From a virus, in the IMG/VR virus record IMGVR_UViG_3300017440_000005, positions 1 to 38,112 of that record: a stretch of DNA of 38,112 nucleotides; one strand, written 5' to 3'. The position numbers and the translations under genes are program-made. The notes beneath the pieces are model-generated. The model had not been told where the DNA came from and did no database searches. It saw nothing but the letters and a program-made list of their open reading frames with translations. This document shows positions 1 through 38,112 of this stretch, piece by piece (positions within the stretch are counted from its first letter, which is position 1; each line of letters begins with the position of its first letter).

Positions 1-39
1 GCGCAGGTGCCGGCATGAGCGCTCCTCAGACCTTCCCAA
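1..39. repeat. terminal redundancy, copy 1 (identical to 38074-38112)
   Basis: gcgcaggtgccggcatgagcgctcctcagaccttcccaa is present at both window ends; consistent with a circular or circularly permuted molecule of about 38,073 bp. Confidence 0.95.
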
Positions 40-302
40 ACGCACAGGCGGTAAGCCCTGACCTCGCACAGCTTGAACGGCTGATCGAAAAGGCCATCGC
101 CGCGCGCCCCGCTGCTCGTGACGGACAATTGCTGTCCACGATGCAAGGCTTGGCGCTCGCTACGGCGGTGTACGACCTGTTCCAAGACGACGGCATGTTG
201 CTAGTGGTCGAGAACATCGCCGCTGATATGGCACCTGAGCCGCCCACGACCGGACACTGGATCACGCACTACTCGCCTGATGGCTACGGGAGGCCCGCAT
301 AA
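15..302 (+). CDS. hypothetical early protein (95 aa)
   Basis: ATG at 15; across the junction this ATG overlaps the stop of 37783..38091 (ATGA); its stop overlaps the next start (TAATG). Confidence 0.6.
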   Translation: MSAPQTFPNAQAVSPDLAQLERLIEKAIAARPAARDGQLLSTMQGLALATAVYDLFQDDGMLLVVENIAADMAPEPPTTGHWITHYSPDGYGRPA

Positions 303-568
303 TGGCTACCGCATACAACGTGTGGACCGCTGTCGAGCATATCGGCGCGCTTGTTCAAGGCACGACGCAGCCGATTGAGCGACCCGCGCAGATTGCACGC
401 CGCGCGCTTCGCCTCACCCGCTTCCCGCCGTGTGCCGCCTGCGGACACCCGTTCGGCATCTGCGAGTGCGACCCCGACGTGTCAATGGCCGCTGGCATCC
501 GTGCCCGTGAGGAAGCGGAGGGCGAGGCTCTTGTCGCTCGCATGAACCTGGAAGGATCGCGCGCATGA
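302..568 (+). CDS. hypothetical protein with Cys cluster (CAACGHPFGICEC)
   Basis: 88-aa ORF coupled to neighbours by TAATG and ATGA overlaps. Confidence 0.6.
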   Translation: MATAYNVWTAVEHIGALVQGTTQPIERPAQIARRALRLTRFPPCAACGHPFGICECDPDVSMAAGIRAREEAEGEALVARMNLEGSRA

Positions 569-768
569 ACCGTGACGCACTTACCGCAGCCGTGGCGGAA
601 GCGGAGCGCTTTATCGCCCGCGCCAAGTCGCTGCCCGCGCCTAAGCCTTACGAGTACCAAGGTCAGTCGTTCACGCACGACAATTTCCCTCGCCAACAGG
701 GTGAAATCCGCCGTGCCAGCATGGACTTGACCCGCGCCCTCGCTGATCTGCGGAGGCCGGGCGCATGA
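565..768 (+). CDS. hypothetical protein (67 aa)
   Basis: ATGA overlaps at both ends within the + strand operon. Confidence 0.55.
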   Translation: MNRDALTAAVAEAERFIARAKSLPAPKPYEYQGQSFTHDNFPRQQGEIRRASMDLTRALADLRRPGA

Positions 769-1091
769 CCCATTCATCAACAGTAGCGGATACGCTGGAT
801 GCTGGACATACGCCGGGTCCGTGGACGGTTGCGGGCAAAGGCTACGGCTGGGACCACTTTGCCGCCATCGTCACACCGACCGGCATAGTCGCCAATTGTC
901 ACATTGCGGCACTTTCACGGTCGTATGAGCAGACCGCCGCAGACGCTAGGCTGATAGCCGCTGCGCCTGATTTGCTTGATGCGCTGGACGACCTCGTCTC
1001 GCGTCTCGCGAACACCGGCCATCACAACAGCATCGAAATGGCAGCGGCCCGCAAGGCTCTCGCCAAAGCACGCGGTGAGGTACAGCCATGA
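765..1091 (+). CDS. conserved phage protein, paralog A (GPW...ADARLIAAAPDL motif)
   Basis: 108 aa; most residues are identical to the 102-aa product of 37783..38091, with many synonymous nucleotide differences. Confidence 0.7.
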   Translation: MTHSSTVADTLDAGHTPGPWTVAGKGYGWDHFAAIVTPTGIVANCHIAALSRSYEQTAADARLIAAAPDLLDALDDLVSRLANTGHHNSIEMAAARKALAKARGEVQP

Positions 1092-1315
1092 ACGGCGCTT
1101 ACCGCACCAGCGAGCCGGATCAGGCGCTTCTACGCCCACATACGTCATCATGGCAGCGTGATCGTGCATCGGGACCGCTGCTTCCGATGGACGCGCACAA
1201 GGCTTGGTACGCGCTGACCATCTTCGGCTGGCGTGAGCCGGTCAAGGTGGCCGCTGTGGCGCTTGTGGGCTTCGGCCTCCTCTATCTCATCTTTTGCATC
1301 GGAGTAGCGCTGTGA
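1088..1315 (+). CDS. small protein with C-terminal transmembrane helix
   Basis: 75 aa; hydrophobic tail VAAVALVGFGLLYLIFCIGVAL; ATGA overlap upstream. Confidence 0.5.
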   Translation: MNGAYRTSEPDQALLRPHTSSWQRDRASGPLLPMDAHKAWYALTIFGWREPVKVAAVALVGFGLLYLIFCIGVAL

Positions 1316-2103
1316 ACGCACCCGCCATCATCACGCCCGATCGCGGCGTTGACGCTTACCGTATGTCCACCGACGCCGCGGGCATCTGCCGCGATATCGT
1401 CATCGCGACTGCCAGCACTATTGGGGGCAAGTCCTACGTAGGTGTTGAAGGCTGGCAGGCTATCGCTGTCGCTCACGGTTGTGCTGCATCGGCTGACCAT
1501 GTGGAGCGCGTTACCGACGACGGTATGACCGGCTTTAAGGCTGTCGGCATCGTGCGTCGCATGTCCGATGGCGTGGAGATTGCGCGCGGGGAAGGCTTTT
1601 TGGGTGACGACGAAGGAACCTGGTCGAAGCGCCCCGTCTATGCCCGCCGCGCGATGGTGCAAACCCGCGCCATCTCCCGTGCGTGCCGCTCGGCGTTTGC
1701 TCATGTCGTCGTGATGATGAAGGCGGACTTGTCGACTACGCCGGCTGAGGAAGTGCCGGCGGAAGGCTTTGACAATCGCCCCCGCGCAGTCCGTCAAGAG
1801 CCGCAGCAGGCTTCGCCGCAAAGAGTGGTGGAGAATGAGCAACAGCGTCGCGCGCCGCCTCTCACTGGTCCAATCAAGACCCGTTCTGCCATTCGCATCG
1901 CGTGCGGAAATTTTGCGCGTGAGCTTGAAGCGTGCGGCGATGACGAAATGCTCGAAGCACTGCTGGTGTCCGAAAAGCCGCTGCTGGACCAGATACAGGA
2001 CGAAGCCCGCTTCTATTGGGAAGGCGATGGTGCCGACTTCCTCGGGCTGGACAAGGAAATACAGCGCCGGCGCGAGCTGATCGCCATGCAGGAAGCGGCG
2101 TGA
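1312..2103 (+). CDS. Bet/RecT-family single-strand annealing protein (putative)
   Basis: YVGVEGWQAI and GTWSKRPVYARRAMVQTRAISRACRSAF resemble lambda Bet VVGVDGWSRI and GPWQSHPKRMLRHKAMIQCARLAF. Start chosen at GTG 1312 (GTGA overlap) rather than the track ATG at 1294. Confidence 0.55.
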   Translation: MNAPAIITPDRGVDAYRMSTDAAGICRDIVIATASTIGGKSYVGVEGWQAIAVAHGCAASADHVERVTDDGMTGFKAVGIVRRMSDGVEIARGEGFLGDDEGTWSKRPVYARRAMVQTRAISRACRSAFAHVVVMMKADLSTTPAEEVPAEGFDNRPRAVRQEPQQASPQRVVENEQQRRAPPLTGPIKTRSAIRIACGNFARELEACGDDEMLEALLVSEKPLLDQIQDEARFYWEGDGADFLGLDKEIQRRRELIAMQEAA

Positions 2104-2264
2104 TGACGGCCGCCACCGATCCTGTCGCCTACAACCGCGACATATACGGGCGTAGCGAGCGTGAGCGCCTGCGCCGCATCAATTACACCCGCGCTGCCCG
2201 TGGTGCGCCTCTGGTGGCGTCTCTGGCGGAAACGCGGTTACGTCGACCGATGGAGGCGCGGTGA
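2103..2264 (+). CDS. small hypothetical protein (53 aa)
   Basis: ATG 2103 shares its A with the stop (2101-2103) of the preceding gene (TGATG); in frame with track ORF 2016..2264. Confidence 0.4.
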   Translation: MTAATDPVAYNRDIYGRSERERLRRINYTRAARGAPLVASLAETRLRRPMEAR

Positions 2265-2620
2265 TGCCCCTCCCCGCCCGCCGCAAGCACAACAGCAATC
2301 GCGCTCACAAAGCGCGTGAGTATCCGCAGCATCGCGCTTGGGTTCGCGGCTTCCCGTGCATGGTGAAAGGCTGCGAGCCGAACCTGCGTGAGCCGGAAAC
2401 GATGGTGATCGAGGCCGCGCACGTTCGCCGCAATACCGATGGCGGGACTGCGCTCAAGCCGCACGATAAATGGGTGGTTCCGTTGTGCATCAAACATCAT
2501 CGCGAGCAGCACCGCGCCGACCTGACGTTTGAGGCCAAGTACGACATCGACACGCGCGACAAGGCTATCGAATACGCTGCCGGTTCGCCTCACCGCCACA
2601 AGTGGGAGTGCGACGAATGA
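2261..2620 (+). CDS. HNH-type / DUF968-like nuclease (putative)
   Basis: CMVKGC ... AAHVRRNTDGGTALKPHDKWVVPLCIKHHREQH matches the Cys-His pattern of lambdoid DUF968/HNH proteins. Confidence 0.5.
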   Translation: MMPLPARRKHNSNRAHKAREYPQHRAWVRGFPCMVKGCEPNLREPETMVIEAAHVRRNTDGGTALKPHDKWVVPLCIKHHREQHRADLTFEAKYDIDTRDKAIEYAAGSPHRHKWECDE

Positions 2621-3024
2621 ACGGACAAACAGTCATCCTGCGCGGTGATAGCCAACGCGACTTCGCCAAAGCGCTTATCAACCGCGCGCCCGACGACAGC
2701 GTGGTCAACATCCAGGCGGCACGTCGCACCAACGACCAGAACGCCAAGATGCACGCCATGCTGTCGGACATCGCCCGCGCCAAGCCGCAAGGCCGGGTGC
2801 TGACCACCGATGTGTGGAAGGCGCTGTTCATGGCTGAGGCGGGCTTCCGCTGCCATTTTGAGCCGAGCTTAGACGGCACTGGCGTTGTCCCGCTCGGGTT
2901 TAAGTCGTCCAAGCTGCGCAAGGCAGAATTTAGCGACCTCATCGAGTGCATCGGCGCTTTCGGCGCAGAGCATGGCGTCGAGTGGTCGGAACCGCACCCC
3001 TTTCAGTCGGAGTCACACTCATGA
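2617..3024 (+). CDS. ninB: NinB (Orf-family) recombination protein
   Basis: RTNDQNAKMHAMLSDIARA...VWKALF...KSSKLRKAEFSDLIECIGAFGAEHGVEWSE parallels lambda NinB RSLDQNRKLWACLGDVSRQ...SWKCVF...STSRMRVGEFAELLELIQAFGTERGVKWSD; ATG 2617 in ATGA overlap. Confidence 0.8.
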   Translation: MNGQTVILRGDSQRDFAKALINRAPDDSVVNIQAARRTNDQNAKMHAMLSDIARAKPQGRVLTTDVWKALFMAEAGFRCHFEPSLDGTGVVPLGFKSSKLRKAEFSDLIECIGAFGAEHGVEWSEPHPFQSESHS

Positions 3025-3635
3025 CCACATCCCCAACCACCGATATTCAACCCGAGCAGAGCGACATTGACGCTGCGACGCGCTGGAAGGGCATCTGGGG
3101 CTCTTTCGCTGACCGTTTGCCAGTGGAAGACCTCGCCTACGCGCTCGCCCGTCACCGCCTGACATTCACCACTCCTACTCTCGGGGACATGGTGATGGTG
3201 CCGCGTGAGCCGACAGAGGCGATGTGGGCGGCAGGTCGCGAAGCGGTAAACGATCAAGAGCCGTGGAGTGACTTGCCAGAGATTTGGTCCGCCATGCTCT
3301 CCGCTGCCCCTGCATCCCCTATCCCCATCTCTGTAAACGGGACGGGGGAACGGGAGCGTATTGGCGCGGCCATCGACAGCTTCTCGGCCGGGATGCTCCA
3401 CAGTGAAAAGATCGACGCGGTTATCGCCGCCCTCTCGCCCGCACTCGATAATACAGCGGTGGAGGGGCAACTGCGCGAGGCTGGCGGTATCCTCGCAAAA
3501 GCATTGGAGACAATCGCCTCGCGCAAGTGGAACAGTAAGCCGGATGCCGTAGCGATCGCCGACGCCGCTTTGCTCGCGTCACAGCGGGTAATGACCCGCG
3601 CCACCCTCACCGCAGAGACGGAGAAGGCGCGATGA
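3021..3635 (+). CDS. hypothetical protein (204 aa)
   Basis: ATG 3021 (ATGA overlap with the ninB stop), in frame with track ORF 2946..3635. Confidence 0.55.
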   Translation: MTTSPTTDIQPEQSDIDAATRWKGIWGSFADRLPVEDLAYALARHRLTFTTPTLGDMVMVPREPTEAMWAAGREAVNDQEPWSDLPEIWSAMLSAAPASPIPISVNGTGERERIGAAIDSFSAGMLHSEKIDAVIAALSPALDNTAVEGQLREAGGILAKALETIASRKWNSKPDAVAIADAALLASQRVMTRATLTAETEKAR

Positions 3636-3928
3636 GCGTACCTTGTCCACACCCAACGGTTTACGATCGTGGCGAGTGCTGCGGCAAGTGTCCGACGACC
3701 CAGCAAGACAGTGTAGATGTGGAGCGGCTTGTTGAGCGCATCATTCGTGAGCAGGTGGGTGACGTCTTCTACGACGACGTGCGATGGCTCTCCAATCGCC
3801 AAATCGTAGAGCAATGCGTCCTAGCCGCACTCTCCCTACCTATCACCCAAAGAGACGAGCAGGGCGAGTGTATCTGTGCGCGATGTGGCATCCGGCACGC
3901 TAGACTCTTTTCGGGAGGTGACTTCTGA
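3632..3928 (+). CDS. hypothetical Cys-rich protein (98 aa)
   Basis: CPHP...CCGKCP and CICARCG motifs; ATGA overlap upstream. Confidence 0.55.
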   Translation: MSVPCPHPTVYDRGECCGKCPTTQQDSVDVERLVERIIREQVGDVFYDDVRWLSNRQIVEQCVLAALSLPITQRDEQGECICARCGIRHARLFSGGDF

Positions 3929-4338
3929 TGACCCCTCCATCCTCCGTATCACGGATACCTGTTATGGTAGATAACGAACAAGGTGTGGGCGCGTCTGTTG
4001 GACCGGGCTCGCAGGCCTACGGCCCTGAGCCAGCTACGCCGTCTCAGCCTGTCGGTGCTGATCCCTCGCGCACAGAGGTTAACCCGTTCCTCGTACAGGC
4101 GATTGACGACGCTATTGATGCTGCATGGGACGCGCACAAGGACGTGCTCACCCTCCAAATCGCTGAATCAATGTGGGCGGGCTTCAAAGGCTCCGTGCCT
4201 CGGAAAGAACGCCGTCAGCGACAGGGCACCCGGTTCGTTAACGCTTACCGCACCGTCCGGATTAGCATCCATCCTGAATGGGAATGGGGGTGGCGGCTCG
4301 TAGTCGCTGGCGATGAAATGATGGAGGTTTCGGCATGA
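3928..4338 (+). CDS. hypothetical protein (136 aa)
   Basis: Start overlaps the previous stop (TGATG); coupled to the next gene by ATGA. Confidence 0.5.
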   Translation: MTPPSSVSRIPVMVDNEQGVGASVGPGSQAYGPEPATPSQPVGADPSRTEVNPFLVQAIDDAIDAAWDAHKDVLTLQIAESMWAGFKGSVPRKERRQRQGTRFVNAYRTVRISIHPEWEWGWRLVVAGDEMMEVSA

Positions 4339-4850
4339 CTGACAATCCGGTTGTTGGCCACGCTACATGGGCCGATGAATCACACACGCCAGTTCGTAAA
4401 GATGAAGCTGAAGCGCTTTGGTCAGCAGCAGAGGCTGAGCAGCAGAAGCGTGCGGCTGACATGCCGACCGAGCGCGATGCGATCATTACCCTGTGGTCAG
4501 CGTATCAGCGGCTGAAAGAGCTTGATTGGAACGACGCGATCTACTGCCCGAAAGACGGCAGCAGCTTCGACGTAATCGAGCCGGGTAGCTCAGGCATCCA
4601 CACCTGCCACTATGATGGTGAGTGGCCAAACGGACACTGGTGGATCGCAGACGCTGGCGATCTGTGGCCCGCGCGTCCGATCCTGTACCGTCGCACAGAA
4701 GCCGAGAAAGCGCGCTGGGCGAAACTCTGCGACCGCTTCCGCGATAGCGATGGCAGCGGCGAAGCCGGCGTGACCGGCACGGGCACGACCGAAGGCAACA
4801 GCGCGGCCCGTAGGGATCGCCCACAATCCAGCGAGGAGCAGAAGGGATGA
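4335..4850 (+). CDS. hypothetical protein (171 aa)
   Basis: ORF in the coupled operon; no family recognised. Confidence 0.55.
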   Translation: MTDNPVVGHATWADESHTPVRKDEAEALWSAAEAEQQKRAADMPTERDAIITLWSAYQRLKELDWNDAIYCPKDGSSFDVIEPGSSGIHTCHYDGEWPNGHWWIADAGDLWPARPILYRRTEAEKARWAKLCDRFRDSDGSGEAGVTGTGTTEGNSAARRDRPQSSEEQKG

Positions 4851-5044
4851 CCACCTCTACCCAGCAAGCGGCAATAGGCGCAACACGCTTTCGGCGCATT
4901 GAACCGAGCGACACATACTCAGGCCTTACCGCGATCGGCCTCCCCTGCGGACGAGAATGGGTCACAATGAGCTACGGTGATGCAGCCGATGCCGCCCTAC
5001 TCGCCAAGCTAGACGAGATACCCGCTACTGAGGTGAGGCAGTGA
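4847..5044 (+). CDS. hypothetical protein (65 aa)
   Basis: ATGA overlap upstream, GTGA overlap downstream. Confidence 0.45.
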   Translation: MTTSTQQAAIGATRFRRIEPSDTYSGLTAIGLPCGREWVTMSYGDAADAALLAKLDEIPATEVRQ

Positions 5045-5358
5045 CGCCGCCTGAGTTGGACCGCCGCCTGTCCAAGAAGGTGGAAAGCGAGCGATGCATA
5101 CAGTTGAGCGTCGCTGATCTCGATATGCTGGTTGAGAGCGGCGCGCTCGATACCTTCCGGCTCTATGCAGCCAAGTGGCAGAAAGACCAATGCCGAGCAA
5201 GAAACGTCCGAAACCGCTCTATCAGCGCGGCATCTACAAGCTCTACGCCCGTGAAGATCGCGCGAACCTCGAAATTGTCTTCTACGACGACAGCCTCCGA
5301 CGCGAACGAAGCATTAGCGCGGGCACGAGCGATCACGCAGCCGGCCAAGCGAAACTAG
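5041..5358 (+). CDS. uncertain ORF in the excisionase position, overlapping the integrase 5' end
   Basis: GTG start coupled to the preceding stop, but the frame stays open about 170-185 nt into the integrase gene; may be real or an out-of-frame high-GC artefact. Confidence 0.3.
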   Translation: MTPPELDRRLSKKVESERCIQLSVADLDMLVESGALDTFRLYAAKWQKDQCRARNVRNRSISAASTSSTPVKIARTSKLSSTTTASDANEALARARAITQPAKRN

Positions 5359-6422
5359 ACCAGATATTCCTGGGGTCGCAACAGAAGCTTTGCAAAACGT
5401 GCGGGCGTCCGTTCGACGGTGATGGCTCCCCGCTGCTGTCACAGGCGATCACCGACTATCTGCTGAACAGCACCCACAAGGCTGGGTATAACGCCACGCG
5501 CGGGCGTCTGGCACACGTCATCACCTACGTGGCTGAGACGAACCCGCTGGTGACGTGCGCGCAGATAGACGAGCGCTGGGCGAACGCCTTTCGCAAATGG
5601 CTGGCGGCTAAGCCGATCGTGGAGGCAGTGAGCGGCAAGACGCGCGATCGGAGCATCGGCCACATTGAAGGTGTCGTGCGCCAGCTCATCGCCGCGATCA
5701 ACGCCACTCCGCACCAGCAAGCGACGTTCAAGGCCGGCGCTGCTGCCGAAGTGGCGCAGTCGCCCACCCACCGTGCGGACGTGAAGACGCTGGCGGCGAT
5801 GTTCCGCTATTGTCTCTATCCTGACGCGCGCACGCCCAAGGAAGCTGAGTGGCGGCGGAAGGAGCGCGAAAACCTACTGCGCTACCTACGCGCCGCGGTC
5901 GCCACCTGGGCGCGCCCGGAAGAAATCTTCGACCTTGGCGCAGGGCAGTGGTTCAAAGCGGCTCAGGTGCTCAACCTCAACCCGCCCGGCCGACGCCAGA
6001 CGAAGAAGTATCGCACCACCATCCCGGTCGCACGGCAGTTCGCGCCAGAGCTTGACCGCATGGGTAAGCACTACATGCCGGTAATCCACGTCCGCTCAAC
6101 GTGGGCGGGAATGCGTAAGGCAATCGGCTTGCCAACCACGCGGGGCGAGAGCGGCGAAAAGCTGATCCGCCGCAGCATGGCAACGCTGGTGCGTCGTCGC
6201 ATCGGTGAGGAAAAATGGCGGCAGGGCGAGATGATGCTCGGCCACGTCAAGCACAGTATCAGCGACATTTACGCCGTCCCGGACCCCGCCAATCTGGGCC
6301 TCGCGCTGGCTGAAACCGAAGCGATTATTGACGAGATTTGCGCCCTCGTTCCGGGCTCTTACCGCAAGTTTACCGCAGACGGGTCGGAGCTAACGGTTGT
6401 GGAGGGCGGGCTAAGTGGTTGA
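5175..6422 (+). CDS. int: tyrosine recombinase / phage integrase
   Basis: 415 aa; C-terminal LGHVKHSISDIYA (His...Tyr box), WARPEEIFDL Arg box, IRRSMATLVRR; lies directly beside a tRNA-derived att core. The start could also be ATG 5190. Confidence 0.85.
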   Translation: MAERPMPSKKRPKPLYQRGIYKLYAREDRANLEIVFYDDSLRRERSISAGTSDHAAGQAKLDQIFLGSQQKLCKTCGRPFDGDGSPLLSQAITDYLLNSTHKAGYNATRGRLAHVITYVAETNPLVTCAQIDERWANAFRKWLAAKPIVEAVSGKTRDRSIGHIEGVVRQLIAAINATPHQQATFKAGAAAEVAQSPTHRADVKTLAAMFRYCLYPDARTPKEAEWRRKERENLLRYLRAAVATWARPEEIFDLGAGQWFKAAQVLNLNPPGRRQTKKYRTTIPVARQFAPELDRMGKHYMPVIHVRSTWAGMRKAIGLPTTRGESGEKLIRRSMATLVRRRIGEEKWRQGEMMLGHVKHSISDIYAVPDPANLGLALAETEAIIDEICALVPGSYRKFTADGSELTVVEGGLSG

Positions 6423-6431
6423 TTTGGCTAG

Positions 6432-6477
6432 TGGAGCGGGTGAAGGGAATCGAACCCTCGTCGTAAGCTTGGGAAGC
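6432..6477 (-). other. attP core: 3' portion of tRNA-Gly(CCC); not a complete tRNA gene
   Basis: Minus-sense reads GCTTCCCAAGCTTACGACGAGGGTTCGATTCCCTTCACCCGCTCCA. This gives an anticodon loop TTCCCAA, a T arm GAGGG-TTCGATT-CCCTT, the acceptor 3' strand CACCCGC, a discriminator T and CCA. There is no D arm or 5' acceptor strand upstream. Confidence 0.75.
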
Positions 6478-6499
6478 CTTCAACGTGTGGGATTTCTGC

Positions 6500-6780
6500 G
6501 GCATTTTCACCTACCACACAGAGGAACATACGCGGACAGGATCGCGAACGGGCTGGCAACATCACCAGCTATTACCGCAGTTTTACCGCGCTAGGTGCTG
6601 CGCCGTTCCGCATATATGAAAACGGAGGCTGAGGTTTAACATCCCCGTGGCTAGGCCGCGGTTGCCAGTCTGGCGGTTGACGCTTCGTAGGGCGCGCAGC
6701 CGCAACCCTCCACGTCCAGCAACGCGGTGTTCCCACGCTGTAAAATAACGATCGCGGCGTTGCGATCGGCATTGTCGTGA
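6500..6780 (-). ncRNA. putative omega RNA (reRNA) scaffold of TnpB; extent approximate
   Basis: By analogy with characterised TnpB systems, the scaffold overlaps the tnpB 3' end and the right end. Stems seen: CGATCGC/GCGATCG (6749-6768), GCTGG/CCAGC (6552-6569), long-range CTGCGG/CCGCAG (6496-6501 with 6575-6580) and GTGTGG/CCACAC (6485-6490 with 6514-6519). Confidence 0.4.
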
Positions 6781-7850
6781 TAACCGCAGGTCGTGCACGA
6801 AAACACCGCTTGGCTCTTACGGCTTTTCTTGTCGACCTCCCCGCACGAAGAACACGTCTGCGAGGAATATGCGGCGTTCACCTTTACTAAGCGGTCAGCC
6901 TTGTACGAGAGCATCCACTCAATCTGATGCCAGCCGACTGACAAGATCGCCCGGTTCAACCCTCTTTTCTGGGCAACATTCTTTCCGGGCGCTACAGCCG
7001 TCCCGGCTGCGCTGGCAGTCATAGCCGTAGTTCGCAGGCACTCTATCACTACCGTGCCATAACGACGGGCAATCAGCGTTGTCGTGACATGCGCCCAATG
7101 CTTACGCACGCGGGTTTGCTTGGCCCTCAACGCTGCAACCCGCCGCTGCGCTTTGGCGTAACGACACGATCCTTTGCAACGCCTGCTCACCGTCCGCTGC
7201 GCTCTAGCGGCTCTTTTGTCGAGTACGGCTATTGCTGGCGGCAAGCTGTACGTGGTGCCATCCGAGAGCGCCAAAGGTAGCGAAACGCCGCGGTCGATCC
7301 CAACCGCCAAAGGCTTAACCGTTTGGCTATCAGGCACGTTGCAACCTAAGCTGACCTGCCAACCCTGAACAGAACGAACGAACGTGACTTCCCGAATATC
7401 GGCTGGCAACGCCCGAGTCAGCCGCAGCTTTACCCACCCAAGCTTTGGCACCCAGATTGCAGCCCAACGCTTATTAAGTTGTTCAACCTTCACGTCGCGG
7501 CCAGCGAAGGAGAAAGCGTCTCGCACGCCCTTCTTCTTAACGTTAGGGAAGCCTGCACCTGCTTTCCACATGCGCTGATATGCTGTGTCTAGGTCTTTAA
7601 GTGTCCGCTGTACGGCAGCTTGCGGAACCTCCCGGATAAAATCGAAGGTAGCGCGCAGCTCCGTAAGTTCACGGGACTGGCTCGTGTAGTTGAGGAAGCT
7701 GCCGGTCTTAGCCCGATACTGCCGCCAGAAATCTCGCCGCTGCTCTAACGCCAAGTTCCACACCAAACGGCAAACCCCGGCATACTGCGCTAGCAGCCCG
7801 GCCTGTGTTTGCGTCGGGTATAGTTTAAAAGCGTAGCCGCGATATGCCAC
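6651..7850 (-). CDS. tnpB: TnpB, RNA-guided DNA endonuclease (IS200/IS605 OrfB family)
   Basis: 399 aa; N-terminus YRGYAFKLYPTQTQ; RuvC candidates VGIDRG (D), VVIECL (E), NADRNAA (D); zinc finger CSSCG...CTTCG; GTG start preceded by AAGGA. Confidence 0.9.
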   Translation of the reverse strand: MAYRGYAFKLYPTQTQAGLLAQYAGVCRLVWNLALEQRRDFWRQYRAKTGSFLNYTSQSRELTELRATFDFIREVPQAAVQRTLKDLDTAYQRMWKAGAGFPNVKKKGVRDAFSFAGRDVKVEQLNKRWAAIWVPKLGWVKLRLTRALPADIREVTFVRSVQGWQVSLGCNVPDSQTVKPLAVGIDRGVSLPLALSDGTTYSLPPAIAVLDKRAARAQRTVSRRCKGSCRYAKAQRRVAALRAKQTRVRKHWAHVTTTLIARRYGTVVIECLRTTAMTASAAGTAVAPGKNVAQKRGLNRAILSVGWHQIEWMLSYKADRLVKVNAAYSSQTCSSCGEVDKKSRKSQAVFSCTTCGYHDNADRNAAIVILQRGNTALLDVEGCGCAPYEASTARLATAA

Positions 7851-8172
7851 ACATTCCTTCTACCACATCCACCCTTGACCGCAACAAGAACGTGACAAGT
7901 GCGTGGGTCGTGCTATGGTGTTCAGGCTGTAGCGACGTGGATGGACACGTGGTTCGAATAGCCTGCGACCGGATAGCGCGAGACTTTTGCGGTAGGCCAC
8001 TGCATCAGTCTCAAACTTGAAACTCGGTACTCCGTTGTGATGAGTGGATCGCCTCCACGAAGCAGCGGGTGACGAGCTAACGGGAGGAGCCGAGTGGCGC
8101 TCGGTAAAACGCAGAGCCGGTATCAAGCCCGGCCTACAGCACCTCTACCCCCTCCCCCACCCTTCGCATACA

Positions 8173-8195
8173 CTCTCCCTATCGACTCGGGAGAG
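8173..8195 (-). terminator. hairpin downstream of the last lysis gene (possible terminator)
   Basis: CTCTCCC (8173-8179) pairs with GGGAGAG (8189-8195) around a 9-nt loop, about 50 nt after the stop at 8246; no clear U tract. Confidence 0.35.
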
Positions 8196-8245
8196 CAGCA
8201 TGGGTGAGCAGCACGATCCACCGCCAGGATGCTTGGGAATGCTGT

Positions 8246-8452
8246 TTAGCTGGGTTCCTTCTGCGTTACGGTCACATCCCCGCTATTGGTGGACGCGACT
8301 GGCGTCTTTGGGCGGAACGTCCCGAGCACGCCGATAAGACCGGTCATGATGGCGAGGTCGGCAGGCTTGCCGGTGAAGGCTCCCAACCCGGACAGCACGA
8401 CAATCGCAGCGATCAGTGCTAGGAAGGCAATCAGGTTCTCACGCTCAGTCAT
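8246..8452 (-). CDS. small two-TM membrane protein (holin-like; last gene of the lysis cassette)
   Basis: 68 aa from ATG 8452 (ATGA overlap with the endolysin stop); hydrophobic segments LIAFLALIAAIVVLSGLGAF and LAIMTGLIGVLGTF. Confidence 0.55.
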   Translation of the reverse strand: MTERENLIAFLALIAAIVVLSGLGAFTGKPADLAIMTGLIGVLGTFRPKTPVASTNSGDVTVTQKEPS

Positions 8453-9117
8453 TGCATAGCCTTTGCAAGCTTGGAGTGATAGTCGAAGCGTGCGTAACCT
8501 GGGCCGTTGTAGCCTTTGGCGAACGCGCGGCACGTTTCAGGATCACTCGACAGCGCGCGGATAGCCTTCACCAATCCGAACGTTTCGACATAGCGGCATA
8601 GCGCTTCGTAGTGACCGTATTCGCCTTCCCGCATAGCCCAAGGCATTGCCGTCTCGTCTAGGTAGCCGAGCGCCTTCCAGTGCGATCCCATGATCTGAAA
8701 CCGGCCCCAGCTCGCGGATTGAAAGGCGGCATCCGGGTCTTTGCCGGCCGCGTCCGCCAGCTTCTGCCAGCTACTCTCGCCATAGCCGCCTGCCGACGCG
8801 TTGCTGTAGGTGCACACCGACCACTTGCCTTGCGTGAGGCGATGAAAATAGTGGCGCTCGAACAGGATTTTGGGACGGCCAAGGTCGTCGTATGCGCTAC
8901 CCCCACTTTCCACCTTGGCCACGGCCATCACCTGCTTGCGAGTGCAGCTAAGGCGCTCAGCGATGCCGTCGATCTGATCGGACGTGATAGCCGGCGCAGA
9001 GAGGTTGCTGAACGCCGCTAGAAGCGCGTTGCGGGTGGCGGGGCCGTACTTGCCGTCTACCCCGATGGTGATTGCGCCGTGCTCATTGAGCCAACGCTGT
9101 AGGTCAGCGACGTTCAT
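8449..9117 (-). CDS. endolysin: peptidoglycan-binding domain + N-acetylmuramidase (DUF3380-type)
   Basis: N-terminal LQRWLNEHG...DGKYGPATRNALLAF (PG_binding_1 pattern); KVESGGSAYDDLGRPKILFERHYFHRLT and SWGRFQIMG match the muramidase/DUF3380 family. Confidence 0.85.
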   Translation of the reverse strand: MNVADLQRWLNEHGAITIGVDGKYGPATRNALLAAFSNLSAPAITSDQIDGIAERLSCTRKQVMAVAKVESGGSAYDDLGRPKILFERHYFHRLTQGKWSVCTYSNASAGGYGESSWQKLADAAGKDPDAAFQSASWGRFQIMGSHWKALGYLDETAMPWAMREGEYGHYEALCRYVETFGLVKAIRALSSDPETCRAFAKGYNGPGYARFDYHSKLAKAMQ

Positions 9118-9581
9118 CTCTTCACCTCCGGCAATGTGCTAAGCCTCGCGATGGCGGCTGCGATCATGGGTGAAGGCTCATTGCCCTCAGTGCGCAGGGC
9201 CGATACCTGCTGCTGCAAATCTTTCCGCCGTAATCCCTCGATCGTGACTTGCTGCTCATCAATGCACTGCTGCTGCTCGCCCACCTTGCGCTCTAGCACG
9301 TCAATGCGCCCGAGCAGCTTGTCTTGACCTGCCATGCAGTCGTCGTGACGCTTATCTGCGGCTTCAATTTCGCGGGTGAACCGCGCGGTTGCATCTTCTA
9401 GGAGCTTCCCCATCCGCTCTTCAATTTTCGACTGGCGATTAGTCATCGCGTCGATGAGCGTAGGAAGCACCTTCCACCACGTCAGCAACCCGAAGACGAT
9501 CAGGGTGGCGGTGGTTGTGTACCCGCCGAACCCTTTGATTTCCTGGAGAAAGCCCGTGGCCTCAGCGGCGGTTGCGGTCAT
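9114..9581 (-). CDS. membrane-anchored coiled-coil protein (i-spanin-like or holin-associated)
   Basis: Start at ATG 9581 (ATGA overlap); one TM (TTATLIVFGLLTWW) followed by a long charged heptad-like region. Confidence 0.45.
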   Translation of the reverse strand: MTATAAEATGFLQEIKGFGGYTTTATLIVFGLLTWWKVLPTLIDAMTNRQSKIEERMGKLLEDATARFTREIEAADKRHDDCMAGQDKLLGRIDVLERKVGEQQQCIDEQQVTIEGLRRKDLQQQVSALRTEGNEPSPMIAAAIARLSTLPEVKR

Positions 9582-10111
9582 CGCTGCGACCTGCGCGCTT
9601 GCGTTGCTCCAGTCGCACGGCAAACATTCCGCACCCGATGAGAAAGACGATCAATCCAAGAGACAATGCCAGGCCCCCCAGCAGTGATGAACACAGCAAT
9701 CTGCGCCCAGAACAGGTAATCGAGCCCGGTGTAGTACGCCCCCTGTGGCAGCACACCCAGTTCCCAGAAGAGACAGTGCATTGCGACTTGCGTCAGGCTT
9801 AGCGTGTAGATCGCCATCGCCCACCAGCCGCGACGATGCGACACCCCTTTGTTGACCCACACCCAGCAGGCAAGCGCGCAGATAGCTGTCAGCGCATCCG
9901 CGACCTTCCACACGTCCTCGCTATGGATAAGCAAGCCCCAGGCCCACAGAACCGACACAGGCGGCTCAGGGTCGTAGGATGCAATGTAGTGCGCCCAATT
10001 GAGCGTTATCACCGACACAAGTACGAGTGCCGCCACCCGCTCGCGAGGTGACAATGCGAACACGCACAGCGCTGCAATCAGCAGGCAGAACCCGTTCGCA
10101 AAGTCGTACAT
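9578..10111 (-). CDS. multi-pass membrane protein (lysis-cassette position; holin candidate)
   Basis: 177 aa with about 5 hydrophobic segments, W-rich; coupled to both neighbours. Confidence 0.45.
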   Translation of the reverse strand: MYDFANGFCLLIAALCVFALSPRERVAALVLVSVITLNWAHYIASYDPEPPVSVLWAWGLLIHSEDVWKVADALTAICALACWVWVNKGVSHRRGWWAMAIYTLSLTQVAMHCLFWELGVLPQGAYYTGLDYLFWAQIAVFITAGGPGIVSWIDRLSHRVRNVCRATGATQARRSQR

Positions 10112-10290
10112 CAGTTAGGCTGCTTCGGCGGGGCAGGAGGATTGGTGCCGGTGCCACCACCGCCGCTATCCGTAGCGCCACCACCGCAGCGCTGGTCGAA
10201 GTCAGCTTGCAACGCCGCCTTCTTCACCGGGTCCGTCTCTGCTTCGATCATGCCATGCAGGACAGAGCATTCGATAGGTGCGTCAGTCAT
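10111..10290 (-). CDS. small hypothetical protein (59 aa) with Gly-rich tail
   Basis: ATG 10290 preceded by AAGGAAA; track ORF 10111..10365 trimmed. Confidence 0.4.
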   Translation of the reverse strand: MTDAPIECSVLHGMIEAETDPVKKAALQADFDQRCGGGATDSGGGGTGTNPPAPPKQPN

Positions 10291-10504
10291 TGTTGTTTCC
10301 TTCACCGGATAGCGCCGGCTGCGCAGAGACCCATTCGTCCCATTCCATGATGTCCCAGCCCGCATCGGTGCGGCCCGAGGACTCCGACCGCTTGGACCAA
10401 TCGAAGGCGCTGGCGGGCTGGCGATCGACCTCTACACCGTTGCGATGCTTCACCATCACGAGCACGTCGCCTGCGACCGGCATGGGTCCACCTGTCCACT
10501 TCAT
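10283..10504 (-). CDS. hypothetical protein (73 aa)
   Basis: ATGA overlap with the tailspike stop. Confidence 0.45.
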   Translation of the reverse strand: MKWTGGPMPVAGDVLVMVKHRNGVEVDRQPASAFDWSKRSESSGRTDAGWDIMEWDEWVSAQPALSGEGNNND

Positions 10505-12489
10505 GCCGTCGCTCCTGCGTACTGCGCCGAGATACCCGCGCTGGCGGTCACGTTGGCGATGATGCCGATCTGTCCCGTCGCGTAGATGATGAGCGAGCCG
10601 GTCGACCCGTCAGCGTTGATGACCGGAATCCGCTGATCGGTGCGCGGACGATAGCCGATCGGAAGCGTCGCGATCTGCGTGCCTGCCGTCGTCGTGCCGC
10701 CCGTCAGGATGCCGGTAAGCGATACCTGACCTGCTACATCGCGCGTGAGCATTCCGCCCGACCAGCCTTCCAAGTAAATAAGCGCGCCCGTGCTGTAGTC
10801 CTTGCCGGGCAGTAGCGAGCCGTTCAGCCAGAAGCGGTTCCAGCGCGTGCGGTCGGACACTCCGCCTACGTCAATGATCGGCGTGGTAGGCGCGTTGTCG
10901 ATGATCGCGCCGTTGATCAGCAGCTCCTGCAACTGCGGCGCGGACTCGGTGTAGATCGAGGTGTTGATCGCGTTGTTCTGGACGTTGACGCCGCTGGAAG
11001 GACGGATGCGAACACGGTGCTTGCCCGTCGCCACACCGCTGGCGGGCATGGTCAGCAGCGGACCTCCACAGGCCTGTACGCTGATATCGACCTCGCCACT
11101 CTCGCCACCGATACTCACCGCGCTCGGCTGAAATGCGGTGCCGGTTGCATCAACCACGTCGGCGTAGATATGCGAGCGCACCACCCAGGGATTGGCGTAG
11201 TTGATCGCAGACGGTGCCCGCGCGCCAGTGCCTTCGATGCGTCCGGTCATGTGGCTATCAGCCACCGAGCGCGACATGTTGGTCCCGTTCATCGGAGCGG
11301 TGCCGGGCTGTCCTGCCATGAGCATAACGGCATTCGAGAAGTTGCTATCCAGCCCCACGCCGGTCACGCAGTCCTTCGCGAGCGCGTCCTTGATGCTGCA
11401 CCCAGCGACACCGTGCGTGTTGAACGTGCCGGCTTCGGAAGCCATGTAGAACGCCGCAGCGCTGGTGCGAATGGCGGTCGGCGCGAACGCATGACAGTTA
11501 CGACCGCCAACGATTGACACCGCGCGCGCCTTGCACTCGATGAACAGTCCACCGAACGACTTGATATTCTCCACGATGCCGGGATCAGCCGTGTAGCTGA
11601 CCGCCATCGCCAGCCCGTCGTCACCCGAGCGGTACACGAAGGGGTTGTAAATCTCCGCGTTCTTGCTGTTACGCGTGAAGTGGATTGCGTCTGCCAGCGA
11701 ATACAGCACTCGCGGACGAATGAGCGTCACACCGTCGCAGTTGACAAACAGCATCCCGGCCGCTGCAAACCCGATCGGGTTGCCCGCACCGTCAACACCA
11801 GGCGAACCGATCTCGACATTTTCAATCGTGAGGTTCGTCGCATTTTCACCCGTCAAGCCGTTCAAACGGTTGTCGCCATTGCCGCGTGCAATAGCCCCAC
11901 CGAGATGACGGAAGTTGGCGAGGCGAACGTCAGGGCCGCTGACGGCAATGTTCTGAAAGCCATTGGACAGCGCGCGGAAGGTCGCCCCTAGCCCGTCAAG
12001 GCTGGTCGACACCGCCAAGGGTCCGTCGTGCCGGTACTCAGCGTCGGGGTGAGCCTGTAGCTTGTAGCCCTCGCCCGCCGCGTCAGAAAACGCCTGCTCA
12101 AGCTTGCTTTGCTGCGATACGATCGTGAACGGATCGACCGCCGCCATATAGGCAAGCGTGCGCGGGATAGAGCGATCAAGCGGGAGCGCGATGTTGACCT
12201 GCTGACTATAGCCGATCCGCGACGCACCCGCTCCGTTGGTGAGCTGCCCGATAATGCCTGTGCCGGTGAGTACCCAGCGACCTGCCTGCAACACCGTGCG
12301 GTCGTCGGGCTTGAGCACAGTCGTGCCGTCATCAATCGCGAGTGAGCTTGCGTCAAACGTGAAAAGGCCTAGCTCGCCAGCGAGGAACGTATCGCCGTCT
12401 GCGATGAGCGCTGTCGGGATGGCGCGAAGATCGGTTGCAGTCTCGACCTGCGCCAGATTGCCCGGAAAGGTTACGTTGACAGCAGCCAC
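10501..12489 (-). CDS. tailspike / tail fibre with right-handed beta-helix (polysaccharide depolymerase-like)
   Basis: 662 aa; repetitive beta-helix-like segments (NLTIENVEIGSPGVDG, VNCDGVTLIRPRV, HFTRNSKNAEIYNP); terminal position after the ejection genes, as for P22 gp9; GTG start with GGAG. Confidence 0.65.
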   Translation of the reverse strand: MAAVNVTFPGNLAQVETATDLRAIPTALIADGDTFLAGELGLFTFDASSLAIDDGTTVLKPDDRTVLQAGRWVLTGTGIIGQLTNGAGASRIGYSQQVNIALPLDRSIPRTLAYMAAVDPFTIVSQQSKLEQAFSDAAGEGYKLQAHPDAEYRHDGPLAVSTSLDGLGATFRALSNGFQNIAVSGPDVRLANFRHLGGAIARGNGDNRLNGLTGENATNLTIENVEIGSPGVDGAGNPIGFAAAGMLFVNCDGVTLIRPRVLYSLADAIHFTRNSKNAEIYNPFVYRSGDDGLAMAVSYTADPGIVENIKSFGGLFIECKARAVSIVGGRNCHAFAPTAIRTSAAAFYMASEAGTFNTHGVAGCSIKDALAKDCVTGVGLDSNFSNAVMLMAGQPGTAPMNGTNMSRSVADSHMTGRIEGTGARAPSAINYANPWVVRSHIYADVVDATGTAFQPSAVSIGGESGEVDISVQACGGPLLTMPASGVATGKHRVRIRPSSGVNVQNNAINTSIYTESAPQLQELLINGAIIDNAPTTPIIDVGGVSDRTRWNRFWLNGSLLPGKDYSTGALIYLEGWSGGMLTRDVAGQVSLTGILTGGTTTAGTQIATLPIGYRPRTDQRIPVINADGSTGSLIIYATGQIGIIANVTASAGISAQYAGATA

Positions 12490-12497
12490 ACCCGGCT

Positions 12498-12521
12498 CCC
12501 TGAATAGGCATAGACTCAGGG
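12498..12521. promoter_or_regulatory. perfect 6-bp inverted repeat CCCTGA-N12-TCAGGG in the divergent region
   Basis: Lies 9 nt from the tailspike start codon and upstream of the + strand moron. A -10-like CTATAT (12546-12551) and SD GAGGGAG precede ATG 12571. Confidence 0.35.
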
Positions 12522-12570
12522 TATTTTAGGCGATTACGGGCTGTGCTATATCCTTCTTGAGGGAGTCGGC

Positions 12571-12894
12571 ATGAAGCGGTTCGTTGTTCTATGCTCTTTG
12601 GCAGCGCCAGCGTCTGCGCAGGTCACGAACTGCCAGCTTTATCCTAACGCCGTCTCTTGCCAAACCGCCCCGCAGTCTCGCCTTGATTGGTCGCTCGCTC
12701 AGCCTCGGGTTGATAGTGAGGCGGAGGCTGCCAACTCAATAGCAGCGCAACGCCACGCCGACCTAGCCGCAGCCGCACGCGCTAAGGCGGTTGGCAAGCT
12801 GGTAGCCGATGGCCGCTGCGATGATGCCCGCAAGCTAGCTTTACGTGGCGGCGACTTCGCACTTGCACAGCAAGTTGCTGAGGCGTGCAAGTAA
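12571..12894 (+). CDS. secreted small Cys-containing protein (moron, opposite strand)
   Basis: Signal peptide MKRFVVLCSLAAPASA/QV with an ASA-Q cleavage motif; own SD; the only + strand gene inside the minus-strand late operon. Confidence 0.7.
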   Translation: MKRFVVLCSLAAPASAQVTNCQLYPNAVSCQTAPQSRLDWSLAQPRVDSEAEAANSIAAQRHADLAAAARAKAVGKLVADGRCDDARKLALRGGDFALAQQVAEACK

Positions 12895-12987
12895 GTGCAG
12901 CACGGCCCTCTTTACATCGGCGCAGTCATGGCCGCGAGTACGGCGATACGCATCGGCTTCGTGAAAGCTATTCCGCCGTTCCGTCGC

Positions 12988-14661
12988 TTATCGGCGCGCC
13001 TCTGCTATGGCAGCGGTCGACAACTGGGGCGCTGCCATCGCGCCATAGCGAAGCAATTCCGCCAGGCGCGGTGAAATAGCGCTATCGCGAGTAAGCAATG
13101 GCACCGCCGCCTTCGCAGCCGCATAAGCCGGCAACTGCGCAGCTCCGACAATCAGCGATGGAATGTTTGACTGTTGCCAACGCCCTGCTGTGCCGCTGTC
13201 TGCGATCTCGCTCGGTAGAATGTCGGACGCCGGATCAGCTAAGTCTTGGTTGAGCGCTTCGCCGCGCGCGTAGCCGCGTCGGCGCACAGTATCGCTCGAC
13301 TGCTTGACCGCTTGCGAATAGCCGGCGGGACTGATCCCGGCCTTACTGTTCGCTGATGCGCGCTCTACCTGGACGAGCCCCTTCCACCCTTGGTTGATAG
13401 ATTGAAGCTCACCGGCATATTGCGGGTTCTGCCGCGCGGCTAAGCCATGAAGCGTATCGCGCACTGCTTGGAGAGCATCGCCCAAATCCTGCTGATCCGC
13501 ATCTGGGGACGACGAAAAACGGCGCACGCGGTCACTCAGGCGGGTGTCGATCGCTTTCAGCGCATCGCCCCCTAGCTCGCCCCCGCCCTGCCAATAACGG
13601 CCGAGATCGTTCAGGATCGAGTTGAACTGCGTCACGCGCGACGGCGCAAGAGTCTGCGCGTCGGTGTGGATCGCAGACAGCTCGCTAAGAAACTGGTCGT
13701 CCCCCTGCACTCGTAGGTTCGGCAGCAAACTCTCGTACTTGGCAGACAGCTTATCACCAGCCCACTTTACCGCACCGCGCCCCGGCTTGATGTTGTCCGG
13801 CAGCTTCAAGCCGATCGGCTCCACGGCGCGGTTAATCGTCGCACGCGCGAAGTCGGACAGGGAGCGGTTCCGGTCGCTGACAATGTTGTCGCCTACAAAC
13901 GGCGTGCTCACCGCGCGGTCCTCTGTGCGCGCAACACGCTCACCGAACTTCGTTCCCGTGGATCGCCCGTACTGCCCAGGCGTCACCTTGATCCCGGCGT
14001 TTACGAGCGATTTGATGCCGTCGTCCACCGCCGGCTCGGCAATAGACGATGCACCACGAAGCAGCGCGTGCGCGCCGTACCCGCCGATGCCTCCCACCGT
14101 GGCATCCACTGCAACGCCGAACGGGTCTTTCTTGTCACTGAGAAGCGCTCCGCCCGCCAAGCCTTGCACCAACGCACCGCCACGAAGCGCGCCAAGCGGT
14201 GCGGACGCTACAGCTTCACCGCCGAACCGCCCGATGCCGCGAAGCGTGTCCAAGCCCTTCACAGGCGGCGCAAACGCACCCTCAAGGTCATTCTTACCTG
14301 CCAGCCCGACACTCTTACCTGCACTGAGCAGGTCGTCGCCCCATTGACCGCCGCCCACGAGATCACCTGCGGCGTTTAGTCCCGACACAGCCCAATCAGC
14401 CGCGTGGTCAAGCACGTTGGCAGCACCTTCGCCCGCCCCACGCATTAGCTCACCCACACCGGTTCCCACATCCTGCACAAGCGAGGTTTCGGGGTCGACT
14501 TTTTCGCGCGGCTTTACCCCGCTCTGATCGACCGGATAGTTGGCAGCGACACCCGCCTGCTGCCGCGCAAACGCCTGCAATTCGTCGGGCGTCGCATCAT
14601 CGGGTCCTTCGACCTCAAACGTGCGCTTACCATCGGGCGTCGTGATCTGATAGCGGGCCAT
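12988..14661 (-). CDS. internal virion / ejection protein (P22 gp16 position)
   Basis: 557 aa, Gly/Ala-rich; third of three consecutive genes after the gp10- and gp26-position genes. Confidence 0.5.
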   Translation of the reverse strand: MARYQITTPDGKRTFEVEGPDDATPDELQAFARQQAGVAANYPVDQSGVKPREKVDPETSLVQDVGTGVGELMRGAGEGAANVLDHAADWAVSGLNAAGDLVGGGQWGDDLLSAGKSVGLAGKNDLEGAFAPPVKGLDTLRGIGRFGGEAVASAPLGALRGGALVQGLAGGALLSDKKDPFGVAVDATVGGIGGYGAHALLRGASSIAEPAVDDGIKSLVNAGIKVTPGQYGRSTGTKFGERVARTEDRAVSTPFVGDNIVSDRNRSLSDFARATINRAVEPIGLKLPDNIKPGRGAVKWAGDKLSAKYESLLPNLRVQGDDQFLSELSAIHTDAQTLAPSRVTQFNSILNDLGRYWQGGGELGGDALKAIDTRLSDRVRRFSSSPDADQQDLGDALQAVRDTLHGLAARQNPQYAGELQSINQGWKGLVQVERASANSKAGISPAGYSQAVKQSSDTVRRRGYARGEALNQDLADPASDILPSEIADSGTAGRWQQSNIPSLIVGAAQLPAYAAAKAAVPLLTRDSAISPRLAELLRYGAMAAPQLSTAAIAEARR

Positions 14662-16361
14662 CAGCGCACCCGCACGATCTTGAACTGGGACATACGGTCG
14701 GCTTTCGGTTGCGGTTTATCGGGCGTGTAGGTGCGGGCGACCCGGTCAGGATTAGCAGAAGCGTCTCGTGCATATCCTCGATAGCTTTCGGCTGTCTGAT
14801 TATACGCATCGCGGTACGCTTTGTAGCTTTGGTAAGCCGCTCGAACCATGTTCTTCCGCTGAGTAGGGTTCAACCGTTCGCCACTAAGTGCTTTGTTGTA
14901 AGCGTTCCTAACTGTATCAGAGACACCACCTGCATTTTGCGCGGTTGCAAACTCCCCTTCGCGTACAGTCGACTCAGCATCGAGTGATTTCATGAACGAG
15001 AATATCACTGCAATGTCGTCTTGTGCTGTAGCCTTTGGGTTGAGCGCTAAAGAGCGCAAAGCTTGAAACTGCGTCCGTGCTTTCTTGAAGGTTTTGACTT
15101 CAGGCAGCGAGTCGAATTCCTTCCGAAGAGAGCCTTCGCTCTTTCGCGTTTCGGGAGAAGCGCCCTGTTCCGAGCGATCAGCAGGGCCACCAGGAATAGG
15201 CTCTAGCCGATCGCCGCTGTAACGATAACCGCTTGGTGCAGCCGTCTGCTTTGGACGCCCCATGATGACGCTCGGAGTGCCGGATTGCTGGCGCTGTCCG
15301 CCGGCCGGTAGACCCTCCACCATTGTACGGATTGTGGTCTGCCCCCGAGCGAGATTGCGGCGAACCTGCGCAGCCGCAGCGCGCAACCCTTCCTCTTTTG
15401 ACCCGAACTTGCGATAGCCTCCGGTGCGCGGGTCGGTGAGATTACCGGGATTGTTGTTACGATCCGCCAATGACCCGCGCCCGCCTTCGGAGAGCGTGAG
15501 CGCGCGTGCGATCGTCATGGGATCAAGCCCGCTGATGTCGCCATCTGCCGGCACACGGAGCGCCTGAGCCATGCCTGCGATCTTACCGTCAACCGCAGCG
15601 TCGGTGTTGTCGCCTCCGTTGCGAGCGCGAGGCGTCCAGCCGTATTGCGTGCGCCCGGTTACTGCCTCACCCCCGCCAGATGCGGGCGCGCTTCCGCCGC
15701 TTGGTGCGCCATAGACCGGCGTTGCTGAGCCGCCATCCACGCGCACCAACATCCCGCCCTCGGGCACGGCCTGGTATTTCGGCTCAGCCGGATTTTCCGC
15801 AATTATGCCGTCACCGGAGTAGCGGCGCGATCCCGGCGCAAGCGTGTACGGCTCTGCCGCCTTCATGCGCGCTGCCAGTGCCGCCTTGCCGCGGGCGGAA
15901 AGCTCATACTGCGCATCAAGCCCGGCGTCGGACCAATCGTTGTTTGCGATTTCCTCGGGTGTGAAACCAGCCTGCGCGAGGATTGGAGCTGCCACGGCTG
16001 CGCGCTGTTCCGGCGGGAGCGCCTTCAACTGCGGGTGCAGCGTACCGATTGTATCAATCTCGCGCTGGAACTGCCCGAGCTGATCTTCGCGCAAGCCACC
16101 TAGCGCGCGAGCGAAGTCGAAATCGCCGCCTAGTGCCGCTTCGCGCTGTGCACCAGCATAGTCACCACCCCGCGCCTGCTGCGCCAGCGTCACACGAGAT
16201 TGATCCTGCTGCTGTGTCCGGTTGAACGCGTACTGATCCTGCGCGGCTCGCTGCTGCGCAATCTGTGCTCGCTGGCGTTCGAGCACCAACTGCTGTTCGC
16301 GCGTTGCTTCCTCACCGTAGGTCTGAAGCGCACGGAGGCCAGTGTTGAAATCGATCGCCAT
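14661..16361 (-). CDS. internal virion / ejection protein (P22 gp20 position) with NNPGNL motif domain
   Basis: 566 aa; central LSEGGRGSLADRNNNPGNLTDPRTGGYRKFGSKEEGLRAAAAQV; function not assignable from sequence alone. Confidence 0.5.
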   Translation of the reverse strand: MAIDFNTGLRALQTYGEEATREQQLVLERQRAQIAQQRAAQDQYAFNRTQQQDQSRVTLAQQARGGDYAGAQREAALGGDFDFARALGGLREDQLGQFQREIDTIGTLHPQLKALPPEQRAAVAAPILAQAGFTPEEIANNDWSDAGLDAQYELSARGKAALAARMKAAEPYTLAPGSRRYSGDGIIAENPAEPKYQAVPEGGMLVRVDGGSATPVYGAPSGGSAPASGGGEAVTGRTQYGWTPRARNGGDNTDAAVDGKIAGMAQALRVPADGDISGLDPMTIARALTLSEGGRGSLADRNNNPGNLTDPRTGGYRKFGSKEEGLRAAAAQVRRNLARGQTTIRTMVEGLPAGGQRQQSGTPSVIMGRPKQTAAPSGYRYSGDRLEPIPGGPADRSEQGASPETRKSEGSLRKEFDSLPEVKTFKKARTQFQALRSLALNPKATAQDDIAVIFSFMKSLDAESTVREGEFATAQNAGGVSDTVRNAYNKALSGERLNPTQRKNMVRAAYQSYKAYRDAYNQTAESYRGYARDASANPDRVARTYTPDKPQPKADRMSQFKIVRVR

Positions 16362-17050
16362 CAGCCGCCGAAGCCTCCTGCGTAGCTCGACGCTAGGTTG
16401 GTCAGCGCGCGATCACCGCTTTTGATAAGGTTGGACCAAATAGCCCCGTTCATCAGCGCAGCATTGCCGCGGGTGTCTGCGAGCGTCTGATTGGCCTGGT
16501 TGTTGGCCTGCACCGTTTGCGTGGCTACGCCAGACACGTTGCCGATCGCGCTGTTACCAGTCTGAATGAGCGTGTTGAGGTTGCCGAGATACTGCTGCTG
16601 GTTCTGATCGGCCAGCGCCATGCCTTTGCGTTGCAGAGCTTTCAGCGTGGCGCCACTATCGCCCATGCCTGAGGCGTAGGCGTTGGCATTCACCGCGCCC
16701 AGTCCGGTATTAAGCAGGTCCTGATACCCGGTCGACGCCCGGTAAGTGCCGAGTGCGGCCGATGCAGCCTGACCACCAAACGGGTTGCCCGTCATCTCAT
16801 AGGACTGGCCTTCGTGCCCTGCCTGCCCGTAAGTCGGTTGCGCACCCTGCCCAATCCCGAGCAAGCCTGAGTAAAGCGATGCTGCTGAATTGCCCCGATC
16901 AATATTTGGCTGGTTGAGACCGGTGATGAACTGCCGGTTCTCGTTGTTGGCAGCGATAATCTTGTCGGTAGTCTGCGCCTGAATTTTGGCGGCTTTCTTC
17001 GTTGCCTTGCCTTGGATGACAGACCCGATGATGTCACCGAACAACGACAT
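16361..17050 (-). CDS. ejection / DNA-transfer protein (P22 gp7-like)
   Basis: ATG 17050 preceded by AAGGA. The Q/N/G/A-rich composition and length resemble P22 gp7; track ORF trimmed from 17161. Confidence 0.5.
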   Translation of the reverse strand: MSLFGDIIGSVIQGKATKKAAKIQAQTTDKIIAANNENRQFITGLNQPNIDRGNSAASLYSGLLGIGQGAQPTYGQAGHEGQSYEMTGNPFGGQAASAALGTYRASTGYQDLLNTGLGAVNANAYASGMGDSGATLKALQRKGMALADQNQQQYLGNLNTLIQTGNSAIGNVSGVATQTVQANNQANQTLADTRGNAALMNGAIWSNLIKSGDRALTNLASSYAGGFGG

Positions 17051-17102
17051 GGCAGCGTCCTTATAGCCGATTAGGCATAGTTTGTAGGATTGTCCCCGGT
17101 CC

Positions 17103-17732
17103 TCACTGTTCCTGCAACGTCCGCGGGCGCACGAAGCCCGGCCGTGTCGGACCGTCTCCACCGTCTGACGTGCCTGTCTCAGGTATCTGAACCGCGCCTA
17201 CGACGTGCGTGTCACCCGTCTGCGTGGGAGGCTCGGCAGTGACGAGATATGTCACGGTCCCGCCGTCGCGCTCGGGATCGCTGTAGGACACATAATCTAC
17301 GTCACCAGGGCCGCTCGCAGCGATGGCTGCGCCTGCAACGGGCACGCCAACCGGAGCACCGCTGGGTTGCGGATAGTAGCGCGTGTGAGCGGCAATGGTG
17401 ATTGTCGACGGCGTAGCGGTAAGCACGCTGGCGGGTTCGATGTAGCTGCTCTGTAACGACGTTTCGCGCTGCTGCGCGGCGTTAGCTACGGCGGTGTCGT
17501 CTGCTGCCCCCTGCGCTGCCGCTGCGGCCTCGTTCGCGGCTTTGGTGGCATCGTCTAGATTTTGGATCGCGAGCTGTATCTCGGGAAGCTGCGCAATCTG
17601 ATTGATTGCCTCGGTTACGTTTCCGTTATTGTCGTTGATCAGACGGACGAACCACGCGGCGGGCCGGCCGTCCTTATCTACGATCGCCTGAGACTGTTGC
17701 AGGATCGCCGTCTTGACGAACGGCCGCGCCAT
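17103..17732 (-). CDS. tail needle / plug candidate (P22 gp26 position)
   Basis: N-terminal coiled-coil-like region (IAQLPEIQLAIQNLDDATKAANEAAAAAQ); TAATG overlap with the gp10-like stop. Confidence 0.4.
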   Translation of the reverse strand: MARPFVKTAILQQSQAIVDKDGRPAAWFVRLINDNNGNVTEAINQIAQLPEIQLAIQNLDDATKAANEAAAAAQGAADDTAVANAAQQRETSLQSSYIEPASVLTATPSTITIAAHTRYYPQPSGAPVGVPVAGAAIAASGPGDVDYVSYSDPERDGGTVTYLVTAEPPTQTGDTHVVGAVQIPETGTSDGGDGPTRPGFVRPRTLQEQ

Positions 17733-19048
17733 TAGGCCCAAGCCTCCTCTGCCATCATGCCCGAGAAGCGCACGCGAACGTCTGTAACACAGCTAAGCTC
17801 GAACGTGCGGACCGGCTGGTCGGGCCGTCCTAACCGCCACAGAATGCCAACGTCGAACGGCGCGCGCACGTCGATCTTATCGTAGTAGGCCGGGTAGTCG
17901 TCCTGCCCGTCCTTCCAGCGAAGTCGCACCAGCGTGTCAGCCGACGCGCCTACGCCGATTGAGACGCTATCGTTGCGAGGCGGCTTGCCCTGGATCGGCA
18001 CCGTGCACGACACAGCCCGCTCGAACACTACGCCATCATCGGTGGTTGCGTTTGGATCGACGCGCCACAGCCGGCCGTCTACGTCGGATGCTGCGATTGT
18101 GTCGCCGTTGACCTGATAGCCGTAGCCTACAGGCCACGTGAACTCGCTCCAAGCCTGCGTTGCCGCATCATAGGCAAAGCGACCCTGCCCCGGTATGGTG
18201 AGGACGTAGAAGCTGTGCCCGTCGACGCCGAACGTCCATGCTGAGCATGGTGCGACAGCTTTTCGGATGCGCTCGGCTATCCCGCTATCACTGATGACCT
18301 GCGGAACGGATGAGGCGCGGTAGACTTGATAATCGTCGCCCACCCAGACAAGCGTGTTATCGAAGCGTCGGACAGCATCACGGTAGAGACATCCGCGTTC
18401 GAAGTTGCGGCCCGAGGCACGCTGAAACGGTGCGTCCTGATCGCCGGTCGGTTGCCATACCTCGACGTTCTCTTGCCCGAATATCCAGAACTCGTCACCG
18501 AGCCGGCGCACGGCCACGGCTTTGTCGGGCAGGCTTTCGGCGGTAGCGAAGTTAAGCGCGTCGATTGCTGTTTCGCCGGGCACGAGCCAATAGAAGCGAC
18601 CCGTTGACTGCAACAGGATTGCGTAGCCATTGAGCTGGTCCACGTCCTGCACCGCGGCAAACACAGGTGCGTCGTCGGGCAGCGTGAGCGGCGCGATCGT
18701 GTCGGTGTACCGGTAGGCAAGACTGCCGCCCACGATCACCGTGGCGAAGGGGGTGGATGCAATGGCGACGGGATCGCTACCAGGAATACCGCCCTTGCTG
18801 ACCTCGTTGGTGTAGAGGGTAGAGCCTGCCACTGTGAGGCGCTCGCCCGTCGACGTGCGGTAATGCACGCCGCGGATGATGGATTTTAGATCGCCTAGCT
18901 TGGCTAATCCGGGCCGCTGAATGCGCAGCGTGTTGTCGGGGCTGATCCCGCTCTGGTCCTTTTCCAGATACATGTTGCGTAGAATGACCTCAGGCACCAG
19001 CCCGTCGCTGCGCTTGTAAGAGCCGATACCAAGCGGGATGATAGGCAT
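17732..19048 (-). CDS. tail hub / packaged-DNA stabilisation protein (P22 gp10-like)
   Basis: 438 aa. The N-terminus [27 protein letters not shown] parallels P22 gp10 MPIQQLPMMKGMGKDFKNADYIDYLPVNML; similar length and repeated beta-strand character. Confidence 0.55.
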   Translation of the reverse strand: MPIIPLGIGSYKRSDGLVPEVILRNMYLEKDQSGISPDNTLRIQRPGLAKLGDLKSIIRGVHYRTSTGERLTVAGSTLYTNEVSKGGIPGSDPVAIASTPFATVIVGGSLAYRYTDTIAPLTLPDDAPVFAAVQDVDQLNGYAILLQSTGRFYWLVPGETAIDALNFATAESLPDKAVAVRRLGDEFWIFGQENVEVWQPTGDQDAPFQRASGRNFERGCLYRDAVRRFDNTLVWVGDDYQVYRASSVPQVISDSGIAERIRKAVAPCSAWTFGVDGHSFYVLTIPGQGRFAYDAATQAWSEFTWPVGYGYQVNGDTIAASDVDGRLWRVDPNATTDDGVVFERAVSCTVPIQGKPPRNDSVSIGVGASADTLVRLRWKDGQDDYPAYYDKIDVRAPFDVGILWRLGRPDQPVRTFELSCVTDVRVRFSGMMAEEAWA

Positions 19049-19938
19049 CAGCCGAGCACTTCCTCAGTCTGCGCGACGATAGACGCAGCGCCGGTGCCGG
19101 CGATCGTCTGTTGCAGCATTACGTAGTGGCCAGCGGGCACAATGTAGCGCAACGCAGCGGTGTTGCTGGTGGTCAGCGCCAGCGTGACGGACACACCCAC
19201 GCCGCTAGTCGCCTCTACCACGTCGCGCACGGTCGTGGGCGGGTTGCTGGCATCACTGAGTAACCGCACAGTCGTGCTAGATGTGCCTGCCAACAGCGGG
19301 TTCGTCACCTGCGCCTTAACCGCATAGCTGCACTCGACCGCCTTAGTGGCGCTGGGCTGGAATGCGGTGCCGATCGCGCGCGTAGGCGTGGAAGGCGTCA
19401 CAGTGCCTAAGCCGGCGGGGCCGGTCGCACCCGTAGCGCCTTGCGGTCCAGTAGCCCCGGTGGCTCCAGTCGGGCCGGCTACTCCTTGTGCGCCTGTGTC
19501 ACCCTTCGCCCCCTGCGCGCCAGTTGCGCCCGTAGGACCAACAGCGCCAGCCGCGCCAGTGTCACCCTTAACGCCAGCCGGTCCCGTAGCGCCTTGAACA
19601 CCGACATCTCCCTTTGCGCCGGTGGAGCCTTGGATGCCCTGTGCGCCCGTGGCTCCTGGGTCGCCCTTGGGTCCGGCAGGGCCTTGCGGACCAGTCTGCC
19701 CGACAACAGCCTTGGCGAACTCGCCATCCATGTACGTCTTGGCGTCAGTAGCCGACGTGAACCCGCTGCCATCTTTGCGCGCGTACTCACCATAGACGAG
19801 CTGTGCGAGGCGGGTGCCGCTCAGCGTGAAGATGTGGACACGATCGCCGTCTAGCACCGTCGTGAGCGACCGTGCGGGCTGTGCCGCTAAGCCGTCCATC
19901 TGGATCGCGTCGTTCTCGAACCATACGCGTGTCGTCAT
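19048..19938 (-). CDS. collagen-like tail fibre protein
   Basis: 32 uninterrupted Gly-X-Y triplets ([16 protein letters not shown]...GATGPAG) followed by a globular C-terminal domain. Confidence 0.85.
19414..19701 (-). repeat. coding Gly-X-Y (collagen triple-helix) repeat tract
   Basis: aa 80-175 of the 296-aa protein; 9-nt-scale periodicity visible in the DNA. Confidence 0.9.
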
Positions 19939-20489
19939 GCCTCGTACCCGTCTGGATAGAACTCAGGGCTGAACTCCACCAGTGTCATAGGTACGCTGGC
20001 CGTCAGCATGATCTTAGCGCCATTATTGAAGAAGCTGTTGCGCACGGGAAATTTGAAATCGACTCTGATCTTTTCCTCAACGCCAGGCTGCGCGGTGATG
20101 GCCATATTCTTACCGCCAAGCTCAATGACGCCCGCCATGAACGACACACGCAGGACACCACCCACCTTATCCGGTACGACACGGATATCGCTGCTGTTGA
20201 AGAACGTGTCATAGAGCGCGTGCGGGCGCACTAACTTAGCGGTGTTGTCCCATGGTGCCCAATCGGTGAATGGACGGTTCAAACGACTGTTCGCCGCGGA
20301 TGCCGATAGATCGCGCATCATCTGCGTAGGCGTGCCTGCAACCAGTGACACCGTTACGCCAGCGTTATAGTCGTTGTCGGTGTAGTCGATGAACCCGCCA
20401 CCATATTCGCTGAACTCGCGGTTGTGAGCCGCCAGCGCCGCGTCGATGTCAGCTTGCGATGCACCGGGAGTGATGGCGAGGCCCGTCAT
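19935..20489 (-). CDS. hypothetical virion-module protein (184 aa)
   Basis: ATGA overlap with the collagen-like gene start; no family recognised. Confidence 0.5.
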
Positions 20490-20533
20490 CTCTGCTCTCC
20501 TACACCTGAGACGTGGGGGTCATGATCATGAAG

Positions 20534-21925
20534 TTATCCAATTCCATACGGATAACTGCCGATATCAAGCTTCATATAGCCGATGTTGCAAATCTTACCC
20601 GCGCCGGAACGGTTAGCGTCAGTTCCTTTTTGACCGTAGAAACGAAGGGTCAGTGGCAGCGCCAGATTAGTAAACTCGGGTAACTGCGCTTGAACCACGC
20701 GCAGCACGTACCCCCCGCCGGTCTGGTCATAAACGCTTGACGCATTGGAAAACGGCTGGTCAGCAATTGCAATCTCAGCGCCATTATACAGCAGCGCTAG
20801 ACGGCAACTAGTGCTCGGCTGCGTGGCAGGTAAAATGATCGGAGCCGACAGGGTGACTGTCTGCCGTGATAGCCTACGCAGCGCCCCGGTGTCTGTAATC
20901 TGCGTGTCAATGTAACTGTCGGCGTTCGTGCCGATAGTCAGATCGATAGATCGCCCACCTGTGATGTATGTCGTGGTGTTCTCGGCCAGCGTGGCATTCG
21001 TCGCGCTAAATCCAGCAAGCGTGCCGGCTGAATATGTCGCGAAGTTGCCATTCGGAACGAGATTGGGGGTCGTGACATTAAACGTCGGCGCGCGAGGAAA
21101 GCGCATCTCAACGCCGCTGTCGAACAAGCCCAGCATCAAGCTCGTGATGTTGGCATGGCCTAGCACGGAAGGGTGAACTTCGGTTGCAGCCGTGCTGGCA
21201 TACCAAGTTGCCGGTTTACCTGCGGCCAGGAATAGCGTTTCAGCGGGAATGATCGTAGCGTTCTTTAAAGCCGCAAGACGACGTGCGTTTTCTGAACTCA
21301 CTGCCCCGTTGTTGCTGCCGTAAATAGGCCATTGCTCCATCACTACCACACCGGCCTTCATGTGCCATGACTGTATAGTGTCGAGCGTTGCCAGCATCTG
21401 AGCCAGCGTGGTTCCGTTGAAGCCGAAATCATAGATAATCAGATCGACTTGTCCGGTAGAGCCAAGTCCCGAAGGGTAATAGCCTTGCCCGACGTTGGGA
21501 CTACCAAGCGCGTGCGCCGGTATCGTGCCGCCCACACCGGTATTATAGACGATGACAGTTCGCCCGTTAGTGCCCGTTTTTACGGTTTCAGTAACGCCAT
21601 ATCCGCCCGTAGCGGCATTGTAATTGTATCGGTGTACCCACGTGAAAGCGGGATAGCGCGCAACTAACGCGTCGATAAACTGCGCTGACCATCCCTTGCC
21701 CGGCGATCCGCCCCCGTAGGTTGAGGTGCTGTCACCAGCGATTAAGATGTTCACGTTGGAGTTTGCATCGCCCAACCGCTTTTTGACGTTGAAGAAGGCG
21801 GATACACTTTCGTGCCCTAGCAACGAACGCGCCACAGGATCAGGTGCCGTAACACCTGCTGCATCAATCCCTGCTTGAAACAACGCTTTTTGAGTAGGAG
21901 TAAGGTTACGGATGTCGAGCGCCAT
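20534..21925 (-). CDS. SGNH/GDSL-hydrolase domain tail protein (putative glycan esterase)
   Basis: Blocks I-V: ILIAGDSTS (GDS), YNTGVGG, DFGFNG, EVHPSVLGH (DxxH-like); C-terminal beta-rich extension. Confidence 0.7.
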   Translation of the reverse strand: MALDIRNLTPTQKALFQAGIDAAGVTAPDPVARSLLGHESVSAFFNVKKRLGDANSNVNILIAGDSTSTYGGGSPGKGWSAQFIDALVARYPAFTWVHRYNYNAATGGYGVTETVKTGTNGRTVIVYNTGVGGTIPAHALGSPNVGQGYYPSGLGSTGQVDLIIYDFGFNGTTLAQMLATLDTIQSWHMKAGVVVMEQWPIYGSNNGAVSSENARRLAALKNATIIPAETLFLAAGKPATWYASTAATEVHPSVLGHANITSLMLGLFDSGVEMRFPRAPTFNVTTPNLVPNGNFATYSAGTLAGFSATNATLAENTTTYITGGRSIDLTIGTNADSYIDTQITDTGALRRLSRQTVTLSAPIILPATQPSTSCRLALLYNGAEIAIADQPFSNASSVYDQTGGGYVLRVVQAQLPEFTNLALPLTLRFYGQKGTDANRSGAGKICNIGYMKLDIGSYPYGIG

Positions 21926-22107
21926 CAGACGGCTCCCAGCACGAGGGTAAAGCTGTCGCTACCGTCCAACGACACGACAGAAGCGTCAGAGCCGTCCAAG
22001 GACAATGCGAGAAGGGGAGCCGATCCCGGTGGACTGTAGGGCGGCGCATATTGCCCCGACGCGACAGGCCACCCCTGTTGTAGCCCGTAAGCTTTAGGCA
22101 GAACCAT
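21925..22107 (-). CDS. small hypothetical virion-module protein (60 aa)
   Basis: TAATG and TGATG-type overlaps with both neighbours. Confidence 0.4.
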   Translation of the reverse strand: MVLPKAYGLQQGWPVASGQYAPPYSPPGSAPLLALSLDGSDASVVSLDGSDSFTLVLGAV

Positions 22108-22502
22108 TAGGAGAGGTTCGAGTACAGGCCGGTGACAGCCGAGTTGTTGGGATTGTATAGCCGCACGGAGGCGTTCTGACCGATGACGACACCCGTGGTT
22201 CCCGATGTCGTGCGGGTCGCTACATCACGCCACGTCACGCCGTCAGAGCCGAGCGATTGCAGCGTCACACTGGTGCCGGTGAACTGCGCGTCCCACAGGT
22301 AGGAGCCGCCAGCGACGCCCGTAACAGGCGTCGTGGTTGACCCAGTGGTCGGGTTAGCCGACGTGCCCGTCTGTGCGGTCAGGCTCTGGTTACTCGCAAG
22401 CTGGTAAGTCTGCGGTCCCGACGCCTGCCCTGCCGTCTTGGACGCTAGATTGCCGTCCACGATATAGACAGGCACCGCGTTCTGATCGTTCAAACCAACC
22501 AT
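22107..22502 (-). CDS. hypothetical beta-rich virion protein
   Basis: ATG 22502 overlaps the adaptor stop; Thr/Ser/Gly-rich. Confidence 0.45.
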   Translation of the reverse strand: MVGLNDQNAVPVYIVDGNLASKTAGQASGPQTYQLASNQSLTAQTGTSANPTTGSTTTPVTGVAGGSYLWDAQFTGTSVTLQSLGSDGVTWRDVATRTTSGTTGVVIGQNASVRLYNPNNSAVTGLYSNLS

Positions 22503-23110
22503 CAGCAATATACTCCCGGAACGGCTTGGCGCGGCGCGCTGTATCGATGGGTGAGTGTGACGAGGTAGCGGTTGGCTTGGCGCATCGTCCCCGCGCCGAC
22601 ATCAGCACCGAATATGTCGGCTATCTCCAGTGCGAGAACCGCCGCCAGCCCCTCGGGATCGTCACCAGAGCGCGGGGCCGTGGTGTCGAGCTGCAAAGCC
22701 TCGATCGCCACCCACTCACGCTCGGTGCCGTCGTAAATCCATGTCTCGACGTTCCCGCCGACTTCATCCTTGATCTGAGCCACTGCTCCGTCACGCGGCG
22801 GGCGGGCGTCCATGCCTGCGCGCTCCTCGTTGTACGGGCGAGGTTCACCGTAGCTCGTCACCATTGCAGGGAGCGTTACGGTGATCAGCGCTGAGGTGCG
22901 GATAATACGCTCGTTCTCACGCGCTACGTAATCTGTGAGCGGCACGACATCAGTCAGCCGCCCAAGCGCACCAGCGGCGATCCAAGAGCCGTAAAGCCCC
23001 TGGAGCGCCGCCAGCGTGTCGGTTTGGTCCGCCACACGGGGTTCACGCCCTGCCGCAAGCCTACCCAGCTTGCGAAGCGCGCTATTCACGATAAGGCGGC
23101 ACGTCGCCAC
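22502..23110 (-). CDS. head-to-tail adaptor (P22 gp4-like)
   Basis: LIVNSALRKLGRLAAGREPRVADQTDTLAALQGLYGSWIAAG parallels P22 gp4 [40 protein letters not shown]. Confidence 0.65.
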   Translation of the reverse strand: MATCRLIVNSALRKLGRLAAGREPRVADQTDTLAALQGLYGSWIAAGALGRLTDVVPLTDYVARENERIIRTSALITVTLPAMVTSYGEPRPYNEERAGMDARPPRDGAVAQIKDEVGGNVETWIYDGTEREWVAIEALQLDTTAPRSGDDPEGLAAVLALEIADIFGADVGAGTMRQANRYLVTLTHRYSAPRQAVPGVYC

Positions 23111-23431
23111 TTACTTCGTGGCCTCGTCCAGCTTCGAACGCAGCGTCGCCGCGGATGCGTTCTTGTTATAGCGTACGCCGAGCGCGTCCAAATGGCTGCG
23201 CAGTTCGGCCATCTCGGCCTCATCGTCAGCGGTGTTGAGATCGTCTTCATCGGCCGTCCCCACCTCAAACATCGGATTATTGCGGATGTTCTCGGCCCAC
23301 GGCAGACCCTGATACGCCAGGTCGCCAGGAACGCGGGTAGGCTCGCCCTTCACGAAGCGCAGACCACCCTCGGTGATGATCTGCGCCTCGGGCGAACCGT
23401 CCCCGAGCCACGTTGCGGTAAAGTCGGTCAC
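23111..23431 (-). CDS. hypothetical head-module protein with C-terminal HeH/SAP-like motif
   Basis: ELRSHLDALGVRYNKNASAATLRSKLDE resembles HeH/Rho-N helix-extension-helix motifs. Confidence 0.45.
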   Translation of the reverse strand: MTDFTATWLGDGSPEAQIITEGGLRFVKGEPTRVPGDLAYQGLPWAENIRNNPMFEVGTADEDDLNTADDEAEMAELRSHLDALGVRYNKNASAATLRSKLDEATK

Positions 23432-23441
23432 TGTGCCCTCC

Positions 23442-23876
23442 TTACGCCGGGTTTTCGATCACGCCGGAAAGTTCCGCCATGATCGTGCCCGTTGCGTTCG
23501 TGGTGGCTCCACCGATCGTCAGGATGACGGTGGTAAAGCCCGCATTGTTGAAGTCGCGACCCTTGAAGTCGAGAGCGTTAGCCGCACCCGCCGTCGCGGC
23601 CGACGTTGCCGGGAAATACCGGGTCGGGTCGCCAGCATCGCCGAGCGCAATCGTCACGCCAGCGCCGAGTGCATCCCACTTCATCGCGCCCGAGCGGACG
23701 AGGAAGTTGCGATGCACGCGGAACATGCGAACCGTGTCACCCGAAGCAATTGCACCCGTTGACTGAGTGCCAAGCGTGAACGTACCGCGCGCATTCTGGA
23801 GCGAGCGCCCGTCACCGGTCGGACCCGACACCGGATAGGTCGGCGGGGTCATCTGGAGGCTATTGAAAGTTGCCAT
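23442..23876 (-). CDS. possible head decoration / accessory capsid protein
   Basis: 144-aa beta-rich protein immediately downstream of the major capsid gene. Confidence 0.4.
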   Translation of the reverse strand: MATFNSLQMTPPTYPVSGPTGDGRSLQNARGTFTLGTQSTGAIASGDTVRMFRVHRNFLVRSGAMKWDALGAGVTIALGDAGDPTRYFPATSAATAGAANALDFKGRDFNNAGFTTVILTIGGATTNATGTIMAELSGVIENPA

Positions 23877-23888
23877 GTCTGAGGCTCC

Positions 23889-25058
23889 TTAGACGAGGGC
23901 CGGGACGGCGGTGATCGACGTGACCATGCCGTACTGCGCACCACCGAAGCTGGTCTTGGCGATGCCACGAAGCTCCTCCACGGCCATGCCGGGGCGGAAC
24001 TCATAGTCTTCCTGCCGATCTTCACGGACCTGCGTGCGCTGGCCGTAGCCGACGCAAATGGCCGACTGGCCGCACAGGAAGCCCATTGCGAGGTCGGCGC
24101 TGGACCCACCCGCACCGGGCAGCAGCAACAGGCTGTCGATCTCCGGCACTTCGCGGATCACGACGCCCAGGTACATCAGATCGCCGTCCTGAAAGAGTGG
24201 GTTGCTGTCGACGCCACCAGCCTCACGCGGACGCGACGAGGTGTTGATCTGCACGATCGTCGGGTCCTGCGAGAGCACCGAGAACTCACGGCTCCCCACG
24301 AAGTAGACGAACCACTCGCGACCCGCCGTCATGTCCGACTTGTACGGGCGGATGTTGGTGGTAAAGCCCGTCGTGCTGGCGGTCGGGATTGACTGGCCGG
24401 CGTTCTTGGCGATCGTCTTGAGCAGACGAACGTGCGCTGCCGACGACTGACCCGACGTGGTGTTGACGTTGCCGAGCGAGGTTGCCCAGTTGCCCGACGA
24501 ACCGTTCGAACGCGCATTGCCGAACACGATGCGGTCGCTGTTGTTGGCGAGATAGGTGTTGCGCTGCGATGCGGTCGACAGCGAGTAAAGCACCTGACTA
24601 TCGGTGCCAGGCAGGCCCTTGGTGTCGAGCGTGCCGGGAACGATGATCGACGCCATCGCAAGGATCGCTTCGTCGCGCAGCAGCTCGGACGACCATTGGC
24701 GAAGCTGCGTCTTGGACGCGTTCCACATATCGATCGCGGTGCGGAACGTGGTGCTCTTGGGGAGCTTCACGCCCTGCCTGATCCAGTTGACCGTCACCTT
24801 CGTGTTGGCGAGGCCTAGATCGACCTCATTGCCCTTGAGGATTTCCGACCCGCGAACGCCGCGCCCCTGAATGCGCTGCACCAGCGGGAAATTGACCGTA
24901 TCGCCGGCTTGGGAAACGAGGGTGTAATCCAGCCGGATGATCGACGTGTCTTCGGTGCCCATGTACGGCTTGAGGCCGGACTCGCGGACGTATTCGTAGG
25001 TTAGCTTGGTGGCCCACTCCTGACGCTCAAGCGCAGTGGCCAGTTGAACTTCTGCCAT
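23889..25058 (-). CDS. major capsid protein (HK97 fold, N4 gp56 / DUF4043-like)
   Basis: 389 aa; position after the scaffold gene. The N-terminus ...QEWATKLTYEYVRESGLKPYMGTEDTSIIRLDYTLVSQAGDTVNFPLV fits that capsid family pattern. Confidence 0.75.
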   Translation of the reverse strand: MAEVQLATALERQEWATKLTYEYVRESGLKPYMGTEDTSIIRLDYTLVSQAGDTVNFPLVQRIQGRGVRGSEILKGNEVDLGLANTKVTVNWIRQGVKLPKSTTFRTAIDMWNASKTQLRQWSSELLRDEAILAMASIIVPGTLDTKGLPGTDSQVLYSLSTASQRNTYLANNSDRIVFGNARSNGSSGNWATSLGNVNTTSGQSSAAHVRLLKTIAKNAGQSIPTASTTGFTTNIRPYKSDMTAGREWFVYFVGSREFSVLSQDPTIVQINTSSRPREAGGVDSNPLFQDGDLMYLGVVIREVPEIDSLLLLPGAGGSSADLAMGFLCGQSAICVGYGQRTQVREDRQEDYEFRPGMAVEELRGIAKTSFGGAQYGMVTSITAVPALV

Positions 25059-25061
25059 GTC

Positions 25062-25832
25062 TTACTTCCCAATCATGGAAGCGAGAAAGCCGTCCCGTTC
25101 GCCCTGCGGAGTCACGCGCGAAGCGTCGGTACGCTCCGATGCGATTGACCGCGGGGGTGCAGTAGGCTTTGCCGCCGGTTGAACGACAGCGGCCACGGGG
25201 ACCGCCTCAACGGGCGCGATCTGCGCTGCTATGTCGGGGTTCTTGGCGATGTAATCACGAACGTAATCGTCCATGCTTCGATTGCCGATGTCCGACAGTA
25301 GCGCGTCACGCTTGTGCTGCTGGACAATCCAGTCGACGGGATCGGCTTCTCGCATGTAACCAGCGGCGAACGTCGGGTCCTGCTGTGCGCGCTGCTGCGC
25401 CCACTGAACCGCGGCATCCACCGTGTCGGCCCCATGCTCCTTCCGTGCGAAGCGGTCGCTAATTGCGAAACGCTCCTGGATACGGCCTGTCTCGATGCGC
25501 TGCTCAAGCTGGGCCGCATATCCCTGCGGATCGTCAAAGGGGTCGATCTCAGGACGCCGCTGCTGCTCGCGTTCGCGAGCCTCATAAGCTTCCAGCCGGC
25601 GCTTCAACTCGCGAGCCTCATCACGCTTATCAAGGAACGTCGCCAGCGGAACGTGCTGGGCCTCCTTGGGCGCTTCAGGCTCGGGCGTCAGCTCAGGGAC
25701 GAACTCCGGTTCTGGCTCGGGTTCCGGCTGTACCGGCTCCTCTACCACTTCCTCGACAGGCGCAGTTTCAGGCTCGGCAACAACCGGCTCTTCTTCTGCA
25801 ATCATCCCGCCTAGAAAGTCCTGATCCGCCAT
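25062..25832 (-). CDS. scaffolding protein
   Basis: ATG 25832 preceded by GAGGAGGAG; acidic Pro/Glu-rich N-terminus and helical charged body; lies between portal and capsid. Confidence 0.65.
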   Translation of the reverse strand: MADQDFLGGMIAEEEPVVAEPETAPVEEVVEEPVQPEPEPEPEFVPELTPEPEAPKEAQHVPLATFLDKRDEARELKRRLEAYEAREREQQRRPEIDPFDDPQGYAAQLEQRIETGRIQERFAISDRFARKEHGADTVDAAVQWAQQRAQQDPTFAAGYMREADPVDWIVQQHKRDALLSDIGNRSMDDYVRDYIAKNPDIAAQIAPVEAVPVAAVVQPAAKPTAPPRSIASERTDASRVTPQGERDGFLASMIGK

Positions 25833-25976
25833 CTCGACTCCTCCTCGCCTGTCTCGTCGGCGACCTACGCAGCGCCCGTGCACCGGCGGCGTGGAGGGAG
25901 TTTTCGAGTTCCCCCGCTCGAACACCGCAATTAAGCATAGCGGCGGGACTATTGTCCGAAGCGGGGTAGAGCGTGG

Positions 25977-27923
25977 TCAAGCGGTCGCGGGTGTTTCCTG
26001 CAAGTGATTTGGCAGCAATGCGTCGAGTGCAGATTTTTCCGTTTCCACGCCGATCTGCTGCGCGCGTGCGCCGGCCAATGCCGCCTGCGCATTCTTGTGG
26101 TTGGTGTCAGCCGCTACCTGCTCACCAGTCTGCTGCTGCTTCTGTTCAAGCGCCTGCGTGAGTTGCTGAACCTGCTGCGTTAGCTGCTGGACCTGGTTCT
26201 GCTGCTGCTCGTCGCGGCCCTTTTTGATGAGTTCGAGGATGCGCGTCTTGTCGGCAATCGGTGATGCTTCCACCATCAGTTCGAACGCGGGCGTATATAC
26301 CGTTTCAAGCCCGCCAGCCTGCCCGACTAGCTGGACAAGCTCTGCCCACACTTCCTGCGCCAGCGTGGCGGTGTCCTGCACCGTGTCGAGGATTATATCG
26401 ACATCCATCTCGGCAAGGCGATTGTTGTAGCTTACCACACCCATTGCCGGCACCATCGCGGTCATCGGCTGACCGTCCGGCCCTGCGACCTGCTGCGGCT
26501 GCATCACCATACCCATCTGCGGCTCATTAACCTTGAGCCATTCGGGTGCCCGCACGTCGTCGCTGATGCGGATGAACATCTCGTCCGTCCAGAACTGACG
26601 CGCCCTCGCCCACATCTGGCGATAAACCCGTAGCTCCCAATTGTTCAGCCGCCCGATCGGCCGCGCCAGCTCGGTAAGCCCTGCCTGCTGCGACACCAGC
26701 CGCGCGCGTCCAGACTGCGATCCTGCCTCATTACGCCCGAGCACCGCAGGCGTTGGCCCCATGCGCTCGATCTCGGCTTTCGCCTCTTGATTGCGCACCA
26801 TGTTGGCCTGCGTCAAATCGCTGGTCTGCACGATCGACCAACCCATCGGCAACACGCCGTCTGCTTTGGCCGCTTCCTGACGGGCGATTTCGCTGTCGAC
26901 CGGATTACCACCACTGTTCACGTCGTACTGAACCTGGCGGCTGTTCATCAGGTGCAACGAGCGCGACCGGCTGGCGTTGATCTCGTCCTGGATCGGCATC
27001 ATGTCGTCAACGATGCCGTAGCGGCCGTTGTCTAGGTCGACGTAGCACGATGTGGCTTCAATCGGGTTGGTGGGCTGACCCTTCTCATCAACGTAGGGTG
27101 ACGGCCCGTATTCAAGGTGCCCGCCAGCGATGTAAACGATGCGCTTCCACTCGCCATCCTCAATTGCGTACTCCTCGCAAAGCAGCAGACGACGACGACG
27201 CGTGTTGATCCAGCCCATGCCCTGATCGCCCCGGTCCTCGAACGTCTCTGAGAACATCGTCTCGCCCTGTGGGTTCATCGGGTCGCCGATCTTGCCCAGC
27301 CGGTCAGCCCAGCGCTTACGGATCATGTCGGCGTCGACCCACTTCGCGATGCCCATGTAGCGTGCGTCTAGGAAGTCGTGACGCCGGCTATACGGGTCGC
27401 AGTAGAACTCCTCCCACCTGATCTGCGTGGGGCTAATTTCGTCTCCGTCCATCTCCACAATGACAGCGCCCGCGCCTTCAATGAAATGGTTCTCACCGAC
27501 GTTCAGCTTGACGTTGGCGAAGTCGGCCTTGTCAGCGATGAACCGCAACACCTTCGTGACGACATCGGCGCTATCCTGATCCTGTGGATTGCGCGGATAT
27601 GCCTGCGGGTCGCTGCGGGCCTGCTCCAGCACGCCAAGGATGCCATTGACGGCAGGGCGCACCCGGTTCGTGTAGATCGCCGGCTGAGCGCGTAGCCGCA
27701 GCGTATTGCGCACCTCGCTAGTAAGCTGACCGGGGCCGTCGTAATACTCCCGCGCCTTCTTGGACTTGCTGCGTCGGCCGTTCGGATCAGATCGCGCCTC
27801 TTCCGCCCTACGCCGTAGCTCCTCGATACGTGGCGGCGTGCCCTTGATGTATTCGGGCAGCGTTTGCGTCTCGCCAGTGATGGCGATACCGTCGCGGTTC
27901 TCGTCTTCCAAGCGTTCAAGCAT
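25977..27923 (-). CDS. portal protein (P22-like, with C-terminal Gln-rich helical barrel)
   Basis: 648 aa after TerL; C-terminal DEQQQNQVQQLTQQVQQLTQALEQKQQQ resembles the P22 portal barrel. Confidence 0.8.
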   Translation of the reverse strand: MLERLEDENRDGIAITGETQTLPEYIKGTPPRIEELRRRAEEARSDPNGRRSKSKKAREYYDGPGQLTSEVRNTLRLRAQPAIYTNRVRPAVNGILGVLEQARSDPQAYPRNPQDQDSADVVTKVLRFIADKADFANVKLNVGENHFIEGAGAVIVEMDGDEISPTQIRWEEFYCDPYSRRHDFLDARYMGIAKWVDADMIRKRWADRLGKIGDPMNPQGETMFSETFEDRGDQGMGWINTRRRRLLLCEEYAIEDGEWKRIVYIAGGHLEYGPSPYVDEKGQPTNPIEATSCYVDLDNGRYGIVDDMMPIQDEINASRSRSLHLMNSRQVQYDVNSGGNPVDSEIARQEAAKADGVLPMGWSIVQTSDLTQANMVRNQEAKAEIERMGPTPAVLGRNEAGSQSGRARLVSQQAGLTELARPIGRLNNWELRVYRQMWARARQFWTDEMFIRISDDVRAPEWLKVNEPQMGMVMQPQQVAGPDGQPMTAMVPAMGVVSYNNRLAEMDVDIILDTVQDTATLAQEVWAELVQLVGQAGGLETVYTPAFELMVEASPIADKTRILELIKKGRDEQQQNQVQQLTQQVQQLTQALEQKQQQTGEQVAADTNHKNAQAALAGARAQQIGVETEKSALDALLPNHLQETPATA

Positions 27924-27946
27924 AGCGACGGGAATTGTCGGTTACG

Positions 27947-29401
27947 TCAACCCCAGGCGCTAGTGCCGTTGGCCTGTTTACGCGGGCGGTAGTCACCGGG
28001 CCGCGGACTATTCGAAGGCACGACTTGCCGCACAATAGCGGGATGCATGTCGTCCAGTGCACGTCCGATCAACGAAGCGGTGTCCACATCATCGTCATGC
28101 TTGCCGGCGGGGAACATCAGGTACTCGCTGATGTCTGCGCCCGGCTCGAACCGCACCTTGCCCATTGCAGCACGAGCTTGAAACCCACGGGCGCGCGTCG
28201 GCTTGTCGCTGATGCTGGACAACCACTCCAAGCGGCAGAACACTTTACGCTCCACCATACGACGGCGCAGCATCGGCTCAATCGCCTTTTGGATCACACC
28301 CGCCTCACCGAACCATGCCAGCGGCTTGTGCTTTTCGATCAGGTCGATCTTGCGGTCGATCCACACGTCGGACGTGGACTGCCCGCGCCACCCGTCGACG
28401 CGATAGATAATCCCGTCCTCATCAACGCCCCATATGCGGTGAACGGTGTAGTCACCGCCACCATCAGTCACAGCATAATCGCTGGTCCCGTACAGATTGA
28501 GCGGGGGTAGTTTGTCCCATTCCTTGAACCAGTCGCGCTGGAAGTAGGTGCCCTCGTCGGGCTGCGGTTGCTGCTGATAAAGTGCTGACCACTCACGCTG
28601 CCCTACCGTGTCGCGGATACGCTCCAACGCCGGTACGGGATACCATGCAGGCCACAGAGCCTCACCAGCCGCATTGATGGCGGGAAGCTCCAGTACGGTC
28701 CACTGATCGCCCTCCTGCTCCAGCAACCGCCCTGCGAGGTCGTCCTCGTGCCAGCGCGTCTGAATGAGCACGATCGCGCCGCCAGGCATCAAGCGCGTGT
28801 AAAGCGTCGAACGATACCAATCCCACACCAACTCCCGCCGTCGTTCGCTGTCGGCTTCCTCACGATCCTTGAACGGGTCGTCTATCAGCGCGATGTCGGC
28901 ACCACGCCCGGTCACTGCCGTGCCAACACCAGCCGCCACATACGTTCCGCCGCGGTTCGTGTTCATGCGATTGGCGGCTTGACTATCTGGTGCAAGGCTG
29001 ACCCCGCTGAACACCTGCGCGAACTCGGGCGCTGCGACGATGTTGCGCACGTTGCGGCCAAAGTCCGAAGCAAGGTCGCTGTTGTAGCTTGCTGCGATGA
29101 TCTGCCGGCGCGGATTGCGCCCGAGACACCATGCCGGAAACCGCTTTGATGCCAGCTCCGACTTACCGTGCCGTGGCGGCATGAAGATCATGAGCCGATC
29201 GATCTCGCCCCGCTCCACCGCTTCTAAGTGCTCAGCAATGCGCTGGTGATGTCCTGCCGGTACGTAGGTCTCGTTCGTGTACTCAGTGAACGCGAGTAGC
29301 CGACGCCTCGCCAGTTGCTTCCTCAGTCCCTCCAGTTCGGCCAGCGAGGAAAGGAGCGACTGCCGATGTGAGACGCTGGATACGCTCTGCAAGCTCGTCA
29401 T
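27947..29401 (-). CDS. terL: terminase large subunit
   Basis: Walker A-like FMPPRHGKSE, Walker B IALIDDPFKD, a coupling motif and a C-terminal nuclease region. Confidence 0.85.
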   Translation of the reverse strand: MTSLQSVSSVSHRQSLLSSLAELEGLRKQLARRRLLAFTEYTNETYVPAGHHQRIAEHLEAVERGEIDRLMIFMPPRHGKSELASKRFPAWCLGRNPRRQIIAASYNSDLASDFGRNVRNIVAAPEFAQVFSGVSLAPDSQAANRMNTNRGGTYVAAGVGTAVTGRGADIALIDDPFKDREEADSERRRELVWDWYRSTLYTRLMPGGAIVLIQTRWHEDDLAGRLLEQEGDQWTVLELPAINAAGEALWPAWYPVPALERIRDTVGQREWSALYQQQPQPDEGTYFQRDWFKEWDKLPPLNLYGTSDYAVTDGGGDYTVHRIWGVDEDGIIYRVDGWRGQSTSDVWIDRKIDLIEKHKPLAWFGEAGVIQKAIEPMLRRRMVERKVFCRLEWLSSISDKPTRARGFQARAAMGKVRFEPGADISEYLMFPAGKHDDDVDTASLIGRALDDMHPAIVRQVVPSNSPRPGDYRPRKQANGTSAWG

Positions 29402-29663
29402 CGCTCATCTCGCTAGTGTCATCGGTGATGTTGAGGTTCACGTCCTTCGGCAACAGACTGGCGATCACCTTGAGGTACTGATCAGGCTTCTCGTCGCGGG
29501 TCTTCTGAATGGCCTCAACGCCGTGCTTGTTGAAGTCGTCGTGCAGCGCTTCAATGAACGCCTCGCCTAGCTTGTTGCGTGCGCCTTTGGGTCTGCCAGG
29601 CCCGCCATTATTGCCCGGTACAAATCGGCCCTTCTCATCCTGACGCGGAAGGTCGCTATCCAT
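29283..29663 (-). CDS. terS: terminase small subunit candidate (DUF5681-like)
   Basis: KGRFVPGNNGGPGRPKGARNK motif; located directly upstream of TerL and overlaps it by about 119 nt. Confidence 0.55.
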   Translation of the reverse strand: MDSDLPRQDEKGRFVPGNNGGPGRPKGARNKLGEAFIEALHDDFNKHGVEAIQKTRDEKPDQYLKVIASLLPKDVNLNITDDTSEMSDDELAERIQRLTSAVAPFLAGRTGGTEEATGEASATRVH

Positions 29664-29815
29664 CACATAAACCAACTCGCTACGATGGCAGCAGACGCTA
29701 CCCACGACGCGCGTCCAATCCACACGATTGCCATCGCAGCAGTCACAGCGCCTCGCCCATGCGGAGCGAACAGCTTGCGTAACTGGCGATCGTTTTCAGC
29801 GGCATTCGCAATCAT
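29663..29815 (-). CDS. small membrane protein (50 aa)
   Basis: ATG 29815 in ATGA overlap with the upstream stop; its stop shares 1 nt with the TerS ATG; hydrophobic C-terminus. Confidence 0.35.
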   Translation of the reverse strand: MIANAAENDRQLRKLFAPHGRGAVTAAMAIVWIGRASWVASAAIVASWFM

Positions 29816-30099
29816 TCCCAATTTCCGTACCCTCCAGTCCGCAAGCACGTCCCGAGGTCGAACCGGTCGTCCAAGTCCTCTATCCGCTCTTGTGCGTACC
29901 ACCGCTTGCGAGCGCGTTTCACAGCAGCAGCGGGCGCGCGTTTAGGCATAGTCGGGCGATTGTACCTCGCACCGATCGTTTGTCGCCATCGCTCGATTGT
30001 AGCCCCACCTACCCCATAACGGACGCGGAGGCGTAGATTGCCTTCTATGCTAGCATATCGAGCAAAGTCCTCCGGGACCGGGAGAGTAGGGCGCGGCAT
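29812..30099 (-). CDS. hypothetical basic protein, possible DNA-binding
   Basis: 95 aa; TAATG coupling upstream; Arg/Lys-rich centre. Confidence 0.5.
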   Translation of the reverse strand: MPRPTLPVPEDFARYASIEGNLRLRVRYGVGGATIERWRQTIGARYNRPTMPKRAPAAAVKRARKRWYAQERIEDLDDRFDLGTCLRTGGYGNWE

Positions 30100-30239
30100 T
30101 ACAGCTCCACCTCGTGATTACGATATGCGCCTCTAGTGAACCGGCTGTTCCAAGAGTGTGTACGAGCGTTCCACATCACTTCTGCTCTCTGCCGCGCAAT
30201 GGCCTCGCGGAGTTTGATGAGTTCGTTATCCTCGGTCAT
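30099..30239 (-). CDS. small ORF (46 aa), below the track threshold
   Basis: Hand translation gives [46 protein letters not shown]. Its ATG overlaps the exonuclease stop (ATGA) and its TAA overlaps the next ATG. Confidence 0.45.
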   Translation of the reverse strand: MTEDNELIKLREAIARQRAEVMWNARTHSWNSRFTRGAYRNHEVEL

Positions 30240-30706
30240 GCGTGGCCTCCGAACGATCCAGGAAACAGCCGCTCACGAAGCGCAAAGGCATCCCAGAGCG
30301 CATTGTGCTGCACCGCGCCGTCAAGCGTGGTTGGGTATGCGTCGACCCGCACGATGTCGAACTGCATTCGGGGTATCGCGGCCATCTGACCCGGCCCGGT
30401 AATCACGGCTTGGCACAGGTAGCGCACGTCATCGGGCCAGTCGGTGATTATGTACGGAACACTGCCGCTACGCGCGGCGAAGAAGTCCGCGATCAGCTTA
30501 GCCCCTTCCGCCTGGGTGACACGGTGCACATCGCGGCCAGCGGGAACATCATCCATGATCGGCCATACGTTCTCAGCCACCCACGGCCCGAGCTTCGCCG
30601 GTTCGGGATAGCGAAGATAGAGAGCGTCACCATCGGCGCGGACGAGAGCGAGGCTTAGCAACTCCCCGCCAAACTCGTTGAACTCGGTATCGAGAAAATA
30701 CCTCAT
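30236..30706 (-). CDS. DEDD 3'-5' exo(ribo)nuclease, Rv2179c-like
   Basis: [30 protein letters not shown] parallels Rv2179c MRYFYDTEFIEDGRTIELISIGVVAEDGREYY; distal HNALWDA motif. Confidence 0.75.
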
Positions 30707-30978
30707 GCGTTCTCTCCCTTAGTAAGGGATTGCAAACCAAGACTTTCTTTCAGTTCGGCGGCAATCGCAGCGGCGATGTCCTTGCCATCTTGCGGGGGCG
30801 TCGTGCTGACATAGAACACGCCGATTGAGGTAGAGCGCTCCGTGGCTTCTACTACCATGATGGTTGCACACAAACCGGTGCACTCGTCGCAAATGCAAAT
30901 CTTGTCAGGTCCGGCGACAAGCTTCTTTACCTCATGCTGCGTTTTCATGCAGAACGAACACCGTAGTACGTCACTCAT
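30703..30978 (-). CDS. standalone ClpX-type C4 zinc-finger (ZBD) protein
   Basis: [36 protein letters not shown] versus E. coli ClpX [36 protein letters not shown]; no AAA+ module follows. Confidence 0.8.
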
Positions 30979-31543
30979 GTGCCGTGCCTCCCGCTGCTAG
31001 AGTGAAGGCGTCGGCTTCGAGAACGCGGCCGCGCTTGATGGCGGTGAGGGCTGCGCGAACGTCCCAATCGCCATCTTTCTGACCATCGCGGGTCCCAGCT
31101 ATGCTTTCCATCTCAAACCCGCCCTCAGCATCCATCGCATCCGCGACGATCCGCCTCGCTTCGATCAAATCAGGGTCTATCGGGTCTACTGGCTTAGGTA
31201 GATCGGATAGTAGTTCAGCAGCTTGTGGACCGACCATTGGGTGATCTGACGCGATTGTCAGGACATGACGCAGCATGTTAAACTTCGCGCGGTCCATCTC
31301 CATCCGCTGTGTTAGTTCCTCATTAGAGGGGGTGGAGGACTTGGCGGAGGTGACGTTGCGGATGCGCCAAGGCCCGCCTGACCAGCTCTCGCCGCCCACC
31401 TCGAAAATAGAGTACATATCATTCAAGACAGGCTCGACATGATAGTCGCCGTCCTGATCAATCTTCACAACTTTGACGCGAACAGTTCGCCCATCTTCAG
31501 TGTTGAAGGCTTCCAGCCGCTCAGACCAGTCAGGTTTACCCAC
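30971..31543 (-). CDS. hypothetical protein (190 aa)
   Basis: GTG start preceded by AGGGAG; no family recognised. Confidence 0.5.
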
Positions 31544-31593
31544 GTGCCATCTCCCTATTTGCTATAGCAGAACTTGCGCGCAACACCAAAGCA

Positions 31594-31776
31594 TTATGCA
31601 GATGCGCGCCAGTATTCTTCGATGTCCCAAGCAGATTGTCCGAAGTCCCACGGCTTCCACCGCCAAGCACTGACCTTGCGAGGTCCGTCCACGATCCCAT
31701 TGCGAAAGCGGACATAGACCAGCGCATCTTGATCTCGTGGCGATCGGCCGTGGTTGATGTGGCGATCATGCTGCAC
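31594..31776 (-). CDS. small W-rich hypothetical protein (60 aa); frame uncertain
   Basis: GTG 31776 gives ...ALVYVRFRNGIVDGPRKVSAWRWKPWDFGQSAWDIEEYWRASA and leaves a 50-nt spacer with SD before the next gene. A competing frame, 31536..31769, starts in an ATGA overlap. Confidence 0.3.
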   Translation of the reverse strand: MQHDRHINHGRSPRDQDALVYVRFRNGIVDGPRKVSAWRWKPWDFGQSAWDIEEYWRASA

Positions 31777-32470
31777 GGCTCTGCGTCCGGCGCAGGATGT
31801 GCTGCACCAAGTCATTCGGCGTACTTGCAGCCGGTCGTGCCGATGCTGCCAGACGGCGCGGCATCCACTCAACCGGATTGCTGATCCGACGCGCCTGGCA
31901 GTCCAGCAGGGCTTCCAGCACCCGAGCGTCGGTGTTCTCTTTGCGCCAGCGGCCCACGATGGAGCGGGCGGCGCGATCATTCTGTCCCGAAGCGACCAAG
32001 AGGGCGACACCGATCTCCCAGATCAATGCAACCGTGTCAGTGGGCGGAACGCCTCCTTCGTTAGAAGGAGTATCTTGTTTCATTTGTTCTTGTGTGGTCC
32101 TTTGCTGGTCCTTTGCTGGTCCCTCTCGCTCTGCAATCTGCTGATATTTGTCGTAGTTACATACAGTTAGGATGGTCCCTGACTGGTCCCGATGCGCGCG
32201 GACCATTGAATGCGCTTCAAGCCGCTCAATGAACCGGCGCACACGCTTCTTGTCCCACTGAAACGCCGTGGCGAGAGCGCGATCGGATATGCTGATCTGC
32301 CCCCGCTCAAGAGTGACAACCTGCCCCTGCCCGCCTGTGCGACGGAGCGGCTTGTAGGCGGTGTGCTCAATGATCCACAGCCACGCGTCCTCATCGGCCA
32401 TGGGATCGCGGCGCGGCTCGAAAGCCTCACAGTCGCGCCAGCCGCGATGGAGAGCTAACCACCCGCTCAT
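31766..32470 (-). CDS. replication initiator / replisome organiser (lambda O-like)
   Basis: ATG 32470 (ATGA overlap with the DnaB stop); N-terminal winged-helix-like region (ISDRALATAFQWDKKRVRRFIERLEAHSMV); iterons and an AT-rich tract lie inside the gene. Confidence 0.6.
   Translation of the reverse strand: MSGWLALHRGWRDCEAFEPRRDPMADEDAWLWIIEHTAYKPLRRTGGQGQVVTLERGQISISDRALATAFQWDKKRVRRFIERLEAHSMVRAHRDQSGTILTVCNYDKYQQIAEREGPAKDQQRTTQEQMKQDTPSNEGGVPPTDTVALIWEIGVALLVASGQNDRAARSIVGRWRKENTDARVLEALLDCQARRISNPVEWMPRRLAASARPAASTPNDLVQHILRRTQSRAA
32052..32203. repeat. putative origin of replication: iterons, AT-rich spacer and a palindrome
   Basis: CTGGTCC-type repeats at 32095, 32106, 32117 (11-bp phasing) and at 32173, 32184 (11-bp phasing); inverted GGACC at 32199; AT-rich 32131-32170; palindrome CTCCTTC-GTTA-GAAGGAG at 32052-32069. 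Confidence 0.55.
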
Positions 32471-33831
32471 GCGCGCACCGCCTGGAAACGAGTATAAAAG
32501 TGGCCGAAAGCGGTGCCGGTGCGGCCGTTGCGGCGCTTGGCGCACACAAACTCAAGCTGGTTCTCGACAGCGGCAATCGCCTGCTCCCAATCCAGCCGCT
32601 CAGGGCTGTCACGATCGGGCTCGGCTTGCCGTAAATAATATTCCTGTCGCACCAGGAACACGACGGCATCGGCGTCCTGCTCAATCTGCCCGCTGTCGCG
32701 AAGGTCAGAAAGCTGCGGCCGCTTGTCGGTGCGCTTCTCTACCTCACGGCTGAGCTGGGCGAGGGCAATGACTCCTACCCCAGCGTCCTTGGCGATTTGC
32801 TTGAGGCCGCGGCTGATCTCGCTGACCGTCTCGTAGGCGCTGCGCCCCTTACCGTCGATCGAGAGAAGCTGGAGGTAGTCGACCATCACCAGGTCAAGCT
32901 TCTGGCCCTTAGCGGCCATACGGCGGGCGTAGCGGCGCACGATCATCGCTAAGCGTCCGATCGTCAGCTTGCCGGTGTCCACGACGTTGAACGGCATATC
33001 CGCCAGCATCGCACCGGCCTGAGCTACGGCAGCGACCGTACGGCGGTCAGGCCGCTCACACAGGATGTCGTCAAGCGGGACACCGTTGTGCCCGTCAAAG
33101 GAGAGGTCAGCCGCCATACGGCCCGCCAATTCCTCGCCACCCATCTCAAGGCTCACGAACAGCACGCCGTGCCCCGCCTGGGCGGCCCCAAGGGCATAAG
33201 ACAACGCCGTCGCGGTTTTACCCATGCCCGGCCGCGCTGCGAGGATCACAAGCTGCTTCGGGCGCACCGGCCCAAGCAGATCATCCATTGGCGCGACGAT
33301 ATGCGACTTGACACCTTGGGTGGGCTGCTCGAAGCTTTTAAGCAGGCGATTGACGCAATCGGCCCCGGTGATCTCCGTAGCGCTCGCACGGCCCTCTAAC
33401 GCCGCGACAATGGCATGATCGGCAACGTCCGCGACGCTCTCTAGCGAAGTCTCAGCATCACCGGCCGCGGCGATGCTCTCGCTCAGACCTTCCACCAACC
33501 GACGCCGACGCGCAGTACGGGCGATCAGCCGTGCGCTTTCCAGCGCCGGGGTCGCGGCAGATGCCAGCGTGACTAGCTCTGCCAGAAACGCGTCACCGCC
33601 AATCTCACCGTAATTAGCATGGCCCACCAGCAGCGGGCGCAACGTCACCGGATTGGCGGCGCGCCCCTGCGAGTATTCAGACAACATGCACCCGAACACG
33701 TGCCCGAAAAACGGCTCATAGAAGTCCTCGGACTCAACGATGTCGGCAACTGCGTCGATGCGCTTGTTATCCATCGCCAGCGCGCCGAGCAGCAAGTACT
33801 CGGCGTCAACGGAGCGCGCCGGGCCGCTCAT
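32467..33831 (-). CDS. dnaB: replicative DNA helicase (DnaB family)
   Basis: 454 aa; N-terminal AEYLLLGALAMDNKRID...DFYEPFFGHVF; Walker A ARPGMGKTA; SLEM; Walker B VMVDYLQLL. Confidence 0.9.
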   Translation of the reverse strand: MSGPARSVDAEYLLLGALAMDNKRIDAVADIVESEDFYEPFFGHVFGCMLSEYSQGRAANPVTLRPLLVGHANYGEIGGDAFLAELVTLASAATPALESARLIARTARRRRLVEGLSESIAAAGDAETSLESVADVADHAIVAALEGRASATEITGADCVNRLLKSFEQPTQGVKSHIVAPMDDLLGPVRPKQLVILAARPGMGKTATALSYALGAAQAGHGVLFVSLEMGGEELAGRMAADLSFDGHNGVPLDDILCERPDRRTVAAVAQAGAMLADMPFNVVDTGKLTIGRLAMIVRRYARRMAAKGQKLDLVMVDYLQLLSIDGKGRSAYETVSEISRGLKQIAKDAGVGVIALAQLSREVEKRTDKRPQLSDLRDSGQIEQDADAVVFLVRQEYYLRQAEPDRDSPERLDWEQAIAAVENQLEFVCAKRRNGRTGTAFGHFYTRFQAVRA

Positions 33832-34247
33832 TCCATGCCGTCCGACAGCCGGGCCATAATCGGCTTGATGATCTCGCCAATTGGACGAGCCTCACCCGCA
33901 TACGACCCTTCGATAGTCACCAGCACGCCGGTGATTGACTGATCGCGCTCGATAACAATGCGTTCGATGTAGCGATCGTCCGCCATGTCGAGCTTAGCGA
34001 CCAACAGGTCGGTCAGCGGCTTTTCACGGTTCGCAATGTCAGACTGGTAGTTAAGCCCCAGTCGAATATTCAGCGCGATTGGGCGATGTACGGCCGGTGC
34101 GCCATAGGCGGCATACTGCGCCATCAGCTTCTCGCCCGCCTCGGCTTTCCAAGCCGTATAAGCCTTGCTTGCGAACCGCCGCTTGGTGCGGAAATCCGTC
34201 GCGAAACACGCGTTGACGCTTGGAGGCATGGGAAGATCGAACGTCAT
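33828..34247 (-). CDS. rusA: RusA-family Holliday junction resolvase
   Basis: LPMPPSVN, DIANREKPLTDLL and ADDRYI parallel RusA LPWPPSNN, DLDNLQKAAFDAL and LDDAQV. Confidence 0.75.
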   Translation of the reverse strand: MTFDLPMPPSVNACFATDFRTKRRFASKAYTAWKAEAGEKLMAQYAAYGAPAVHRPIALNIRLGLNYQSDIANREKPLTDLLVAKLDMADDRYIERIVIERDQSITGVLVTIEGSYAGEARPIGEIIKPIMARLSDGME

Positions 34248-34594
34248 GCCGCCATCTTCTCAAGTTGAGCGCGGCTGAAATTCAGCATCTTGTACGCCGT
34301 TTCAGGCGTTGTGCCGTGCTTCCGGGCTGTGCGTTCGTAGAGGCGTTGAATACGGTCGTGCAGTCGCTCGCTACCCTCACGTGCGCCCATAGTTGGGTCT
34401 TCTGAGAAACGCTCGGCAATGCGCCGCCCGCGTTGATCGACGCGGGGCGCTTCGCCCGAACGAAGCATTTCGCCGCGCATTTTGTCGCACAGCCGGCGCG
34501 AAACAGTGTAGCCTTGCGCCCGCAGCGTCTCGCATACTGTGGTAGCAGACGCTTTCCTGAGCATGGATCGCAGCAAATCCTCAGTCGGCGTCAT
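34244..34594 (-). CDS. hypothetical protein, possible HTH
   Basis: 116 aa; coupled by ATGA overlaps. Confidence 0.5.
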   Translation of the reverse strand: MTPTEDLLRSMLRKASATTVCETLRAQGYTVSRRLCDKMRGEMLRSGEAPRVDQRGRRIAERFSEDPTMGAREGSERLHDRIQRLYERTARKHGTTPETAYKMLNFSRAQLEKMAA

Positions 34595-34785
34595 GCCTCC
34601 CTCCCCTTGCGTGTCTGTGCAGCCCTGTTGCGGGCGTAGCGTTGACCAGCCGGGAGAGCGGCAGCGACAAGAGCCGCTAGCTTTTCCTTGGCTTCCAAGC
34701 GGCGCTGTTCGGCGTTCGGCTCGGGCGCGATCGTGGCGAGGTCTTCGCGGTAGATCATGCGGGCGATGTCGCGGCGCAGGTTCAT
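34591..34785 (-). CDS. hypothetical protein (64 aa)
   Basis: ATGA overlaps at both ends. Confidence 0.45.
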   Translation of the reverse strand: MNLRRDIARMIYREDLATIAPEPNAEQRRLEAKEKLAALVAAALPAGQRYARNRAAQTRKGREA

Positions 34786-35255
34786 GCTGCCACCCGCGGC
34801 GTGCGAAGCTCTGCGATCTTGGCGAGGCGGCGGTCGATCAGCGCCTGCATGGACCGAAGCTCATGCTCCATGTCGAGCAGTTCCTGGTGCGTCTCGATAC
34901 CGTCCAGCTCTGCGTCGATTGCCTTCTTGAGCAGCGCGCAAGTGGCAACCGAGAGCGGCGCTTCGTCGCTTGTGCACACAGCATCGCGAGGGACGATGCG
35001 CAGGCCGTACAGCGCCGCCACATCCGACAGTGCCGAGCCTTCAACCGCGTGCACGTCCCACAGCCGCTTAGCGTCCGTCGAGGCACCCGCCATGACATTG
35101 CTAAGCTGCTTAGTGGAGAGGTCCATCACATAGGCGAGAGCCTTGCCGGTGCCGAAAGCAGCCTGAGCGCGGGCGAGGCCGAGCGTCACGGACGTTTGGA
35201 AGTCCTGTTCCGACACCGTAGGCGCGACAGGAAGGACGTTGCTGCGCTGCATCAT
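34782..35255 (-). CDS. putative DNA-binding regulatory protein (CII position) with C-terminal coiled coil
   Basis: GKALAYVMDLSTKQLSNVMAG is HTH-like; C-terminal ELLDMEHELRSMQALIDRRLAKIAEL. Confidence 0.45.
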   Translation of the reverse strand: MMQRSNVLPVAPTVSEQDFQTSVTLGLARAQAAFGTGKALAYVMDLSTKQLSNVMAGASTDAKRLWDVHAVEGSALSDVAALYGLRIVPRDAVCTSDEAPLSVATCALLKKAIDAELDGIETHQELLDMEHELRSMQALIDRRLAKIAELRTPRVAA

Positions 35256-35455
35256 GCATTGCCTCCGTTGTGGACCGAATGAACCCCCTGCGAGAAACCG
35301 AAGCCTTCCAGGCCATTGCTGCGCGCATCATCGCGGAGCTTGCTTACGAGCTGCATTTTGCGGACCTGCTTGCGGAGGAAGCCGATACGGCACCAGCCGA
35401 TGGTCAGGACGGTAGCGATGGCGAGCCAAGCGCCGATGACGTACAATGCAGTCAT
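35252..35455 (-). CDS. small membrane protein (67 aa)
   Basis: N-terminal TM ALYVIGAWLAIATVLTIGW; SD AAGGAGAGG upstream. Confidence 0.5.
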   Translation of the reverse strand: MTALYVIGAWLAIATVLTIGWCRIGFLRKQVRKMQLVSKLRDDARSNGLEGFGFSQGVHSVHNGGNA

Positions 35456-35479
35456 GCTTCCTCTCCTTGTGATGATGGG

Positions 35480-36118
35480 TTAGGCGGCGAGCCGCGTCCG
35501 GTTGGCGGTGCGAGCGATGGTCAGCAGCAGGTCGCGGAACGGCAGCGGTGTGGCGTTGCGGATGCGGGTCTTGTCTTTACCGCCGACCATCGCGACGACG
35601 CCGATGCGCCTAGCTTTCTCGTACCCGTAGCGCTCGACCATCCAGGCGGGGATGCGCTGCTCACCACGCGACCAGTTCAGCTCGGGCAGATCGACGCCGT
35701 GCGCGTAGAGCCACGTCGGCTTGCGACTGGAGTGGCCGTAGTGCCCCTGCTCGACGTAGCAGGTCCAGCCACCGATCATGTCAGCACGCTGCCAGCCCTC
35801 ACCCCTGCCGGGACGGTTCAGATTGAAATGCGCCCAGGCGTGGCTGTCGGCTGGATGCTCCAGCACGCCGCCATGAAGCCGAACGCGCATCAGGGCGTTG
35901 GCAAAGCACCCATCATCGTCACCCAGCTTGAACTGATGTGGCTTACGGGTGCTGCCGTGCCAGAAGCGGCCCCATCGCTGACAAGGGGGATGTGCAACGA
36001 TCGGGTGTGGGCCGGCATACCGGCGCGCATCACGCTGCTGATCCCAGGGATCGACACCCGGCAGGCCGAAGTAGCAGCCGTCCGTCTCGACGTAGAGAGC
36101 CGCGACCATGCCGCTCAT
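35480..36118 (-). CDS. C5-cytosine-methyltransferase-like protein lacking a recognisable SAM motif I
   Basis: ATG 36118 (ATGA overlap). HPPCQRW (motif IV-like PCQ), VLEHPADS (ENV-like), YGHSSRKPTWLYAHG (motif VIII-like), ATPLPFRDLL. No FxGxG upstream. Confidence 0.35.
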   Translation of the reverse strand: MSGMVAALYVETDGCYFGLPGVDPWDQQRDARRYAGPHPIVAHPPCQRWGRFWHGSTRKPHQFKLGDDDGCFANALMRVRLHGGVLEHPADSHAWAHFNLNRPGRGEGWQRADMIGGWTCYVEQGHYGHSSRKPTWLYAHGVDLPELNWSRGEQRIPAWMVERYGYEKARRIGVVAMVGGKDKTRIRNATPLPFRDLLLTIARTANRTRLAA

Positions 36119-36387
36119 TCTCCCTGTCCTTCCGTAGAGGGGGTAGTGGGAGCGTCGGGGATGGCGCACCAATGAGTGGCGCGGTGTATGTTGCTGCCGA
36201 GCCAGCTTGTGATCGGCGTCTTTTCGCGGCGAAACAGGTTGGAGCCGGGTTCCGTCTCCGTGTACTTTTGGAAGAAGTACGGATCGTACCGGTTGATTTC
36301 GTACTCGCCGTCCTCGCTGTTGCAATTCGTCGTGAGGAAATAGCTTCCATCACGCGGCGCGCTGGCGATGTCCTGCCACCCGCTCAT
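36115..36387 (-). CDS. hypothetical protein (WQDIASAPRDG motif, DUF551-like)
   Basis: ATG 36387 in ATGA overlap; the motif is common in small phage proteins. Confidence 0.5.
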   Translation of the reverse strand: MSGWQDIASAPRDGSYFLTTNCNSEDGEYEINRYDPYFFQKYTETEPGSNLFRREKTPITSWLGSNIHRATHWCAIPDAPTTPSTEGQGE

Positions 36388-36752
36388 TGTGTCACCGTCT
36401 GTGACTTGCGGGTGGGCTTGCGAAACGCGATGATGCGAGCGTGACGCTCGAACCACAGCGGGCGGTCGTCCTCGGGGAGCAGTTCCTCACGGTAGGAACC
36501 GTCCTGAATGCGCTCGATCAGACGCAACAGCTTGGCGGATGGGTGAAACCACTCCTTGTGCCGATGCGTCTCTGCCAGCATCCGGTGAATGCGCGCTTCG
36601 GTGCGGGGTCCGCCGTCAATCGAGCAGATCAGATGCAGGTCCAGCGGCGACCACTTCATCAAGTCGTCCAGCCGACGACCAACGTCGCGGGTTATGCCGA
36701 TCTTAATCGGGCCATCGAAGCCGATGGGCTTGATGAAGTAGACGCGCTTCAT
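36384..36752 (-). CDS. GIY-YIG superfamily protein (T5orf172 / MUG113-like)
   Basis: VYFIKPIGFDGPIKIGITRDVGRRLDDL...EARIHRMLAETHRHKEWF fits the T5orf172 pattern; ATG 36752 in ATGA overlap. Confidence 0.7.
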   Translation of the reverse strand: MKRVYFIKPIGFDGPIKIGITRDVGRRLDDLMKWSPLDLHLICSIDGGPRTEARIHRMLAETHRHKEWFHPSAKLLRLIERIQDGSYREELLPEDDRPLWFERHARIIAFRKPTRKSQTVTQ

Positions 36753-36976
36753 GCTGCGCGGCCCCACGGCTCGATAGCTTCGAGCGTTGCGATCTGCTCA
36801 TCTGTCAGACCTTCCAGCGGGCGCGTGCGCCAGCCGGTGGTCCGAAAGATGTGGATCGCGAGCGAGCGTGACGGGACGCGCGCCCGGTCTGGCTTGTCGC
36901 TAAGAAGCTGGCTGGCATACGGCAGCGAGATGCCCGTTGCGGTAGCCAGCGCTGTAGGGTTCTCCGGCTTCATCAT
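36749..36976 (-). CDS. Cro-like / YdaS-like HTH protein
   Basis: LATATGISLPYASQLLS...SLAIHIFRTTGW; first gene of the minus operon. ATG 36976 lies only 8 nt from operator O1, so the leader is short or absent. Confidence 0.6.
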   Translation of the reverse strand: MMKPENPTALATATGISLPYASQLLSDKPDRARVPSRSLAIHIFRTTGWRTRPLEGLTDEQIATLEAIEPWGRAA

Positions 36977-36984
36977 GTCGCCTA

Positions 36985-37001
36985 GTTTGCATATCGCAAA
37001 C
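36985..37001. promoter_or_regulatory. operator O1, GTTTGC-ATATC-GCAAAC
   Basis: One of four copies of the same 17-bp palindrome; lies in the divergent cro-like/repressor region. Confidence 0.7.
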
Positions 37002-37018
37002 ACAAACACAAGCTCTTA

Positions 37019-37035
37019 GTTTGCGCTGCGCAAAC
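37019..37035. promoter_or_regulatory. operator O2, GTTTGC-GCTGC-GCAAAC
   Basis: Same half-sites; centre 34 bp from O1. Confidence 0.7.
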
Positions 37036-37068
37036 GACGCGACGGGTCCGCTCCGGTACAAGCGGCGC

Positions 37069-37398
37069 GTGGCACACTCGCGACCAAAACGCTTCACTAA
37101 CTGGTTCCTTCGCGAATGGCTGGAGGCGTTGAAGGTGCGCCAGGCCGATCTAGCCGAGAAAACGGAGCTTGGAAAAACGGCAGTTAGCTTGCTCATCAAC
37201 GAGCGGCAGGACTATACACCGGTGATAATTCAGACAGTTGCCGATTTCCTCAACATTCGCCCGTTTGAGCTACTGATGCACCCTGACGACGCGATGCGGC
37301 TGCGCTCTATCCGTGAGGATGCGCTGCGCGTGGTTGCCAGTACTGGGGCTATGGCACCCACCCCCGCGAACGATGATCGCACGGGTACGGACGGCTGA
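37069..37398 (+). CDS. XRE-family HTH repressor (CI-like, no peptidase domain)
   Basis: LKVRQADLAEKTELGKTAVSLLINERQDYT is HTH_XRE-like. The track start TTG 37021 lies inside O2, so GTG 37069 is preferred; the start remains uncertain. Confidence 0.65.
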   Translation: MAHSRPKRFTNWFLREWLEALKVRQADLAEKTELGKTAVSLLINERQDYTPVIIQTVADFLNIRPFELLMHPDDAMRLRSIREDALRVVASTGAMAPTPANDDRTGTDG

Positions 37399-37406
37399 GA
37401 AAAAGA

Positions 37407-37423
37407 GTTTGCTAACTGCAAAC
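37407..37423. promoter_or_regulatory. operator O3, GTTTGC-TAACT-GCAAAC
   Basis: Same half-sites, downstream of the repressor gene. Confidence 0.7.
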
Positions 37424-37441
37424 AAATAGGTTGACGGCAGT

Positions 37442-37458
37442 GTTTGCATAGTGCAAAC
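37442..37458. promoter_or_regulatory. operator O4, GTTTGC-ATAGT-GCAAAC, next to a TTGACG -35-like hexamer
   Basis: Centre 35 bp from O3; TTGACG at 37431-37436. It precedes the + strand early operon (SD AGGAG, ATG 37500). Confidence 0.7.
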
Positions 37459-37499
37459 CCATCTCCACAAGGCGGCATCAAGCCGTCAGGAGATGCCAG

Positions 37500-37727
37500 A
37501 TGGCCCGCACAGCTACCCACTCCGAGATTGTCGACGCTTTCACCAAGGGTGCGATCATCGCATACCCTGAGCTGAGCGCGCGTCGCGGCTTGGTGCTGGC
37601 CAAGTATCACCGCGGTTTCATCTGGCATCGCCACGAGAGCGAGCCGCGCTCGGTCACCAAGCGTGAGCCGGCTGACGTGTATCTGGCCGCTGGCCGGGTT
37701 CCCTACACCGCTCGCCTCCACGGCTGA
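37500..37727 (+). CDS. hypothetical first gene of the PL-like operon (75 aa)
   Basis: AGGAG 8 nt upstream of the ATG; lies downstream of O3/O4. Confidence 0.55.
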   Translation: MARTATHSEIVDAFTKGAIIAYPELSARRGLVLAKYHRGFIWHRHESEPRSVTKREPADVYLAAGRVPYTARLHG

Positions 37728-37782
37728 GCATCCAGCGCCTCGGTGATCCGGGGCGCACCTTCACCCATCACAGGAGCGAATA

Positions 37783-38091
37783 ATGGCTTCTCAGGAAAAC
37801 GATAACACTGGGCGCACACCTGGACCTTGGTCGGTTGCAGGCAAGGGCTATGGCTGGGATCACTTTGCAGCGATCGTCACGCCGACTGGTATCGTCGCCA
37901 CTTGCCACATTGCGGCACTTTCGCGCTCGCACGAGCAGACTGCGGCAGATGCCCGGTTAATTGCCGCTGCGCCTGACCTTGAAGATGCCCTCCATAACCT
38001 CGTCGCGCGTTTTGCCGACACCGGGCACCACAACAGCATCGAGATGGCAGCCGCTCGCAAGGCTCTCGCCAAAGCGCAGGTGCCGGCATGA
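37783..38091 (+). CDS. conserved phage protein, paralog B of 765..1091
   Basis: 102 aa; GPWSVAGKGYGWDHFAAIVTPTGIVATCHIAALSRSHEQTAADARLIAAAPDL nearly matches paralog A; SD AGGAGCG upstream. Confidence 0.7.
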   Translation: MASQENDNTGRTPGPWSVAGKGYGWDHFAAIVTPTGIVATCHIAALSRSHEQTAADARLIAAAPDLEDALHNLVARFADTGHHNSIEMAAARKALAKAQVPA

Positions 38092-38112
38092 GCGCTCCTC
38101 AGACCTTCCCAA
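38074..38112. repeat. terminal redundancy, copy 2 (identical to 1-39)
   Basis: See copy 1. Confidence 0.95.

Follow-up and report, generated by a model that had tools for sequence, protein, structure and literature searches.

The tnpB gene of a 38,112-nucleotide stretch of DNA from a temperate phage (the whole of which is called the window here) is probably a non-mobile remnant of a tnpB-only (IS1341-type) insertion sequence (IS) of the IS200/IS605 family. It lies at a mosaic junction between phage modules and is still potentially active. The right end (RE) of the element is in place, and its left end (LE) is missing.

The tnpB gene and its product

The gene occupies the minus strand, between the lysis genes and the phage attachment site.

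6651-7850, minus strand: tnpB open reading frame of 399 amino acids, with a GTG start at 7850 and a TAG stop at 6653-6651

The initial annotation had called this a full-length TnpB and had suggested an HMM search. In that search, the product matches the Pfam families HTH_OrfB_IS605 (5e-13), OrfB_IS605 (1e-14) and Cas12f1-like_TNB (4e-17), all of which exceed the curated cut-offs. The domain order, i.e., HTH/WED-REC, OrfB_IS605 (RuvC) and zinc ribbon (TNB), is that of IS200/IS605 TnpB proteins. NCBIfam guided_TnpB is matched with 243 bits (cut-off 100), PHROG 506 'transposase' with 7.5e-84, and the PDB chains of the ISDra2 TnpB (8bf8, 8exa and 8h1j) with E=6.5e-32.

The RuvC acidic residues and the zinc finger noticed at the outset are both present. 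D186 (GIDRG), E270 (VVIECL) and D362 (NADRNAA), as well as C333, C336, C352 and C355, occupy invariant columns in alignment A1, which contains 28 sequences. The three acidic residues align with the motifs GVDVG, TEHL and DRDENAA of ISDra2 TnpB, and we take the last two of these to hold the catalytic E278 and D361. For the aligned RuvC motif, D191 has been reported as a catalytic residue of ISDra2 TnpB (Karvelis 2021, PMC8612924). C271, which adjoins the catalytic E270, is Arg in at least 90% of the clade in the 28-sequence alignment. The matching position of ISDra2 TnpB is a His. A structure prediction had also been suggested before. With the AlphaFold2 model, the top Foldseek match is the TnpB ternary complex 8h1j (3e-19), but the model is of low confidence (pLDDT 66), and its RuvC segments are below 50, which is too low for active-site geometry. 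Judged by its sequence, the product is a full-length IS200/IS605-family TnpB that looks catalytically intact.

When compared with its closest relative, tnpB has a dN/dS of 0.14-0.20, which indicates purifying selection on the protein; dS is saturated at 1.6-2.2. Identical tnpB sequence was found in two further assemblies, from other samples. The exact protein was seen at a single locus, and only in this phage context. Relatives of this TnpB were found at 12 loci in IMG/VR; those in phage contigs occupy tight intergenic positions, and the clade is common in phage contigs.

The gene is flanked by non-coding DNA of the sizes previously given (6478-6650, 173 nt on the 3' side; 7851-8245, 395 nt on the 5' side). 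The earlier impression that this DNA is AT-richer holds weakly. The GC content is 58.0% in tnpB, 54.4% in the 3' flank and 58.2% in the 5' flank against 61.2% in the whole window, and 9.5% of same-size windows have a GC content equally low or lower. On the tnpB strand, no sigma-70-like promoter was found in 6300-8500, and the SD-like GAAGGA ahead of the start codon is supplied by a phage cassette. As noted before, there is no Y1 or serine TnpA, since neither Y1_Tnp nor Resolvase matched any of the 103 ORFs of at least 95 amino acids in the window.

The omega RNA scaffold, the right end and the guide

The 3' end of tnpB encodes a predicted omega RNA scaffold, with the RE at 6636. The features of this region are as follows.

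6636-6810, minus strand: predicted omega RNA (reRNA) scaffold, from covariation in 20 relatives; the 5' end is approximate
6739-6721, 6714-6681 (inner hairpin 6708-6690) and 6660-6648 (terminal hairpin), minus strand: conserved scaffold helices
6636-6646, minus strand: RE terminal motif GGGGATGTTAA, with the transposon boundary after 6636
6635-6620, minus strand: predicted 16-nt guide ACCUCAGCCUCCGUUU, placed from the RE boundary; a longer guide would extend to ~6616
6591-6635, no strand: orphan flank of 45 nt that contains the guide, between the end of the homology with phage contig L062 (6590) and the RE (6636)

The scaffold takes in the final ~175 nt of tnpB, through to 15 nt beyond the stop codon, and the loop of the terminal hairpin (6660-6648) contains the stop codon itself. 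Its structure was derived from an alignment of 20 relatives (A3), the columns of which were mapped onto window coordinates. RNAalifold returned 38 pairs for this alignment, 14 of them with compensatory changes. In the named structure (22 pairs), 94.9% of cells are paired, compared with 37-56% when the partners are slid, and the covariation score is 0.514 compared with at most 0.143 for the slid versions. None of 500 shuffles matched the observed values. Folded by itself, the window sequence of this region scores no better than shuffled sequences (z = -0.65). All covarying helices can be formed by the window's own sequence, and a C·A mismatch and the loss of 1 nt set the terminal hairpin apart from those of the closest relatives. 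The initial annotation had thus been right to expect an omega RNA, but it is found inside the 3' end of tnpB and not in the 3' flank with an end near 6480-6520. An omega RNA in 6480-6650 is excluded by the RE boundary and by the L062 homology up to 6590.

The RE boundary comes from the relatives. One Paracoccaceae MAG contains 11 copies of an element with 58% identity to that of the window, and these copies cease to be identical to each other exactly after GATGTTAA. In 19 relatives the sequence continues beyond the stop codon; 16 of them have this terminus, and the remaining three have the close variants GATGCTAA, GATGTTA and GATGTTGAA. Beyond the terminus, the sequence is unrelated between the 19 loci. 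In the window element, the subterminal hairpin (6660-6648) and the terminus at 6636 (GGGGATGTTAA) make up the RE, and the two are conserved across the clade. The comparison with these relatives places the RE at 6636. Neither the LE nor an empty site was found, the latter having been sought in IMG/VR and JGI metagenome contigs.

Because the RE terminus is at 6636, the guide would be 6635-6620. Its length is borrowed from ISDra2, where a guide of ~16 nt is taken from flanking DNA and the reRNA consists of the tnpB 3' end and the RE (PMC8612924). In the window, ACCUCAGCCUCCGUUU is unique, and GTTAA, not a TAM, directly precedes it. By sequence, the 45-nt flank around the guide lies outside the IS and outside the attP/integrase module, and it is probably a leftover of the element's former site. 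The guide 18-mer found itself and one 3-mismatch site without a TAM in the window. The 20-mer gave no match in IMG/VR and one match in JGI metagenome contigs, which is inside an unrelated CDS, has neither a TAM nor further homology, and is due to chance. An action against competing phages, as had been proposed, has therefore no support so far.

At gathering score, Rfam matched nothing in the window, and no CRISPR direct-repeat family. E-value scans returned weak matches to nadA (E=0.03, on the strand opposite the omega RNA hairpins) and Twister-P5 (E=0.1). These, together with weak E-value matches to tRNA-Sec and Deinococcus Y RNA in the TnpB-less contig L060, are probably chance.

The missing left end and the upstream cassette

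In the relatives, the LE is ~85-110 nt long, with a GC-rich hairpin in many and TCATC just ahead (TCATG in L067 and L070). No TCATC adjoins the upstream side of the window tnpB, and no left end of this kind (subterminal hairpin and TAM) was found upstream of 7850, where a non-coding cassette lies instead. The sequence in common with the TnpB-less contigs L060 and L061 extends to ...GGTAGAAGGRAT(GTG), ~5 nt from the tnpB start. Because TnpB-less contigs share the upstream sequence up to this point, the LE and the TAM of the element are missing. We infer from the relatives, which have only 57-62% identity, that the TAM of the window TnpB is TCATC, or at least TCAT. The cassette has the following features.

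7851-8260, plus strand (opposite to tnpB): non-coding cassette of ~410 bp, conserved in TnpB-less contigs and not TnpB-element DNA
7892-7919, plus strand: promoter-like site, the only sigma-70-like site in 6300-8500
7926-8140, plus strand: candidate cloverleaf-shaped RNA of 215 nt, with a closing stem (7926-7932/8134-8140) and hairpins 7935-7950 and 8116-8133
8142-8162, plus strand: C-rich tail of the cassette
8173-8195, plus strand: cassette hairpin

Two conserved blocks of the cassette, 7851-7949 and 8110-8260, have 79-91% identity in contigs without tnpB. They are present in L060 and L061 and also upstream of the 65%-identical tnpB of L056, the nearest relative, in which 32 nt of the IS 5' leader remain at this cassette. 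Between the window and L056 loci, the adjoining cassette differs by only ~10%. The fold of 7920-8150 (plus strand) has a z of -2.64, and the closing stem of the cloverleaf candidate is kept in the MFE of all four cassette sequences. ARAGORN, including relaxed and intron settings, found nothing in the cassette, and a tRNA, an intron-bearing tRNA or a tmRNA was therefore dropped. Rfam gave nothing significant for the cassette and, at gathering score, nothing for loci L056, L060 and L061 except a tRNA-Gln in L061. As a handle for further cassettes, the motif GGGTGGGGGAGGGGGTAGAGG led to two extra matches (L064 and L065), which are unrelated. The cassette is the less explained object of this interval.

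An LE at 8038, after the TCATC at 8043-8039, would make the IS 6636-8038, and this was excluded since 7851-7949 is present in TnpB-less contigs and since the empty-site joint predicted from it, CACTCATCACCTCAGCCTCC, matched nothing in IMG/VR. The flanks of this hypothetical unit, when joined, would re-form a GGAGGC...GCCTCC hairpin.

The attP/integrase module and the mosaic junctions

On the 3' side, tnpB is followed by an attachment module.

6355-6590: attP/integrase module (47-bp core, two arm repeats), also present in phage contig L062
6431-6477, minus strand: attP core of 47 bp, a 3' tRNA fragment
6359-6376, plus strand: arm-type repeat TTACCGCAAGTTTACCGC, within the 3' end of the integrase-like ORF
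6572-6589, plus strand: arm-type repeat TTACCGCAGTTTTACCGC, at the outer edge of the attP module and kept in L062
5175-6422, plus strand: putative integrase of 415 amino acids, named from its position only

The attP beside tnpB, which had been annotated before, stands: the core is a piece of tRNA with phage DNA on both sides, and hence attP. From a comparison with the E. coli glyU sequence, this is presumably tRNA-Gly(CCC). ARAGORN found no complete tRNA in the window. Mesorhizobium phage vB_MseS-P1 has the identical 47 bp at a distance of 79 nt from its tyrosine integrase gene, and megablast against GenBank phages matched nothing except this core. The arm-repeat pattern occurs exactly twice in the window, on either side of the core, with a chance expectation of 0.01 matches. 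The putative integrase is 99% identical in L062, alongside the same att core; in Pfam, NCBIfam, PHROGs and PDB it has no match beyond a weak Phage_int_SAM_5 (E=0.012).

The homology with L062 is 95% over 4996-6590 of the window, and divergence begins at 6590. What L060 and L061 share with the window is limited to the cassette and a few early genes. These three contigs contain the neighbouring modules and lack tnpB, in agreement with the earlier view that tnpB is accessory cargo, placed between the lysis genes and attP. The idea that both flanks are DNA of the element failed, since the 5' flank is the cassette found in L060 and L061 and, on the 3' side, 6355-6590 is the attP/integrase module. 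By comparison with these contigs, tnpB is at a mosaic module junction, and its flanks are not transposon DNA.

Discussion

We suggest the following course of events. A tnpB transcript would be processed into the omega RNA, TnpB would bind this RNA, and the complex would cut double-stranded DNA that has the TAM (TCATC, or at least TCAT) followed by ACCTCAGCCTCCGTTT. The element's own copy would be spared, because GTTAA instead of a TAM precedes the guide sequence. Recombination between phages could have carried the element into the junction of the cassette and the attP/integrase module, or retained it there. In the canonical homing or retention cycle, TnpB cleaves the TAM+target donor joint left by TnpA excision; the TAM is the TnpA target motif, and the donor joint is the natural target of TnpB (PMC8612924). 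Since the LE and the TAM are lost and TnpA is absent, there is no transposition and no such joint to cleave, and the window element is probably immobile. The initial proposal of a self-contained module that homes or retains its own insertion is not borne out, because the left end and the TAM are missing and the canonical cycle is impossible without LE, TAM and TnpA donor joint.

The element is most likely a stranded passenger and may have no current role. Some observations point the other way. The ORF is kept from its first codon behind a phage SD, and a random deletion would seldom leave so clean an edge, which hints at selection for expression. L056 has the same cassette with a different junction, so the association of tnpB and cassette is recurrent or old. 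As for activity, tnpB may be expressed, although no sigma-70-like promoter was found on its strand in 6300-8500.

One alternative is that the phage has domesticated the pair, i.e., that an end-less TnpB-omega RNA was selected as a fixed-guide nuclease or DNA binder against a host or competitor with TAM+ACCTCAGCCTCCGTTT. We regard this as unlikely. It would account for the precise removal of the LE, the fusion of the ORF to a phage-supplied SD, the dN/dS of 0.14-0.20, the intact scaffold and catalytic residues, and the recurrence of the cassette-tnpB arrangement in L056 with a different junction. TldR proteins, which are reportedly phage-borne, exapted, nuclease-dead TnpB-like repressors in prophages, offer a precedent. 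However, no target was found in the window, IMG/VR or metagenome contigs, the guide is merely the DNA adjoining the RE as in any IS copy, and purifying selection could stem from the element's mobile past. In addition, dS is saturated (1.6-2.2) whereas the cassette differs by ~10%, so independent arrival or replacement is a likelier origin of the two tnpB alleles than co-inheritance of a domesticated gene.

It is quite improbable that a P22-like alphaproteobacterial phage lineage has captured end-less TnpB-omega RNA pairs at one spot and kept them by selection. The spot is back-to-back with the promoter-bearing cloverleaf-RNA cassette, and the two pairs (window and L056) are 65% identical with differing junctions. 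If this were true, a fixed-guide nuclease against a competitor or host would be the active counterpart of the nuclease-dead TldR exaptations.

We give little credence to the idea that tnpB is dead, i.e., no longer expressed or active, and looks intact because its function was lost recently. The absence of a promoter-like site on its strand, R271C beside the catalytic Glu, the omega RNA fold that is no better than shuffles (z = -0.65), and the mismatch and deletion in the terminal hairpin could be read in this way. Yet the ORF is full length with all clade-invariant residues, the window sequence can form all covarying helices, and the identical sequence occurs in two further assemblies from other samples.

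A complete self-contained IS, with its LE in 7851-8240 and its omega RNA in 6480-6650, acting as a homing or retention device for itself, is highly implausible: an intact TnpB, non-coding DNA on both sides, the TCATC at 8043-8039 and a 12-nt imperfect inverted repeat (8030-8041 with 6616-6627) would fit, but 7851-7949 and 8110-8260 are 79-91% identical in contigs without tnpB, homology puts the end of the RE at 6636, 6478-6590 is part of the attP module that L062 also has, the empty-site joint is without an IMG/VR match, and TnpA is absent.

TnpB genes are abundant, and this one is an ordinary passenger of a known kind; the mechanism of TnpB is established, and the window element is not a new system type. 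Our analysis corrects the annotation for the clade, in that the ORF contains the scaffold, the terminal-hairpin loop contains the stop codon, the terminus is GATGTTAA and the guide position follows. It also provides TCATC as a candidate TAM for the clade, as well as an example of a TnpB that has survived the loss of its transposon ends. Should this end-less copy prove to be expressed and under selection, it would represent a natural early step in the phage exaptation of an active TnpB.

Comparison with known systems

The closest known relative is the TnpB of L056, with 65% amino acid identity, the same C-terminal tail (ASTARLATAA) and the same cassette at a different junction. Complete tnpB-only (IS1341-type) elements of the clade are present, for instance, in multiple copies in a Paracoccaceae MAG (L008-L021), and others come from Acetobacteraceae genomes and from IMG/VR contigs (L003, L005-L007, L019, L044-L049). 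They have 57-62% protein identity, the same RE (GATGTTAA) and the same covarying helices. Unlike the window element, they have a ~105-nt LE with a GC-rich hairpin after TCATC and occupy many sites, whereas the window copy lacks both LE and TAM and was seen at one locus only. A complete mobile IS200/IS605 element was rejected: the RE is there, but there is no LE or TAM, no TnpA, and neither multiple copies nor an empty site. An IStron was rejected as well, since an Rfam E-value scan of 6200-8400 gave no group I intron match and the cassette that makes up the 5' flank is transcribed from the opposite strand.

ISDra2 TnpB of Deinococcus radiodurans has the same domain order, and its RuvC D-E-D and CxxC...CxxC align with the window TnpB. 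There, too, the scaffold comes from the gene's 3' end and the RE, and the guide from the adjoining flank (PMC8612924). However, the two proteins have only ~25-27% identity, and the window TnpB has a 15-residue insertion after the catalytic Glu. Its scaffold, unlike that of ISDra2, is almost wholly in the ORF, with the stop codon in the last-hairpin loop and the RE only 15 nt beyond this codon. The TAM is presumably TCATC in the window clade and is TTGAT in ISDra2, and the window element, unlike ISDra2, is without tnpA and without a left end.

Type V-F Cas12f has a homologous RuvC/TNB core, whereas the window TnpB is a monomer-sized protein whose guide would be fixed by the flanking DNA; there are no CRISPR array-like repeats in the window and no cas genes among its 103 ORFs (Pfam). 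TldR resembles the window system in being a TnpB homologue on a temperate phage, with no transposon ends and an associated guide RNA. The window TnpB, unlike TldR, has no partner gene such as flagellin, and no target gene was found for it. In contrast to TldR, it is full length and its catalytic triad is intact.

An intact TnpB with a conserved right end and omega RNA scaffold

Pfam matches to a P22 portal, NinB, RusA and a DnaB helicase among the predicted ORFs mark the window as a P22-like temperate phage. The local order is lysis genes, a non-coding cassette (8260-7851), tnpB with its omega RNA (7850-6636), 45 nt, and the attP-integrase module (6590-4996).

Features of the TnpB element
6651-7850, minus: tnpB ORF, 399 aa
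6739-6721, minus: putative omega RNA helix, mapped from columns of the covarying alignment
6714-6681, minus: putative omega RNA helix with inner hairpin 6708-6690, mapped likewise
6660-6648, minus: putative last omega RNA hairpin, with the tnpB stop codon in its loop
6635-6620, minus: predicted guide, ACCUCAGCCUCCGUUU

The initial annotation described a full-length TnpB with apparently intact RuvC acidic residues and zinc-finger cysteines, and this description holds. The HMM search that it proposed returns three TnpB Pfam domains in the expected order, all above cut-offs; NCBIfam guided_TnpB (243 bits, cut-off 100) and PHROG 506 also match. D186, E270, D362 and the four zinc-finger Cys are invariant in an alignment with 27 relatives. 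Against the PDB, phmmer matches ISDra2 TnpB (8bf8/8exa/8h1j, E=6.5e-32), and the three acidic residues align with its GVDVG, TEHL and DRDENAA motifs. We take these to hold D191, E278 and D361 in ISDra2 numbering. D191 of ISDra2 TnpB is described by Karvelis 2021 (PMC8612924). Structure prediction, also proposed earlier, agrees in that the top Foldseek match is a TnpB ternary complex (8h1j, 3e-19), but the AlphaFold2 model is mediocre (pLDDT 66, RuvC segments <50). Residue 271 (codon about 7040-7038), directly after the catalytic Glu, is Cys where at least 90% of the clade has Arg (VVIECL versus VVIERL). Since ISDra2 has His there, this change is not obviously disabling. The DNA flanking the gene was also said to look AT-richer than the surrounding phage; tnpB itself has 58.0% GC versus 61.2% for the whole window, a small dip, as 9.5% of segments of that size have values as low.

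The right end (RE) could be located from relatives. One Paracoccaceae MAG carries 11 copies of a 58%-identical element, and the aligned copies lose identity exactly after ...GGGGAAGATGTTAA. GATGTTAA lies shortly past the stop codon in 16 of the 19 relatives examined (a close variant in the other three), with unrelated downstream DNA in each. From its stop codon on, the window reads TAG-CCACGGGGATGTTAA and, beyond the boundary, ACCTCAGCC.... Because of this boundary motif and this reading, we place the RE terminus at 6636, 15 nt past the tnpB stop.

The last 240 nt up to the RE boundary were aligned for 20 sequences, giving a consensus structure with 14 pairs that show compensatory changes. For 22 pairs specified for counting, the share of paired cells is 94.9% versus 37-56% with slid partners, the covariation score is 0.514 versus at most 0.143, and none of 500 shuffles reaches the observed values. 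The single-sequence fold is unremarkable (z = -0.65), so the evidence for the omega RNA is comparative. In ISDra2, the reRNA comprises the tnpB 3' end and RE, then ~16 nt of flank (PMC8612924); by analogy, the guide would be 6635-6620. The omega RNA proposed by the initial annotation is supported, but the RNA end that it expected near 6480-6520 misses by about 100-140 nt.

As a side observation, complete related copies (L003, L005-L007, L009-L021, L019, L044, L046-L049) always have TCATC before the left end (LE) and GATGTTAA at the end of RE. In another relative, L058, GATGTTAA also occurs at ~1820-1840, ~170 nt upstream of the local tnpB, and could be the RE of an older, deleted copy, or chance.

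Phage modules on both sides of the element

Features 3' of tnpB
6591-6635: 45-nt stretch between RE and the attP module, assigned to neither, including the guide
6572-6589 and 6359-6376, plus: direct copies of TTACCGCANNTTTACCGC, an 18-nt pattern, probable arm-type repeats either side of the att core
6431-6477, minus: attP core, a 47-bp 3' piece of a tRNA
5175-6422, plus: integrase-like ORF, 415 aa, adjoining attP

The core is presumably from tRNA-Gly(CCC); the window holds no complete tRNA. Mesorhizobium phage vB_MseS-P1 has a stretch identical to the core 79 nt away from its tyrosine integrase gene. Because phage DNA lies on both sides, the core is attP, as had been annotated, and not a prophage end. 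The window has exactly two copies of TTACCGCANNTTTACCGC (chance expectation 0.01), one of them inside the 3' end of the integrase-like ORF, and both are probably arm-type binding sites delimiting attP to about 6355-6590. This ORF matches nothing in Pfam, NCBIfam, PHROGs or PDB except weakly Phage_int_SAM_5 (E=0.012), so the integrase label is a positional call; with an LGH...Y pattern at its C-terminus, the protein could represent a highly divergent tyrosine integrase. The phage contig L062 carries it at 99% identity with the same att core and arm repeat. L062 matches window 4996-6590 at 95% identity but bears no relation to it past 6590, so 6478-6590 is the outer arm of attP.

On the 5' side, relatives have an LE of about 85-110 nt, in many with a GC-rich hairpin inside and TCATC in front (TCATG in two phage-borne relatives, L067 and L070). 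We infer TCATC as the candidate target-adjacent motif (TAM) of the clade. No hairpin-bearing, TCATC-preceded LE is found upstream of the window tnpB. At 7851-7949 and 8110-8260 the window instead matches L060 and L061, IMG/VR contigs without tnpB, at 79-91% identity, and this homology reaches ...GGTAGAAGGRAT(GTG), within ~5 nt of the GTG that starts tnpB. Thus, with the 5' blocks in tnpB-less contigs and the 3' DNA to 6590 in L062, the flanks do not belong to the TnpB element, contrary to what the first description implied. L056, the locus of the nearest relative, has the same two blocks upstream, then a 32-nt stretch resembling the 5' leader of other clade members, then the start codon. Both loci have therefore lost LE and TAM, with different junctions.

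The cassette differs by ~10% between these loci while dS between the tnpB alleles is saturated (1.6-2.2; dN/dS 0.14-0.20), so independent arrivals or allele replacement fit better than simple co-inheritance. The cassette is itself a mosaic module, because neither the endolysin nor the small ORF before it is common to the window and L060, and the integrase-like ORF of L060 is unrelated.

A candidate RNA gene in the cassette

Features of the cassette
7851-8260, plus: ~410-bp cassette, also at L060 2752-3078, L061 7982-8472 and L056 1-232, otherwise unrelated phage contigs
7892-7919, plus: promoter-like site, GTGACA-16-TATGGT, extended -10
7926-8140, plus: candidate RNA, 215 nt, cloverleaf-shaped
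8142-8162, plus: C-rich tail, 3' of the candidate RNA
8173-8195, plus: hairpin, 3' of the tail

The promoter-like site is the sole sigma-70-like site in 6300-8500 and points away from tnpB. Seven nucleotides past the -10, all four homologues begin a 7-nt strand (GCTGTAG in three, GCTGCGG in L061), whose partner CTACAGC (CCGCAGC in L061) lies 120-210 nt downstream, giving two compensatory pairs. The hairpin after the 5' strand covaries, with ACGT/ACGT in the window against GCGT/ACGC in L060, and a GCCGG/CCGGC hairpin abuts the 3' strand. Unconstrained MFE folds keep this closing stem, with cloverleaf-like shapes, in 4/4 homologues; the interior is highly variable. Of 200 shuffles of the window segment, 199 fold less well than the segment itself (z = -2.64). 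Neither Rfam nor ARAGORN, run also in relaxed, intron and tmRNA modes, recognises the candidate RNA, and in L061 a bona fide tRNA-Gln lies just 3' of it. From these four sequences, we suggest a candidate RNA gene unrelated to the TnpB mechanism.

Two sub-threshold Rfam matches were seen: Twister-P5 over the 3' part of the candidate RNA (8081-8132, plus; 22 bits, E=0.1) and nadA antisense to the terminal omega RNA hairpins (6633-6707, plus; 23 bits, E=0.03). Both are probably chance, since the matched cores are not conserved in L056 or L060.

Discussion

In the window element TnpB is intact, the omega RNA scaffold is conserved, an RE is present and the guide can be deduced. The exact protein is limited to one phage (the window and two further assemblies); the next-closest relative is 65% identical. 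Twelve IMG/VR loci carry relatives, the clade seems largely phage-borne, and phage contigs frequently carry it. In 13 contigs of the same phage, one relative lies between the portal gene and a collagen-like gene (L070-L077), and others adjoin Sf6-type terminase, Mom, or SSB/HNH genes. Relatives 57-64% identical sit in tight intergenic gaps (L070-L077, in 13 contigs; L067/L068; L058; L059; L044-L055).

We read the element most simply as a stranded remnant of a tnpB-only IS, carried in a module junction prone to recombination. Three observations would also fit an active TnpB nuclease at an early stage of exaptation by the phage: LE was replaced so precisely that the ORF begins behind a phage-supplied SD-like GAAGGA, the cassette-tnpB arrangement recurs in L056, and the protein sequence is under purifying selection. 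However, no guide target was found, no promoter is recognisable on the tnpB strand (6300-8500), and tnpB dS and cassette divergence are discordant; we consider exaptation unlikely. The guide has one 3-mismatch site in the window, without a TAM, no match in IMG/VR and one chance 20-mer in JGI metagenomes.

The corrected RE, scaffold and guide coordinates and the inferred TCATC TAM are inputs for an experimental test of the window TnpB, which with its omega RNA would cut TAM+ACCTCAGCCTCCGTTT. In such systems, the natural target is the donor joint that TnpA excision leaves behind (PMC8612924; 10.1101/2023.03.14.532601). Pfam was run on all 103 window ORFs of 95 aa or longer and found no Y1 or serine transposase, in agreement with the initial annotation. 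Because the window lacks TnpA, an LE and a TAM beside the left junction, the donor-joint cleavage cycle cannot run here, and the homing or retention role once proposed falls with it. The first observation was sound, and its interpretation was borne out in part only.

Follow-up and report, generated by a model that had tools for sequence, protein, structure and literature searches.

Introduction

The ClpXP protease controls replication initiators, repressors, transposases and antitoxins and, in alphaproteobacteria, the cell cycle. Precedents for phage proteins directed against host proteases are lambda CIII (FtsH), T4 PinA (Lon) and T7 Gp4.5 (Lon). Phage inhibitors are known for FtsH and Lon, and we know of none that copies the substrate-docking domain of ClpX. 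As an isolated fragment, this zinc-binding domain (ZBD) reportedly binds lambda O and SspB.

Phe16 and Ile46 of the E. coli ClpX N-terminal domain lie in a hydrophobic side pocket; this region coincides in part with the site for lambda O, and SspB, RssB and trigger factor also bind there (PMC7804408). Degradation of lambda O requires the ZBD, and Caulobacter CpdR primes ClpX via the same domain (PMC7804408). In Caulobacter, the ClpX N-domain has an essential, species-specific role in the choice of substrates (PMC5422525), and adaptor- and degron-specific selection has the N-domain as its hub (PMC7804408, PMC5422525). Phage-encoded Clp adaptors have also been proposed, for example the ClpS homologues of jumbo phages (PMC7824862).

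Here we describe a 91-residue protein, encoded on a phage genome-sized metagenome contig, in which a predicted ClpX-type ZBD is followed by a conserved tail. The protein is a candidate mimic of the ClpX N-domain. We compare it with ClpX, with other standalone ZBD proteins of phages and with the known phage modulators of host proteases.

Results

The gene and its predicted zinc-binding domain

The contig analysed here (38,112 nt; hereafter the window) looks like a complete phage genome. The ZBD gene occupies positions 30703–30978 on the minus strand and is complete, with 91 codons and a TGA stop. A Shine–Dalgarno sequence read from the DNA, GGGAGG (30987–30992, minus strand), lies 8 nt 5′ of the ATG and within the 3′ end of an upstream 190-residue gene, with which the coding sequence overlaps by 8 nt. 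At its other end, the stop codon overlaps the ATG of a downstream DEDD-type exonuclease gene by 4 nt (ATGA). An identical protein is carried by four metagenome contigs, and homologues from several phage lineages have the same length and architecture. The reading frame is a genuine gene.

Residues 4–45 (30844–30969, minus strand) are predicted to form a C4 ZBD of the ClpX type, with a treble-clef fold. The Pfam profile PF06689 (zf-C4_ClpX) matches residues 6–41 with an E-value of 1.7e-15 and a score of 57.1 bits against a gathering threshold of 27. A sequence-only reading of the window had recognized the N-terminal C4 zinc finger of ClpX in this protein and named this profile as a check; the profile score, the PDB matches and the modelled fold all bear the identification out. 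A phmmer search of the PDB with the protein finds ClpX chains only, aligned over residues 4–46 (1OVX, 5e-11; 2DS5, 7e-11), and the entries for the isolated E. coli ZBD, 1OVX and 2DS5–2DS8, are among the matches. An AlphaFold2 monomer model, for which the input was an 18-sequence family alignment, has pLDDT values of 87–95 across residues 1–30. Foldseek superimposes this model on 2DS5_A with an rmsd of 0.6 Å over 37 residues, at 62% identity.

Four cysteine residues are predicted to coordinate zinc: Cys7 and Cys10 in the first knuckle (C7-S-F-C10; 30949–30960, minus strand) and Cys30 and Cys33 in the second (C30-D-E-C33; 30880–30891, minus strand). Their codons were confirmed by eye in the raw sequence, and they align with Cys14, Cys17, Cys36 and Cys39 of E. 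coli ClpX in the same CxxC...CxxC arrangement. Phe9, within the first knuckle, corresponds to E. coli Phe16 of the hydrophobic ligand pocket. The second pocket residue, E. coli Ile46, corresponds to Ile40 in the C-terminal end of the ZBD helix (A38-T-I40-M-V-V43; 30850–30867, minus strand).

No significant similarity to ClpX extends beyond this domain. The NCBIfam equivalogs for full-length ClpX (TIGR00382 and NF003745) align at profile positions 4–50 of ~418 only and score 36–40 bits, far below their cut-offs of 359–371, and the protein ends at residue 91 with no Walker A motif. This agrees with the sequence-only reading, which had noted that an AAA+ module is missing. The match to the ClpX-type zinc finger is far above chance, and the product is predicted to be a bona fide zinc-ribbon ZBD that has all four ligands and no ATPase.

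A conserved tail and a remodelled helix define a subfamily

A search of 1.84 billion cluster representatives at E ≤ 1e-3 returned 7,558 matches, ClpX itself included. The 150 best of these are almost all short non-ClpX proteins, many of them with 2–5 tandem copies of the ZBD. A subset of the matches aligns over the whole query, and a profile search enlarges this subset to at least 18 proteins of 80–126 residues. The query is 36–49% identical to the 17 other members over its full length. In their common layout, the N-terminal ZBD is followed by a short linker rich in acidic residues and glycine, by an aromatic motif and an invariant proline, and then by an amphipathic helix and a variable C-terminus. 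Every one of these features is found in the query.

The aromatic motif of the query, I52-G-V-F-Y-V-S-T59 (30802–30825, minus strand), is strand-like and modelled with low confidence; its consensus is G-x-[WY]-[YF]-[VL]-S-[RK]. It is followed by the invariant Pro62 and by the amphipathic helix at residues 65–80 (together 30739–30795, minus strand; helix consensus IIKxIVRELREE). The variable end, residues 81–91 with the stop codon (30703–30738, minus strand), is predicted to be disordered, and in the members other than the query it is mostly acidic. In AlphaFold2 monomers of the query and of P0154 the tail helix is confident (pLDDT 80–90) and the strand-like segment is not, and the helix is left unplaced relative to the ZBD (pTM 0.41 and 0.46). 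The sequence-only reading had called this region a short unrelated tail. Its lack of ClpX similarity is upheld by hhalign and by a profile scan, but the phrase undersells a conserved module, which sets at least 18 phage or prophage proteins apart as a subfamily and is no random appendage.

A column-wise comparison of the 18 members with 79 ClpX N-termini shows both retained and altered positions. The zinc ligands, Phe9 and Ile40 are invariant in all 18 members. Of the core hydrophobic residues, Ile29 is invariant as well, Leu20 is kept in 17 of 18 and Leu36 in 16 of 18. Where E. coli ClpX has Asn44, Asp45, Arg48 and Glu49, ClpX proteins are polar and the subfamily is hydrophobic. Across 483 ZBD units from the retrieved proteins, the mean Kyte–Doolittle value at these four helix positions is +1.57 for tail-bearing proteins (16 units) and −1.86 for other standalone proteins (466 units); the single Walker A-containing, ATPase-bearing protein of the set (1 unit) has a value of −3.5. 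The tail thus co-occurs and co-varies with the remodelled end of the helix, and the protein amounts to more than a decoy domain alone. The pairing suggests that the two form one surface, either by packing against each other or by contributing jointly to an oligomer or partner interface.

Two origins for the tail were considered and set aside. MAFFT places Pro62 on the invariant Pro66 of ClpX and aligns a matching hydrophobic pattern, as though the tail were left over from the ClpX linker and the first AAA+ helix. A tail-only hhalign comparison was empty, however, and the full-length alignment stops at residue 48, passing the ZBD only at a mact setting of 0.05 and with near-zero posterior. When the profile was scanned without gaps across ~400 ClpX offsets, the five best did not include the collinear one, and this origin is unsupported. 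A degenerate second ZBD, as might be read from MAFFT alignments with double-ZBD proteins, found no good ZBD offset in the profile scan, and the tail contains no cysteine ligands. A profile search of the PDB gave no relatives of the tail at E ≤ 10. The tail profile retrieved only three known ZBD members from a set of 5.8 billion proteins, in a search of limited sensitivity because it depends on shared words.

The same features bear on whether the gene is alive at all. The domain is clearly clpX-derived, and the placement of Pro62 on Pro66 makes the protein look superficially like a truncated ClpX, which would fit a captured 5′ end of clpX that is no longer functional, or a gene-calling artefact. 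Against this stand the strong Shine–Dalgarno sequence and the translational coupling to both neighbours, the absence of significant ClpX similarity in the tail, and the persistence, at 36–49% identity, of an intact reading frame of similar length with a conserved tail in at least 18 proteins whose phage contexts differ. We regard such an explanation as scarcely credible.

The tail also raises the question of cargo. Its conservation suggests either avidity through self-association or a second binding function, and the latter merges into a model in which the protein is a hijacking adaptor: the ZBD would dock on ClpX, by N-domain pairing or through a dimeric adaptor acting as a bridge, and the tail would bring along a cargo, for instance a defence protein or a regulator of the host, for destruction by ClpXP. 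We consider this unlikely. The ClpX ZBD dimer is very stable, so that exchange with free domains may be slow. There is no sign of a cargo, and neither the PDB nor the 5.8-billion-protein set yields detectable relatives of the tail outside the subfamily. In its favour, a conserved second module would be needless in a pure decoy, and phage Clp adaptors have been proposed earlier, the jumbo-phage ClpS (PMC7824862) among them.

Standalone ZBD genes in phages and prophages

Standalone ZBD genes are widespread in phages. Four PHROG families match the query (6797, 12435, 5259 and 20296); the best of these matches, to PHROG 6797 (E = 4e-12), is limited to the ZBD part of that family, positions 62–105 of 107, and the three others are weaker. 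By tblastn, standalone ZBD genes are present in phages of E. coli (P88, D6 and PhiR44_2), Listeria, Enterococcus, Staphylococcus and Bacillus. In IMG/VR, at least 481 contigs with ZBD relatives were confirmed by a pattern scan, and among the best 80 of these 52 encode short proteins without Walker A and 28 encode full-length ClpX. Pseudomonas phage PP9W2 encodes a 65-residue standalone ZBD protein that is annotated as 'Clp protease'.

The version carried by P2-like prophages, which 112 of the 5,426 complete E. coli genomes contain, is a 110-residue protein with a C-terminal ZBD and bears the RefSeq name 'ClpX C4-type zinc finger protein'. In P88 (L001, 2821–3488) this gene overlaps a downstream 112-residue gene that has no assigned function, and the pair lies in a variable region between ParM/StbB-type partition genes, which it follows directly, and the portal gene. 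The GenBank label of the P88 ZBD gene, 'carboxylate-amine ligase', looks like a misannotation.

A scan of a genome collection for further prophage copies returned at least 600 stretches, of which the best 80 were considered; all 80 are clpX (79 full-length and one cut by a contig end), and they served as the ClpX comparison set. We found no published functional study of standalone ZBD proteins in the full-text literature, and one preprint discarded a contig for carrying a ClpX zinc-finger domain. The ZBD-plus-tail protein is thus a new variant within an annotated but uncharacterized class of standalone ClpX-type ZBD proteins.

Several of the retrieved proteins (P0003, P0004, P0010, P0016, P0021 and P0074) consist of 2–5 tandem ClpX-type ZBDs and no other domain. 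The size and diversity of the non-ClpX ZBD population, with its tandem arrays and its fusions to other domains, keep alive the possibility that the fold and the tail together make up a generic dimerization or protein-binding unit. Such a unit would bind some other protein of the phage or the host, one involved for instance in replication, recombination or regulation, and would leave ClpXP unaffected. ZBD–sigma factor fusions, reported from cyanobacteria (PMC11119718), fit this explanation, as does the gain of a new module together with the change of four polar helix positions to hydrophobic residues, since part of the interaction surface must then be new. On the other side, the protein is 57–62% identical to the ClpX ZBD, including surface positions such as QHEV.KL.AGP, which suggests constraint by the same ligands. 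The pocket residues Phe16 and Ile46 are invariant, and the gene neighbourhood points to no alternative partner. A role independent of ClpXP is possible, if doubtful, and is the chief competitor of the N-domain mimic.

Genomic setting

In the window, the ZBD gene lies in a minus-strand run of genes that, from high to low coordinates, includes RusA, DnaB helicase, a DnaD-like initiator or loader, a 77-residue gene and the 190-residue orphan. The ZBD gene follows, and then come the DEDD/Rv2179c-like 3′–5′ exonuclease, two small genes, DUF5681, the large terminase and a P22-type portal. The sequence-only reading had placed the ZBD gene three genes downstream of an O-like initiator. The gene order is as described, but the 234-residue initiator matches DnaD-like PHROGs (PHROG 2514) and no Pfam family, and its identity as lambda O is not demonstrated.

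The upstream 190-residue gene (30971–31543, minus strand) has no match in Pfam, PHROGs, NCBIfam or PADLOC, and it is not conserved beside other members of the subfamily. The downstream gene (30236–30706, minus strand) encodes a DEDD-type 3′–5′ exonuclease that matches PHROG 2259 ('RNase H') and, weakly, RNase AS/Rv2179c-like proteins. Two other loci (L011, 1651–2367; L014, 2157–2741) likewise have an Rv2179c-like or RNase_T exonuclease gene no more than ~2 kb from the ZBD gene, and the exonucleases at the three loci have no mutual blastp similarity at 1e-3.

Elsewhere in the window, a NinB homologue (2602–3024, plus strand; Pfam E = 8e-26) and the RusA homologue (33828–34247, minus strand) lie on opposite strands, which points to accessory recombination functions of the lambdoid type in divergent early operons. 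Between the structural genes and the plus-strand operon, positions 6651–7850 (minus strand) encode a 399-residue protein of the TnpB/IS605 OrfB type, with matches to PHROG 506 ('transposase') and to the Pfam families HTH_OrfB_IS605, OrfB_IS605 and Cas12f1-like TNB; the local GC content is slightly lower (0.58). The lowest GC content of the window (0.554, against ~0.62 elsewhere) is found at 20001–22000 and covers a 463-residue reading frame (20534–21925, minus strand) in the structural region, possibly a gene for the tail or for host recognition that was exchanged recently. The window yielded neither an integrase nor a tRNA gene, and a megablast search of INPHARED gave no close phage relative. 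The portal shares 40% identity with its counterpart in Pseudanabaena phage Pam1, and DNA of the window is found in phyllosphere metagenomes.

Eight loci with subfamily members were compared by all-against-all blastp of the flanking genes. All eight are early or accessory regions of phages or prophages. At one locus the ZBD gene sits amid SSB and HNH genes, and at another it adjoins RecT/RNase T. In a prophage of Sphingomonas sp. BK069 it is located between a LexA/CI-type repressor gene and the AlpA/integrase end, a position that we take to be comparable to the lambda pL operon carrying cIII. On the contig of one relative (L010), positions 8244–8606 encode an Acb2/Tad1 hairpin-domain protein, of the anti-CBASS/Thoeris sponge family, ~5 kb downstream of the subfamily member.

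The ZBD gene is the only gene common to the eight loci, and no conserved partner was detected by this comparison. The position after the initiator in the window is not conserved among these loci, and the functional link to the replication initiator that the sequence-only reading had drawn finds no comparative support. The ZBD-plus-tail gene behaves like a cassette of its own. Its movement as a single gene without a conserved partner fits an effector that is directed at the host.

These contexts also bear on a possible role in prophage-borne anti-phage defence or in a toxin–antitoxin system, for instance as an antitoxin or a sensor whose stability is tied to ClpXP. The overlap of the P2-like E. 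coli gene with its 112-residue neighbour, in a variable region between replication/partition and portal genes, has something of this character, and one relative's contig carries the Acb2/Tad1-hairpin gene. Yet PADLOC-DB v2 gave no match for the ZBD protein, for its neighbours in the window or for the P88 gene pair, no neighbour is conserved across the eight subfamily loci, and the gene in the window lies inside the replication operon of an apparently complete phage genome. A defence or toxin–antitoxin role is accordingly rated very unlikely.

Discussion

A candidate mimic of the ClpX N-domain

We tentatively favour, with rather less than even confidence, the view that the ZBD-plus-tail protein belongs to the early accessory proteins of the phage, mimics the N-domain of host ClpX and perturbs adaptor- or N-domain-dependent proteolysis by ClpXP. 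With the pocket residues Phe9 and Ile40 invariant, the free domain could plausibly bind the same ligands as ClpX, and their invariance throughout the subfamily makes an N-domain mimic the most economical reading. Every member with a recoverable context lies among early phage or prophage genes, and standalone ZBD genes are frequent in viral contigs, both of which favour it. The decoy role that the sequence-only reading had proposed is plausible, and it is partly supported at the level of individual residues.

In the mechanism that we envisage, the protein would be produced together with the replication genes. It would compete with the N-domains of ClpX for adaptor tails or for N-domain-dependent degrons, or pair with those N-domains, or both. 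The substrate choice of ClpXP would then shift during early infection: proteins that require the N-domain would be stabilized, and degradation of the ssrA type would be unaffected. The tail would most likely add self-association or a second binding surface and so raise avidity or specificity.

Several observations weigh against an N-domain mimic. The monomer models leave the position of the tail relative to the ZBD unassigned. The short non-ClpX and tandem ZBD proteins are numerous, and the domain may be a general interaction module. The eight loci reveal no apparent conserved association with a replication initiator. Finally, the remodelled helix positions flank Ile46, so that the tail could occupy the pocket in cis, which would argue against simple titration of adaptors.

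Implications

Standalone ZBD genes are a common class in phages, for which functional claims rest on domain homology. It is conceivable, although we would not presume it, that the ZBD-plus-tail proteins, and perhaps all phage standalone ZBD proteins, constitute a widespread and unrecognized class of effectors that copy the domain with which ClpX docks substrates and adaptors, and so reprogramme the ClpXP of the host during infection. A class of this kind would account for a gene that recurs as 'hypothetical' across hundreds of phage genomes and would represent a new phage route for tuning lysogeny and lysis or for evading protease-triggered defences. In alphaproteobacterial hosts, they could intercept the hierarchy of adaptors that depends on the N-domain (CpdR and downstream) or substrates with the same dependence. 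Possible outcomes would include a stall of the cell cycle, protection of phage proteins or a block to protease-triggered abortive-infection toxins. The proteins would also provide natural, substrate-class-selective modulators of ClpXP as research tools. If they instead act independently of ClpXP, a large family of standalone and tandem ZBD proteins would still need explaining. The P2-like prophage version, in its 112 complete E. coli genomes, offers a tractable entry point.

Comparison with known systems

The closest described relative of the phage domain is the ZBD of E. coli ClpX. The two share the PF06689 assignment, the predicted fold and the two residues of the hydrophobic pocket, and the four cysteines have the same spacing except for one inserted residue. 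They differ in that the phage ZBD is not joined to an AAA+ ATPase and carries a conserved, unrelated tail instead, and in the hydrophobic character of the positions that correspond to the polar Asn44, Asp45, Arg48 and Glu49.

Other phage standalone ZBD proteins resemble the query in being small, in lacking an ATPase and in their location in early or accessory regions. The type found in E. coli and in PHROG 6797 has an N-terminal extension of ~60 residues before a C-terminal ZBD, whereas in the query the ZBD is N-terminal and the tail follows; only the ZBD can be aligned between them. The tandem proteins, such as P0003 (four copies) and P0010 and P0016 (two copies each), likewise have no ATPase and are the best-scoring relatives in the library of 1.84 billion representatives. 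With their 2–5 copies, they retain the polar, ClpX-like helix end and have no tail motif.

Lambda CIII, T4 PinA, T7 Gp4.5 and the ClpS proteins of jumbo phages offer an analogy only, as small early phage proteins that alter, or are proposed to alter, the flow of substrates through a host protease. None of them is related to the ZBD-plus-tail protein in sequence or fold, and none copies the substrate-docking domain of the protease itself.
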